The notes beneath the pieces are model-generated. The model was not told the DNA's origin. It saw only the letters and a list, made by a program, of their open reading frames with translations, and did no database searches. A stretch of DNA of 64,000 nt from Chiloscyllium plagiosum (lineage: Eukaryota), in contig NC_057718.1 in NCBI RefSeq assembly GCF_004010195.1, forward strand, positions 83,160,669 through 83,224,668. The letters run 5' to 3'. Within the stretch, counting starts at the first letter, position 1, and every line of letters starts with the position of its first letter. The position numbers were made by a program, and so were the translations under genes. Positions 1 to 64,000 of this stretch are shown here, in pieces.

Positions 1-172
1 CAAAGATGTGCAGGTCAGGTGAATTGGCCATGCTAAATTGCCCGTAGTGTTAGGTAAGGGGTAAATGTAGGGGTATGGGTGGGTTACGCTTCGGCGGGGC
101 GGTGTGGACTTGTTGGGCCGAAGGGCCTGTTTCCACACTGTAAGTAATCTAATCTAATCTAATCTAATCTAA
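1..172 (+). mobile_element. HE1-type V-SINE, 3' part (cut by window edge)
   Basis: Same body as 38949-39267; LINE-derived tail ending in (TCTAA)n. Confidence 0.9.
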
Positions 173-283
173 TAACATTTAAAATGGTTACATGATGCCC
201 AGGCATACATGGCTAGGAGCCAACAGCTGGAAAATGAGACAAGAAAAATGCTTGTTTTTGACCACAACAATCCGAGAGATTAC

Positions 284-583
284 TAGATTACTTACAGTGT
301 GGAAACAGGCCCTTCGGCCCAACAAGTCCACACCACCCCGCCGAAGCGCAACCCACCCATACATTTACCCCTTACCTAACACTATGGGCAAGTTAGCATG
401 GCCAGTTCACCTGACCTGCACATCTTTGGACTGTGGGAGGAAATCGGAGCACCCGGAGGAAACCCACGCAGACACGGGGAGAATGTGCAAACTCCACACA
501 GTCAGTCGCCTGAGGCGGGAATTGAACCCGGGTCTCTGGCGCTGTGAGGCAGCAGTGCTAACCACTGTGCCACCGTGCCGCCC
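284..583 (-). mobile_element. HE1-type tRNA-derived V-SINE, full length
   Basis: A box TGGCACAGTGG, B box GGTTCAATTCC, V core GGAGTTTGCAC...GGGTTTCCTCCGGGTGCTCCG, CR1-like tail. Confidence 0.92.
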
Positions 584-588
584 ATCAA

Positions 589-658
589 ACTGAAAGCTAG
601 TGTGCTTCCAGTTAAACCTGTTGGACTGTAACCTGGCGTTATGTGATATTTAACTTTG
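589..658 (+). mobile_element. Short repeat fragment, probably a PLE terminal-repeat piece (related copy 15673-15790 on the opposite strand)
   Basis: GAAAGCTAG...AAACCTGTTGGA...GTGATATTTAACTT also present inverted at about 15673-15735. Confidence 0.4.
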
Positions 659-1112
659 CAGTTATATAGTTAATTTAGTGTTGTAATGCACACCCAAAAT
701 CATATTACAGGGCTCCAGTAACAGATAATGGTAGTGCACTATGATAGGGTGGTGAAATCACTGGTAGATGGGCTAATGCTGAAGATAATGGTGGGATTTT
801 GAGATAGGTTAAGTGTAATGTAGGGAACCAGTGTGGCAGACAATGATTATTTTAGAAAGACAAAGCAAGCCAGTATGATTAGTTATGCTAATGTTATCTG
901 ATAAATGCAGGAACAACAGCTGTATAAACTGCAGTGAGACAATGGATTGGTGGGCAATCAGGAAGCCATTAGTTGATTGTCACAGCTTTTCTTTGCAAAT
1001 TAAAGTTTAACTTCGTGAGGGATTTTCTGCATCCCCTGGTACTTTTTACAGAAAATTGAGTGATTCTTCCGTGTGAGAGTATATAACACTTGTTGTTAGT
1101 TAAATGTTTGTG

Positions 1113-1211
1113 GTAAAAACAATGACTGCAGATGCTGAAAGAGCACAGCAGTTCAGGCAGTATCCAGGAAGCAGTGAAATCAACGTTTCGGGCAAAAGCC
1201 CTTCATCAGGA
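1113..1211 (-). mobile_element. Short Penelope-like (PLE)-derived insertion with a hammerhead core
   Basis: 15-bp TSD AGTTAAATGTTTGTG (1098-1112, 1212-1226); minus strand CTGATGA-AGGGC-TTTT-GCCC-GAAA-CGTT at 1182-1209. Confidence 0.85.
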
Positions 1212-1440
1212 AGTTAAATGTTTGTGTCTTGTTCCCCAAATCGAGATCCGGGAGTGTTTTGATTTTAATTTTGCACTGTAGGAATTTATGATATTGATTT
1301 TTTTTAAAAGAGGTTTTTCAAGGAACCATCAGTGATTAGTGTTTTCTGCAGATGCAGTCCTAGAATAGTATAGGCAGAACAAATGAGAATAGATAATTTC
1401 AACTAATTAATAAAAACAAAGGAAGTTTAGGGACTGATGT

Positions 1441-2195
1441 GGCTTGATAACGTCATCTCAGGCTGACGTCATGAGGATCAGTAAATCCTTCTATGCCAGT
1501 CTGTATGACTCGAAGCCAAACGACAGCGCGGCCTCCCAGTCACTCCTGTCCTCTATCACGGAGGTCTTAGACAACAGAACATGAGAGGGGCTGGACCAGC
1601 CACTATCTCTGGACGAGCTGACCAAGGTCCTCGAGTCCTTCGAAAAGAATAAAACTCCCGGAAGCGACGGCTTACCGGTCGAGCTCTATTCTGCTCTGTA
1701 GGACTTGATTGGCCAGGACCTGCTGGAGGTGTATTTCAGTATGCTTCAGGCAGGTACCATGAGTGAATCCATGAGGAAAGGCATCTACAAGCAGAAGGGG
1801 GAAGAGGGAGGAAATCAGAAATTGAAGACCAATATCACTATTGAATGCAGATTACAAAATCTTGGCAAAGGTCATCGCCAACCAGGTCAGGTCTTTGTGT
1901 GTGGCTGCATCAAGCTGTGCATAGATCCCCGGTACGCAGACACCAAGTGTCACTACGTACTGAGGTTCTACCTGTCCCCGGTGTTGCGAAGGATGGGCCT
2001 GGCCTCACTGTCGCGGAACGCTCCGAGTAGTTGGACCGTTCCGTATCACTTGTCCTTCGTGGAGAAATTTATGAAGAAAAACACCTTTAACCACAAGTCC
2101 ATCAGGAAGTGGTCAGCACATAGTGTCCTTGAGACCCTTCGGGAAAAGGAGAGGGCGGATCCTATCGAGCGGTTCCCTGAGCAGACTGTCAAAGC
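1441..2195 (+). mobile_element. Tx1-type (L1 clade) LINE ORF2 fragments with internal deletions
   Basis: KTPGSDGLPVELY, ADYKIL and LSFVEKFMKKNTFNHKSIRKWSA pieces; near-identical to segments of 56076-58908. Confidence 0.85.
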
Positions 2196-3900
2196 CACGT
2201 CCCACCATAGCCTCAGGGAGGGGAAGCTTCCCCGCTTCCCCGCTTCCTTCTCCAGCCGGCCCAGAAGCGACGAAATGAGTTCCAGAACTGCTCATCCTCC
2301 AGCAGCGGGTTGTTAAAGTGCCAGTACGCGGAGCCAAGCCTGGCACCAAACACAAGGAATTCTGCCCACACCAGGTGATGGTCCGTGCATGACACCTGCC
2401 ACGTGGAGGCCCTCGGAAAACAGGAGGCGTACGCCCGCGAAATGTACAGGCAGTCGACTCTGGATGCTCCGACCCCAGGCCTCACGAAGGTGAAGGCGAT
2501 GGAGTCGGGATGGAGATTCCGCCAAACGTCCACCAGGTCAAAGGACTTGACCAAGTCCCCCCACCGGTGCGGGCACCGCCGTGGTCCCTGCCCTCGAGGG
2601 CGCAGTTAAAATCTCCCCCGAGGACGGCGCACTGGCTCTCATCAATGGAGGCGAGATGAGCGGACACTTCTCCGAAGAAGCTCGCTTGCCTCGGCCCGGC
2701 CAGGTGAGCGTAGCCGTTCACAAAGTGGCGCACTGCACCCCCCAGCCGAACCATCAGGTGAAGCAAGTGGCCTGGCACAGGCTCCCTGACCCCCAAGATC
2801 TACGGCTGAAAATCCGGGGCCAACAAGATAGCCACCCCGCCAGATCTGAGGGTGAGGTGACTCATGTAGATCCCCCCCTCGCCACTCCAGGAGCCAGGTG
2901 GCTTCGTCTCCAGGGGTAGTGTGGGTTTCTTGCAGGAAGCACACCGCATACCTCCCGTCCCGAAGGTCCAAGGGAGTCTGGAATCTGCACTGTGACTCCC
3001 TGCTGCCGTTGATGTTGAGGCTGGCTATAGTTGTCTTCATGTCGGAAGCGTTGTGCAACCACCACCAGTACAGTTAAAAACTATATACATTTACTGGGAG
3101 GACGAGGAAGGGGCACAGAAGTCCCTCGCCCTCACCAGGAGTGCCCCCAGGAAGTTCCTGACTCGCTTTTGCTCATTAACATCAAGCCCATGCACCTGGC
3201 GAGCAGCGTGGGCCGACCAGTAAACTCTCTCAAAGGAGCTCCAGCAGTCGAGCACCAGTTGGGCTCTATCCTGGCGACTCAGGAGTTTCCTCGACAAACT
3301 CGAGTTCCTCGAGGGAGATGAGGGGGAGATTGGTGAGGGGCACCTGGGACTCAAAAATGTCACTGGAGACAGACTCCGCGACGTCCCGAATGTCCACCAC
3401 CAATCCCAAACCCTCCTCCGGGATATCGCCCTCGGTCACCGACCCCTCACCCAGCACCCCCACCCCCAGGGTCACCAGCAGTACCTTCCTCAGCGCACCC
3501 CTTCCCGGAATGCCCCAAGTTCGGGTCGTTGGGCGGCAGACGGTTGGGGCCCCGCTCCTCTCCCGACACAGGGACGCCCAGCTCCTCAGGGAAAAGGTCC
3601 TCCCCCAGCGCCAAGGCCCCTGGAAAAACAGTCTGGGAGTGTGGAGTGAGGATAACACTTTACTCCCCTCTACCGCTCAACGATCCAGCAGAGAGTTCAG
3701 TGTTATCACCCGCCCTACAGCCCATGTGGGTTTTTAAAGTCCTCCCAGGGGCCGGTGGAATTACTGCAACAGAGGGTCCTGCTGTAGCCCCTGGGGGTTG
3801 GGTAGGTCAGGCTACGGTGCAGGACATACCATAGGCTCATCCACTGGAGAGGAGCAGCACTGCTGGGATATCTCTCCCCTCCAAGGGCCAGCACCTCTTC
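2196..3900 (-). mobile_element. Second Tx1-type LINE: end of ORF1 and AP-endonuclease start of ORF2
   Basis: TIASLNING..FLQETH, LGGDFNC, SRVD.LY, TDHHLV and WHFNN endonuclease motifs spread over frameshifted ORFs. Confidence 0.85.
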
Positions 3901-3929
3901 CCCAAAGAGGTAGGGTGGAATTTATGTGC

Positions 3930-4140
3930 CTTCCCCGCCCATCCCCCCCCCACACCCCCCACCCTCACCCCCCTCCCCTCCCTCTTCTTCCCCTCCCCTC
4001 TTCTTCCCCCCCTCTTCTTCCCCCCCTCTTCCNNNNNNNNNNNNNNNNNNNNNNNNNNNNNNNNNNNNNNNNNNNNNNNNNNNNNNNNNNNNNNNNNNNN
4101 NNNNNNNNNNNNNNNNCCCCCTCCCTCTCCCCCTCCCCAG
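3930..4140. repeat. C/T-rich low-complexity tract spanning N gap 4033-4116
   Basis: Poly-pyrimidine CCCCT runs on both sides of the gap. Confidence 0.8.
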
Positions 4141-4189
4141 CTGGTCCAGAGACAGTCCCCTTCCTCTCAGACACAGTCACGTGCACATG

Positions 4190-4543
4190 CACATTGATCC
4201 AGCTCCCTCAGAGCCAGCTGTCAGAGTGAGCAGGATGTCTGACACTCCTGTTTATCATTTTTTCTTTTTTATTGTACAGAGTTGGATTCAGTACAGTAAT
4301 GCTGAAATAACTCCAGAGGCCGGGATCCCATCACCATGTCATCCTTTATTTACACGTGGAGAAGCCTTGAGCTGGAGAGGCTTCAGAAGAGACACACCTT
4401 TATGTTTTTTTTTAATATGCCTGTTTATTTTTTGAGACACTCTTTTATGTCTCTGTCAGTTAGTGCGCCCTGATTGGACTAGATTAACAGTCCCAATTAG
4501 GGAACACATATTCCATGAGGTCCACCCGGCTGACCTCATTACA
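4190..4543 (-). mobile_element. Solo-LTR-like repeat (partly duplicated)
   Basis: Minus strand begins TGTAATGAGG and contains AATAAA; GACAC...TTTA motif repeated; 10-bp repeat TCAGTACAGT at 4288 and 4545. Confidence 0.45.
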
Positions 4544-5601
4544 ATCAGTACAGTTCCTGCATGCTGGCACTTTGTGCTTCAGGTAGGATACAGACACCTG
4601 TGCACAGCAGTCCTTCCATTTAAATGCTTTGCTTTCCTTCCCACCAAAAATGGGCAACGGCACATTTTTCTATGTTTTTCTCTATCTGCCATTTTCCTGC
4701 CCTTTCGCCTAACCTATCTATATCCATATGCAAATTCTTTGTATCCTCCTCACAACTTGCTTTCCTATCTAGCTGCAATAGGGTATGTTTTTGTCTGTGC
4801 ATAGGTAACCTCAATTTATTTAGTTACTTCATACAAGTCATTAGTATAGATTATAAATAATTTAGACTCTAGAACCGATCCTTGGTGCTCTCCAGTAGTA
4901 ACAGTTTGACATTCTAAAAACAAAACATTACTTCCAAAGTTTGTTTCCTTTTTTCCCACTAGTAACTTGTCAGTCTCAGACACTCAGACCCATTGTTCAG
5001 TTTAGCTCATCTTTTCATTTTTATATACTTGAAGAGCTTTTGCCGTCTATTTTTATATTTCTTATTTTTCTTCATAGTCCAAAATCTTCCTGTTTACTAA
5101 GTTTTGGGTTAACATTTGTTGATTTCTAAGTCTTCCTTAATTTTCTGACCTACCACTCTTATTTTATTAGCAATGCATGTCCTTTCTTTCTACTTGGTAC
5201 CATCCTAACTTCCTTAGTTAGCCATGAATGGTGCATCCTTCTAGTTAGAATTTTTCTTCATCTATGGAATCTGTAAAGACTATCATAACATATTCATTTA
5301 TTTCTGTTGATGCTATCAATTCATCTATCTTGTTATGAATGCTGTGAACATTCAGGTAAAGAGCTCTTTCACAAATCTAGCCTTTCATCCCTATGATCAT
5401 TCTGGTCCATTTGTGATACACCTTTTGTTTTTGGTTATGTATTATTCCCATAACATACTGTCCTTATATACATTGTTACAGTGGCATTTATTAAAAAAAA
5501 TGTCTGAGGTTGCCATTCAAGATCATTTTGATTTGTGACTCATTATTTGGTGCAGTTATATCAATATCTTTTAATCCACATCTTAAAGTTGCATTTGTAA
5601 A

Positions 5602-6968
5602 GGACAACCAACTCCCATTCCTAGATGTGATGGTACAGAGAACACCTAACGGATAATTCACCACAAAGGTACACAGGAAAGCCACACACACAGACAAAGT
5701 CCTGAACTATGAAAGCAACCACCCCAACACACACAAAAGAAGTTGCATCAAGACACTGTTCAAAAGGGCCACAACACACTGCAGTACACCAGAACTGCAA
5801 AAAGAGGAAGAAAAACACCTATACAATGTATTCGCCAAAAACGGATACCTGCGCAATTNNNNNNNNNNNNNNNNNNNNNNNNNNNNNNNNNNNNNNNNNN
5901 NNNNNNNNNNNNNNNNNNNNNNNNNNNNNNNNNNNNNNNNNNNNNNNNNNNNNNNNNNNNNNNNNNNNNNNNNNNNNNNNNNNNNNNNNNNNNNNNNNNN
6001 NNNNNNNNNNNNNNNNNNNNNNNNNNNNNNNNNNNNNNNNNNNNNNNNNNNNNNNNNNNNNNNNNNNNNNNNNNNNNNNNNNNNNNNNNNNNNNNNNNNN
6101 NNNNNNNNNNNNNNNNNNNNNNNNNNNNNNNNNNNNNNNNNNNNNNNNNNNNNNNNNNNNNNNNNNNNNNNNNNNNNNNNNNNNNNNNNNNNNNNNNNNN
6201 NNNNNNNNNNNNNNNNNNNNNNNNNNNNNNNNNNNNNNNNNNNNNNNNNNNNNNNNNNNNNNNNNNNNNNNNNNNNNNNNNNNNNNNNNNNNNNNNNNNN
6301 NNNNNNNNNNNNNNNNNNNNNNNNNNNNNNNNNNNNNNNNNNNNNNNNNNNNNNNNNNNNNNNNNNNNNNNNNNNNNNNNNNNNNNNNNNNNNNNNNNNN
6401 NNNNNNNNNNNNNNNNNNNNNNNNNNNNNNNNNNNNNNNNNNNNNNNNNNNNNNNNNNNNNNNNNNNNNNNNNNNNNNNNNNNNNNNNNNNNNNNNNNNN
6501 NNNNNNNNNNNNNNNNNNNNNNNNNNNNNNNNNNNNNNNNNNNNNNNNNNNNNNNNNNNNNNNNNNNNNNNNNNNNNNNNNNNNNNNNNNNNGACCAGCT
6601 ATCCTTAGTAGCCACACACTCAGATGACAAGCAGCATCAGTTCAACTGGGACAACACTACTATTATAGGACAAGCCAAACAGAGAACAGCCAGGGAATTC
6701 CTACAGGCATGGCACTCATCCACAGTTTCAATCAATAAGTACATCGACCTTGACCCAATATACCGGCCACTGCAACGGACAGCTGGAACTGACAACCGGA
6801 AGCGGCAGATTCAAACCACTACAAATGCCGGAGGAAAGATCACAGAAGTGCTTCATAGGAGACTCCCAAGCACTCAGGATGTCACCTAGACAGGGGTCAA
6901 CACAAATTCCCAGCTCGCGAACAGAACCACAACAACGAGCAGCCGAGCTACAAATCCTCTCTCAAACT
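5602..6968 (+). mobile_element. 5'-truncated Penelope-like element (RT C-terminus, endonuclease tail, 3' repeat); contains N gap 5859-6592
   Basis: LPFLDV..VHRKATHTD..NHP..K..IKTLFKRA..CS...NGY and SLVATH..H.FNW..REFLQAW; 13-bp TSD TTGCATTTGTAAA (5589-5601, 6969-6981). Confidence 0.9.
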
Positions 6969-7509
6969 TTGCATTTGTAAAATGAATCAATCAGTTAAAT
7001 CACAAAACATAATGACTAAGTGAGCAGATCAGAAAAAAAAATCTACAGGCATTCCAGCAACCAGCATATTAGCAAGCTAGAAACAGCAATCAACTATTGC
7101 AAATGACTATCCTATCTATCAGCAAAAGCCATGTTACTCGTATTAACTTTCAACAAGCCCCCATTTTCCCATTCTGTAATCTCCAGTATGAGCTTAAAAA
7201 AGGAAAAACTCTGAAATAATATTTAAGTTAGAATTCAGAATTATGTAAAAATTTAAAATTATTAATAAACTGAATCATCCTCTATAATATGATTCAGAAA
7301 TAGCCAAATAACTTCTCTGCATCTCATTTAAGCCATTGTATGAAGTTCTATATACATGAGGCTTGAAAGACTTTTTCAAACGTTTATTCCAAATCTTATT
7401 CCAAACAGTCTTCAGATAGAAATCTAATTTTCTAAGTCTTTTGAAAAAAATGGCTCATCATATTAAGGAAAAGGCCACTGGAAGATGAATCTTTGGGAGT
7501 GAGTGGGAT

Positions 7510-7665
7510 AAGCCCTGGTTTATTCAGTCTCTCCCTCTAGCTCAAACCCTTCAACCCTGGCAACATCCTTGTAAAACTTTTCCAAACCCTTTCAAGTTTC
7601 ACAACATCCTTCTGATAGGAGGGAGACCAGAATTGCAAGCAGTATTCGAAAAGTGGCCTAACCAA
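7510..7665 (-). mobile_element. CR1/HER1-like LINE fragment
   Basis: RPL.EYC.QFWSP..KDVVKLERV coding remnant; nearly identical to 8767-8923. Confidence 0.85.
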
Positions 7666-7749
7666 TCTTTAAATAACTTAACGATACTTACTCCATGTAG
7701 ATGATCACAGACAGCAACTCTTTTCTGTTATGCACCTCTACCCTGGAAT

Positions 7750-7755
7750 TTTATT
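7750..7755 (-). promoter_or_regulatory. Candidate AATAAA polyadenylation signal of the kinase gene
   Basis: AATAAA on the minus strand about 240 nt after the stop; other candidates exist (ATTAAA near 7841, AATAAA near 7383). Confidence 0.3.
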
Positions 7756-7996
7756 TGTATTTTTAATGTCCCATTTAACTTCCCATCTAACTAAGAAGAA
7801 TGAACAAGAAAACCTTTTATGTGAAACGTGGTTTGTTGTTTTTAATTAATGTATACATGAGTCATATTTACAGCAAGTAAAATAAAGCAAAATAATACCC
7901 ATATCACCACTTCAGTCTTATACAGAAACCTTTCTTGAGTACATTACATCTAGATATTTCTGTTTCACTTCAGAACCATAGGTTTGATAGAGATTG

Positions 7997-8092
7997 TCAG
8001 ATGGTAGGAAGGTGATCGAACCGTTGCTGACGAAGCTGCTTTCTGGCATCTGGTGTTGGTGACCCATTATTACCAGGGAGCTGAGGCAAAAA
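7997..8092 (-). CDS. CDKL4: CDKL4-like terminal coding exon (FLPQLPGNNGSPTPDARKQLRQQRFDHLPTI*)
   Basis: Polypyrimidine tract and tag acceptor; 96 nt ending in TGA; SPTPD..K and FDHLP.I resemble the CDKL4 C-terminus more than CDKL1. Confidence 0.9.
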   Translation of the reverse strand, partial: FLPQLPGNNGSPTPDARKQLRQQRFDHLPTI

Positions 8093-8651
8093 CTAATTTT
8101 AAAAATGAAAAAAAACTAATAAATTTCCAACGAAAGTTTGTGATGTATGCCCAGACCTGGTTTCTAAACTATTTTCTTGCCCACCACCCTTCCTCTAACT
8201 GGCAGAAAGAGGTATGGCAGAATGCTAAAATCTTGAAAATGAAAATCCTACTACATTCACATCAAGCATAACATGCAGTTTAGTCCATCAACAAGACCCC
8301 AATGAAATCAGATAGGGATACACTTACAATATAATAGTCACAGCCCAAAAGCATAATCATTATTGTTAAATACAAATATTTAAATCATTATAGTTCAATA
8401 TTCTTAAAGTTCATATTAAATCAACTTGATTACTTATTTTCTTTAACCTAATTTGCTGAGACATTAATGTGTGATCAAACTATACTGCATTTATTTGGTT
8501 TTAATGTCTTTTTTTACTTCTGCAACTTCTAGATATCCTCTAGGAGAAACTTCTGCTCATTCACTACTGGACGACATTCAAGAAGTGTAACATATCAAAA
8601 ATAGCAGAGGAGATTGGATATAGAATAAAAATAGAGAGATGCTGTAAGTCA

Positions 8652-8766
8652 GAAACAAAAACAGAAATTGTTGATAAAGCTCAGCAGATTTGGCAGCATC
8701 AAAGTTCTGAGGAAGGGTTACTGGACCTGAAATGCTAACTCTAATTTCTCTCCACAGATGCTGCCA
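8652..8766 (+). mobile_element. Degenerate PLE terminal-repeat piece with a decayed hammerhead core
   Basis: CTGAGGA-AGGGTT-ACTG-GACCT-GAAA at 8707-8732; inverted TTGGCAGCATC...GATGCTGCCAA arms. Confidence 0.6.
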
Positions 8767-9470
8767 AAGCCCCAGTTTATTCAGCCTCCTCCCTCTAGCT
8801 CAAACCCTTCAATCCTGGCAACATCCTTGTAAATCTTTTCCAAACCCTTTCAAGTTTCACAACATCCTTCTGATAGGAGGGAGACCAGAATTGCAAGCAG
8901 TATTCGAAAAGTGGCCTAACCAACGTCCTGTACAGCCGCAACATGACCTCCCAACTCCTAGACGCAATGCATTGACCAATAAAGGAAAGCAGAGCTTTTG
9001 CCCGAAACGTCGATTTTGCTGAAGCTCCTCGATGCTGCCTGAATTGCTGTGCTCTTCCAGCACCATTGATCCAGAATCTGGTTTCCAGCATCTGCAGTCA
9101 TTGTTTTTACCAATAAAGGAAAGCATGCCAAATGCCGCCTTCACTGTCCTATCTACATGCAACTCCACTTTCAAGGAACTATGAACCTGCATTCCAAGGT
9201 CTTTTTGTTCAGCAACATTTCCCAGGACCTTATTATTGAATGTATAAGTCCTGCCCTGATGTGCCTTTCCAAAATGCAGCATCTCACATTTATCTAAATT
9301 AAACTCCATCTGGCACTCCTCAGCCCATTGTCCCATCAGATCAAGGTCCCGTTGGACTCTGAGGTAACCTTCTTCTATGTCCACTATGCCTCCAAATGTG
9401 GTGTTATCTGCAAACTTACTAACCACATCTCCTATGTTCATATCCAAATCATTTATATAAATGACGAAAA
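8767..9470 (-). mobile_element. CR1/HER1-like LINE RT fragment interrupted by a PLE-derived insertion
   Basis: SKFADNT, FNLDKCEMLHFG and LVRPLFEYC motifs. Confidence 0.9.
8992..9108 (+). mobile_element. Short PLE-derived insertion with a partial hammerhead, nested in CR1
   Basis: TSD ACCAATAAAGGAAAGCA (8975-8991, 9109-9125); starts inside stem II (CTTTTGCCC-GAAA-CGTC); same 3' end as 1113-1211. Confidence 0.85.
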
Positions 9471-9479
9471 GTCTTAAAA

Positions 9480-11020
9480 ACCTTCAAAATGGTCGCCTCA
9501 ACTGCTTCACTAGCAGGGAATTCCACTGATTCCCAACCCTTTGGGTGGAAAAGTTCTTCCTCAACTGAGTTCAAAATCTGTTCCCCCTTATTTTGAGGCT
9601 TTGCCCCCTAGTTCTAGTTTCAATCGCCAGTGGAAACAATCTCATTGCTTCTACCTTATCTATTGCCTTCATAATTTTACATGTTGCTATAAGATCCCCC
9701 TTATCCTTCTAAATTCCAATGAGTATAGTCCCAGTCTACTCAATCTCTTCTCACAAGTCAACCCTCTCAACCCTGGAATCAAACTCGTCAACCTCTTCCA
9801 GTGCTCAAACATCCTTTCTCAGGTATGGAGACCAAAACTGTATATAGTAGTCCAGTTGTGGCCTTACCATCACCATAACCAGCCTATTTTTCAAGTCTAT
9901 TCTTCTAGCAATGAAGGATAATCTTCTATGTGTCTTTGTAACTACCTGCTGCACCTGCAAACGAACTTTTTGTAATTCATGCACAAGGAGACCCAGGTGC
10001 CTCTGCAATGCAGCATGTTGCAACCTTTCACCATTTAAATAATAGTCCATTCTGCTGTTACTCCCACTAAGATGGATGATCTCACATTCACCAACACTGT
10101 GCTCCATCTGCCAGACCCTTGTGCACTCATTTAATATATCAATATCCCTCTGCAGACTTTCAGTGTCCTCTGCATACTTTCCTGTACCACTCATTTTAGT
10201 ATAATCTGCAAATTTTGACACACTATTCTTGGTCCTCAACTCTAAATCATCTGTAAATTGTAAATAATTGTGGTCCCAACTCTGATCCAGCACTGGAGGG
10301 AGACAAAAAAGCAGGAACTTATTGGCCTGTTAGCCTAACATCTGATCCTGGAGAAAAAAGTTGTAATAGGGCATTTGAAAATGATGTTCAGGCAGGATCA
10401 GCATGATTTTGTGAAAAGATCAAGTTTGACAAATGTTTGGAGTTGTTTGAGGAAGTAATTTTAAAAAACCACAGGTTCAAGGGAACAAGTAGATGTTAAT
10501 GACGTCTAAAAGTTACTTGGTAAGTTTCTACAAAGAATGTTATCACACAAAATAAGAGTGCATGACACTGGGAATGATTTATTAAAATGGAGAGAAGATT
10601 GGCTAACTCACAGAACAAAGTCAGGATAAATGATCTGTTTGAAATTGGCAAATTGTAATCCATCTGGTCCAGGTAATTTGTCCACCTTCAGATGTTTCAG
10701 TTTTTCTAGCACATTCTCCTTGGTGATGACCACCATTCTCACCTCTACGCCCTTATTCTCTTGAATTTTTGGAATGTTACTCATGTCTTCCATGTAAGAC
10801 TGATGCAAAGTACTTGTTTAGTTCCTCTGCCATTTCTTTGTTCTCCAATATTACTTCTCCAGCATCATTTGCCAGTAGCCCAATGTCTACTTCATCCTCT
10901 CTTTTGCCCTTTATATATCTAAAGAAACTTTTGCAATGTTCTTTTACCCTCATCTTTAATCTTCTCCCTCCTTATTTCCTTTTTAGTTGTGATGTGTGGT
11001 CATTGTAGGCTTCCCAATCC
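9480..11020 (-). mobile_element. Cluster of older CR1-type LINE fragments (mostly minus; plus piece about 10300-10660)
   Basis: SKFADYTK, LQRDID and KLPGPDG motifs. Confidence 0.75.
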
Positions 11021-11079
11021 TCTGTTCCAGCACCTCCTTTAGATTGTACGATTTATTTCATATTGTCAATGTTCTTTCA

Positions 11080-11950
11080 ACTAAAACAAATTACTTCAAT
11101 TTCCCTGCAGTGAACTTCATGTGCAACTTGACAGCCCATTTCACCAACTCATCATTGTGATTTTGAAGTTCTACAATATCCTCTTAAGTTCATAATGCTT
11201 CCAAATTGTATATCATCTGCAAATGTTGACTTTATGTTCTGTATACCAAACTCATTATATCATTATATAGATCAGGAAAAGCACATGTCGCAAACCTGAC
11301 CCTTGGGAACTCAACTACTAATCTTCCTCCACTCTGAAATACTGAACACTACTGTCTGTTTCCTACCATTTAGCTATTTTCATATTCATATTGCTCCTGT
11401 CCCTTTTGTTCCATGTGCCACATGTACAATGCTGTTGTGATGTATCAAATGCTTTTTGGTTAACTATACATACCATATCAATAGCATTACTTCCCTGCCA
11501 CTGAAGCTAAATTGACTAGAATGTAGTTTCCAGATTTATCGTTTTTGAGCAAGGCTGTAATATTTGCAGTGCTCCAGATCTCTGGTGTCCACCCACTATC
11601 CCCCAGCTCCAAATCTAAGGAATACCAGACAATGATGTCAAGTGCCTCCACAATCTTTCATACTCATTTCTCACAGTCTCAACAGATCTCATCTGATCTT
11701 GGTGTCATATCAACTTTAAGTACAGACTGTCTAAAATCTGCTCCTTATTGATTTTAAACCCTGAATTATCTCCTCTTTAACCATGACCTTTGTACTATCT
11801 ACTTCCTACAGATGCAATATATTTATTTAATACATCAGCTATAGCCCCATCTCCAAGCTTTTTTGATCCTTAACTAGCCTCACTCATCCTTTTATTTCCC
11901 TTTTATCATTTATGTAGATAAAGGAAACTTTGGCAGGTAACATAAAAGTG
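11080..11950 (-). mobile_element. Highly decayed CR1-type fragments
   Basis: Remnants of TTTGCAGATGA and of the GVPQGS region. Confidence 0.5.
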
Positions 11951-12030
11951 AATCCCAGTGTCTTTTCATACTCATACTTTTACCTGAGGAGGTAAAAGGT
12001 TGCTGATACCATGTGAAATCATGTACAGCA

Positions 12031-13070
12031 CTGACAAAGTCAGGATCTGGGCTACTTCCTTGAAATGTTATGGCCTGGTCCATAACATCCTACTTAGGAA
12101 TTCTCCTGCTAGTGAAAAAATCTTCTCTCCATCTACCCTGTCAAGATCCTTCACAATCTTGTATATTTCAATAAGATCACTTTTCATTCTTCTAAACACT
12201 AATGAACAAAGACCTAACCTCTTTAGCCAGTCTTGATAAGTCAACCTCTTCATCCGAGGAAACGACCTAGTGAATCCGCTTTTGAACTGTCTCCGATATC
12301 CTTTCTTAAATACGGGGCCAAAACTGAACAAGACTCCAGACTTGCAATAAGATTCCCTTTTTTTTAAATTCCAACCCTCTAATAATAAAGGCTTAAAATT
12401 CCCTTTGTCTTCTGAATTACTTGTATTCTAACCTTCTTGTGTCACTTGCAAAAGAACACCCAGATTCCTCTGTGTTGCAATTTTTTGGAATCTCTCTCCA
12501 TTTTAATAAAGTTTATCCTCTGATTCATTCTATCAAAATGCATGACCTCATACTTTCCTACCTGAAATTCCATCTCCCAAGTTTTTGCCCCTCACTCAAT
12601 CTATCCAAATCCCCTTCAAGATTCATTATGCCCACATCACATAATGCCTTTCCAGCTCTATTACATCATCAGCAAACTTGGATACATTATACTCTGCTCC
12701 TTCCTCTACCTCATTAATATAAATAGTAAGGGACTGACCCTTGTGGCAGAAAAAAACCGTTAATCTAAATTATTTGTTTTCTGTGTGTTAACTAATCCTG
12801 AATCATGCTAATACATTCACCGAAAATGTTGAACTCCTATCTTGTGCAAAAACCTTTTATGCGTCACCTTATCAAATACCTTCTGGAATCCAAATACATA
12901 AAATCTGCAAAAGTAATTTCCTTTTACCAAACTATATTGACTCTGTGTTACACTTTTCTAAATGCCATGCTATTTATTGCTTAATAATGAATTCTAGCAA
13001 ATTCTAACCAGAGATGTTAGGCTACCAGGCCTTACTGACTACGTTCCCACATTAATAATAGCGAGTTGAA
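12031..13070 (-). mobile_element. CR1-type LINE fragment bracketed by a 46-bp direct repeat
   Basis: LGLCSL..RR..DLIEIYKI coding remnant; repeat at 11985-12030 and 13071-13116. Confidence 0.75.
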
Positions 13071-13938
13071 TGAGGAGGTAAAAGGTTGCTGATACCTTGT
13101 GAAATCATGTACAGCATTTCAGGGCATTCAAGGGGTAGAAGACAAAACTTTAATTAAAAATTCATAACATATGAATTAGCAACTTTTCCTTTAGTAGGCC
13201 TTTCAACCCTTCAAGCCTATTTCATCATTTGGTAAGATCATGGCTAGTCTGTTTGTGTTCCAAATTTCAAACTCACATTTACCTCTGATAACTTTTGATT
13301 TCTCTGCCTAAAAAGAAACTATCTACTTCCACCTTAAAGATATTTAACGATCCTGCCTCCACTACTTTTTTCAATACTACTTGTTATGAAGTTGAAGACG
13401 TGTACTGTACCTTTAAAAGAGACTGAAAGATATTCAGCACTGAGGTGTTGCAGGCACTTGTCATGTGACTGACTAACTGTCTGAGTGTGTACTGGAAACT
13501 TGAAAATATGTTACATTTGGCTGTTTTCACAACAGTTTGAATTTAACCAATCAGTTTAAATTATGCCCAAGGATACTAAAACCCAATCGAATTTGAATTT
13601 ATTGTTTTTGACAAAATCGAATCAATGAGACGATCCGATGAGGAGTAGGCATTTTGGAGAGTTAGGCAGAGAGTGACAAACTGCCATCTAGAGAGAGAGA
13701 GAGACTGCCATTCAAAACTCTCTATCAAAAATACCTTTTTCATATGAAACATCTTTGCAGCAAAAGACCGAAGATGACCCAGCGAGAACTGCAGCTGAAA
13801 GAAGACAGACACCACGACAGCCACTGTCTGGTTTTGAAAATTAAGTTGATGTAATTTTAATAGGGGTATTTATTGCATCCGTTTATTGTTATAGAGTTGG
13901 AGGTATATAAGAAACCTTTAAGAGAAAGGAGGCTTAGA

Positions 13939-14137
13939 AGTTTGTGAGAAGATTTGTAGCTCGGGTGCTCATTGTTGTGGTTGTGTTCGCAGAGCTGGGA
14001 ATTTGTGTTGCAGACGTTTCGTCCCCTGTCTAGGTGACATCCTCAGTGCTTGGGAGCCTCCTGTGAAGCGCTTCTGTGGTGTTTCCTCCAGATTTTATAG
14101 TGGTTTGAATCTTTCGCTTCTGGTTGTCAATTCCTTA
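13939..14137 (-). mobile_element. PLE 3' fragment (family of 5602-6968) with an intact minimal hammerhead
   Basis: 10-bp TSD GAGGCTTAGA (13929-13938, 14138-14147); colinear with 6780-6968. Confidence 0.88.
14010..14049 (-). ncRNA. Minimal type I hammerhead ribozyme motif
   Basis: GCA-CUGAGGA-U-GUCACCU-AGAC-AGGGGAC-GAAA-CGUC|UGC: core complete, 3-bp helix I, helix II, palindromic ACGU helix III. Confidence 0.75.
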
Positions 14138-14311
14138 GAGGCTTAGAGTTGTAAATAGTTGTTTAATGTTCACTTTGAGTTAATGAATAAAATTGATATT
14201 TCTTTTCTTTAAATGGTGAAACTTGGGGAGTTCTGTCACTCACACTTTAACAGATTACGGGTCAAGGTGTTTGGTTTAATTAGCAGAAGGGTTCACTACT
14301 GTATCGTAACA

Positions 14312-14990
14312 CAGCTCTTTCTTTTAATTATCCCTGCCAAAGTGAACAACTTCACAGTTTCCCATATAGAACTCCATCTGCTAGGTTTTGCCCACTCACT
14401 TAACTTACATGCGTGCACACTTTCCACACTTTCCAAACTATGTTTGTTTCGTCTGCACATTTGTCCACCATGCCTTCAATCCCCACATCTAAGTCATTGA
14501 AGTAAATTGCAAAACGTTGATGGCCAAGCACAGATGGTTGCAGGACCCTCTTGTCACTTGCTACCAATGGGAAACAAACCCATTTATGCATACTCCTGTT
14601 TTTTACCAGCCAGTCAATCTTATCTCCTAGCTAATATGTTACCCTGTATCGTGATCTCCTTCCACACAATAACCTTTTATGCGGAACCTTGTCAAATGCC
14701 TTCTAGAAAGCCAAGTACAATACATCACCAGGCTCCCCATTATTCACAGGGCATGCTAGTCCTTCAAAGAGCAGGTCTGCCCTTTTGCTAAGTCGTGCTG
14801 ACTCATTCCAATCACAGATTTCCAAGTGATGACCCCCATAATGATCGATTCTAAAAGCTTATCTACAATAGATGTAAATCCAACTGTACTTTTGTTTCCT
14901 ACTGACTGCCCACTCCCTTCTTGGATAGTGGTTGTAATTGGCTTTATCAGTCTACTGGAATTCTTCCAGAATCTAATGAATTTTAAAAAT
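14312..14990 (-). mobile_element. Decayed CR1-type LINE fragment
   Basis: IYFNDLD..DKCADET and TSIVDKLLESII remnants. Confidence 0.7.
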
Positions 14991-16568
14991 GAACACATGC
15001 CATTATTAAATGAATAACATTGAAGAGGTATGCAGAGTTTCAATGCACTGGTATAAAGTTTTTAATATGTGTGTTCGTGGAAGCTAAAGTGAGATGGTCA
15101 GAGTTCAGGGATTTAAGGCAGCAAAATCTTTTTGTCAGTTTGCTAATGTGTGCATTTCAAAAGACATTGGTACACAAAAGTGTAAGTCTACATCATGTGT
15201 TAATCTGCAGAGATGTTTTGGTGGTTTTTAACTTCAACACTTGATGTAACACACATGCATTCTTGGCCCTCTCTGTGACTGCCACGCAGATGATGGCTGC
15301 AAGCCAGCTTAGTGCCAGAAAAGATTAACACTGCAACTTTAACCAAGTAGTTGAAATGACAATTGTCAGGTCTTAAACTACATTTTTCTTCTTGTGATAT
15401 GAAGTGTGTAATATGAAAGGCCCAAAGATTGTGAAGCAAGGTTTCCCTTTTCATTGGCATCAGGTCATTATAAGCAGGAAGATAAGTTAAGGATAAACAA
15501 GGAACTATTTACAGAATGTACATGAAATGTGTCTATGGATTACATTGGGCTATGGAATTCTTTGTCTCTCTGCTCCCCTTTCCCATCAGTCTTCCATTCA
15601 CTAACAACACCCTTTTTCCCAGTGAGAGTCCATTCAACTGCTCCAGCTGTCTTCCTCATTGACTCCACCTAATTAAAAATCACACAACACAAAGTTATCT
15701 TCCAACAGGTTTATTTGGATGATCTAGCTTTCGGAGATTTTTAACGTTGTACACCCCAGACCAACACCAGCATCTCCAAATCATGACACCACCTACTGAC
15801 GCCCTGGCAAACAGCACAGCTCACTTGCTCGTCACATTGCTACCTGTTGCTTGAGATCAATTACTGATTTATTGGATATTTGGTTAAAAATCTGTTCCCC
15901 CTACTTTAACAACACAATTACAGGACCATGTTATCTCTAGATTTGATAATAAGAGTGAAAGAATACCCATTGTTTTAACCACATTCTAAGACAAATAGGT
16001 AATGTGGCTGGTCATGGTGTGATAAGTTTCATAAAATAAATAACAAGTTAAAAAGGTGGTGTGCAGCGATTCCATACATGAAATGCTCAGCTCAGTTGAT
16101 AAGTAATGCAACTCCTAATATTAGCATTATGGTTTTAAGTCCCACATTGCATAACTGATTATTTTAAGATATTTTGTTCAAAATGTTAATATTGACTTTT
16201 ATTAATTCAATAAAAGATTGAAGATTGAAAGTCTGGGACAGAGCTGAGATCCAGCAGTTATTTGTTATTGATTTTTAAATAATTTTCTTACTTCATTACT
16301 TACTGCATTCTTATATTTCCAGATGGTGCAAAAATCAATAAATGCCACTTTGTTTTTAATATTGCAGTTTACCAATGTGACTAGTTCACCTTGAGCATTC
16401 TTCCTTTTTATGAATGTGATTACATGTTAACAAATCAAGAAGATTAATTAGCTTGAACTTCCCCATTTTATCATGGTGTATAAACTTAATGTCATTTCTC
16501 CATTTCCTATTTCTTTCATTCCATATTTGCTTTGCCTGTTAACCTGGGCAAAAATAGCTCATCAGTAC

Positions 16569-16703
16569 CTGTTGTCTTTTTCGATTCCGACCATCAAGCC
16601 ATTGCCTGGATTTTTCATTTTCATCTCGATATAAATCAAAGTATGGGTTTTCAAACAAGTCTTCACAGCTGCATCTGTCATCTGGATCCATTTTCAAACA
16701 ACT
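16569..16703 (-). CDS. CDKL4: CDKL4-like coding exon (SCLKMDPDDRCSCEDLFENPYFDLYRDENEKSRQWLDGRNRKRQQ)
   Basis: ttcag acceptor, CAG|gtact donor; 135 nt; subdomain XI (CLKMDP..R) plus a GRNRKRQQ tail as in CDKL4. Confidence 0.92.
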
Positions 16704-16830
16704 CTGAATTAAAATGGACTCAAAGAATCATTTGTTATCAGAATAAATAATTTTCCGTAAAAAAGCCTTTAAAGAAGCAAAATATTAATAAGTACTATAT
16801 ATTCTACTGAAGGTAGCAGATATTTCTCAC

Positions 16831-16887
16831 CTTCATGAAAGTCAAAGCATGAGGGTTTAGGTTTGGAAACTTATCTTCTAGGGGTTC
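16831..16887 (-). CDS. CDKL4: CDKL4-like coding exon (EPLEDKFPNLNPHALTFMK)
   Basis: tttttag acceptor, AAG|gtgag donor; 57 nt, phase 0. Confidence 0.92.
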
Positions 16888-17675
16888 CTAAAAACAGATT
16901 TTTTGTAACTTGTACAAGTTAATCAGTAATAAGAAAAACAACATTTTCAGTAAATTCTTAATATTTATATAAAATGTACTTTAAAGTATCCATTAATGAT
17001 TACAGAAAAAAAATTGGCAAAAGTCTGTTGCAATTTCCATAAACTCAATGTCAAATTCTAAATCACCTCAAGTGCAATTCCTCAAATAAAAGCTAATGGT
17101 CTTCCCCTTCTTTCTCGAGAATGTGACGTAGTTCCAAATAAATTGAAACTAATTGTATCAGCTTAGTGATGCCAACCTCCCAGCACTATGCAGCACATTT
17201 CCAATAAAGAGAGTGTATTAATGAATAAACTATCAGGGTCTGTCCAAAATCATTTTTTAAATATGTTTAAAAACATGGATAAATATAATTCACTCTTAGA
17301 TAGCTGAAGGGTAATTGCTAGCACATGAGTAAGTCAAGAGATGAACTTGCTTGACTTTCCTCTTTTCATTATATTATTTTTATTTTATTTATTTCTCCAT
17401 TTTCTATTTCTTCCTGCAGTCACACCTGATTGAGGTATATGGTCCAGAAGGTCTCAGATTTAATTTTCTGTTTTGAGTTAGATGAGCTGGAGCTCTGCGA
17501 ATAGACTCACCAGGCCAGGATTGTAAAGGAAGAAAATTAATTCCTCTTGTTGACCACAGTCAAACAACCTCTGATGCAAAATGGAAACTGAGATAGCTTT
17601 CAAATTTGATTGTGTTCTTAAGTTCACATGACCAAACAGATGCTGGCACTCGTGATAGACCTACAAATAGATGTC

Positions 17676-17825
17676 AGCTGTAGCCCAGTTAGCAGCACTC
17701 TTGCTTCTTAGTGACAAAACTGTGAGTTCAAATTCTTAGCGCTAAAGTTAGGCTTCTACTCAAGTTTGTATCAAAGGAATTTTTCATTGTCAAAGATGCA
17801 GTCTTTTGGATGGGACTTTATAGGA
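17676..17825 (+). mobile_element. Old tRNA-derived SINE (DeuSINE-like) fragment
   Basis: Degenerate A/B boxes followed by GATGCAGTCTTTTGGATGGGAC. Confidence 0.45.
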
Positions 17826-17867
17826 AGTAAGGACCTTTAGTAAATATTTTCTAAGGATAGAATAAAC

Positions 17868-17960
17868 TTGCTCCTTGGATGCTGCCTGACCGGCTATGCT
17901 TTTCCAGCACCACACTCTTCGACTCTGATCCCCAGCATCTGCAGTGTTCACTTTCTCCCT
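17868..17960 (+). mobile_element. PLE terminal-repeat 3' fragment without a ribozyme core
   Basis: GGATGCTGCCTGACC...CCAGCATCTGCAGT.TCACTTTCTCC shared with the 49848 and 50152 copies. Confidence 0.75.
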
Positions 17961-18469
17961 TGTTCCACCAGTGGAAGCTGTCAAAAGTCTAAGCTCTGGA
18001 CCGTAACCCGCACCCAAAAAAAATCTGTGCCTTTTTCTATTTCTTCATTCCCCTTTAAGACACTTCTTCAAAATGGCCAAGCATTTGGTAATTCAACTCT
18101 ATGTCTTATATGTGTTTTAGTGTTAAATTTTGATTGATAATGCTTTTGAAATTGCACCATAAAAATCATCAAATAAATCAAGTTGTTGTCAGGACTATGA
18201 ATGTACTGACAAATGATTACAGTACAGTTACAGCACAAATCATATTAAGTAGATTAAGCTAGTAGATTAACCACACATAGAAACATATGTGTCTTCTTGT
18301 AATCATTTTGATCAGCCCTTAAAGAACCCATTAAATACTTTCAGCCTAACAATGCAGGTGACCATCCTGACACCTTGGGTACTTGTCCTTTATTAAGTGA
18401 TTTGAAAGGTTTGAATAAAAGATTTATGTATATAAACTGAAATAGGTTTCAAAACTGGATTTTAAAAAT

Positions 18470-19745
18470 CACCAAGACATAGCTGGCTGGTGGTCAGAAA
18501 GGCTCTCAGTGTCAGATCCTCCTTACATGTGATTGTAGTGGAGATAGACCACTATCCACCTCCTTGTGGGATGTGCCTTTGTGAAAAAAGTCTTGAGAGA
18601 GATACAAGGATTTTTGAAAAGGTTCATCCTGAGCAACTCTGTGACATATGACTCTATGTTATATGAACTATATTGTATGAGGCAGATATCAACAGCACCT
18701 GAGGACCATAAATTTGGTGAAACACACCTTCGGTTTGCCTAAAACATATTGTTCTTCCAGTGCAATCAATTGCTTTCAAGTGAGTGTTGCAGACTGTCAG
18801 ATTTCCAGGTCCAGCACTAAAGCTTGCAGCAGCCATTGTAGTGGCATAATGGAGAAGGTCACTGCCTAGGACCAATATATATAGTATGCCATGGGGTTGG
18901 GAACTGTAATGCCTCTCAGGCTGGTACCTCACAAAGAATATATATTGTATATCGGAAACAATGAAAATGTTTGAGGCACCACATAGTGAAACATGCTATA
19001 TAGAGAACTTTACATCTATTGTACTTTGAAATTTGCAATTTGAAAATTTTGCTCTCAAGCTGCATTCCTGATGTGAAATGTATTTACTAAATATGAAAAC
19101 ATGGGAGGAGCATAGTGCCAAAGGGAGGCAGAAACTGGGCTTATGGGAGCACTGCTCCCTCTTCATTGTGAGTAAAAACCTGGCCATCCCAGGTGTGAGG
19201 TAATCTGTGTTGTTGCACACAGTGAAGTCTATCCCATTCCCAGAACCTACACCTTTGCAGTCACCCAAGCTATCTTCCACTTGACCTGGAAGTCAAAGAT
19301 GGGCCATGTTTGCACAGACACCATGCACAAAGCTCTAGATAAGGAGGGAGAAAAACACACAATGTAGTCCTCGTCCTGATAGCCACCTTTATGTGCGGCT
19401 GCATCAAGCTGTGCGTAGACTGTCTATAGGTAAATGTCGAGTGTCACTACCTGTCCTCGGTGTTGCAAAATATGGGTATGGCCTTGGTGTTACAGAATGC
19501 TCCAAATAGTTGGACCGTTCCATATTACTTGTTCTTTGTGGAAACGTTTGTAAAGAAAACACCTTTGACCACAAGTACATCAGGAAAGAGGAATTTGTTA
19601 AGTGTGTACAAGAAAATGTTGTGATTCAGTATGTGAGTGTAACTACTAGAGAAGGTGCAAAACTTGACCTACTCTTGGGAAATGAGGCAGGGCAGGTGAC
19701 TGAGGTGTCAGTGGGGGAGCACTTTGGGGCCAGCGACCATAATGG
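18470..19745 (+). mobile_element. Scattered decayed Tx1 and CR1 fragments
   Basis: GCTGCATCAAGCTGTGC and ACCTTTGACCACAAG match the 1900-2110 Tx1; LDLLLGNEAGQV..SDH is CR1 endonuclease. Confidence 0.6.
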
Positions 19746-20619
19746 AGGCATTGAATATTTTTGAATATATTGAACAAGGCAAGGTAGGTAATTCACTAAT
19801 AAGGAAGTCAAAGCTTACTGGGGTTAATCAGAAAAGCAGAGTTCAAGCAACAGTCAGATCAGACATGATCTTATTAAATAGTGGAGTAGGCTCAAAAGGC
19901 CAAACTCCATCTTCCTGCTCCTAACTCATACCTTTATATGCAAAAACAATTTCTAACAATCTAATGGAGGTGTCATTTCAAAGACACTTCATACTGAAAA
20001 AAATCTTCATCCATAAAAGTATTCACAAAATATAAATTCCCTCAAGTGGTCCATCTGTTATAAAATCAAAGATACATTCATCACCTGACAATATCAAAGA
20101 AAATTATTTCCTTCACAATTTATTAAAGCTGACTTTCAAAATGTAGACTAAATAAGTAGTTCTGGGCCATTTGAAATTCCAATTTCTGAGCATTCAAACA
20201 GCTCCAACTATTAAAACAAATGATAGGGAATGTCAACAATGCAGTCAATTGAAACCAAAATATCAAATGGCCTTTTCATAACCCTTGGCTACTTTTTACT
20301 TTCTATTTCAAAGTAAATTACCTACCAAACAATAAATGTTTCTCAATATTCAATGGCAGGGCCATTTTTCTATCCAAGCTAAAATTTGGTGGACGTTTAA
20401 ACATGTTGGGAGAGATTCACAGCATATTTTTATATGAATGTTTTGAATGTTTTATGCAAATATTGTCCATTGTAAAATATAATGCAAGTTAACTCTTATA
20501 CAATGGTAATCAATCGAAATGCAAATTTACCTTTGAAAGACAAAGCTTTATAAGCAGTTATTGCAGGGAAAACATATCATACAGCACCTCACTATTGATA
20601 GCAATTAAAAATTATTTCA

Positions 20620-23600
20620 GGGACTCGGCAAGATGGCGGCGATTCTGTAGAACTGCTGTGGACAGCTCTGCCTAACAGCCAAAACATACTGTTGTTTTAT
20701 TGCCATCTCTGGCCAACTTATGCGGTGGAATTATTAGTTTAAAACCTTACAGATCACATATTTGTTAATATTTGGAAGTGGGGAAGGATGCCAAAGGGAA
20801 AAGGAGCAAGCAAACAGCAGCTGGGAGGACACTCCCCTGCAGTACCTACTATACCAGAGACTACAGCAGCAGCAGCCTCTCCTAAACCCCCTAGGGACTT
20901 GACAGACTCACAGGAATTGTCTGTGGCGATGGAGAGACTTACCTTGAAAGTTGTGGCTGCGATTGAGGAGATCCGTGGGGAGATTCATGCCCAGGTCCAA
21001 CCTATTGCATCCATGCTGCAGAAGCATGAGCAGGAGACCAGGGCCTCGGGGAGCGGCTGGAGGAGGTGGAGGGTTGAACTAAGGCCTCGGAAGCTGCGAT
21101 GGAATCCTCATCCAGTCGGATCCAGGTGCTGGAGCGAGAGGTGCAGGCCTTGCAAAACCATATCGACCACCTCGAAAATCGAGGTCGGAGGATAAATCTC
21201 CGAATTGTCAGGCTCTCAGAAGGTGAGGAAGGTGAGCAGCCAGTCAGCTTCTTTGAAAATTGGCTGACGAAGTTCTTGGGCCTTCACATTGAGTCCAGCA
21301 GGCTACAGATTGAAAGGGCTTATTGGGTTACAGTGCACAGGTCAGGGCCAGTGCAGTGCCCCCACCCAGTCCTAGTGCACTTCCACTCATATAAGGACAA
21401 GCAAAAAGTCATAGAAGCTTCCAGATCCCTGGGAAAAGATCCACAGGCACTGCTGTACAAGGGGTCAAAAATCATGCTTTTCCAGGATTTCTCTGCAGCT
21501 GTAATTCGAAAGAGGAAGTCCTTCGATAAGTTAAAAAGAGGCTGGGGAACCTGGGTATCCAGTACTCCATGAGATACCCTGCAGTACTTTGTTTCAGCCA
21601 CAAGGACTCAGTTTATACAATTGACTCGGCGGATAAAGCTAAAAACTTTGTGGACACTTTAAAATAGACGGATTGGCCTGAAGAATACTGTTCATGTTTG
21701 TTCTCTTTTCTATCTTTCCCCATGTTTTCTTATCCTTTCTTTCTCCCTAATAATTTACTTTTTGGAAAGGGGGGGGGAAAGACCTTGGAATAAATTGGTC
21801 GTTTTTTTTTTAATAATTGGATTTTCTGATGGGCAATTTTGTGAATGTTCTTTGTTGTCTCTCCCCCATTTTTTTTTGTTTGTTCTGTTTCTCTTTTAGT
21901 CACAAGTCAGGGTGACATGAAGCCCAGGGATGGCTGGAGTGCTCATCCTGACTTGGTCTTTTTTCTGTTGATTTAAGGAGCATCTCCTTGTTTTTTTTCT
22001 GGCCTAAGGCTGGGGCACAGTCCGGGTTTGAAGGAGCTGTGAAGGAGGGGATAGGTAGGGTGAGTGCCCCCGATGGGCAGGGGGAAGAGTCTTCCATTCA
22101 AGGTTTTATAGTTGGTTTTCTTTGTAGTTTTTTGGTAGTAATAGTTGTTTATAGTTATGATAGAGTAGTTTTTGTATATATAGTTTATCGATTCTATGAG
22201 TCTTTATTTATTTATGCTTGGCGCTTTGTAAGCAGGGTTCTCCCTTCGAGGGGTTCAAGGGTCTCTGAAAGGGGATTCAGCTAAGTGTCTTATTAAATGA
22301 TGCACCTGGTACATTAAGAGAAGTCATTCGCCTGTTAAAAGGAAAAAAGTGCTTTCTAGTCTTATGAGGGATATTTGGAGATGTCGTCACCATACTGGCA
22401 AGGACTTCACCTTTTTTTAAACCCACATAAATTTCACATGAGGATTGACCTCTTTCTGGCTCCCTTGGCCCTTCTGAATTTGATTATGGGTTGTAAAATT
22501 GGGAATATATTTATCTCTGATCACACGGCAATATATTTGGAGGTTAAGGCCAAGAGTGAAGGGCTAGGTTTGTGGCACTGGCGTTTGGACCCTTTTCTCC
22601 TTAAGGATTCCAAATTTGTGGAATACGTTTTGAAAGAGTTTCAGGAATTCTTGACTATCAACTCAGGCACAGCTAGTAGTTCATCTCTTCTGTGGGAGAC
22701 TGCTAAGGCCTATGCTAGGGGATTTGCTATTTCCTATTAGGCTAGCCGGAAACGACAGAAGGAGGAACAGCAGCATCTACTTGAGACGCGGTTGAATGCC
22801 GCCAAGGCGGCACATTTTGTGCGGCCTTCAGTGACTAAGCTACAGCAGATCACGACCTCCGGGCTGCCTTGAATTCAATACTGACACAAAACGCAAAGAA
22901 AGAACTTGCTTTTGCTAGACAAAGGCTGTTTGAATATGGGGATAGGCCAGGGAAGTATTTAGCATACGTGACTAGGAAAAAGCGTGCTCCCCAATCCATT
23001 ACTCCAATCAGTGACAGCACCGGGGTCCTTACATACGATGCCAAAAAGATTAATGAGGCTTTTCGGAGCTTTTATTCTAAATTGTATCGGTCTGAAGGTA
23101 GGAAAGACAGGAGGGCTAAAATAGAGACCTTTTTTAAGAACCTGGACCTCCCAGGGGTAACCCTGGAACAGGCCTCTCTCCTTAATACCCCCTTGACAGT
23201 TCAGGAAATACAGGAGGCAGCTAGGCAACTTCAGAGTGGAAAAGCGCCTGGCCCTGATGACCTCCCGGGTGAGTTTTATAAGGAGTTTATAGGAATTCTG
23301 TCAGGGCTGATGTTGGAGATGTACAATCACTCCTATATGCATGAATGCCTACCACCATCTTTGAGAGAAGCTAATATTTCCTTAATTCTTAAGAAGGGGA
23401 AGGTTCCTGATGATTGTGCCTCATACAGGCCCATTTCACTATTAAATTCAGATTTCAAGATTCTGTCTAAGATCCTGGCACTGAGATTGGAAAGGGTGTT
23501 GCCCCATATTATTAAAGAGGACCAGTCAGGCCTTATAAGGGGCTGTAGGTCCTCTAATAGTATCAGAAGGTTGCTGAATGTGGTCCAAGTTTGTCAGCAA

Positions 23601-25904
23601 CAATCGATTCAGGGGTTGGTAATTTCCTTACATGCAGAGAAAGCATTTTACCGGGTGGAATGGCCGTATCTTTTTTAAGTCTTCGGACAGTTTGGGTTGG
23701 GTGGAGGTTTCTTATCACCACCCTCTGGACGCGGTCGTCATCAACAGGGTGAAGTCTGGGAATTTTAGGATTGGTAGGGGTAGTCGGCAAGGCTGCCCCC
23801 TCTCACCGTTGTGGTTTATGTTGGTGATAGAGCCGCTGGCAGAGGCCATTCGTCAGAACATCCACATAACCGCTCCGGAAGTGGGATCGAGGGCACACAA
23901 GATTACACTGTAAGCAGATGATGTCCTGTTTTTATCGAACCCGATGACCTCCATACCCCATTTGATACAATGTATCAATTCAGTTGGGGCTATTTCAGGA
24001 TATAAGATTAACTTNNNNNNNNNNNNNNNNNNNNNNNNNNNNNNNNNNNNNNNNNNNNNNNNNNNNNNNNNNNNNNNNNNNNNNNNNNNNNNNNNNNNNN
24101 NNNNNNNNNNNNNNNNNNNNNNNNNNNNNNNNNNNNNNNNNNNNNNNNNNNNNNNNNNNNNNNNNNNNNNNNNNNNNNNNNNNNNNNNNNNNNNNNNNNN
24201 NNNNNNNNNNNNNNNNNNNNNNNNNNNNNNNNNNNNNNNNNNNNNNNNNNNNNNNNNNNNNNNNNNNNNNNNNNNNNNNNNNNNNNNNNNNNNNNNNNNN
24301 NNNNNNNNNNNNNNNNNNNNNNNNNNNNNNNNNNNNNNNNNNNNNNNNNNNNNNNNNNNNNNNNNNNNNNNNNNNNNNNNNNNNNNNNNNNNNNNNNNNN
24401 NNNNNNNNNNNNNNNNNNNNNNNNNNNNNNNNNNNNNNNNNNNNNNNNNNNNNNNNNNNNNNNNNNNNNNNNNNNNNNNNNNNNNNNNNNNNNNNNNNNN
24501 NNNNNNNNNNNNNNNNNNNNNNNNNNNNNNNNNNNNNNNNNNNNNNNNNNNNNNNNNNNNNNNNNNNNNNNNNNNNNNNNNNNNNNNNNNNNNNNNNNNN
24601 NNNNNNNNNNNNNNNNNNNNNNNNNNNNNNNNNNNNNNNNNNNNNNNNNNNNNNNNNNNNNNNNNNNNNNNNNNNNNNNNNNNNNNNNNNNNNNNNNNNN
24701 NNNNNNNNNNNNNNNNNNNNNNNNNNNNNNNNNNNNNNNNNNNNNNNNNNNNNNNNNNNTTGCCCAGCAGAGATCTTTTCCATTTTTTTTTAGGTTATGG
24801 ATTTCATCCAGAAGAAGACTATGCTTCTCACTAAGCCCTATAAGCCCGATACAGAGAGGTGGTTGCTACATTCCACAAGCACCTTTCGGTTAGTGCCCTC
24901 TATCGCCTGCTGGGTGGCAGGGCCTGGCAGGATATTAACTGGTTATGTGAGGTCTGGGAGCAAGAGCTAGGAGTGGAGATCTCTTCTGAAACATGGGAGA
25001 ACATATGGGAGAATACTCTAAAGATCTCAATCTGTAATAGGACACGCGCTATGCAGTTAAAAGTTCTGCACAGGGCTCATCTGGCACCAGACCGTCTGGC
25101 AAAGTTTAAAAAAGGGGCATCTTCAGTGTGCCCCAAATGTAAAATAAGTGTAGGTACTCTTACCCATTGCTTCTGGACATGCCACAGGCTCCGTTTTTAT
25201 TGAAGCACTGTGGGGGGAGAGATAGGGAGCGTATTGAGGATTGAAGTCAAAGTAGGCCCTTTATCTCTCCTCTTACCAAATTTACCATCTTTAGACGGGC
25301 ATGGGAAGAAACTATTTAATATTCTTGCACACTGTGCACGGAAGAATATTCTGATGAATTGGATGTCTGAGAACCTGCCGGGCTGGCTGGGATGGCAGAA
25401 ATTAATTATGGAGCACATTCCCTTCGACCTTTTCACAAACATGGTGCACCACACAACAGACCATTTTTATAAGACATGGCAGCCCTACTTGAGTTATTTG
25501 GATATAGCTTTGTCAGTTATCCTAACGAGGGCGTTTGTCTAACCAGGTTGGTTAGATTTGACAAGCCCTGGGCCCTAGAGAGGGGGTCTCCTGAGTTAAT
25601 AGGGGTATATATACATTGCTCCTGTTCCTTTGTTTGGGAGCTTTGCGCCGAGCATAGCTGTTCTGTATTTTGTGGGGTTTTTTTGGTTTTGGTACTTTTC
25701 TTTTTTTTTTGGTGTTGCTTTGCACAATGTTAGGGTTTGCTTTGTATTATAGGGTAAGTTAGTAGTTGGTAGACAGTATTTGGATTGTAATTTATGGGTT
25801 TTTTTGTTTTTATTATACTGATATTTGTTATTGATTGTATTTTTCAATAATTTTATCTGTTTGTAAAGTTAAAAAAATTTGCAAATAAATATATTTACAA
25901 AACC
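20620..25904 (+). mobile_element. Near full-length L1 LINE, inactivated; antisense within a kinase intron; N gap 24015-24759
   Basis: 5' GGGACTCGGCAAGATGGCGG; ORF1 about 20788-21667 (LENRGRRINLRI), ORF2 about 22270-25542 (KAPGPD, YRPISLLN, RQGCPLSP, CPKC..HCFWTC); AATAAA tail; 11-bp TSD AAATTATTTCA (20609-20619, 25905-25915). Confidence 0.93.
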
Positions 25905-26538
25905 AAATTATTTCAAAGCTTGTCAATGAAAGAATTCTCGGAGCAAGTGATTTTGTTTTGGTTCCTCACCTATGACTGAGATTCCCAGCTCTTCTGAACC
26001 ATGTCTCTTGCGAAAACAGGCAGACTCTATTGAAGTAGTGGAACACCTAAAATGGCCATTTGGTTATGAAGTAGACTCACCATCCACCCCTTTATCCTGG
26101 GACCATAACAATCCCATAAAGCTAGAATGGGGCAGGAATCCTTAGGATCAGACTGTCTACCTCATTTGGGAAGATTACCCTTGAGTATAGAGTTGGCCGT
26201 ATCTATAGAATCTGGTCTTTTGAATGAATTACTACTACTACATGGATAGGAAAATGAAATGGAGAGCACTGAAGTAACTGCAAAAGTAATTCATATCTTA
26301 ACTGCCTTTTTCCCACTGTTGCCTCTCTCTTACATTCAATCCTGTCCTCTGCCCCTCCTAAACATATCATGCAGCATTGAAGAATTCTTCTCATTGAGAA
26401 AAAAAGACCCAAGGAGACAGAGAAAAAGAAAGAGAGATGCTGCCTGACCTATTGAGTTTTTCCTAGATTTTCTGTAATTAGGAGATCTCATAGTGGTGGT
26501 AAACTTGGGAGAGAGAGGTTAGCAGCACGCCTATCCTT

Positions 26539-26846
26539 TAGATTAGATTCCCTACAGTGTGGAAACAGGCCCTTCGGCCCAACTAGTCCACACCGACCCT
26601 CCGAAGAGTAACCCACCCAGACCCATTTCCCTCTGACTAATGCACCTAATACTATGGGCAATTTAGCACAGCCAATCCACCTGACCTGTACATCTTTGGA
26701 CTGCGGGAGGAAACCGGAGCACCTGGAGGAAACCCACACAGACACAGGGAGAATGTGCAAACTCCACTCAGATGGCCGCCCAAGGCTGGAATCGAACCTG
26801 GGACCCTGGTGCTGTGAGGCAGCAGTGCTAACCACTGAGCCACCGT
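26539..26846 (-). mobile_element. HE1-type V-SINE
   Basis: A/B boxes, V core and CR1-like tail. Confidence 0.9.
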
Positions 26847-27141
26847 GAATATTTTCAGTACACTAAGATAAAGTTAAAAAGTTAAAAAGAACTTGGCTTT
26901 TAAAGTGATTATATTTGTATGGAATACTGTGATTTGCAAGCTCATGTGTACTCCACTCAGATGGCCGCCCAAGGCTAGAATCGAACCTGGGACCCTGGTG
27001 CTGTGAGGCAGCAGTGCTAACCACTGAGCCACCATGAATATTTTCAGTACACTAAGATAAAGTTAAAAAGTTAAAAAGAACTTGGCTTTTAAAGTGATTA
27101 TATTTGTATGGAATACTGTGATTTGCAAGCTCATGTGTACT
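26761..27141. repeat. 189-bp tandem duplication (SINE head plus unique flank)
   Basis: Unit 26761-26949 repeated from 26950 with two substitutions. Confidence 0.92.
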
Positions 27142-27184
27142 GTCAAAAGATGTATTATTATATCTTTAGTACTGCACAACTTAC

Positions 27185-27273
27185 CATATCCTCAGGATCT
27201 GGCTCTGGTAAATTAACACCCTGAAAAAATTGGTTATTCCTGAATATATGCTCATGTCTTGGGATGAGTTTAC
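27185..27273 (-). CDS. CDKL4: CDKL4-like coding exon (GKLIPRHEHIFRNNQFFQGVNLPEPDPEDM)
   Basis: tttcag acceptor, ATG|gtaag donor; 89 nt, phase 1 to 0; preceded by an 86-nt intron. Confidence 0.93.
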
Positions 27274-27339
27274 CTGAAAGAAAGTATGTGATAATTGTTA
27301 CATAGGCATCACAGTCATATCAACAAACATAAATGATTA

Positions 27340-27564
<225 letters not shown>

Positions 27565-27650
27565 TCAGGAAAAAAAAATTGATATAATTTCACATGAAAT
27601 GAAGCCTGAAGATGGAGTCTGAAAATTCACTTGTTGTAGCAGGTAGGTTT

Positions 27651-28735
27651 ATAAGACCATAAGACATAGGAGCAGAAATTAGGTCACAGTCAATTGAATC
27701 TGCTCCGCCATTCAATCATGGTTGATAAGTTTCTCAACCCCATTCTCCCGCTTTCTCCCCGTAACCCTTAATCTCTTTAATACTCAAGAACCTATCTATC
27801 TCAGTCTTAAATATACTCAAAGACCTGATAGCCTTCTGTGGCAATGAATTCCATAGATTCACTACTCTATGGCTGAAGAAGTTTCTCCTTATCTCTGTTC
27901 TTAAAAGGTCTTCCTTTTACTCTAAGGCTGTGCCCTCGGGTCCTAGTCTCTCCTACCAATGGAACCATCCTCCCAATGTTCACTCTGTCCTGGCCATTCA
28001 GTATTTTGTATGTTTCACTTAAATTCCCCCTCATCCTTCTAAACTCCATCGAATATTGACCCAGAGCCCTCAAATGTTCCTCATATGTTAAGCTTTTCAT
28101 TCCTGGGATCATTGTCGTCTACCTCCTCTGAACACGCTCCAAGGCAAATACATCCTTCCTAAGATATGGGGCCCAAAACTATGCACAATACTCCAAATGT
28201 GGTCTGAACAGATTGATATTGAGCCTCAAAAGTACATACCTGCTTTTAGATTCAAATCCTCTCAAAGTAAATGCCATCATTGCATTTGCCTTCTTAACTA
28301 CTGACTCAACCTGCAAGTTTACTTTGAGAGAATTCTGGATTTGAACTCCCAAGTTTCTTTGCACTTCAGACTTCTGAATTTTCTCCCCGTTTTGAATAGT
28401 CCATGCCTCTATTCTTCCTATCAAAGTGCATGGCCTCACACTTTCCCACATTGTACTCTTTCTGCCACTTCTTTGCCCACTCTCCTAACCTGTCCAAATC
28501 CTTCTGCAACCTCCCACCTCCTCAATGCTACCTGTCCCTCCACCTATCTTTGTATTGTCTGCAAATATAGCCAGAACGCCCTCAGTTCTTTCATCAAGAC
28601 CATTAAAGTACAAAGTGAAAAGCTGTGACCCCAACACTGAGCCTTGCGGAACACCACTTGTCACCGGCTGCCACCCTGAGAAAGACATTTTATCTCCACT
28701 CTCTGCTTTCTAATAGATAGCCAAGCTTCTATCCA
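27651..28735 (-). mobile_element. CR1-type LINE 3' 1.1 kb
   Basis: SGVPQGSVLG, FADNTKIGG, RPHLEYC; short-repeat tail (ATAAGACC). Confidence 0.9.
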
Positions 28736-29150
28736 TTAACAATTTGTTATAAAATCACATAAACCCAAACTAAATCATATATATGAACATACTTTAAATA
28801 ACTTTATCACAAAGTCGTATTATAAATCAAAAACAATTCCAATACAAGTAAATAATTTCAAGAAATAACCATTGCATTTATTTATTGTAGGTATCTTGCC
28901 ATTACATTTTCACTTTCAAATCCAAAGAGAGGTTTTTATAAAGGTCATGGTAACTCCAATTTTCCCTGACTTCTCATTTCTTTTTAGTTTTCTGCTCATT
29001 GAAAATAAGGATTATAAGGATAACCTGGCTCCTAATACTATTCAGAAACTGAATGCATAGAATCTCCAACAATGAACTAAAATTTATTTGATTGCTTTTC
29101 AATGTGTGATGATATATGCCTTTAAGATTTTATTTGGTTGCTTTCCAATA

Positions 29151-29667
29151 TGTAATGATATGTGCCTTTAAGAGATTTTTTTGTCCTGTTTCTCTTGAAG
29201 AGGGGCATTGGCACAATGTCTGCTTTGAAACAATGGATAAACAACTTTGAGCTCCCTCAGTAGTTTTTTTATTGAACAAAAGAAGTATGAATGGGTAGAG
29301 TCAGACTCACACAATCCCTGGGTTTTAGTTTTTCTTTCAGTTGGGGTTTATAGAGTTGAAGCTGATAGATACAGCTCTCTCTCTACTGCAGCCAAAAACA
29401 TGAGTTTGCTGTCTCTTTCAGTATTCCATTCTCCAGGACTGGAGACAACACATGAGAATATGTTTTACTGAATTTGCTTTTGCCAAGGGTGTGTTTATGA
29501 GATGCTGCAATATTGGAACAGTTCATGATTAGTAGTATATATAGTATTTTGTTAAATATTTTGATGGAATTAAATTTATGTTTTTTGTTTATATTTTAAC
29601 AAGATATAAGTCAAGGTCTAGGCTAGCTCCTTGATATATTTTGAGGGGTTTTGGTCTGGTCCATAAT
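29151..29667 (+). mobile_element. Solo-LTR-like repeat, with a ~46-bp tandem duplication at its left edge (29083-29173)
   Basis: Starts TGTAATGAT, ends near GGTCCATAATA; composition similar to 13382-14311. Confidence 0.4.
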
Positions 29668-29954
29668 AAATTATATTTGCTCAAGTCTATATCTAGGAAT
29701 TGAGTAAGAACACCATAGAGCTGGGCTGGAAAGTTGTCCAATGGCCAAGTTTGAGCTTTATCCCACTATAAGTGACACTTTCAGGTCTGAGGGGGAATCT
29801 TGTTTTATATTTAGTTTTGGTCATGATCAAGTAAACAAAGTATATTAATCAATTAATCCAACATAATAATTATCTCCTTAATTGTAATCAATATAGGGCA
29901 CTTGATTGGCTCTATAGTTTATTCCTTACTATTGAGACCCACTGCTTTAAATGT

Positions 29955-30170
29955 AAAGGTAACGTTTCCATAGTCCTATTGGACCATACAGCTACTCCTT
30001 CATTAGAGAGAGATGACTGTTGGTGGTTTAACATGAGGGTCACCACACTCATGTGAGGTGAGAGGTTGAGAAAGCGACTCCTTCATGGTAGCTTTGGCAG
30101 TGTGGAAACTGAGCCCCTGCTTTTGGTATCGCCGTGTATGGTAAAACCAGCTGTCCAGCCAACTGAACCT
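29955..30170 (-). mobile_element. tRNA-derived SINE of a second family
   Basis: Minus strand starts GGTTCAGTTGGCTGG (A-box-like) with a degenerate B box; about 215 bp. Confidence 0.5.
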
Positions 30171-30914
30171 TCTTCCTCTGCTGTACTTTATGGCTTAATT
30201 ACAGAGTAAATGCTGCAGGCCTGCCAAGGTTGAATTAACATACCTACTCCCCTTTGATATTGAGACATGGCCATTTTGTTGATGCGTATGCAGTGTGTTT
30301 GCCAAAGTAGGTTTCTGGCACTGTTGTAGGTGTGACTTTGAGATAAAACAGTGCCACACAACAAACAGACCACTCCTTCACCTGATGATTGCTGACAACC
30401 ATGACAAGCTCCCTGACCTTTTGTCTGCACTGAAGAGTAAGGCAAGAAAGGAATATTGTGAGCTTTAAGATCTGATTGAAGGGGCAACATGCAAAATGGC
30501 AAGGCAAGGCAGAGGTGCTGTAAGCATCCAGATGTGCACTAAGTGAGTAGAGGAATGAGTGAGTAGCTCTGAGACACTCCCTGGTCCTGTCCATGAGCTG
30601 GGTGCATGTCCCTGCACATAAAGTGCCTCTACGACAGCATTGCAATGAATGCAAAGAGTACTCCAAAAAGCAACATTAAAGTTCAGAAGTGTATTATAAT
30701 TGGATCAGTGATGTACCACGATGACGCGATGAGCTTAGTACATGCCGGATGCCAACATCCATGGACCTTAACATTAATTGTATAAGTAGTGCCCTGATTT
30801 GTCTTTCCAAAATGAAACACCACACGTTTATCTAAATTAAATTGTATCAGCCACTCCTTGGACCACTGGCTGATCTGATCAAGAGCCGTTTTAACCTCAA
30901 AGAAGTTAAAAAAT

Positions 30915-31600
30915 AGGTCCTCTAAGGGTAGTAATATCTGGATTACGCTGGTGCCATTTGCTTATCCAAGTAGGAATGGGAGGACAGAGCAGATGAATGT
31001 GAGATTGAGGAGCTGGTGCAGGGGAGAAGGATTCACGTTTTTGAGTCATTGGAATCTCTTCTGCGGTAGAAGTGATCTGTATAAGGACAGATTGCACCTG
31101 AATTGGAAGGGGACTAATATACTGACAGGGAGATTTGCTAGTGCTACTCCAGAGGCTTTCAACCAGTAAGACGGAGGGACACAAAGATAGTAAGAAAAAA
31201 GATAAGTCTGGTTCAGTAGAAAAAAGGAGCAAGTCAAATAGTCAAGGCAGGCAGGAGCAAGGCAGAGAACAAGGTGGGACTGATTAGTTAAACTGCATTT
31301 ATTTCAATGCAAGAAGCTTGACAGATAAGGCTTATGAACTCAGGACATGGATGGGATCATGGGTCTAGGATATCATAGCTATTACAGAAAAGTGGCTCAG
31401 GGATGGATAGGACTGGCAACTTAATGTTCCAGAGCACAGATGCAATAGGAAGGTTAGAAAGGGGGGCAAGAGTGGAGGGGGAGTGGTGTTTTTGGTTAGG
31501 GAAAACATTATGGCTGTACTTAGAGAAGACATTCCAGGAAGTAAGTCCAGTGAAGTTATTTGGGTGAACTGAGAAATAAGAAAGGGATGATCACCTTATT
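30915..31600 (+). mobile_element. CR1-type 5' region: ORF1 SGNH-esterase end and ORF2 endonuclease start
   Basis: MNVRLRSWCRGEGFTFLSHW..DRLHLNWKGTNIL followed by LNCIYFNARSL..DIIAITE.WL. Confidence 0.8.
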
Positions 31601-31619
31601 TTATTTTGAGATGGCTGAA

Positions 31620-32700
31620 AAGTTGTTCCCCTTTCATTTGGGTGTTACTTATGCAGGTCCAATAGTGAAAGTTATACAACAACAAACATCTTAACAATAC
31701 AAGTAAAGATATATTTACAAAAGTGAAAGGTATGCCACCTTTTTTCCCTCATACATTTTGTTTTGCTTCTTTTCCAACTCCAAGAGATTGGATAGTCACA
31801 ACCTCTTCAGCTGAGGTGGAGGTAGCCTGCTCTGTGGTTGGGCTTGTTAGATTGGAAGACTTGGACAGTCATCCCCTGGTGCCTTTGGATCTAGAGAATT
31901 CAGGCCTACTGAAAGTCTCCTGCACAGATGCAGACTCACCCTCCTCAGCTTGAATTGCTGCAGACTTTGACGTCACAGCCAAGGAGAGGTAGACGAGCTC
32001 AGCACACCTGGAGAATCTTGAGAAGAAGCATCTGGGTCCAGCATATTGCTCTTCCTCCAACTGGCTAGATGATGGCACTACCTGGGAGGAAGATACACCT
32101 GGAGTGAGAAACAAGCTCCTTGACCCCTCTTGCTTTGTAGTCATGGTAGAGACCCAGCACAATACCAATAACATCAGTGGTGGACTCCTCCTTTCTTAGA
32201 TTCAGCTTACCAAGCGCTTCTGATAAATTTGTTTGATGTTCCTGCGCCTGTCTGTGCATTGACAAAATCATCAATGGATGTGAACAAGGACCTGTTTTGT
32301 GCCTAGAGTTGAATAGATGGCCGATCTCCAGTAGTTTTCTGAGTGCCAGAGACCTGGAATGTTTCTTCTTTGACCAGCTGCAGAGACATATCAGTGGTGC
32401 CTGCACATCCAGGATCCTGCTTCACCAGAACACAGCACTAACCTGGGCTCCTGTGCTGGCCACCTGGAAAAAGGACTGCATCTTTCCACCAAGATATTTA
32501 GCTTCCTGTTCACAAAGTGGAGAGCAAACTTTCCTTCCCTCTGGATCATGTACTGAAAGTAGACGTTCAAGTACAACAGTGTTCCTGGCTTACAACATCT
32601 GAAGTGGTGCAACTAGCCTTTAAATACAGCATAAGCAGCACATATGCCTGAAGATCCTGGCAGTGGTGAGTATTTTCATTTTTCACAGGGAAGCACAATT
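31620..32700 (-). mobile_element. Possible Harbinger/Myb-SANT-type DNA transposon relic
   Basis: Decayed coding-like sequence with ALHFVNRKLNILVE resembling Myb/SANT-like N-termini; weak. Confidence 0.3.
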
Positions 32701-32973
32701 CCCTGAGAACATCCAGAAGTGCTTGGTTTAATAATTAATGAGGCAAAGTGCAGGAGATTGCAAGAGGTAAGTCTTGGCAAACCAGTCACTGTGAATCTTA
32801 CTCGACAAAATACTTTTAACAATAAGGGGAAATTTCACAGAATTCAAATTTACATTATACCAGGTTAGAGGGTATGTCAAGTGATTAAAAACTTAGAAAA
32901 AGGTTAGAAATAGGAATAACCCCTCAATATTTGTTTTTCTATATATAATACTTGTCAATATAAAAATGTCTTA

Positions 32974-33213
<240 letters not shown>

Positions 33214-33422
33214 TTAATATTATTTTAAAACTAGGCACAATTACAATCTTTAAATATGTTATTAATATTTAATCTACCACACATTGTATTTGTTGCATCA
33301 TCTTTCACAGTTCTCAAAGTTTTCTCTTGTCAACTGCTAAGTTGAAAACTTTAATATTTTTGGAAAAAACAACATATCTCCTCATAAGATTTTATGTTGT
33401 CAAATCAATCTAATACTGAGAT

Positions 33423-33732
33423 ACGGTGGCATAGTGGTTAGCACTGCTGCCTCACAGCGCCAGAGACCCGGGTTCAATTCCCGCCTCAGGCGACTCTCTG
33501 TGTGGAGTTTGCACGTTCTCCCCGTGTCTGCGTGGGTTTCCTCCGGGTGCTCCGGTTTCCTCCCACATTCCAAAAATGTGCAGGTCAGGTGAATTGGCCA
33601 TGCTAAATTGCCCATAGAGTTAGGTATATTAGTCAGAGGGGAAATGGGTCTGGGTGGGTTGCGCTTCGGTGGGTCGGTGTGGACTTGTTGGGCCGAAGGG
33701 CCTGTTTCCATACTGTAGGGAATCTAATCTAA
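33423..33732 (+). mobile_element. HE1-type V-SINE
   Basis: A/B boxes, V core, tail AATCTAATCT. Confidence 0.92.
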
Positions 33733-33780
33733 AAACAATTTGATTGTCAGAATAATGGTACAAATTTAATAATGACTCAC

Positions 33781-33853
33781 ATTGCGCTTGTGACAAAAAT
33801 TAATCGCTTGAAGCATCTGCCACATGATGTTTTTAACCATTGTTTCTGGTAAC
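33781..33853 (-). CDS. CDKL4: CDKL4-like coding exon ([25 protein letters not shown])
   Basis: tag acceptor, AAT|gtgag donor; 73 nt, phase 2 to 0; helix E of the kinase. Confidence 0.93.
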
Positions 33854-34084
33854 CTAAACCAGGAAGACATTAATCACCTTCAGAATAAGTGACAATATTT
33901 TCAAAATCTTAAACATTTTATATTGCAAAATAGATTTTTTTATTGTTTGTATATTGCAAGTATTCCAGATATTCTAATTTTTGGATTTTATTCTTCAATT
34001 CATTAGAAACCCAATTCATAAAACTGCTTTTAGTGCTTCCAATAGCAAATTCAAAGTCTAAAAAGGAATCTAAGTAATTTAAAA

Positions 34085-34660
34085 TCACAACTTATATTTA
34101 TATAGTACCTTTAACATAATAAAAGTGTTCAAGGTGCTTAGAGGAGAATCATAAAGTAAAATTTGATACTGAGCTGCAGGGAAAATATTTAGTCAGAAGA
34201 CCAAAAGCTTCATCACAGTTTGATTTAAAGGAGAATAATTGGAGAGTAATTGTGATAGATGAGAGAATAAGTTGAGGTGAAGTTAATACTAAAGTGGAAG
34301 CAGGTAGTGTTTGTATATCATGGGTACGTGGTCAGAAGCTCATGAAAGGGTCAGTTATGATAATAAGAAAGTGAATAGTTTGGTCAGCCTAATCAGATGC
34401 CAGGGAGGGGTCAATAACAATAGGTGTCTGAGACCATAATGGTTTGGCAAAACACAATGGTTTAGTCTTCCCAATATTTAAATGGAGGAAATTTCTGTTC
34501 ACCTAGTATTGGATATGGTTAAGTAGCCTGCTAATTTAAAGACAGTAGAGGAATCGAGAGGGTTGATGAAATGAAAGATAATGAAGTGGGTGTGGATAGG
34601 GAAATCATCGCCGATGATCATTTTGCTACAATTATATAGATAAGAATGGAACCAGATTCA
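34085..34660 (-). mobile_element. Old L2-type LINE 3' fragment
   Basis: CAACTTATATTTATATAG tail signature and decayed RT-like sequence. Confidence 0.45.
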
Positions 34661-36959
34661 GTTTAAAATAATTGAAAGTATAGATCAATTTCAAACTCTG
34701 GAAAAAAAGGTAACCACAAATGGGGATATCTTCAAAAGTGTCATAAATTTGGCAGAGAGATAAATGATAAGTGCGCACACATGTCTAAGGTTCTGCATGG
34801 ACTATGATTAGTTATGGATAGATGGAATGAGGTACCATATGGTTAAAATAGTATGATTAGATCAAGACAACTTTTCAAATGAATAAAAGAGTTTGATTTG
34901 TATTTATGATTTTGCAGACAAGTAATTTCTAAACTCACCACTCCATTAGAAAATGGATCAAGATGAGATTGGTCAGGGTTACAGCTGGAGAGGGTATGAA
35001 GTAAACATTGTAAGCTTCAAAAGGAGGGGAAGTCGCTGATTAAGCTTAAGCTTACTTACTTTATGCTCTGCCATTAACAATGTAAGATGTTACAAAGCAC
35101 TGGTTACTGATAAAATTTGATGCCGAGCCATGTTAGGGGAGGTCAAGGAGGTAGGTTTTAAAAAGTCAAAGCAAATTATCATGGAAAATTGTGTATTGTG
35201 TTTTGCAGATTGCTCAGCAATGACAGCATTTACAAAAAACATCCACACTTTAGCAAAAGAAGTGAAGAGAAGAAAGGAGTTCTAATCCACCACTATGCAA
35301 TTGAAGCGATATCCCTTCAAAACTGTAAATTAAGGCAGACCGAAGTCAAACCGTTTAACAGAGACACTGTGGTGGAAAAAAATATAAACAGGTTAAGCAA
35401 AGATCAAGAGTCCAGTCCAGAAGGATAGGTTAAATTGCCTCACTTTATTTTGTGATTTCTAGCATTGACGACATGTCTCTAGAGTGACAGACATTCTTTG
35501 TTTTGAAGGTTGATCAGGTGGACCTGGATTTTCTCACTCTAGAATTCTCTCTTTTAAACTTTCTTGATTTTTCCCCACACACGGAGGGAAGTAGAGATGA
35601 TTTTTTTTTTGTTTGCAGACTCTGGAAGATTTTTTTCCTCTACTGCTTTGGCACTTTCAAATATATAACATTTTACAGTTCAACAAATTAGAGGGCTCTT
35701 GTCAGGAAAATTTCCTTAACTCAAAGACTGTAAGTGTAATTCAGTTTCAAATTCTTTCACTTTCAATTTCAAAAAGCAATGTTGTATTGCACAGCCTAAA
35801 AATCATACCCCACTCAATATTTTTACATTGCAAACAGTCCAATCTTTGTTTCAGTTCATAGTCTCAAAAAAAGAAAATAAGTGATCTTTTACAAACAATC
35901 CACACATCCCTAATTGCTCACTGCATTTGGATTCCAAACTAAAATACTTTAAATCCAAGAGATGAGATAGAGTCCTGTAATTTCTACTGGATGTTGAATA
36001 TAACCACAAGGTCTTTAACTCAAGAACAAGTAGGAAGAAATTGGCTTCTAAATGGGGTCAAATTGCTGGGTGTTTTCACAGACCTACACTGTCAGTTGCT
36101 GAAATAGCTTGCAGTGAAAATTACAGGACTTTCTCTTTCAGTAAGAGACAAATCGCAAACCAAAACTAACTACAAGCTCTCATTCTCTCAGTGAAATAGT
36201 TTGAAACCTGATACAGGTCAAATATCTAGACTTCCATACGTTTCCCATCTGAAACTGAAATCTGGTCTGAAGATTTTCCATCACTCTGCAATTAGCAGTA
36301 ATTTCTTCTTGTCGACAGGGTATCACAGTGTTGAGAGGTTAACCCATTCTATGTTCTGAATTTGTACCCTTGACTCAAGGATGTTATTCTTTTTTGTCCA
36401 TTTTTTCAAATCCAAGATATTGCTGCAGAGCTGTTGTTTTGTCTTGTCTGTATATGATTGCACATGCTTTGGATTATGGGATTATAGTTTAATTTTAAAT
36501 AAGAATTTAGTTGTTAACCACTTTTCCTTCTTGTTTATAATAAGTTATTTTTAATTCCTTCAAGAAGCTTAATGGACACCTATTTTACTTTGAATAGCAG
36601 TACAAAAGAGAGACAAAGTGAATATTTTGATAGTTCAATAAACCATTTACAATTTCAATATGGGCCATGGAATAGTGATTATCAGTGCACTCCTCCTGAC
36701 AGAATCAATAACAATTAAAATACATTTGCCACTTAGCTGTACATCCTGTTAACAATCAAGGAACTTGTACGATCTTTTTGTTGAAAATATATATTTTATT
36801 TAAGGACTACCTGAAAAAACTGGAAGGTATCAAGATGGTTGGAACTGTTCTGGATTAAATAGTTTGTTTTATGAAGGGTATGATTAGAACCCTTATGATT
36901 TCTAGGAAATTAGCACATTTAGGAATGAAACCATTTGGATCACCCAATAATGATAATAA

Positions 36960-38075
36960 CGCACTGTCTCAGCAATAACCTGCTTAATAATGTTCAGTCT
37001 GAGATCTGCTCAGCTTCTGACCTCATTGCAGTTTTGGTTCAAACATGGACAAAATAGCTGAATTCCAAAAGGGACATGACAGTGACTGCCTTACCATCAG
37101 GACTGCATTTGACTGAGCATGGATTCAAGGAGCCTGAGCAAAACTGGAGTCAATGGAAATCAGGAGGAAAATGATTCTCTGGTTGGAGTCATACCTGGCA
37201 CACGAGAAGTTGGTTGTGTTTGTTGGAAGTCGGTCATCTCAGCTCCAGAACACCTTAACAAGAGTTCCTCAGGCAACTGCTTCATCAATGACCTTTCCTC
37301 CATCATAAAGTCTGAGATGGGGATGCTTTCTGATGATTGCAAACTTTCAGTACCATTCGTGACTTCTCAGATACTGAAACAGTCCATGCACAAATGCAGC
37401 AAGACCTGGACAACATTCAAGTTTGGACTGACAAATGGAAAGTAAGATTGGTGCCTCACAACTGCCAGGCAATGGCCATCCCTAACAAGAGAGAATCTAA
37501 CCATCACCTCTTGACATTCAATGGCATTACCGTCACTGACTTCTCTATTAACAAAATCCTGAGGGTTACCAGAAATTGAAGTGGCACATAAATATTCAGG
37601 CTGCAAGAGGAAATCAGAGGCTAGGAATCCTTCAGCGAGTTACACACCTCCTAACTCCCCAAAGTCTACCCACATCTACAAGGCACAAGTCATGAATGTG
37701 ATGGAATACTCTCTACTTACCTGAATGAGTGCAACTTAACAACAGCCAAGAAGCTTGACACTATTAAGGAAAAATCAGCCCATTTATTTGGCATCATATA
37801 CAAAACATATTCACTCCCGCCCTCCACCAAAGCTCCACAATGTCCATCTGCAAGGACAAGGTCAGCAGACACATGGAGATACTACCATCTGTAAATTCAC
37901 CTCAAAGCCCCTCACCACCCTGACTTGGGAACATAGGAACATGAGGAGGTTATTCAGCACCTTGAACTTGTTCTGCCATTCAACTATATCATGATTGATC
38001 ACATCCATATACCTGCAAAGCAACTAGGGATGAGCAATACGTATTGGCCCAGTCAGCAATGCCTTGGTCCATGTG
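36960..38075 (+). mobile_element. CR1/L2-type LINE RT fragment with 3' tail
   Basis: CFINDLSS..MLSDDC and QQDLDNIQ.W.DKW remnants; tail GCAACTAGGGATGAGCAA. Confidence 0.75.
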
Positions 38076-38948
38076 TGACATCAATTCAACATGAAATCAG
38101 GTATACTGTGAGCATTCATCAAATGCTATCCTTTCTTTCTGAGAGCATTGGCCAATAAGGATGCTTATATTTTTTCCTATTTAAAATATTATTTCTGTAG
38201 GGCCATCACTGACTTTTGCATTTCTTGAGTGTGTCTGTGATGAAAAAGGGATATAGGCCTAAATCCATTTTATATCTTAGATGGTAACCAGTTTTGCCAG
38301 TTGTTTATAGGGATGAATTTTTTTTTCATAATAAGTGGATTACTCAAATTCATTGGAGAAGCTTGGTGAAAGTCTGTTTTATTCTTGTTGGCAGTATCAG
38401 ATGGAAACAATTGGCTTTTTGGGGACTTAAACAAAACAAGTAAGCTAATGTGATTTGTAAAGTAGTGGGGTTTCATTACTAATGCATTTTTTCTACCACT
38501 GTCACAACAATAATACGGGGCTGAATTTAATCAAAAAAACAGCTAATATCAATTATGGGAAGTTTCATGCAGAATATTTCTCCATGGGCTCGAGTGAGTT
38601 ATCTCACACAATTATCAGCTGCTCATCTCATGCCTGTATGGGACCCTGCTCATGCTGTTATGCTCTCAGCAATGGCGGAAGTAGTTACCACTGCTGGCAT
38701 CTCCCAGCAATCCCAATATCAGTGCCATATTTAAAACCAAGCCAGGTCAAGTGCTGCCAGCCAGGAACAGCCCTTCATACTGGGCATAGTGAGAAGAGAG
38801 AAAAAAAGAAAAGTTTCTAGATGCCACCCAAGTGGCATGAGTGGCATTTCATTGCAAATATAAACTCAGAATTGCAAAATGTATTGCTATTGTACATTAT
38901 CACCTGTAAGATTGACAGTCATTGTAACTGCAGCCACAAGAACCGTGT

Positions 38949-39267
38949 GGGCGGCACGGTGGCACAGTGGTTAGCACTGCTGCCTCACAGCGCCAGAGAC
39001 CCGGGTTCAATTCCCGCCTCAGGCGACTGACTGTGTGGAGTTTGCACGTTCTCCCCGTGTCTGCGTGGGTTTCCTCCGGGTGCTCCGGTTTCCTCCCACA
39101 GTCCAAAGATGTGCAGGGTCAGGTGAATTGGCCATACTAAATTGCCCGTAGTGTTAGGTAAGGGGTAAATGTAGGGGTATGGGTGGGTTTCGCTTCGGCG
39201 GGTCGGTGTGGACTTGTTGGGCCGAAGGGTCTGTTTCCACACTGTAATATAATCTAATCTAATCTAA
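38949..39267 (+). mobile_element. HE1-type V-SINE, full length
   Basis: GGGCGGCACGGTGGCACAGTGG..GGTTCAATTCC; (AATCT)n tail. Confidence 0.93.
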
Positions 39268-39525
39268 ACCAAGTTGCACAGACTATACATTCTCAGAGCC
39301 ATGCCATCTTAGAACCCTGTCTAAGTAAGTACTTCTCTTTCCCTAACACCCAAATTACCAGAACGTCTTCTCATTGTTCAATATGGGAACAACAAATGCT
39401 GGAAAGCCTTCAAATGGTTAAAAAATATGAACTTTCGTTGAACAACAGCAAAAGCAAACAAAAAAAACCTACAAAAAGGGGCATTTGCTTCTGGAACAAA
39501 TTTGCATTTTGAGCAGCAACAAACT

Positions 39526-41920
39526 TATAGAGTCATAGAGATGTACAGCATGGAAACAGACCCTTCAGTCCAACCCGTCCATACCGACCAGATATCCCAA
39601 CCCAATCTAGTCCCACCTGCCAGCATCCGGCCCATATCCCTCCAAACCTTTCCTATTCATATACCCATCCAGATGACTTTTAAATGTTGTTATTGTACCA
39701 GCCTCCACCACTTCCTCTGGTAGTCCATTCCATCAGCCTCTGCATGAAAACGTTACCCCTTAGGTCTCTTTTATATCTTCCCCCTCTCACCCTAAACCTA
39801 TGCCATCCAGTTCTGGATTCCCCCACCCCAGGAAAAAGACCTTGTCTATTTACCCTATCCATGCCCCTCATGATTTTATAAACCTTTATAAGGCCATTCC
39901 TCAGCCTCCGACACTCCAGGGAAAACAGCCCCAGCCTATCCAACCTCTCCCAATAGCTCAAATCCTCCAACCTTGGCAACATCCTTATAAATCTTTTCCA
40001 AACCCTTTCAAGTTTTACAACATTTTTCCAATAGGCAGGAGAACCAGGATTGCACACAATATTACAAAAGTGGCCTAACCAATGTCCTGTACAGCCGCAA
40101 TATGACCTCCCAACTCCTGTACTCAATAGTCTGACCAAAAAGAAAAGCACACCAAACGCCTTCTTCACTATCCTATCTACTTGCGACTCCACTTTCAAGG
40201 AGCTATGAACCTGTATTCCCAAGGTCTCTTTATCCCTGCACTCCCTAGGACCTTACCATTAAGTGTATACGTCCTGCTAAGATTTACTTTCCCAAAATGC
40301 AGCACCTCGCATTTATCTAAATTAAACTCCATCTGCCAGTCCTCAGCCCATCGGCCCATCTGGTCAAGATCCCATGGTAATCCGAGGTAACCCTCTTCGC
40401 TGTCCACTACACCTCCAATTTTGGTGTCATCTGCAAACTTACTAACTATACCTCTTAAGCTCACATCCAAATCATTTATATAAATGATGAAAAGTAGTGG
40501 ACCCAGCACTGATCCTTGTGGCACTCCACTAGTCACAGGCCTCCAGTGTGAAAAATAACCCTCCACCACCACCCTCTGTCTTCTACCTTTGAGTCAGTCT
40601 GTGTCCAAATGGTTAGTTCTCCCTGTATTCCATGAGATCTAACCTTGCTAACCAGTCTCCCATGGTGAACCTTGTTGAATGCCTTACTGAAGTCCATATA
40701 GATCACGTTCACTGCTCTGACCTCATCAATCCTCTTCGTTACTTCTTCAAAAAACTCAATCAAGTTTATGAGACATGATTTCCCATGCACAAAGCCATGT
40801 TGACTATCCCTAATCAGTCCTTGCCTTTCCAAATACATGTACATCCTGTCCCTCAGGATTCCCTCCAACAACTTGCCCACCACCAATGTCAGGCTCACTG
40901 TTCTATAATTCCCTGGCTTGTTCTTACCACCTTTCTTAAGTAGTGGCAACATGTTAGCCAACCTCCAGTCTTCCGGCACCTCCCCTGTGACTATCAATGA
41001 TACAAATATCACAGCAAGAGGCCCAGCAATCACTTCTCTAGCTTCCCACAGAGTTCTAGGGCACACCTGATCAGGTCCTGGGGATTTATCCACTTAAATG
41101 CATTTCAAGACATCCAGCACTTCATCCTCTGTAATATGGACATTTTTCAAGATGTCACCATCTATTTCCTTACATTCTATATCTTCCATGTCCTTTTCCA
41201 CAGTAAACACAGTCACACTCATTTAGTATCTCCCCCAGCTCCTGCGGCTCCACACAAAGGCCGCCTTGCTGATCTTTGAGGGGCCCTATATCTCCCTAGT
41301 TACCCTTTTTGTCCTTAATGTATTTTTAAAATCCGTTTGGATTCTCCTTAACTCTATTTGCCAAAGCTATCTCTTGTCCCCTTTTTTGCCCTCCTGATAT
41401 CCCTCTTAAGTGTACTTCTACTACCTTTATACTCTTCTATGGATTCACTCGATCTATCCTGTTTACATCTGTCTTCCTTCTTTTTCTTAACCAAGCCCTC
41501 AATTTCTTTAGTCATCCAGCATTCCCTATACCTACCAGCTCTTCCTTTCACCCTAATAGGAATATACTGTCTCTGCACTCTCATTATCTCATTTCTGAAG
41601 GCTTCCCATTTTCCAGCCTGCGAACATCTGCCCACAATCAGCTTTTGAAAGTTCTTACCTAATACTATCAAATTTGGCCTGTTTCCAATTTAGAACTTCA
41701 ACTTTTAGATCTGGTCTATCTTTTTCCATCACTATTTAAAAACTAATAGAATTATGATCGCTGGCCCCAAAGTGTTCCCCCAATGACACCTCAGTCACCT
41801 GCCCTGCCTTATTTCCCAAGAGTAGGTCAAGTTTGCACCTTCTCTAATAGGTACATCCACATACTGAATCAGAAAATTTTCTTGTACATGCTTAACAAAT
41901 TCCTCTGCATCTAAACCCTT
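39526..41920 (-). mobile_element. CR1/HER1-like LINE, 3' 2.4 kb
   Basis: KSPGPD, QHGFVHGKSCL, DFSKAF, GVPQGSVLGPLLF, FADDTK; (ACTCTATG) tail. Confidence 0.95.
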
Positions 41921-42518
41921 ATGGTCAATGAATGAATTCTTCACCCAACAAACTTCCATTGGAAACATGTCTCAGTTGAACCCTGACTAGCTTGTTCCAA
42001 CCAATGCTGCATCACTCTATCATGATGTTCCACCTACTTAGTGTCCTCTTCTTCCTTTACAAAAGACTGCTGCTGCTCTTTCAGCTTTTAAGCGTCCATT
42101 ACATCACATCTTTGTTAGTTCCAGCTGTGCAGAACAGAACATGCAAGAATTACGCAGCACACCCTGTCTGGACTCGATTGCAAAGCTTCTCCACACAGCC
42201 TGACCCCCTCACTATCCCTGACAATCAAACCAATCCAAATATCAGAATCTCATCTTCAGGAGGCCTGTCATGAGCTCCATTATAGCCCTGGTGAAAGAAT
42301 GGGCTGTATCGTACTCAGCCCTGGTTGCAAACAGTAGTTCTTGTCTCCCAGTGACTGTCCTGCTAAGGTAACCGGCCCTCAAAAGTTCTCAAGGATATAA
42401 GCATCAAGGCAGTTTCCAGGATACCTGGTGTAAAATTCTAAGATGTAGTACTGATGATCACAGATTACTTGCACATTGGGGGAATGAAGTCTTTACTGTT
42501 AATAGTTAAAATAAAACT

Positions 42519-43165
42519 TGACAAAACTCTGCAGGTCTGGCAGCATCTGTGGGAAGAAAACAGAGGTAATGTTTGGAGTCCAGTGACTCTTCGTCAGAAC
42601 TGAATAGCAGCTAGGAAAAACTTGTGTTTATGCTGATGTTGAGATGGGTGGGCTGATGCGGGCAGTGAGGTTAGGAAGGTGAGAGAATAGATGGAGATGG
42701 AGTCCAGAGACAGAGATATGAAAGGGGTAGGAAACAATGGAATTATGGATGGTAGGCCAGGACAGAAGAGAAGCTGAATAAGTGATAATGAGAGCTGAGA
42801 TTAACAGAGAATGGGTAGTCTATGTTAAAAGCAAACCACGTCATATGATCATACCCAAGTGACTGGTTTGCAGAACATTTAGGTTCTGTTCATAAAGATG
42901 ACCCAGATCTTCCAGTCACCTGCCAATTTAACATACCACTGTATTCCCACACCAACATTTCTGTCACAGGCCTGCTGCAGTGCACCAGTGAGCCTCAGCG
43001 CAAATTCAAAGAACAGTAGCTCATTTTCCCCTTGGGGACCCTGCAGCCTCTAGTACTGATCTCCCATGAGTTATATAACTTGATAGTCTGATTCCATTCT
43101 TCCATACACATCCCCACACCCAATTGCTTTTAGCACAGCCAACACATTTTCACCCACTCTCAGGC
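42519..43165. mobile_element. Decayed PLE with inverted halves (terminal repeat on minus, endonuclease C-terminus on plus)
   Basis: Minus CTGACGA-AGAGTC-ACTG-GACTC-CAAA near 42570-42598; plus GLLQC.SE.QRK..EQ.LIF.LGTLQP near 42970-43050. Confidence 0.65.
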
Positions 43166-43944
43166 CTATTATCAAGTTACATGGTTTGTTGGTATATAGT
43201 GATCTCAATGTAATATATGTATAATCTACTGCACTCTGCACCCGGGGAAGCTTGCTATATTGCCATAGCCTATTGGGTGGGCTGCAGTGTCAACATTGTC
43301 ACAGGAAAGTGACAAGAAGCATGTGATATGGCACAAATTGCATAAGAAACAGATTTGATACATTTTTGACTTAAGGATTGAGAGCTCCCACACAGATCCC
43401 CAATGGATCCTTTCAAGCAGCCAGCTGTATAAAAATTTAGCACAGCCACCAGAGTTCTGTGACCATGTCCTGGGACATCTGCAGATTGTGGCAGCAATGC
43501 ACCTCAGTAAATGGCATTGAACAAGATAGTTTCTCTCTCTTGCATGGAGAATAGGAAACTACATATAAATGAGCCAACATGAGTTACTAATGACATGTTA
43601 ATCGACCTTATAGGCCTCTTGCTGCTCACGAGTGAGATTCCCATTTTGCTGTTCAAAATTTGTTTGCAAAATTAGACTGGTTTCTTAAAGTTGAGAATCT
43701 CAGTTTTCCAATCTCACCATATTTTCCCAACTGACTTGCCATTGCCTATTTGTTTTTGGGACTGGGGAAATCTGGTATGGGTTTGCCAAACCAAATATTT
43801 TGGATAAATGGCAAATTTCCAGACTTTCCATAAATCCTAAGTCCAGATCATCAGTGTACATAACAAACTGTCAAACCCCACTTACCACATCTCCTCAGAA
43901 TGAACAATTTCTTTTTAACCCATGTCAGTGCTTTCTGTCTTCTA

Positions 43945-44665
43945 GTTACACAATTAATAGTAAAGTCCTGGGGGGGGGTGTGGCTGAGCAAAGAGACCCT
44001 GGAGTGCAGGTTCATAGTTCCTTGAAAGTGGAGTCACAGGTAGATAGGATAGTGAAGAAGGTGTTTGGTATGTTTGCCTTTATTGATCAGTATATTGGAT
44101 ATAGGAGTTGGGAGGCCATGTTGCAGCTGTACAGGACATTGGTTAGGTCACTTTCAGAATACTGCATTCAGTTCTGGTCCCCCTGCTATAGGAAGGATGT
44201 TGTGAAACCTGAAAGGATTTACAAGGATGTTTGAGGTATTGGGAGAGGCTGAATAGGCTGGGACTATTTACCCTGGAGCATCGAAAGCTGAGGAGTGACC
44301 TTATAAGAGGTTTATAAAATTATGAGGGGCTTGAATAGGGTAAATAGACAAGGTCTTTTCCAGGGGAAGCGGAGTCCAAAACTAGGGGGCATAGGTTGAA
44401 GGTGAGAGGGGAAAGATTTAAAAGGGATCTCAGGGGCAACTTAATCACGCAAAGGAGTGGTACGTGTATAGAATGAGCTGTCAGAGGAAGCGGTGGAGGC
44501 TGGTACAATTACAACATTTAAAAAACATCCGATTCGTATATGAATAGGAAGGGTTAGAGGAATATGGCCAAATGCTGGCTAATGGGACTTTAATTAGGAT
44601 ATCAGGTCAGCATGGACAAGTTGGACCAAAGGGTTTGTTTCCGTACTGTGCATCTGTATGACTCT
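43945..44665 (+). mobile_element. CR1/HER1-like LINE 3' fragment
   Basis: LYRTLVRSLSEYCIQFWSP; tail TATGACTCT. Confidence 0.92.
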
Positions 44666-44977
44666 AAGACCCTGTCATTTGAGGCTTAATTTGGACAGGT
44701 CAAAGGAAACAATCTATTTTCACTATAAATACAGCAAACACAGAAAATTAGCATTAACAGCAGAAAAATGGACTTTAATTTGTATTCTTGGCACTAGTGG
44801 AATTTTGCAACTAGACATTATATCAGAATGACAGCAGACATTAACAAACCTTTCAACTTTCTTTTAAAGTTGAATAAACGGAACAAATTTAAAATTCTTT
44901 CTTAATTAACAATTTTGCTCATTACTATATTTTCATTGTGTTTCCATTAAGCAGATATCTAAACTTAAGTACACTCA

Positions 44978-45136
<159 letters not shown>

Positions 45137-45391
45137 TTATGTTAAATATTCTCTTCCAGATTTTAAAACTTAGACAACATGGTGAGACTTTGCACTCATC
45201 TCAGCACTGAACCAATTTTCTTTCTAAAACAGACTATGAGGTCTGGAAGTATAAAGCTTTAAAATTTTGAATAACAATGAATGGGAAAATTTTGAACCAA
45301 TTAGTGTGATACCACTCTAAAAGAAATTCAACTACTTTGCATGAATGAACAAAATTCCATTCTCTCATTTAGACATATGAGAACAGTAAAA

Positions 45392-45783
45392 AGGCTGAAA
45401 GATGACCTTATAGAAGTTTATAAGATCATGAGGAGCATGGATAGAGTAAATAGACAAGGTATTTTCCTTTGGGTCAGGGAGTCCAGAACTAGAGAACATA
45501 GGTTTAGGGTGAGAGGGGAAAGATATAAAAGGGATCTAAGGGGCAACTTTTTCACATAGAGGGTGGTGTGAGTATGGAATAAGCTGCCAGAGGAGGTGGT
45601 GGAAGCTGGTACAATTACAGCATTGAAAAGGCATTTGGATGGATATATGAATAGAAAGGGTTTATAGGGATATGAGCCAAGCGTTAGCAAATGGGATTAG
45701 ATTAGGGTAGGTAATCTGGTCGTAATGGATGAGGTGGACCAAAGGGGCTGTTTCCGTGCTGTATACCTCTAAATCTCCATGAC
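45392..45783 (+). mobile_element. CR1/HER1-like LINE 3' fragment
   Basis: DLIEVYKIMR, RGNFFT and 3' UTR. Confidence 0.9.
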
Positions 45784-46573
45784 ATGTGCATTTATTGCAA
45801 GGGAATTAGAGTACAGAAGTAAAGTACATTTGCTGCCAGCATTCCCTTCAATGGTCTTGCTGGCTATGCAGACCTCTAAGGTCCTTATAGCCCTGTCGTC
45901 TGGAATTGGAAAGTTGATTGCTAGAATTGTCTTCTTATTAAGCTGTCCTCAAGACTTAGGATGACATTGTTCTGCGACAGAATAGTGGATCCTGAGGTGA
46001 CTAAACAGTCTGATGCTAATCTTCCCACACTGCCACAGGGGAAGCAGGAGGTGGTTTGAAAGATGGGTGGGTGAGATGGTTGGGTTTTCACACACCCATT
46101 CTACTTTTTACACTCAGCCTCCACCTGGGCCTGTTGGAAATGCACAAGATGGTTGGCACCTTTGCAGCCGTTTCTTCTCCGGTTTGGATGGTCTAGGATA
46201 AGAAATACCCACAGGTTGATGGGGATGCTAAATTTTTTTAATTGGAGGCTTTGTAGTTGCACTTGAAGCAATTCCTCGGAATTTGTGGTAACTGCTTGTT
46301 GTAACAAAGCTCAAAGCAGAAAGGCTGTTTCAAAACGTAGAGGGTGTTGTACAAAAGGTTCTTTTGCATAAAGGCACCTTTGACATGTCCTCATCAGACA
46401 ATAGAATCAAAGTGTGGCACTGGAAAACGCACCGTAGGTCAGGCAGCATTTAAGGAACAGGAGAGTCAGCAAGGATAGTATCACCACCACCAACACTGCC
46501 CCCACCACCACCAGTAGAGAGAAAATAGGGGCATGTTAATACCATTAGGGTGACAGTGAAAGGCAACATTAGA

Positions 46574-47225
46574 AGTACTGGAAAAGCACAATCGGCCACG
46601 CAGCATCCGAGGACCAGCAAAATAAATGTTTCAGGCATAAGCCTTTCATCAGGAATGAGGCTTGTGGGCCAAGGGAGCTGAGAGATAAATGGAAGTCGAG
46701 TGGCGCTAGGGGCAAGGTACCTGGGAAAGCGATAGGTAGATGAAGGTGGGGATGAAAGTGATAGGTCAGAGAGGAGGGTGGTGCAGATAGGTGGGAAGGA
46801 ATATGGACAGGTAGGACCGTTCAGGAGGGCTGTGCCGAGTTGGGACTGGGATAAGGTGGGGGCAGGGGAAATGGGGAAACTGCTGAAATACACTTTGAGC
46901 CCGTGGTTGAAGTGCCCCGAGATGGAAGATGAAGCATTCTTCCTCCGGGTGTCAAGTATTAGGGTTTTGGTGATGGAGGAGGCCCATGACCTGCATATCC
47001 GTGGCAGAGCAGGAGGAGGAGTTAAAGTGTTCAGCTGCAGTGCCGTGGAGTTGGTTGGTATAGGTGTCCAAGAGATTTCTCTGAAATGATCTGAAAGTTA
47101 GTGTCCTGTCTCCCCAATGTAGAGGAGACCACATCGGGTGCAAGGGATGCAGTAGATGATGTGTGTGGAAGTACAGGTAAATTTCTGTCAGATGTGGAAG
47201 GATCCTTTGGGGGATTGACGGTAAA
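46574..47225 (-). mobile_element. Penelope-like element 3' end: GIY-YIG endonuclease remnant plus hammerhead-bearing terminal repeat
   Basis: FTCTSTHIIYCIPCTRCGLLYIGETG (about 47105-47183); CTGATGA-AAGGC-TTAT-GCCT-GAAA-CATT at 46625-46652. Confidence 0.85.
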
Positions 47226-47339
47226 TTCTCCATTAAGACAAACCTTTTGGATCCCTGTGGATTTGAGTTGTGATAGATACTTTGGTATGACCTTAAAGAA
47301 TGCGTGCATGAAATTTCTGAAGGTGGTCTTGGAGAAGAC

Positions 47340-49435
47340 CTAAATTGGAAGAAGGCGAATTTTGACGGTATTAGGCAAGAACTTTCAAAAGCTGATTGGG
47401 GGCAGATGTTCACAGGTAAAGGGACAGCTGGAAAATGGGAAGCCTTCAGAAATCAGATAACGAGAGTCCAAAGATACTATATTCCTGTTAGGGTGAAAGG
47501 AAAGGCTGGTAGGTATAGGGAATGCTGGATGACTAAAGGAATTGAGGGTTTGGTTCAGAAAAATAAGGAAGCATATGTCAGATATAGACGAGATAAATTG
47601 AATGAATCCTTAGAAGAGTATAAAGGCAATAGGAGTGTACTTAAGAGGGAAATCAGGAGGGCAAAAAGGGGACATGAGATAGCTTTGGCAAATAGAGTTA
47701 AGGAGAATCCAAAAGGTTTTAACAAATACATTAAGGACAAAAGGGTAACTAGGGAGAGAATAGGCCCCCTCAAAGATCAGCAAGGTGGCCTTTGTGTGGA
47801 GCCGCAGGACATGGGTGAGATACTAAATGAACATTTTGCATCAGTGTTTACTGTGGAAAAGGACATGGAAGATATAAAATGTAAGGAAATAGATGGTGAC
47901 ATCTTGAAAAATGTCCATATTACAGAGGACGAAGTGCTGGATGTCTTGAAACACCTAAAAGTGGATACATCCCCAGGACCTGATCAGGTGTACCCTAGAA
48001 CTCTGTGGGAAGCTAGAGAAGTGATTGCTGGGCCTCTTGCTGAGATATTTGTATCATTGATAGTCACCGGTGAGGTGCCAAAAGACTGGCGGTTGGCTAA
48101 CGTGGTGCCACTGTTTATAGACCAGTGAGCCAAATGTCGGTGGTGGGCAAGTTGTTGAAAGGAATCCATAGGGACAGGATGCAAATGTATTTGGAAAGGA
48201 AAGGACTGATTAGGGATAGTCAACATGGCTTTATGCATGGGAAATCATGTCTCACAAACGGGATTGAGTTTCATGTCTCACAAACTTGATTGAGTTTTTT
48301 GAAGAAGTAACAAAGAGGTCAGAGCAGTGGACGCGATCTATATGGACTTCAGTAAGACGTCAGACAAGGTTCTCGATGGGACATTGGCTGAACGGTAGAA
48401 GACAGAGGGTGGTGGTGGAGGGTTGTTTTTCAGACTGGAGGCCTGTGACCAGTGGAGTGCCACAAGGATCGGTGCTGGGTCCACTAGTTTTCGTCATTTA
48501 TATAAATGATTTGGATGCAAGCATAAGAGGTATAGTTATTGAGTTTACAGATGACACCAAAATTGGAGGTGTAGTGGGCAGCAAAGAAGGTTGCTTCAGA
48601 TTACAACAGGATATTGATCAGATGGGCCAATGAGCCGAGAAGTGGCAGATGGAGTTTAATTTAGATGAATGTGAGGTGCTGCATTTTGGGAAAGCAAATC
48701 TTAGCAGGATTATACACTTAATGGCAAGGTCCTAAGAAGTGTTGCTGAACAAAGAGGCTTTGGAGTGCAGGTTCATAGCTCCTTGATAATGGAGTCGCAG
48801 ATAGATAGTAAAGCGAAGAAGGCATTTGGTATGCATTCCTTTATTGGTCAGAGTATTGAGTACAGGAGTTGGGAGGTCATGTTGTGTCTGTACAGGACAT
48901 TGGCTAGGCCACTTTTGAAATATGCATGCAATTCCGGTTCTCCATCCAACGGAAGGATGTTGTGAAACTTGAAAGAGTTCAAAAAAGATTTACAAGGATG
49001 TTGCCAGGGTTTGGAGGATTTGAGCTATAGGGAGAGGTTGATTAGCTGGGGCTGTTTTCCCTGGAGCATCAGAGGCTGAGGGGGTGAGTTTATAGAGGTT
49101 TATGAAATCATGAGAGGCATGGATAGGATAAATAGACAAAGTCTCTTCCTTGGGGTGGAGGAGTCCAGAACTCGAGGGCATAGGTTTAGGGTGAGAGGGG
49201 AAAGATATAAAAGAGACCTAAGGGACAACATTTTCACACAGAGGGTGGTACGTGTATGGAATGAGCTGTCAGAGGAAGTGGTGGAGGCTAGTACAATTGC
49301 AACATTTAAAAGGCATCTGGTTGAATATATGAATAGAAAGGGTTTAGAGGGATATGGGCCGGGTGCTGGCAGGTGGGACATCTGGTTAGCATGAATGAGT
49401 TGGTCTGTTTCCGTGCTATACATATCTATGACTCT
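47340..49435 (+). mobile_element. CR1/HER1-like LINE, 3' 2.1 kb
   Basis: Colinear with the reverse complement of 39526-41690; DTSPGPD, GVPQGSVLGP. Confidence 0.95.
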
Positions 49436-49847
49436 GAGAGAAACTTGCCACATACAATGAAGCTATTATTTTCTCTGCATCACAAAACTGGTGGCAACCT
49501 TGCATTTCTACAACCTCCAAGTTTGTATTGTTGCTGTGCTTACCTTCATCGCCAAGTATGTCAATAAGTTTTGGAAGTGCACTTAGATCAAGAACGCCTT
49601 CAAGATTTGGACCTGTAAACATGTCAAAGTAACTCTGAAGGTGGATGGTAAGAGACCAATCCTCCATCATTCCTTCAGCTGCACGATTGAGGCATTCTTG
49701 GGCTACCTACCCTACACAGAACAGCACAAAGATTTGTCACTCCCATGACCAAGCTGTGCAAATCACTGAACTGTTACAGCATAGAGGGCCATTCAGTATA
49801 TATTGTCTGCACCAGTAATCCACATAAGCAAGTCAATTAGAGACATT

Positions 49848-49989
49848 AGGAGAAAGTGAGGACTGCAGATGCTGGAGATCAGAGCTGAAAAATCAGGAAT
49901 GAAGAATGGCTTATGCCCGAAACGTCAATTCTCCTGCTCCTCGGATGCTGCCTGACCTGCTGCGCTTTTCCAGCAACACATTTTTCAGC
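49848..49989. mobile_element. Short PLE-derived insertion with inverted arms
   Basis: 15-bp TSD TCAATTAGAGACATT (49833-49847, 49990-50004); GAGCTGAAAAAT...ATTTTTCAGCTC arms; partial hammerhead GGC-TTAT-GCCC-GAAA-CGTC. Confidence 0.85.
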
Positions 49990-50151
49990 TCAATTAGAGA
50001 CATTTCCTGGTGTTCTCTTTGTAATCCTGCACATTATTACTATTCAGATAACAGTTTGATTCCCTTTTGAATGTTTTAATTTGAATGCTACACTTTCCAG
50101 CTGTGTAATTCACACCTTAATTGTTTGCTACATGAACAAGATTTTTTCTCA

Positions 50152-50405
50152 GGAGAAACTGAGGACTGCAGATACTGGAGATCAGAGTTGAGAAGTGTGG
50201 CACTGGAAATGCACAGCAGGTCAGGCAGCATCCAAGGTGTAGGAGAATTGACGTTTCAGGCTTAAGCCCTTCATCAGGAATGTGTGTGTATATTGGGGTG
50301 GAGTGTGGACAGGGCTGAGAGATAAATAGGAGATTGGGGATGAGGTAGCTGGGAAAGCGATAGATAGATGCAGGTGGGAGGTGATGGTGATAGTTCGGAG
50401 GGAAG
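50152..50405 (-). mobile_element. PLE terminal-repeat insertion with a complete hammerhead core
   Basis: 12-bp TSD GATTTTTTCTCA (50140-50151, 50406-50417); CTGATGA-AGGGC-TTAA-GCCT-GAAA-CGTC at 50250-50277. Confidence 0.85.
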
Positions 50406-50417
50406 GATTTTTTCTCA

Positions 50418-50981
50418 AGTTGAATTCAAGAGTCGTGAAGTGAAGTTGCAGCTGTACAGGACCTTGGTTAGGCCACATTTGGAGTACTGTGTGCAGTTCT
50501 GGTCATCTCACTTTAGGAAAGATGTGGAAGCTTTGGAGAGGGTGCAGAGAAGATTTACCAGGATGTTGCCTGGAATGGGGAATAGGTCGTACGAGGATAG
50601 GTTGAGAGTGCTAGGCCTTTTCTCATTGGTACGGCGAAGGATGAGGGGTGACTTGATAGAGGTTTATAAGATGATCAGAGGAATAGATAGAGTAGACAGT
50701 CAGAGACTTTTTCCCCGGGTACAACAGAGTGTTACAAGGGGACATAAATTTAAGGTGAAGGGTGGAAGGTATGGGGGGATGTCAGGGGTAGATTCTTTAT
50801 CCAGAGAGTGGTGGGGTCATGGAATGCGCTTCCTGTGGGAGTGGCAGAGTCAGAATCATTGGTGACCTTTAAGCGGCAATTGGATAGATTCATGGATGGG
50901 TGCTTAAGCTAGGACAAATGTTCGGCACAACATCGTGGGCCGTAGGGCCTGTTCTGTGCTGTATTGTTCTACGTTCTATGC
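50418..50981 (+). mobile_element. CR1-type LINE 3' fragment (young subfamily)
   Basis: LYRTLVRPHLEYCVQFWS..LERVQRRFTRM; (GTTCTA) tail. Confidence 0.93.
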
Positions 50982-50997
50982 TTTTTGTATCCTCTCA

Positions 50998-51250
50998 TTA
51001 GATTAGATTACATTACAGTGTGGAAACAGGCACTTCGGCCCAACAAGTCCATACCGACCCGCCGAAGTGCAACCCACCCATACCCCTACATTTACTCCTT
51101 ACCTAACACTACGGGCAATTTAGCATGGCCAATTCACCTGACCTGCACATCTTTGGACTGTGGGAGGAAACCGGAGCACCCGGAGGAAACCCACGCAGAC
51201 ATGGGGAGAACGGGCAAACTCCACACAACCACTGTGCCACCGTGCCGCCC
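50998..51250 (-). mobile_element. HE1-type V-SINE with an internal deletion removing the B box
   Basis: CTCCACACA joined directly to ACCACTGTGCC. Confidence 0.88.
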
Positions 51251-51435
51251 ACTATTCTTGATCCATATGCTGTCGAGAGCCCTCAAGATTTTTATTATCT
51301 CTATCAAGTCTCCTCTCAGCATTCTATTCTCCATGGAAAACAGCCCTTACATCGCCAAACTACCTTCATAAATGAAGTTCCTCATTCCTGGAATAATCTT
51401 TCTACCTTCCTGAAATACCCTTCATAGAAAATCGT

Positions 51436-51680
51436 AGAATTCCCTACAATGTGGAAATTGGCCATTTGGCCCAACAAGTCCACACCGACCCTCCGAAGAG
51501 TAACCCATCCAGATCCTTACCCTATTACTCTACATGCACCTCATCTACACATCGCTGTACACGACGGGCAATTTAGCATGGCCAATTCATCTATCCTGTA
51601 CATCTTTGGACCTGGGAGGAAACCGGAGCACCTGGAGAAAATCCATGCAGACACGGGGAGAATGTGCAAACTCCACACAA
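51436..51680 (-). mobile_element. HE1-related SINE, 5'-truncated
   Basis: V core and tail present, tRNA head absent. Confidence 0.8.
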
Positions 51681-51961
51681 ACCCTTGTTGCGTGTCTAGT
51701 AGTAAACCCTGTCATTTTGAAGAGCATCTGGAAAACTAATCTCAGCATCTTGTTGAATAGCTGTGAAACTGAATCATGGTTAACAACTTTCATTTTCGGT
51801 ATCTGCACAACATTGTAAGTGCCTCAAATTAAGATAATCCGGTGAAACTTGAACAAGTTGCGCGATTTCCGCATTTGCCAACGTCTACAAATTTCAAAAT
51901 GACGCCTTAACGTCATCTTTCACGTGATCAACGACATCGGCATTTACTAGCTCAAATATAG

Positions 51962-51975
51962 TCTTTCTTTAATAC
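51962..51975 (-). terminator. snRNA 3' box (Integrator processing signal) of U5
   Basis: GTATTAAAGAAAGA about 7 nt after the U5 3' end resembles GTTTN1-4AANARNAGA. Confidence 0.65.
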
Positions 51976-51982
51976 AATGAAC

Positions 51983-52096
51983 AGCCCTACAAAAGCAGGG
52001 CCACAAAAAATTATTTAAAACTCTGAGTGTTCCTCTCCACGGAAATCTTTAGTAAAAGGCGAAAGATTTATACGATCTGAAGAGAAACCAGAGTAT
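51983..52096 (-). ncRNA. RNU5: U5 spliceosomal snRNA gene
   Basis: Minus strand reads ATACTCTGGTTTCTCTTCAGATCGTATAAATCTTTCGCCTTTTACTAAAGATTTCCGTGGAGAGGAAC...; invariant loop 1 GCCTTTTAC (52052-52060), Sm site AATTTTTTG (52004-52012), 3' hairpin GGCCCTGC-TTTT-GTAGGGCT. Confidence 0.97.
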
Positions 52097-52143
52097 ACTA
52101 AAGAACTACGCCAGTTTCCTAGTACCCAAGTGGTAGCATCCCT

Positions 52144-52160
52144 CTTTAACGTTATGTTGA
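52144..52160 (-). promoter_or_regulatory. snRNA proximal sequence element (PSE) of U5
   Basis: TCAACATAACGTTAAAG at -64 to -48 resembles the vertebrate PSE consensus TCACCNTNASTNAAAAG at the canonical distance. Confidence 0.8.
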
Positions 52161-52314
52161 CCTGCAACAACCATTATCCGGGGAAAATATTTTATGATAG
52201 TCTAACACTGTATGAAGAAAACTAACCGAAATATTAAATAATGTGCGATAGCCACTATCAAATATGAAGATGTATTTCTTTTCTTTGTAAAGTGTTATGT
52301 TGAACATTATGCGT

Positions 52315-52322
52315 ATGTAAAT
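52315..52322 (+). promoter_or_regulatory. Octamer-like motif of the U5 distal sequence element
   Basis: ATGTAAAT (one mismatch to ATGCAAAT) at about -220 from the U5 start. Confidence 0.55.
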
Positions 52323-53397
52323 GAGCTGGATTTTTGTGTGGGCTGGTATTTAGTGACGTATATAATCCTGATTTGATCGGCGTCAACGTTGCTTATTTAT
52401 TCTCTTTATATGTTTGAGCGTTTGGATTGAAATTTCGAATTAGTGGAGTAAGGTAATATTACACTGCTTAATATGGGAATTACATGAACATGCGGAGCTC
52501 GGAGGAAGAGAAAATGCAGAAATTTCAACTCGGTTGCCACCGAGTTCAAAAATGTTGACATATTTATCTTTACATTTGACCATAGAAATGATGCGCGATT
52601 AGTGATTATCATTTTAACTGTTGATCTTTATCACGAATCTTGATTATCCACCGTAATTGGCGCCAAAATAAATTACCAAACGATTGCGGAAGTTTGCATA
52701 AAAAGTACAGGGCATTTATGGCGATTTATGCCCCTGTCCCAACTACATCAGTGCCATAAAACTGGCAAGAGCTCCTGAGTTAATGTTATGGAGGAGTTTC
52801 TGTGGTTGTAGAGAAATTGCTTAAACGCACTTTTAAATTTACAACCAGATTTTCACATGCAGGAGGCCGTCATTTCCAAGTGTTTTATTTTTGGAGCAGT
52901 TTTTAAAAACAACAATCTCTGCGATCTGTGTACATACTGTTTATAAAGCAGCATCGTATCGCATTAAAAAAAAAGAAACTTCTCAGATTGTGAAAATTTT
53001 AAATAACATACGTGCCTTGCGTAATTTTAAGTAACGTGCCTAACGTACGTAGACACTGGTTAAGACTTTAAGGAATATAGTCAGAGGCCAAAGTTTCTTC
53101 GGGCTCTGGTAGTTGACGCTTCCATTTACTGAACTGAGTAGGAAATACCAAATGCATTAAGGAGGCACAGCGCTATCAAAAATATTTAACATTTTACTAA
53201 AGCAGAAGGTATTAACAACATTCCATATTTGCATCAGGCTAGCTTTAAATTTGAAATTAATGTCATTTTGTTTTAATAGTAAAGTGGCTTGGAACATTTT
53301 GTAAGGTTAGAAGTAGCCTACAACTGTAAGTGGTTGTTTTCATAAATGTTGGTGATCTAATGGGGGTCTTTACTGTTATGAAGGTTTTTGCTATGGC

Positions 53398-53576
53398 GTG
53401 GAGGTTGGTACAATTGCAACATTTAAAAGGCATTTGGGTGGGTATATGAATAGGAAGGGTTTGGAGGGATATGGGCCAGGTGCTGTCAGGTGGGACTAGA
53501 TTGGGTTGGGATATCTGGTCAGCATGGACAAGTTGGACCGAAGGGTCTGTTTCCATGCTGTACATCTCTATGACTC
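53398..53576 (+). mobile_element. CR1/HER1-like 3' tail
   Basis: TFKRHL..YMN remnant and CTCTATGACTCT end. Confidence 0.9.
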
Positions 53577-53619
53577 TTAAATAGAAAATTTCTCCTCATA
53601 TTGATGACCAAACCAAGTA

Positions 53620-55290
53620 TACAATTGCATCAAGCTGTGCATAGACCCTCAGTATGAAAATCCCAAGTGCCCAGTATTATCACCACTGTTAGGAAGGATG
53701 GGTTAAGGCACATTGCTGTGGAACACTCCAATTAGTTGGACTGCACTGTCCCTTGTGGAAACATTTATGCAGAAAAACACTGACCACAAATACAGGAGAC
53801 AGTAGTCTACATATAATATCCTCAAGGCCTTGTTAGAAAGATAGGTCCTGTTGGTTGGTTCAAACTATTTGGCAGAATGCCTCATCACCAAGACTTACAA
53901 ATAAACACTAGTATGTAGCCTGGTGCTATGAATGGCTTTTTCCATCAGATACCTGAAAGTCTGGAGAGAGATGCAGTGGTTTTTGTCAAGGTTCATCCTG
54001 AGCAACTGTGACACAGGTTTCTGTTCTATAGGATGTTCCCAATGTTACACACCAAGACACAACAACTGTACCTGGAAGACCATTGTAAACACTGACATTT
54101 TATTTTTGAGCCTTTAGAAACTGTTGACTGCAATGAAAAATGTATGTTTTAAAATCAGGGATGACTGCATAATTTGAAATTTAACTTGAACTCAATTTTT
54201 GTAGCTGTGGAGTGTGCTGGTGATTAGGGGTTGAGGAGATGTTTAAAAGTGAAGCTGTTTGGTTCTCAGCTAACTGAGCAGGTTGAAACTGAAACAAGTT
54301 GCAAAGACAGACACAGGGAGAGAGAGAAGACACAAGTGTGTGTAATTGTTTTCCTCAACAGAAGGTGCATGTTCTTTGCAGTAAAAACTCAGTTTAAACC
54401 TGAAAAAGAACAATTAGCTTTCATGCATCAGTGTCTGTGAGCTTTGACATTTGGGTTGATAAACCAGAGAGATTTTTCAAGTGAATTGGTCATTCTGTGC
54501 TTTGTACAAACCAGTGAAAGCTTCTAGAGAAAGATAACTGAACAACATGGGTATGGATGGCTGAAACATTGGAACTGGATAGCAAAGGCCACTGAAGTTA
54601 AGTTTTTTCCTACCTCAGCCAATAATTTACCTATTTGTTTGTTTGTGGGTCTATGTAAAGGGGAGCTCAAAGGGATGACAGCTTTTGTTAGTAGTGTTAT
54701 ATGCCAATGATTGATATCTGTTTACCTGTAGCTCCAGTCTAACTACTTGTAATAAATAATAATTCTTGATTTGTACAGAAACTTAGCCCGTGTTTTCTAT
54801 CAACCATGGTTTGAAAGACAGGTAGATTGGGGTACTGTGCAATAACTTATTAAAAACTTCCTAACGTTTGCTTTGACTACAGAAATAGTGGGTCTCAATT
54901 TATGGCACACTACCCCAGTGGGTCATAACATCAGCTCAGTGAAGGGTACTCTTTGGTCTCCCCAAATACTCATCAGCTTTTAGTGTAAGGTGCTGTCCTC
55001 AGCTGAGTGTTGTGGACTGATACATTCTAAGGTTCAGGACTACATGCTGAAGGATTCACTAAAACATGAGGCAGCTATCAGAGGGTCGGTGTGGACTTGT
55101 TGGGCCGAATGACCTGTTTCCACACTGTAAGTAATCTAATCTAATCTAATCTATGTCAAACGCACTGTGGAGAAAAGCCTCTGTCTAAGGCCGTTCGTCT
55201 ATAGCGCCCTCTAGGGCTGGAAATTGTAATGCTCTTTGGGATGTATGCCCCAAAGTATGTTTGTTGCAAATCAAGAGAATCAAAAATGTA
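53620..55290 (+). mobile_element. Old Tx1 3' fragment split by an LTR-like element (54084-54930) and a SINE tail (55083-55152)
   Basis: ...GGAAGACCAT and TCAGCTCAGTGAAGG... join to the Tx1 sequence seen inverted at 56450-56495; insert has TG...CA ends. Confidence 0.7.
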
Positions 55291-55392
55291 ATGAGAAATT
55301 TCAGAGTGAGTCTCGTTGAATATAAAACCTTACATTGATTGCATCATTTGTAATTTGAAATGTCTTACCTTTGGGCAGCATCCCTGACTGAT

Positions 55393-56050
55393 GTGTCATA
55401 GAGATGTACAGCATGGAAACAGACCCTTCAGTCCAACCCGTCCATGCCGACCAGATATCCCAACCCAATCTAGTCCCACCTGCCAGCACCCGGCCCACAT
55501 CCCTCCAAACCCTTCCTATTCATATACCCATCCAAATGCCTCTTAAATGTTGCAATTGTACCAGCCTCCACCACATCCTCTGGCAGCTCATTCCATACAC
55601 GTACCACCCTCTACGTGAAAAAGTTGCCTCTTAGGTCTCTTTTATATCTTTCCCCTCTGGACTCCCCGACCCCATGGAAAGGACTTTGCCTATTTATCCT
55701 ATCCATGCCCCTCATAATTTTGTAAACCTCTATAAGGTCTATTCCAAGTGGCCTAACCAATGTCCTGTACAGCCACAACATGACCTCCCGACTCCTGTAC
55801 TCAATATTCTGACCAATAAAGGAAAGCATACCAAACGCCTTCTTCACTATCCTATCTACCTGCAACTCCACTTTCAAGGAGCTATGAACCTGCACTCCAA
55901 GGTCTTTTGTTCAGCAACACTACCTAGGACCTTAACATTAAGTGTATAAGTCCTGCTAAGATTTGCTTTCCCAAAATGCAGTACCTCGCATTTATCTGAA
56001 TTAAACTCCATTTGCCACTTCTCAGCCCATTGGCCCATCTGGTCCAGATC
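55393..56050 (-). mobile_element. CR1/HER1-like LINE 3' fragment with deletions
   Basis: LYRTLVRPL joined to DLIEVYKIM; standard 3' tail. Confidence 0.92.
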
Positions 56051-56075
56051 CGTGTTTGCTAAATATCGCAGAACT

Positions 56076-58908
56076 TTTTTTTAATTTCAAAAATATACTT
56101 TATTCATAAAATAATTTCATGGTCTGTACAGTTGGTCATGCCATACATATGTAAACATTTACATACAGAGATCAGAATTTATCATTTTTATATACAGGTC
56201 TGTATGTTTTTCAATCATGTGCCCATATATTTAGCTGAGGCGTCAGCAGAGCCCAAATGACTGCGTGGGCCCCCTGTGCTTAGGCAGGCAGATGTTACAC
56301 GGTGGTCTTTCCCCACCGCGCCTTGGCGGCAGCTGCCCCAAGCTTCAGCGCGTCCCTCAACACGTAGTCCTGGACCTTGGAATGTGCCAGTCTGCAACAC
56401 TCAGTCGGGGTCAACTCCTTCAGCTGGAAGATCAACAGGTTTCGGACCACCCAGAGAGCGTCCTTCACCGAGTTGATGATCCCCCAGGCACAGTTGATGT
56501 TCGTCTCGGTGTGCGTCCCGGGGAACAGGCCGTAGAGCACGGAGTCCCGAGTCACGGCGCTGCTTGGGACGAACCTCGACAAATACCACTGCATTCCTCT
56601 CCAGACTTCTTCTGCGTAGGCACATTCCAGAAGGAGGTGTGTGACAGTCTCGTCCCTCCTGGAGCTGCTTCGAGGGCAGCGTGCAGTGCGGCTGAGAGTC
56701 CGGGCATGCATAAAGGATCTCACAGGCAGAGCCCTTCTCACCACCATGTCTTGGTGCTTGTTGGAAAGTTCTGGCGATGAGGCATTCTGCCAAATGGCTT
56801 TGACAGTCTGCTCAGGGAACCACTCGATAGCATCCGCCCTCTCCTTTTCCCGAAGGGACTCAAGGACACTACGTGCTGACCACTTCCTGATGGACTTGTG
56901 GTCAAAGGTGTTTTCCTTCATAAACTTCTCCACGAAGGACAGGTGCATGTCCAACTGTACAGACCATTAAAGTATTTTATGAATAAAGTATATTTTTGAA
57001 ATTAAAAGAAGTGTACTGCCTGCAAGATTTCCCTGCAGCAGGCTATTTCGACGTGACCTTCAGGAGCGTGAAGAATTGCGAGCAGCTCCTGAAGGTCTTC
57101 AAGGAGAAGGAAGGGTCGATGCCAGTGGGAATATCCTCCACCCAACCTCCAGCTTTGCCATTGGAGCAAGCAGAGGTTACCTGACATACGCAGGGCAGCT
57201 GAAAGTGTGCCGAACCTGCGTGAGGTCTGGCCACATGCCGACGGATTGTAAGGTGACCGTCTGCCGAAACTGCAAGCAGGAAGGCCACCCGACCAAGGAA
57301 TGTAAGGAGGCCAAGAACTGTAATCTATGCAGAAAGGTGGGCCACATGTACAAGGCCTGCCCAAGTCGAGGGGCCGCCACCTACGCACAGATGGCCGGAG
57401 GTGGCAACACGAGCCGTGGACCACCTAAGACCAGCAAGGTACCACAAAACAGCACAGGAATGGTGTCTGGAGGCACCCAGAAGGAAGGGCAGGCTATAGT
57501 GGAGCAGACGGCAGACAGCGGGGAGATGCAGCAGTCAATCCAAGCTCCTTCAAGACAGACGGAGGAAATGGAAGAGGAGGGATAAAAGGAGGCAGAGGAT
57601 TGGATTACTGTGAAAAGCAGGAAGAGGAAACCTCACAAGGCCCCCAACGCCACCCAGTGAAGGGGGAAGCGACACCTACACGACAAGGATACAGGCAGCT
57701 CTTCCGATGGTGAGGATGGGTGCAAGGAGGGTCGTCACCAGAGAAAGAGACAGAGCGCCGCGGGGAAAATGGAGGGCAGCACCGCCCAAACAGGAAAAGG
57801 CGATTCCTCTAAGGGGATGGGTAAAGGCCTCCCCCCACCCAGTGAGAACCTAGAGGTACCCACCGGCCCACAGCTCCAGGTAACTGGAAGCAGCGGTCCT
57901 GTGACAGCCCCGCTGTCACATGGAGAACTGGACTGTGTGGACCCTGGACCCGACCCGAAGACACCAGAGCAGGTAAATGGCCTCAGCGTGGAGCAGGACA
58001 GCTACCTCAGCCCTGGGAGGGTCCAGCAGTTTGCAGTCACTACAGGGATACGCAGCTACCCCAGAGGGGCAAGACCAGCAGCAAATGGACACTGTCACTC
58101 GTAAACTGTTAAAATGGGGTTAAAAATTGCCAGCATCAATGTGCGTAGCATCAAATCGGCTACGCGATGTGTTTCTACGATGGCCTTCCTGGCCAACGTT
58201 AAAGCCGACGTCCTGTTTCTGCAGGAGTGTGGGACACCGCACCTCAGCAGCTACAGGAGATGGTCGAGCTTATGGGCCCATGGGCCGTCAGTTTGGTCGG
58301 GGGGCAACGATAGCCGCGCCTCCGGCCTGGGTATCCGTTCTGTGGGACTTGATTGGCCAGGACCTGCTGGAGGTGTATTTCAGTATGCTTTGGGCAGGTA
58401 CCATGAGTGAATCCATGAGGAAAGGCATCATCACCCTCATCTACAAGCGGAAGGGGGAGAGGGAGGAACTCAAAAATTGGAGACCAATCTCACTGTTGAA
58501 TGCAGATTACAAAATTCTGTCAAAGATAATCGCCAACCGCAGGGATACGATCGCCTACGTGTAGGACAGAGGGTTGGACACCTGCCTGATCAGCCTGGAC
58601 CAGGAGAAAGCCTTTGACAGGATATCACACATGTATATGAGAGATGTTCTCTCCAAAATGGGTTTTGGGGAGGGAATCTGCAATTGGATCAGACTGCTCT
58701 ACACCAACATTGTCAGTGCAGTCTCAATCAATGGGTGGGAATCAGATAGCTTCCCAGTCAGATCTGGAGTTAGGCAGGGCTGCCCTCTCTCTCCTGCCTT
58801 GTTTGTGTGCTGCATAGAGCCATTTGCCAAGTCCATCAGGAAGGATGCGAGCCTGAGGGGGGTGACTATTCCTGGCACCGGCGCCTGCAGGTTAAGGCCT
58901 CCCTGATG
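56076..58908. mobile_element. Composite Tx1-type LINE insertion with inversion and multiple deletions
   Basis: 20-bp TSD TTGCTAAATATCGCAGAACT (56056-56075, 58909-58928); minus-strand 3' end 56076-56945; plus-strand ORF1 with three CCHC knuckles (about 57207-57360), then EN start MGLKIASINV and RT pieces (SLDQEKAFD, GVRQGCPLSP). Confidence 0.92.
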
Positions 58909-58928
58909 TTGCTAAATATCGCAGAACT

Positions 58929-59258
58929 CCTACAGTATGGAAGCAGGCCATTGGGCTCATCAAGTCCACACTGATCCTCTGAAGGGCTTCCCACCTGGAC
59001 CCACCCCAACTTTATCCCTGTAACCCTTCATTTCCCATGGCTAATCTACCTAGCCTGCATATCCCTGAACACTATGGGCAATTTACCAAGGCCAATCCAC
59101 CTAACCTGCACATCTCTGATCTGTGGGAGGAAACCCACGCAGACACAGGGAAAATGTGCAAACTCTACATAGACAGTTGCCCATTGGCTGGAATTGAACC
59201 CACATCCCTGGCACTGTGAGGCAGCAGTGCTAACCACAGTGCTAACATCATGCCACCT
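58929..59258 (-). mobile_element. HE1-related SINE
   Basis: A/B boxes, V core, CR1-like tail. Confidence 0.85.
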
Positions 59259-59463
59259 CATTGAAGACTGTTACCTTGCAAGTCTTGTCATGTTCAAGTA
59301 AAATTTTTTTGTAATGTTTGTGTTTATAAATTTTATGAATAAAGTATTTTATTGAAATTAAACAGAAAGGAGCGAGCTGTTTCGTGAGGCCAGAGTTCTC
59401 ACCGATTGCATAACCAGAGAGGTAGAGAAGGTTTTAAACTAATTTATAAGAGCAAGGAATTAA

Positions 59464-59992
59464 ATAGAGTCATAGATCTGTACATCGTGGAAACAGACCT
59501 TTCGGTCCAACTTGTCCATGCTGACCAGATATCCAGTCCTATTTGCCAGCATTTGGCCCATATCCCTCTAAACCCTTCCTATTCATATACCCATCCAGCT
59601 GCCTTTTAAATGTTCTAACTGTAACAGCTTCTACCACTTTCCCTGGTAGCTCAGTCCATACATACATCACCCTCTGTGTTAAAACATTGCCTCTTAGGTC
59701 CTTTTTAAATCCTTCCTGTCTCACCTTATATCTATGCCCACTAGTTTTGAACTTGTCCTCCCTGGAAAAAAGACCTTGTCTATTCACATACCCTTCCATC
59801 ATCCTTACTTTAGCAGGGAGACCAGAACTGAACGCAGTATTCCAAAAGTGGCCTCACCAATGTCCTGTACAGCTGCAATATGACCTCTCAACTCCTACAT
59901 TCAATGCACTGGCTAGTAAAGGCAAGCATACCAAACACTTTCTTCATCATCCTGTGAACCTGGCATTCCACTTTCAAGAAACTATGAACCTG
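59464..59992 (-). mobile_element. CR1/HER1-like 3' fragment
   Basis: RGNVLTQRV..W.ELP, TFKRQLD; GAGTCATAGA tail. Confidence 0.88.
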
Positions 59993-60120
59993 AGCTCTGA
60001 TGAAGAGTCAGCTAGACTCAAATCCTTAGTTTGCTTTCTCTCCATGGACGCTGCCTGATCCACTGTGATCTCCAGCATTTTGTTTTCAGTTGAGATTCCA
60101 GCATCTGCAGTAATTTACTC
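59993..60120 (+). mobile_element. PLE terminal-repeat fragment with a mutated hammerhead
   Basis: CTGATGA-AGAGTC-AGCTA-GACTC-AAAT (G of GAAA lost) then CCAGCATCTGCAGT end. Confidence 0.7.
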
Positions 60121-61599
60121 CCCCTCCTCTCTTGACCCCTTTCTATCCTTCTGTGAGATATTGTTTTATGAGATGTTGTGTTAGAGGCTATCTTTATTAA
60201 TTCATTCACCAGCTTGCTATATTCATTAATACCGAGTTCCCGTTCATTCATTCATAACCCTTTACTAACCCGTTATTTACTATAACACAGTTTCATCCAT
60301 TCATTCATAAAACCACGGTTCTGTAGTATCCAAATTTTAAAAACAATCCTTTCAAACCCATTACTGCATTTCCACACCTTATCAGCATACAGAACAATAC
60401 CATCCCCATCAAATCACCATGAAACATTATAATATTAATCAGTCCTTACCAACCATCTCCTGGATCTGAATAGATTAAATACCTGTTAAATACCTTTTAA
60501 CCAGGTCAGTATCCCTTTAAGCACTTGCATGAAATTGCATGAAAGAATGAAATTCATACCAGCAAAGAGTAAATAAATCTCACCACACAACTACAGTAAT
60601 CAGTTTAATAGCCTTTATTCTTTTATTACAATTTCTAACTTATTTAGAACATATAGGCCTAGTATTTTTACTAATATTTATTAATTTTAAAAGACAAAAG
60701 GGCTAATTATGCAAGCAGACCAGACAAAATCCCATCAGAAGTAGCAGCCAGCATTTAGCATGTTCTAACCCATCTTCTATGGCAGGGAATTGCCCATGGC
60801 AGGAAACTGCCCACGATGCATGAATTAGGGTGTTCATGAATGACCATGGGAAACCACCTACAACATCCAGAGGCAGGCTCGCCCCTCCTCACATTACTGA
60901 GGAAGAAATGCTGCAGCAGTTGCAGAACTACCTCTCGTTAGAGAAGACCCTAACCAAAATCAGGCAGAATTCTAATAACACCCAAGGACAGTGGACCATA
61001 TAGATGACATGAGACGGGTCTGGGAAAACCACCTGACAGAAAAATAAAGATAGAATTAAATGATCCCTTGGATTAATGGGACAAATTTACCAGAGAAATG
61101 AAGTCATGTCCTGATCAGCCCATGATCGTGAAGTAACCCAACTTAAAAAGCAATTAAAAGCATTGCATGAACAGCTGCAGAGAGAAAGATCCTAAAAGGA
61201 AACAGCTTACCTTAAAAATCAGGAGCTAAAAAAGAGAACAAGAAATTGAAGTATGAGATGACAGTCCTGTCAGTTTCATTCCCGATTCCCAAGCCCACAC
61301 AGAATTTGTATCCAACCTGTCGAGACCTGTCCAGGAAGTGATTTGGGAAATCAAAGCCATTACCCTTGGGAAACAGAGGGACTCTAGCAGTGAAAGCGAT
61401 GAGGACTATACATTCCCGATACCATTTTTTATGACCCCTTAAGACCAGGAAAGTAAAGAATGAAAAATAGTAAGGCAGATATTAGAGGATGGCACTGGTT
61501 CCAATGGAAACACCAACATAACATTATGGAGTAACATATTATCATAGAAAGAAGATTGATTGGCAAGCAATAGATAGAGAATATGCATAAATAAGTCTT

Positions 61600-62560
61600 T
61601 GCCTATTAGGTAGGATGCGATGAGCTGTGTCCCGCAGGGATGTGTGCTGGAACTACAACATGTACAATTTACACTATTGGCTTATATGAGGGGGTAAAAA
61701 CATGGTAACTAAATTCACAGATGACACATAAATAGATGGTTGCAGACGTATCTAGAAAGATTGAGTGAGTGGGCAAAATTCTGGCAAATGAAGTGAAAAT
61801 CTAAGTTATTCACTTTGACAGGAAGAATGAAAAATGCAGTGTATTACTTACATGGAGAATGGCTGAGGAACTATGAGGTACAGTGGGATTAGGTATTCTA
61901 GTTCATGAATCACAACAAGTTCATATGCAGGTATATATAAGACAGCTAATGGTACACTATCCTTTATAAGAAAGGAACTGAACTTAAAAGTAAGGATGTT
62001 ATGCTTCAATTATAGAGGGCATTGGTGAAGCCACATCTTAAATACTGTGTGCAGTTTTGTCCTCTCTATTTGATGTCAATGTATTGGAGTCATTCAGAGG
62101 AGGTTCAGTAGATTGATAACTGGAAGGAGTGGGTTGTCTGATGAGGATACAGGCTTTGCTTGTTTCCACTGGAGTTCAGAAGAGTGAAGGTGATTAGATT
62201 TAAGTGTATTAGATCCTGAATGGTCTTGATAATGTGAATGTGGAAAGGATGTTTACTGTTTTAGGACAATCTATATGTAGGGTGCATATCTTTAAAATTA
62301 GAGATTGGGTAGAGATGAAGAGAACCTTTTTTCTCTCAGAGGGTTGTGCAGCTTTGGAACTCTGCCTCAGAAGGCAGTGAAACAGGGTCATATATTTTTA
62401 AGGCAGAGGTAAATAAACTTTTGTTAGGCAAGGGAATCATAGGTTATTGGAGGTAGATAGGAATGTAGATTTCGAAACACAAACATATCAGCCAAGATCT
62501 TATTGAATGGCGGAGCAGGCTTGAGACTGATTGGTCAACTTCTGCTCAGATTTCATGTAT
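61600..62560 (+). mobile_element. Old CR1-type LINE 3' fragment
   Basis: VPQG..LE, KFTDDT, LVKPHLKYCVQF remnants and 3' UTR. Confidence 0.8.
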
Positions 62561-62889
62561 TCATATTTACATCTAAATACTAAAACTTCTGGTAGTATTA
62601 ATCAGTCTGAACATTAATAGCAAATACTACAGTATAAAGTTTGAAAAAAATACTGGTGACCAGTGGGGAGGCAAATGTGTATTGCTTTGCAAAAATTGAA
62701 GCAATTGAAAATGTAATGTATGCTCTTAATTGCCTTCTAATTTTTTTTTCATGGAGGAGGAGAAGGAAAACAGAAAGGCAGAACACAAGGAAATGGAATA
62801 GAGAAATGGGTGAGTAAGACAGCAACAAACCACCCGTCAGGATGATAAATAATGTGAAGGGGGCCATGAGGGTGGTAAAGTCAGGCAAA

Positions 62890-63790
62890 CAAAAAAAAGA
62901 GAAGAAAGTGGTGAGCAGTGTTAAATATTCTTTTCCAGACTGGTGGACAGTGTATATTGAGGCTCCTCAGGAGTTGGTATTAGGACCACAGCTTTTTTAG
63001 ATACATATTAAGGAGTGTACTGGACACAATGTAAAAATTTACTGATGACATAAAGGTATTGGTGAGGAGGATAACATTAGATCATATGGATGGATATGAA
63101 ACAGGCAGACATTTTAGTCAGAGGAACACAGATAGGCAATATAAAATGAAGAATATAATTTTAAAGGTAGTGCAGGAGCAGGGAGATCTGGTATATATGC
63201 GCAAATTAACCTGGAATTCCTTGACGATATTGTGAGTTAACCAATGGCACATGGATTGCAGTGGTATAAGAAGGCAGCTCACTAACACCTTATCAAGGGC
63301 AACTAAGAATGGGCAATAAATGCTGGCCAAGCTAGTGGCACCCATATCCCAAGAATTAAATTAAAAATATTACTGAAGTGGCAACAAATTGGAAAAGAGG
63401 TTATTGAGGCATGCAGCATTCTGGGCTTTACAAATAATCATATAGAGTACCAAAGCTGGGAAGTGATGATGATCATTTATACAACATTGGTACAACTGGA
63501 GTGCTGTTTTCAATTCTGAGTACTGCTTTTGAGAGGGTGCAGAAAAATATCTATTAATTTGCTTTCAAAGATGAGGCACTTATGTGGATAGACAGGAAAG
63601 CTGATTCTGATCACCTGGACACAGTGGATAATAAGAAACTGCTTCCAGAGGACACTGATTTAATGTGATTAGCAAAAAAAGGAATTAGATAATTATGGAG
63701 AGAAAATATTTACGGAGCTACGGATAAATATGCAGGAAGACAGCTAGCACAGACACAGGACAGTTGTTCTCTTTTTCTGTTATAACTATT
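62890..63790 (+). mobile_element. Very old CR1 fragment with an inserted LINE tail (63230-63366)
   Basis: PQ..VLGP and KFTDD remnants; GGCAACTAAGAATGGGCAATAAATGCTGGCC tail. Confidence 0.6.
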
Positions 63791-64000
63791 CTATGTTTTT
63801 ATGAAAAGTTTTATTACCAAGAAACAGATTGGGAAAGGCAAACTGAACTAAAAGTAAGACTTATATTTATAAAGTATCTTTTATTTCTAACACACATTTC
63901 AATGAACATTATACAATATGTTATATTATAAGGAAGAAACTAATGACATTGTGGTAATGTCACTGGATTAGTGATCCAGAATCTCAGGCTAATGCTCTCA

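Follow-up and report, generated by a model that had tools for sequence, protein, structure and literature searches.

What kind of sequence is the 99-bp insert that lies, between two copies of a perfect direct repeat, near the beginning of a 64,000-nt stretch of Chiloscyllium plagiosum DNA (NCBI RefSeq assembly GCF_004010195.1, contig NC_057718.1, positions 83,160,669 to 83,224,668 of the forward strand)? A sequence-only reading of this stretch, which we call the window and whose coordinates are used throughout, had proposed that the insert belongs to a family of tiny hammerhead-carrying sequences derived from a Penelope-like element (PLE), and that these spread as a distinct SINE- or retrozyme-like unit. 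We find that the inserts, which we call stubs, are a real and very abundant repeat of a described kind, namely elasmobranch PLE termini. In the reading that we prefer, and to which we assign a probability of about 0.8, they are the terminal module (a pseudo-LTR, or pLTR, with a minimal hammerhead and an optional tail) of an endonuclease-bearing PLE that is likely of Neptune type, and were likely laid down as short cDNA stubs by the element's own reverse transcriptase (RT) and GIY-YIG nuclease.

The insert itself, c1, is assigned to subfamily A and occupies 1113-1211 on the minus strand, from 2 nt upstream of the CUGAUGA box to the end of the tail. The flanking target-site duplication (TSD) is an exact 15-bp repeat (1098-1112 and 1212-1226), as had been claimed. 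The hammerhead core that had been described (CUGAUGA, a 4-bp stem II, GAAA and CGUU) is also present, with a bulged base to be added: in the sense of the element, the order is CUGAUGA, one bulged A, a 4-bp stem II with a UUUU loop, GAAA, CG and UU. This minimal core spans 1182-1209 on the minus strand, with C3 at 1209 and the predicted cut after 1182. The catalytic core is complete, and stem II is predicted by folding. Stem I is 2 bp long, and helix III lacks a loop, so that it could form only between two copies. With a complete core, a 2-bp stem I and a helix III that needs a second copy, c1 is a candidate hammerhead ribozyme. Its small size is explained in part by an internal deletion relative to a second copy, c2, to which it is 87% identical: the 28 nt that separate two CCAGCA-like repeats in c2 are absent from c1.

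A gapped pattern for the minimal hammerhead matched three times in the window and not at all in 100 shuffles, and a stricter scan that required a 4-bp stem II found four places in the window as against a single match over 30 shuffles together. Stem II pairing is held by two-sided changes, being GGGC/GCCC in c1, AGGC/GCCT in c7a and GAGTC/GACTC in c6 and c9, and this compensation between subfamilies speaks for selection on the RNA structure in the parent elements. The single-strand folding energies of eight segments were within the range of shuffled sequences (z from -1.8 to 0.7), and the case for the hammerhead therefore rests on the motif and the paired changes and not on energy. The Rfam hammerhead model, which had been suggested as a check, gave no match in the window at E values up to 1; the three Rfam matches that were obtained included only one credible entry, a U5 snRNA. 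Because the motif lacks a closed helix III, we do not take this null result as evidence against a hammerhead.

In these features the shark motif resembles the minimal PLE hammerheads described by Cervera and de la Pena (2014, PMC4209133), with which it shares a bulged base between A9 and stem II, a G10.1-C11.1 pair, a palindromic 15.2-16.2 without loop 3, and an occurrence mostly as single motifs; it differs from them in its 4-5 bp stem II and, in subfamily A, in its weak stem I. That paper reports thousands of single minimal hammerheads in several vertebrates, ascribed to truncated PLEs, with sharks unnamed in its main text, and it describes no cleavage by a single minimal motif and little by dimers.

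We then asked how many relatives of c1 the window contains. A DNA profile built from ten segments of the copies was searched over the window at E values up to 1e-4 and returned 13 segments at 11 loci, three of the segments being outside the training set; the next match had an E value of 0.4. The 11 loci in 62,437 called bases amount to one per 5.7 kb, and in comparison with described PLE insertions these stubs are both very short and dense. All five relatives that had been named beforehand proved homologous, and five further loci were added (c7a, c7b, c8, c9 and c10), two of which are joined to GIY-YIG coding sequence. The earlier description of the family as hammerhead-carrying holds as regards homology and fails as regards the ribozyme, since the catalytic core is intact in only two of those six copies, c1 and c5: the 5' end of c2 falls within stem II and that of c3 beyond the motif, the first box of c4 is rearranged, and the GAAA box of c6 is damaged.

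The copies differ mainly in where they begin and in whether they bear the tail. On the plus strand, c2 (8992-9108, 117 bp) lies within a CR1-type repeat, begins inside stem II and has a full tail, and c3 (17868-17960), recognized by homology to the module, begins downstream of the hammerhead and likewise has a full tail. A remnant of about 35 bp, c10 (26435-26469, plus strand), was matched by the profile at E 9.3e-5 and is outside the training set. On the minus strand, c5 (50152-50405, 254 bp), a match of the hammerhead pattern, consists of 128 nt of 3' UTR, a complete core at 50277-50250 and the tail, and c7b (46405-46469), a profile match, is a tail-less stub that starts approximately at the hammerhead cut site. 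Subfamily B is represented by c6 (59993-60120, plus strand), a stub with a tail and a 5-bp stem II whose 5' end adjoins a CR1-type repeat and which is 56-63% identical to subfamily A; by c8 (8630-8766), which also adjoins a CR1-type repeat and has two head-to-head arms, the tail arm on the minus strand and the hammerhead arm (8702-8766) on the plus strand; and by c9 (42510-42850, minus strand), a profile match whose hammerhead is damaged and which includes, upstream of it, about 250 nt of the 3' UTR. Inverted arms adjoin the insertion at c4, c8 and c9. In c4 (49848-49989, 142 bp) a 46-nt arm runs to the tail end and a 92-nt inverted arm to a tail-less end. At the joint of these arms (49894-49907), a short stretch that immediately precedes the hammerhead has been turned back into reverse orientation, with microhomologies of 2-3 nt, in what looks like a template-switch scar. 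The inversion joint of c9 (42840-42860) holds a 10-bp palindrome, and its arms overlap by about 50 nt at 73% identity; inverted PLE junctions with a palindrome have been described in work on rotifers (PMC3846280).

Evidence that the stubs are insertions comes from their flanks. Exact TSDs were found at 4 of the 11 loci, comprising the 15 bp of c1, 17 bp at c2 (8975-8991 and 9109-9125), 15 bp at c4 (49833-49847 and 49990-50004) and 12 bp at c5 (50140-50151 and 50406-50417), which agrees with the prior claim that several relatives have TSDs of their own. Only 3 of 20,000 random intervals were flanked by an exact 12-mer. The TSDs are 65-75% A+T. For c2 there are also empty sites for comparison: the target sequence is present once in each of five paralogous CR1-type sites in the window, one of them identical (55812-55828), and the duplication was therefore made on insertion. 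No TSD was found around c3 or c6 in a search that allowed mismatches, nor around c8, and a 13-bp repeat with two mismatches around c9 was not accepted. The shark TSDs, at 12-17 bp, are longer than the 8-10 bp of rotifer PLEs (Arkhipova et al. 2013, PMC3846280).

The connection to a PLE is made by two of the added loci. The 5'-truncated element c7a (46560-47217, minus strand) contains, in order, a GIY-YIG frame broken by stops and frameshifts (47217-46880), a pyrimidine-rich 3' UTR and the hammerhead module, with C3 at 46652 and no tail. Its first 45 residues are 73% identical to a protein of Chiloscyllium punctatum, P0001 (E 2.9e-13; 46 matches among 48 candidates), and in a TBLASTN search the match extends past the end of the domain into UTR sequence (E 2e-30). 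RT motifs, a cysteine linker and a GIY-YIG box are all present in P0001; its Pfam scores are under the cut-offs (GIY-YIG, E 2.5e-4; RVT_1, E 0.0077), and PF00078 is precomputed for many of its relatives. The closest of these are from sharks and rays (53-91% identity), followed by corals and molluscs near 50%. At c9, the inverted arm (42861-43049, plus strand) encodes the C-terminal part of a PLE GIY-YIG domain with a stop inside, 52% identical over 63 amino acids to P0047 (E 3e-19). With c9 making this link for subfamily B as well, both subfamilies are PLE termini. In addition, c5 is colinear with c7a over 129 nt upstream of the hammerhead. The module is colinear with the terminus of an autonomous-type PLE and has no sequence of its own, and the previous identification of PLE sequence with a minimal type I hammerhead is borne out by this colinearity at c7a and c9 together with the core pattern.

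As to the type of PLE, a CX2-5CxxC linker occurs in 105 of the 111 fetched homologues that have a YIGE-type box. This linker marks Neptune and Nematis (Craig et al. 2021, PMC8557442), and vertebrate PLEs are described as Neptune and Poseidon only (Li et al., bioRxiv 10.64898/2026.07.22.740005). The parent element is thus likely of Neptune type, an assignment made from the linker in homologues; c7a begins after the linker, and Nematis also has it. Neptune-type insertions as described in PMC8557442 and PMC3846280 share with the shark loci a pLTR with a hammerhead, an optional tail of 30-40 bp, a TSD, an adjacent inverted 5'-truncated arm and, in homologues, a C-terminal GIY-YIG domain with the CX2-5CxxC linker.

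We saw no full-length element in the window and no RT coding sequence joined to the module; translation of the module against 165 fetched proteins gave no credible match (one weak, E 0.006); Pfam gave no match for either of the short, broken GIY-YIG pieces; and a protein scan of viral contigs yielded no relative. A scan with a 23-letter motif gave 6 metagenome, 0 viral and 3 genome loci, which we discarded as chance matches, no locus having matched any copy beyond 34 bp.

To examine the ends of the module on a larger sample we aligned contigs from three DNA runs (organisms A, B and C), chosen out of 24 listed runs, to c5 at 80% likeness, which placed 43,898, 38,113 and 47,916 contigs, respectively. 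At the 3' side there are two boundaries. Loose ends pile up at 50151-50152 (670 + 474 in X1 and 750 + 533 in X9, among the rows listed; the pile is not among the six listed for X13), with an agreement of 0.33-0.35 and a median length of at least 255, the pattern expected where a constant 3' end gives way to unrelated flanking DNA. All three runs have a second pile, at 50193-50203, with the shared letters ending near 50182-50187, and it marks a tail-less 3' end. The sequence-only reading had predicted a fixed 3' end; the ends are indeed fixed, but there are two of them, about 34 nt apart. Joints that go back 33-37 nt (from 50181-50187 to 50149-50151) repeat the piece between them. Within the window, the tail is carried by c1, c2, c3, c5 and c6 and is missing from c7a and c7b. 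In c4 both ends are found inside one 15-bp TSD, the 46-nt arm ending at 50151 and the inverted 92-nt arm at 50185 in c5 coordinates, which fits what priming on two strands would give. Among the best 15 of 160 joint rows, five are opposite-strand joints, each with one side at 50280-50283. We dropped the idea that both 3' ends lie at an equal distance from a CCAGCA repeat, the repeats being 28 nt apart and the ends about 34. About 10 letters beyond the tail end at 50151-50152 are common to a plurality of contigs in two runs and form, with the tail, a pyrimidine tract ending in AG; these letters may be the element body continuing or a splice acceptor.

The 5' ends are less uniform. Counted from C3 of the hammerhead, with the cut site after +27, three loci reach far upstream (c7a to about -565, c9 to -250 and c5 to -128), five begin at the hammerhead's upstream edge (c6 at -4, adjoining the CR1-type repeat; c8 at -4 and c4 at +1, both inversion joints; c1 at -2; c2 at +8), and three begin downstream of the cut site (c7b at +28 to +31, c3 at +35 to +40, and c10 further downstream). 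The 5' ends are therefore spread, with an excess at -4 to +8 (5 of 11 loci), in a grouping that was made after seeing this small sample. The expectation that 5' ends would vary near the ribozyme was correct for most of the 11 loci. In the contigs, summed depth falls about 40- to 110-fold from the hammerhead bins to the bins 80-100 nt upstream, a depth that is no copy number and that is affected by the private sequence of c5 at 50283-50340, which clips alignments there. Contigs clipped at 50282 number 441, 413 and 514 in the three runs, and the plurality continuation is the UTR of c7a (agreement 0.34-0.37). Loose ends at this position are shorter than those at the 3' end (median 74-136), as is expected if many contigs run on into the repeat. 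Among the best 18 of 1,013 loose-end rows, none showed 5' ends piling up at the cut site (50249-50250), and we rejected ends set by the cut site as the main class, as only c7b fits. Hammerhead cleavage does not appear to set the 5' end.

These ends can be accommodated by a reaction like that reported for an anole element. At AT-rich sites, the Poseidon protein of the anole (PAc) cleaves both strands of the DNA and extends them (Frangieh et al. 2024, PMC11167929), and in vitro its RT starts at two internal sites that delimit the tail, without hammerhead cleavage (PMC11167929). By analogy, the shark element's protein would nick AT-rich DNA with a stagger of 12-17 nt, RT would be primed at one of two internal RNA sites, some 92 and 126 nt 3' of the first base of the hammerhead, and priming on one or both DNA strands would be followed by copying towards the RNA 5' end. 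Most copies would end within the first 50-135 nt. For the short copies, many templates likely begin just upstream of the hammerhead, as pLTR-started transcripts, or synthesis ends early; because the start sites are so near the hammerhead, stubs made from a pLTR-started transcript could not be longer than about 130 nt. The longer copies that reach towards or into the nuclease gene (c5, c9 and c7a) would come from read-through templates, including read-through of tandem copies.

The anatomy of the shark stubs, with two 3' ends, AT-rich targets, the two arms of c4 and 5' ends that lie off the cut site, fits the anole scheme, and the stubs are probably short products of a reaction of that type. 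The systems agree in having two 3' ends delimiting a tail, arms on both strands and AT-rich targets, and in not needing cleavage. They differ in that the RT start sites of PAc lie in an AC-rich stem-loop (PMC11167929), the tail of the shark stubs being pyrimidine-rich, and in that the in vitro work concerned a Poseidon element whereas the shark stubs are likely of Neptune type. Judging from a few copies, the RNA that serves as template may have its start at the upstream edge of the hammerhead. Long templates on which synthesis stops early would account for the observations almost equally well; the fall in depth upstream of the hammerhead is sharper than one would expect from simple truncation. 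The template may be the RNA that itself encodes the protein (in cis) or a shorter sibling of that RNA (in trans).

A variant of this scheme, which we consider unlikely, is that the main template is a short RNA that runs from a few bases upstream of the hammerhead to past the tail and is made by stubs as well as by full elements, so that a module of 130 nt would spread in trans in the manner of a SINE and the uncut hammerhead would act as a signal for RT binding or folding. Should this hold, elasmobranch genomes would preserve a vast natural archive of RT starts, two-strand priming and run-off points, and demonstration of a short RNA that propagates itself would give vertebrates a PLE-driven SINE-like unit.

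The stronger proposal of the sequence-only reading, a separate lineage of non-autonomous, SINE-like RNA of about 130 nt that starts at the hammerhead, is transcribed from stubs and is mobilized in trans by the PLE protein, seems to us quite improbable. It would account for the five loci that start at -4 to +8, for the steep depth step upstream of the hammerhead and for the opposite-strand joints at 50280-50283, and it has precedents in the rotifer, where pLTR sequences are reported to be enough for mobilization in trans (PMC3846280), and in butterflies, for which short non-autonomous Penelope elements are mentioned (PMC6685494). However, two of those five ends are inversion joints and one adjoins a CR1-type repeat, 3 of the 11 loci reach 128, about 250 and about 565 nt upstream while another three begin downstream of the cut site, and the 413-514 contigs per run that are clipped at 50282 continue, in the plurality, as PLE UTR. 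Among the joint rows listed, a single contig, from one run, had a deletion like that of c1. A distinct unit would moreover be expected to have sequence of its own: no tRNA, 7SL or 5S RNA head was matched by Rfam at the stub loci, and the module is colinear with c7a and c9, which largely amounts to the outcome that the sequence-only reading had named as refuting it, namely the lack of a consensus that differs from the autonomous element. On these grounds, and with no tandem arrays, neither the SINE-like nor the retrozyme-like unit that had been proposed is upheld.

In a retrozyme origin, a tandem hammerhead repeat would be processed into monomers, linear or circular, which would then undergo reverse transcription and reinsertion. 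The shark stubs are like animal non-LTR retrozymes (Cervera and de la Pena 2020, PMC7229834; Li et al. 2026) in having a type I hammerhead, in being non-coding and in their kinship to pLTRs; Li et al. tie retrozymes to pLTRs and describe most PLE insertions as 5'-truncated with one terminal repeat (bioRxiv 10.64898/2026.07.22.740005). A head-to-tail joint (50282 to 50152, a 131-nt module, the intervening letters being undefined) was found in 2, 5 and 3 contigs of the three runs. Yet this joint is rare, and partial tandems are normal for PLEs. Non-LTR retrozymes are described as tandem units, each with a canonical hammerhead, that yield circular RNAs (PMC7229834), whereas the shark stubs are dispersed singles of variable length with a minimal motif that has no loop 3 and no Rfam hammerhead match; none of 10 tandem-repeat rows in the window is the module; and the 5' ends, which show no pile at the cut site among the rows listed, are not those expected of monomers that run from one cut to the next. 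We regard a retrozyme as very improbable. Least credible is an origin as solo pLTRs, formed like solo LTRs when the two terminal repeats of a full-length insertion recombine. Recombination would give a short module inside an intact TSD and has been invoked, along with deletion, for rotifer solo pLTRs (PMC3846280), but it predicts one constant length, against TSD-flanked copies of 99, 117, 142 and 254 bp with differing 5' ends, and is at odds with the inverted arms of c4.

The preferred reading, a PLE terminus inserted as short cDNA stubs, bears on two points that are stated as open questions in the literature, namely how PLEs finish insertion and what the hammerhead does (PMC11167929, PMC4209133). 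Copies of the c4 type and the excess of 5' ends at the hammerhead edge make both testable by counting ends in shark assemblies. A PLE expansion in shark has already been published (bioRxiv 10.1101/443036). The stub family is undescribed in the literature that we found; Repbase, Dfam and supplements may contain it, and the supplement of Li et al., with its one cartilaginous fish, may include related consensuses.

The window also holds other elements that we record here. A third minimal-hammerhead module of about 197 bp, unrelated to the two subfamilies, is present at 13938-14134 (minus strand) and 6785-6969 (plus strand), with 84% identity between the copies. Its core lies at 14013-14046, its 3' part is AC-rich, the copy at 6785 lacks the GAAA box, and a near-TSD of 10-11 bp surrounds the copy at 13938-14134. 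In its AC-rich tail and in the sequence that precedes 6785, it resembles what we take to be a Poseidon-type PLE. A long broken element with ORF1-like and ORF2-like frames and an assembly gap inside it (20743-25539, plus strand) is presumably of L1 type, and two related broken non-LTR elements (1702-3800 and 56235-58903) have an aspect that we assume to be Tx1-like; repeats that we take to be of CR1 type and tRNA-SINE-like fill much of the window. A near-perfect tandem dimer of a 189-bp unit (26761-27141, 98%) overlaps a SINE-like repeat. Finally, the credible Rfam match mentioned above is a U5 snRNA gene or copy at 51984-52096 on the minus strand, matched over its full length with 103.8 bits.
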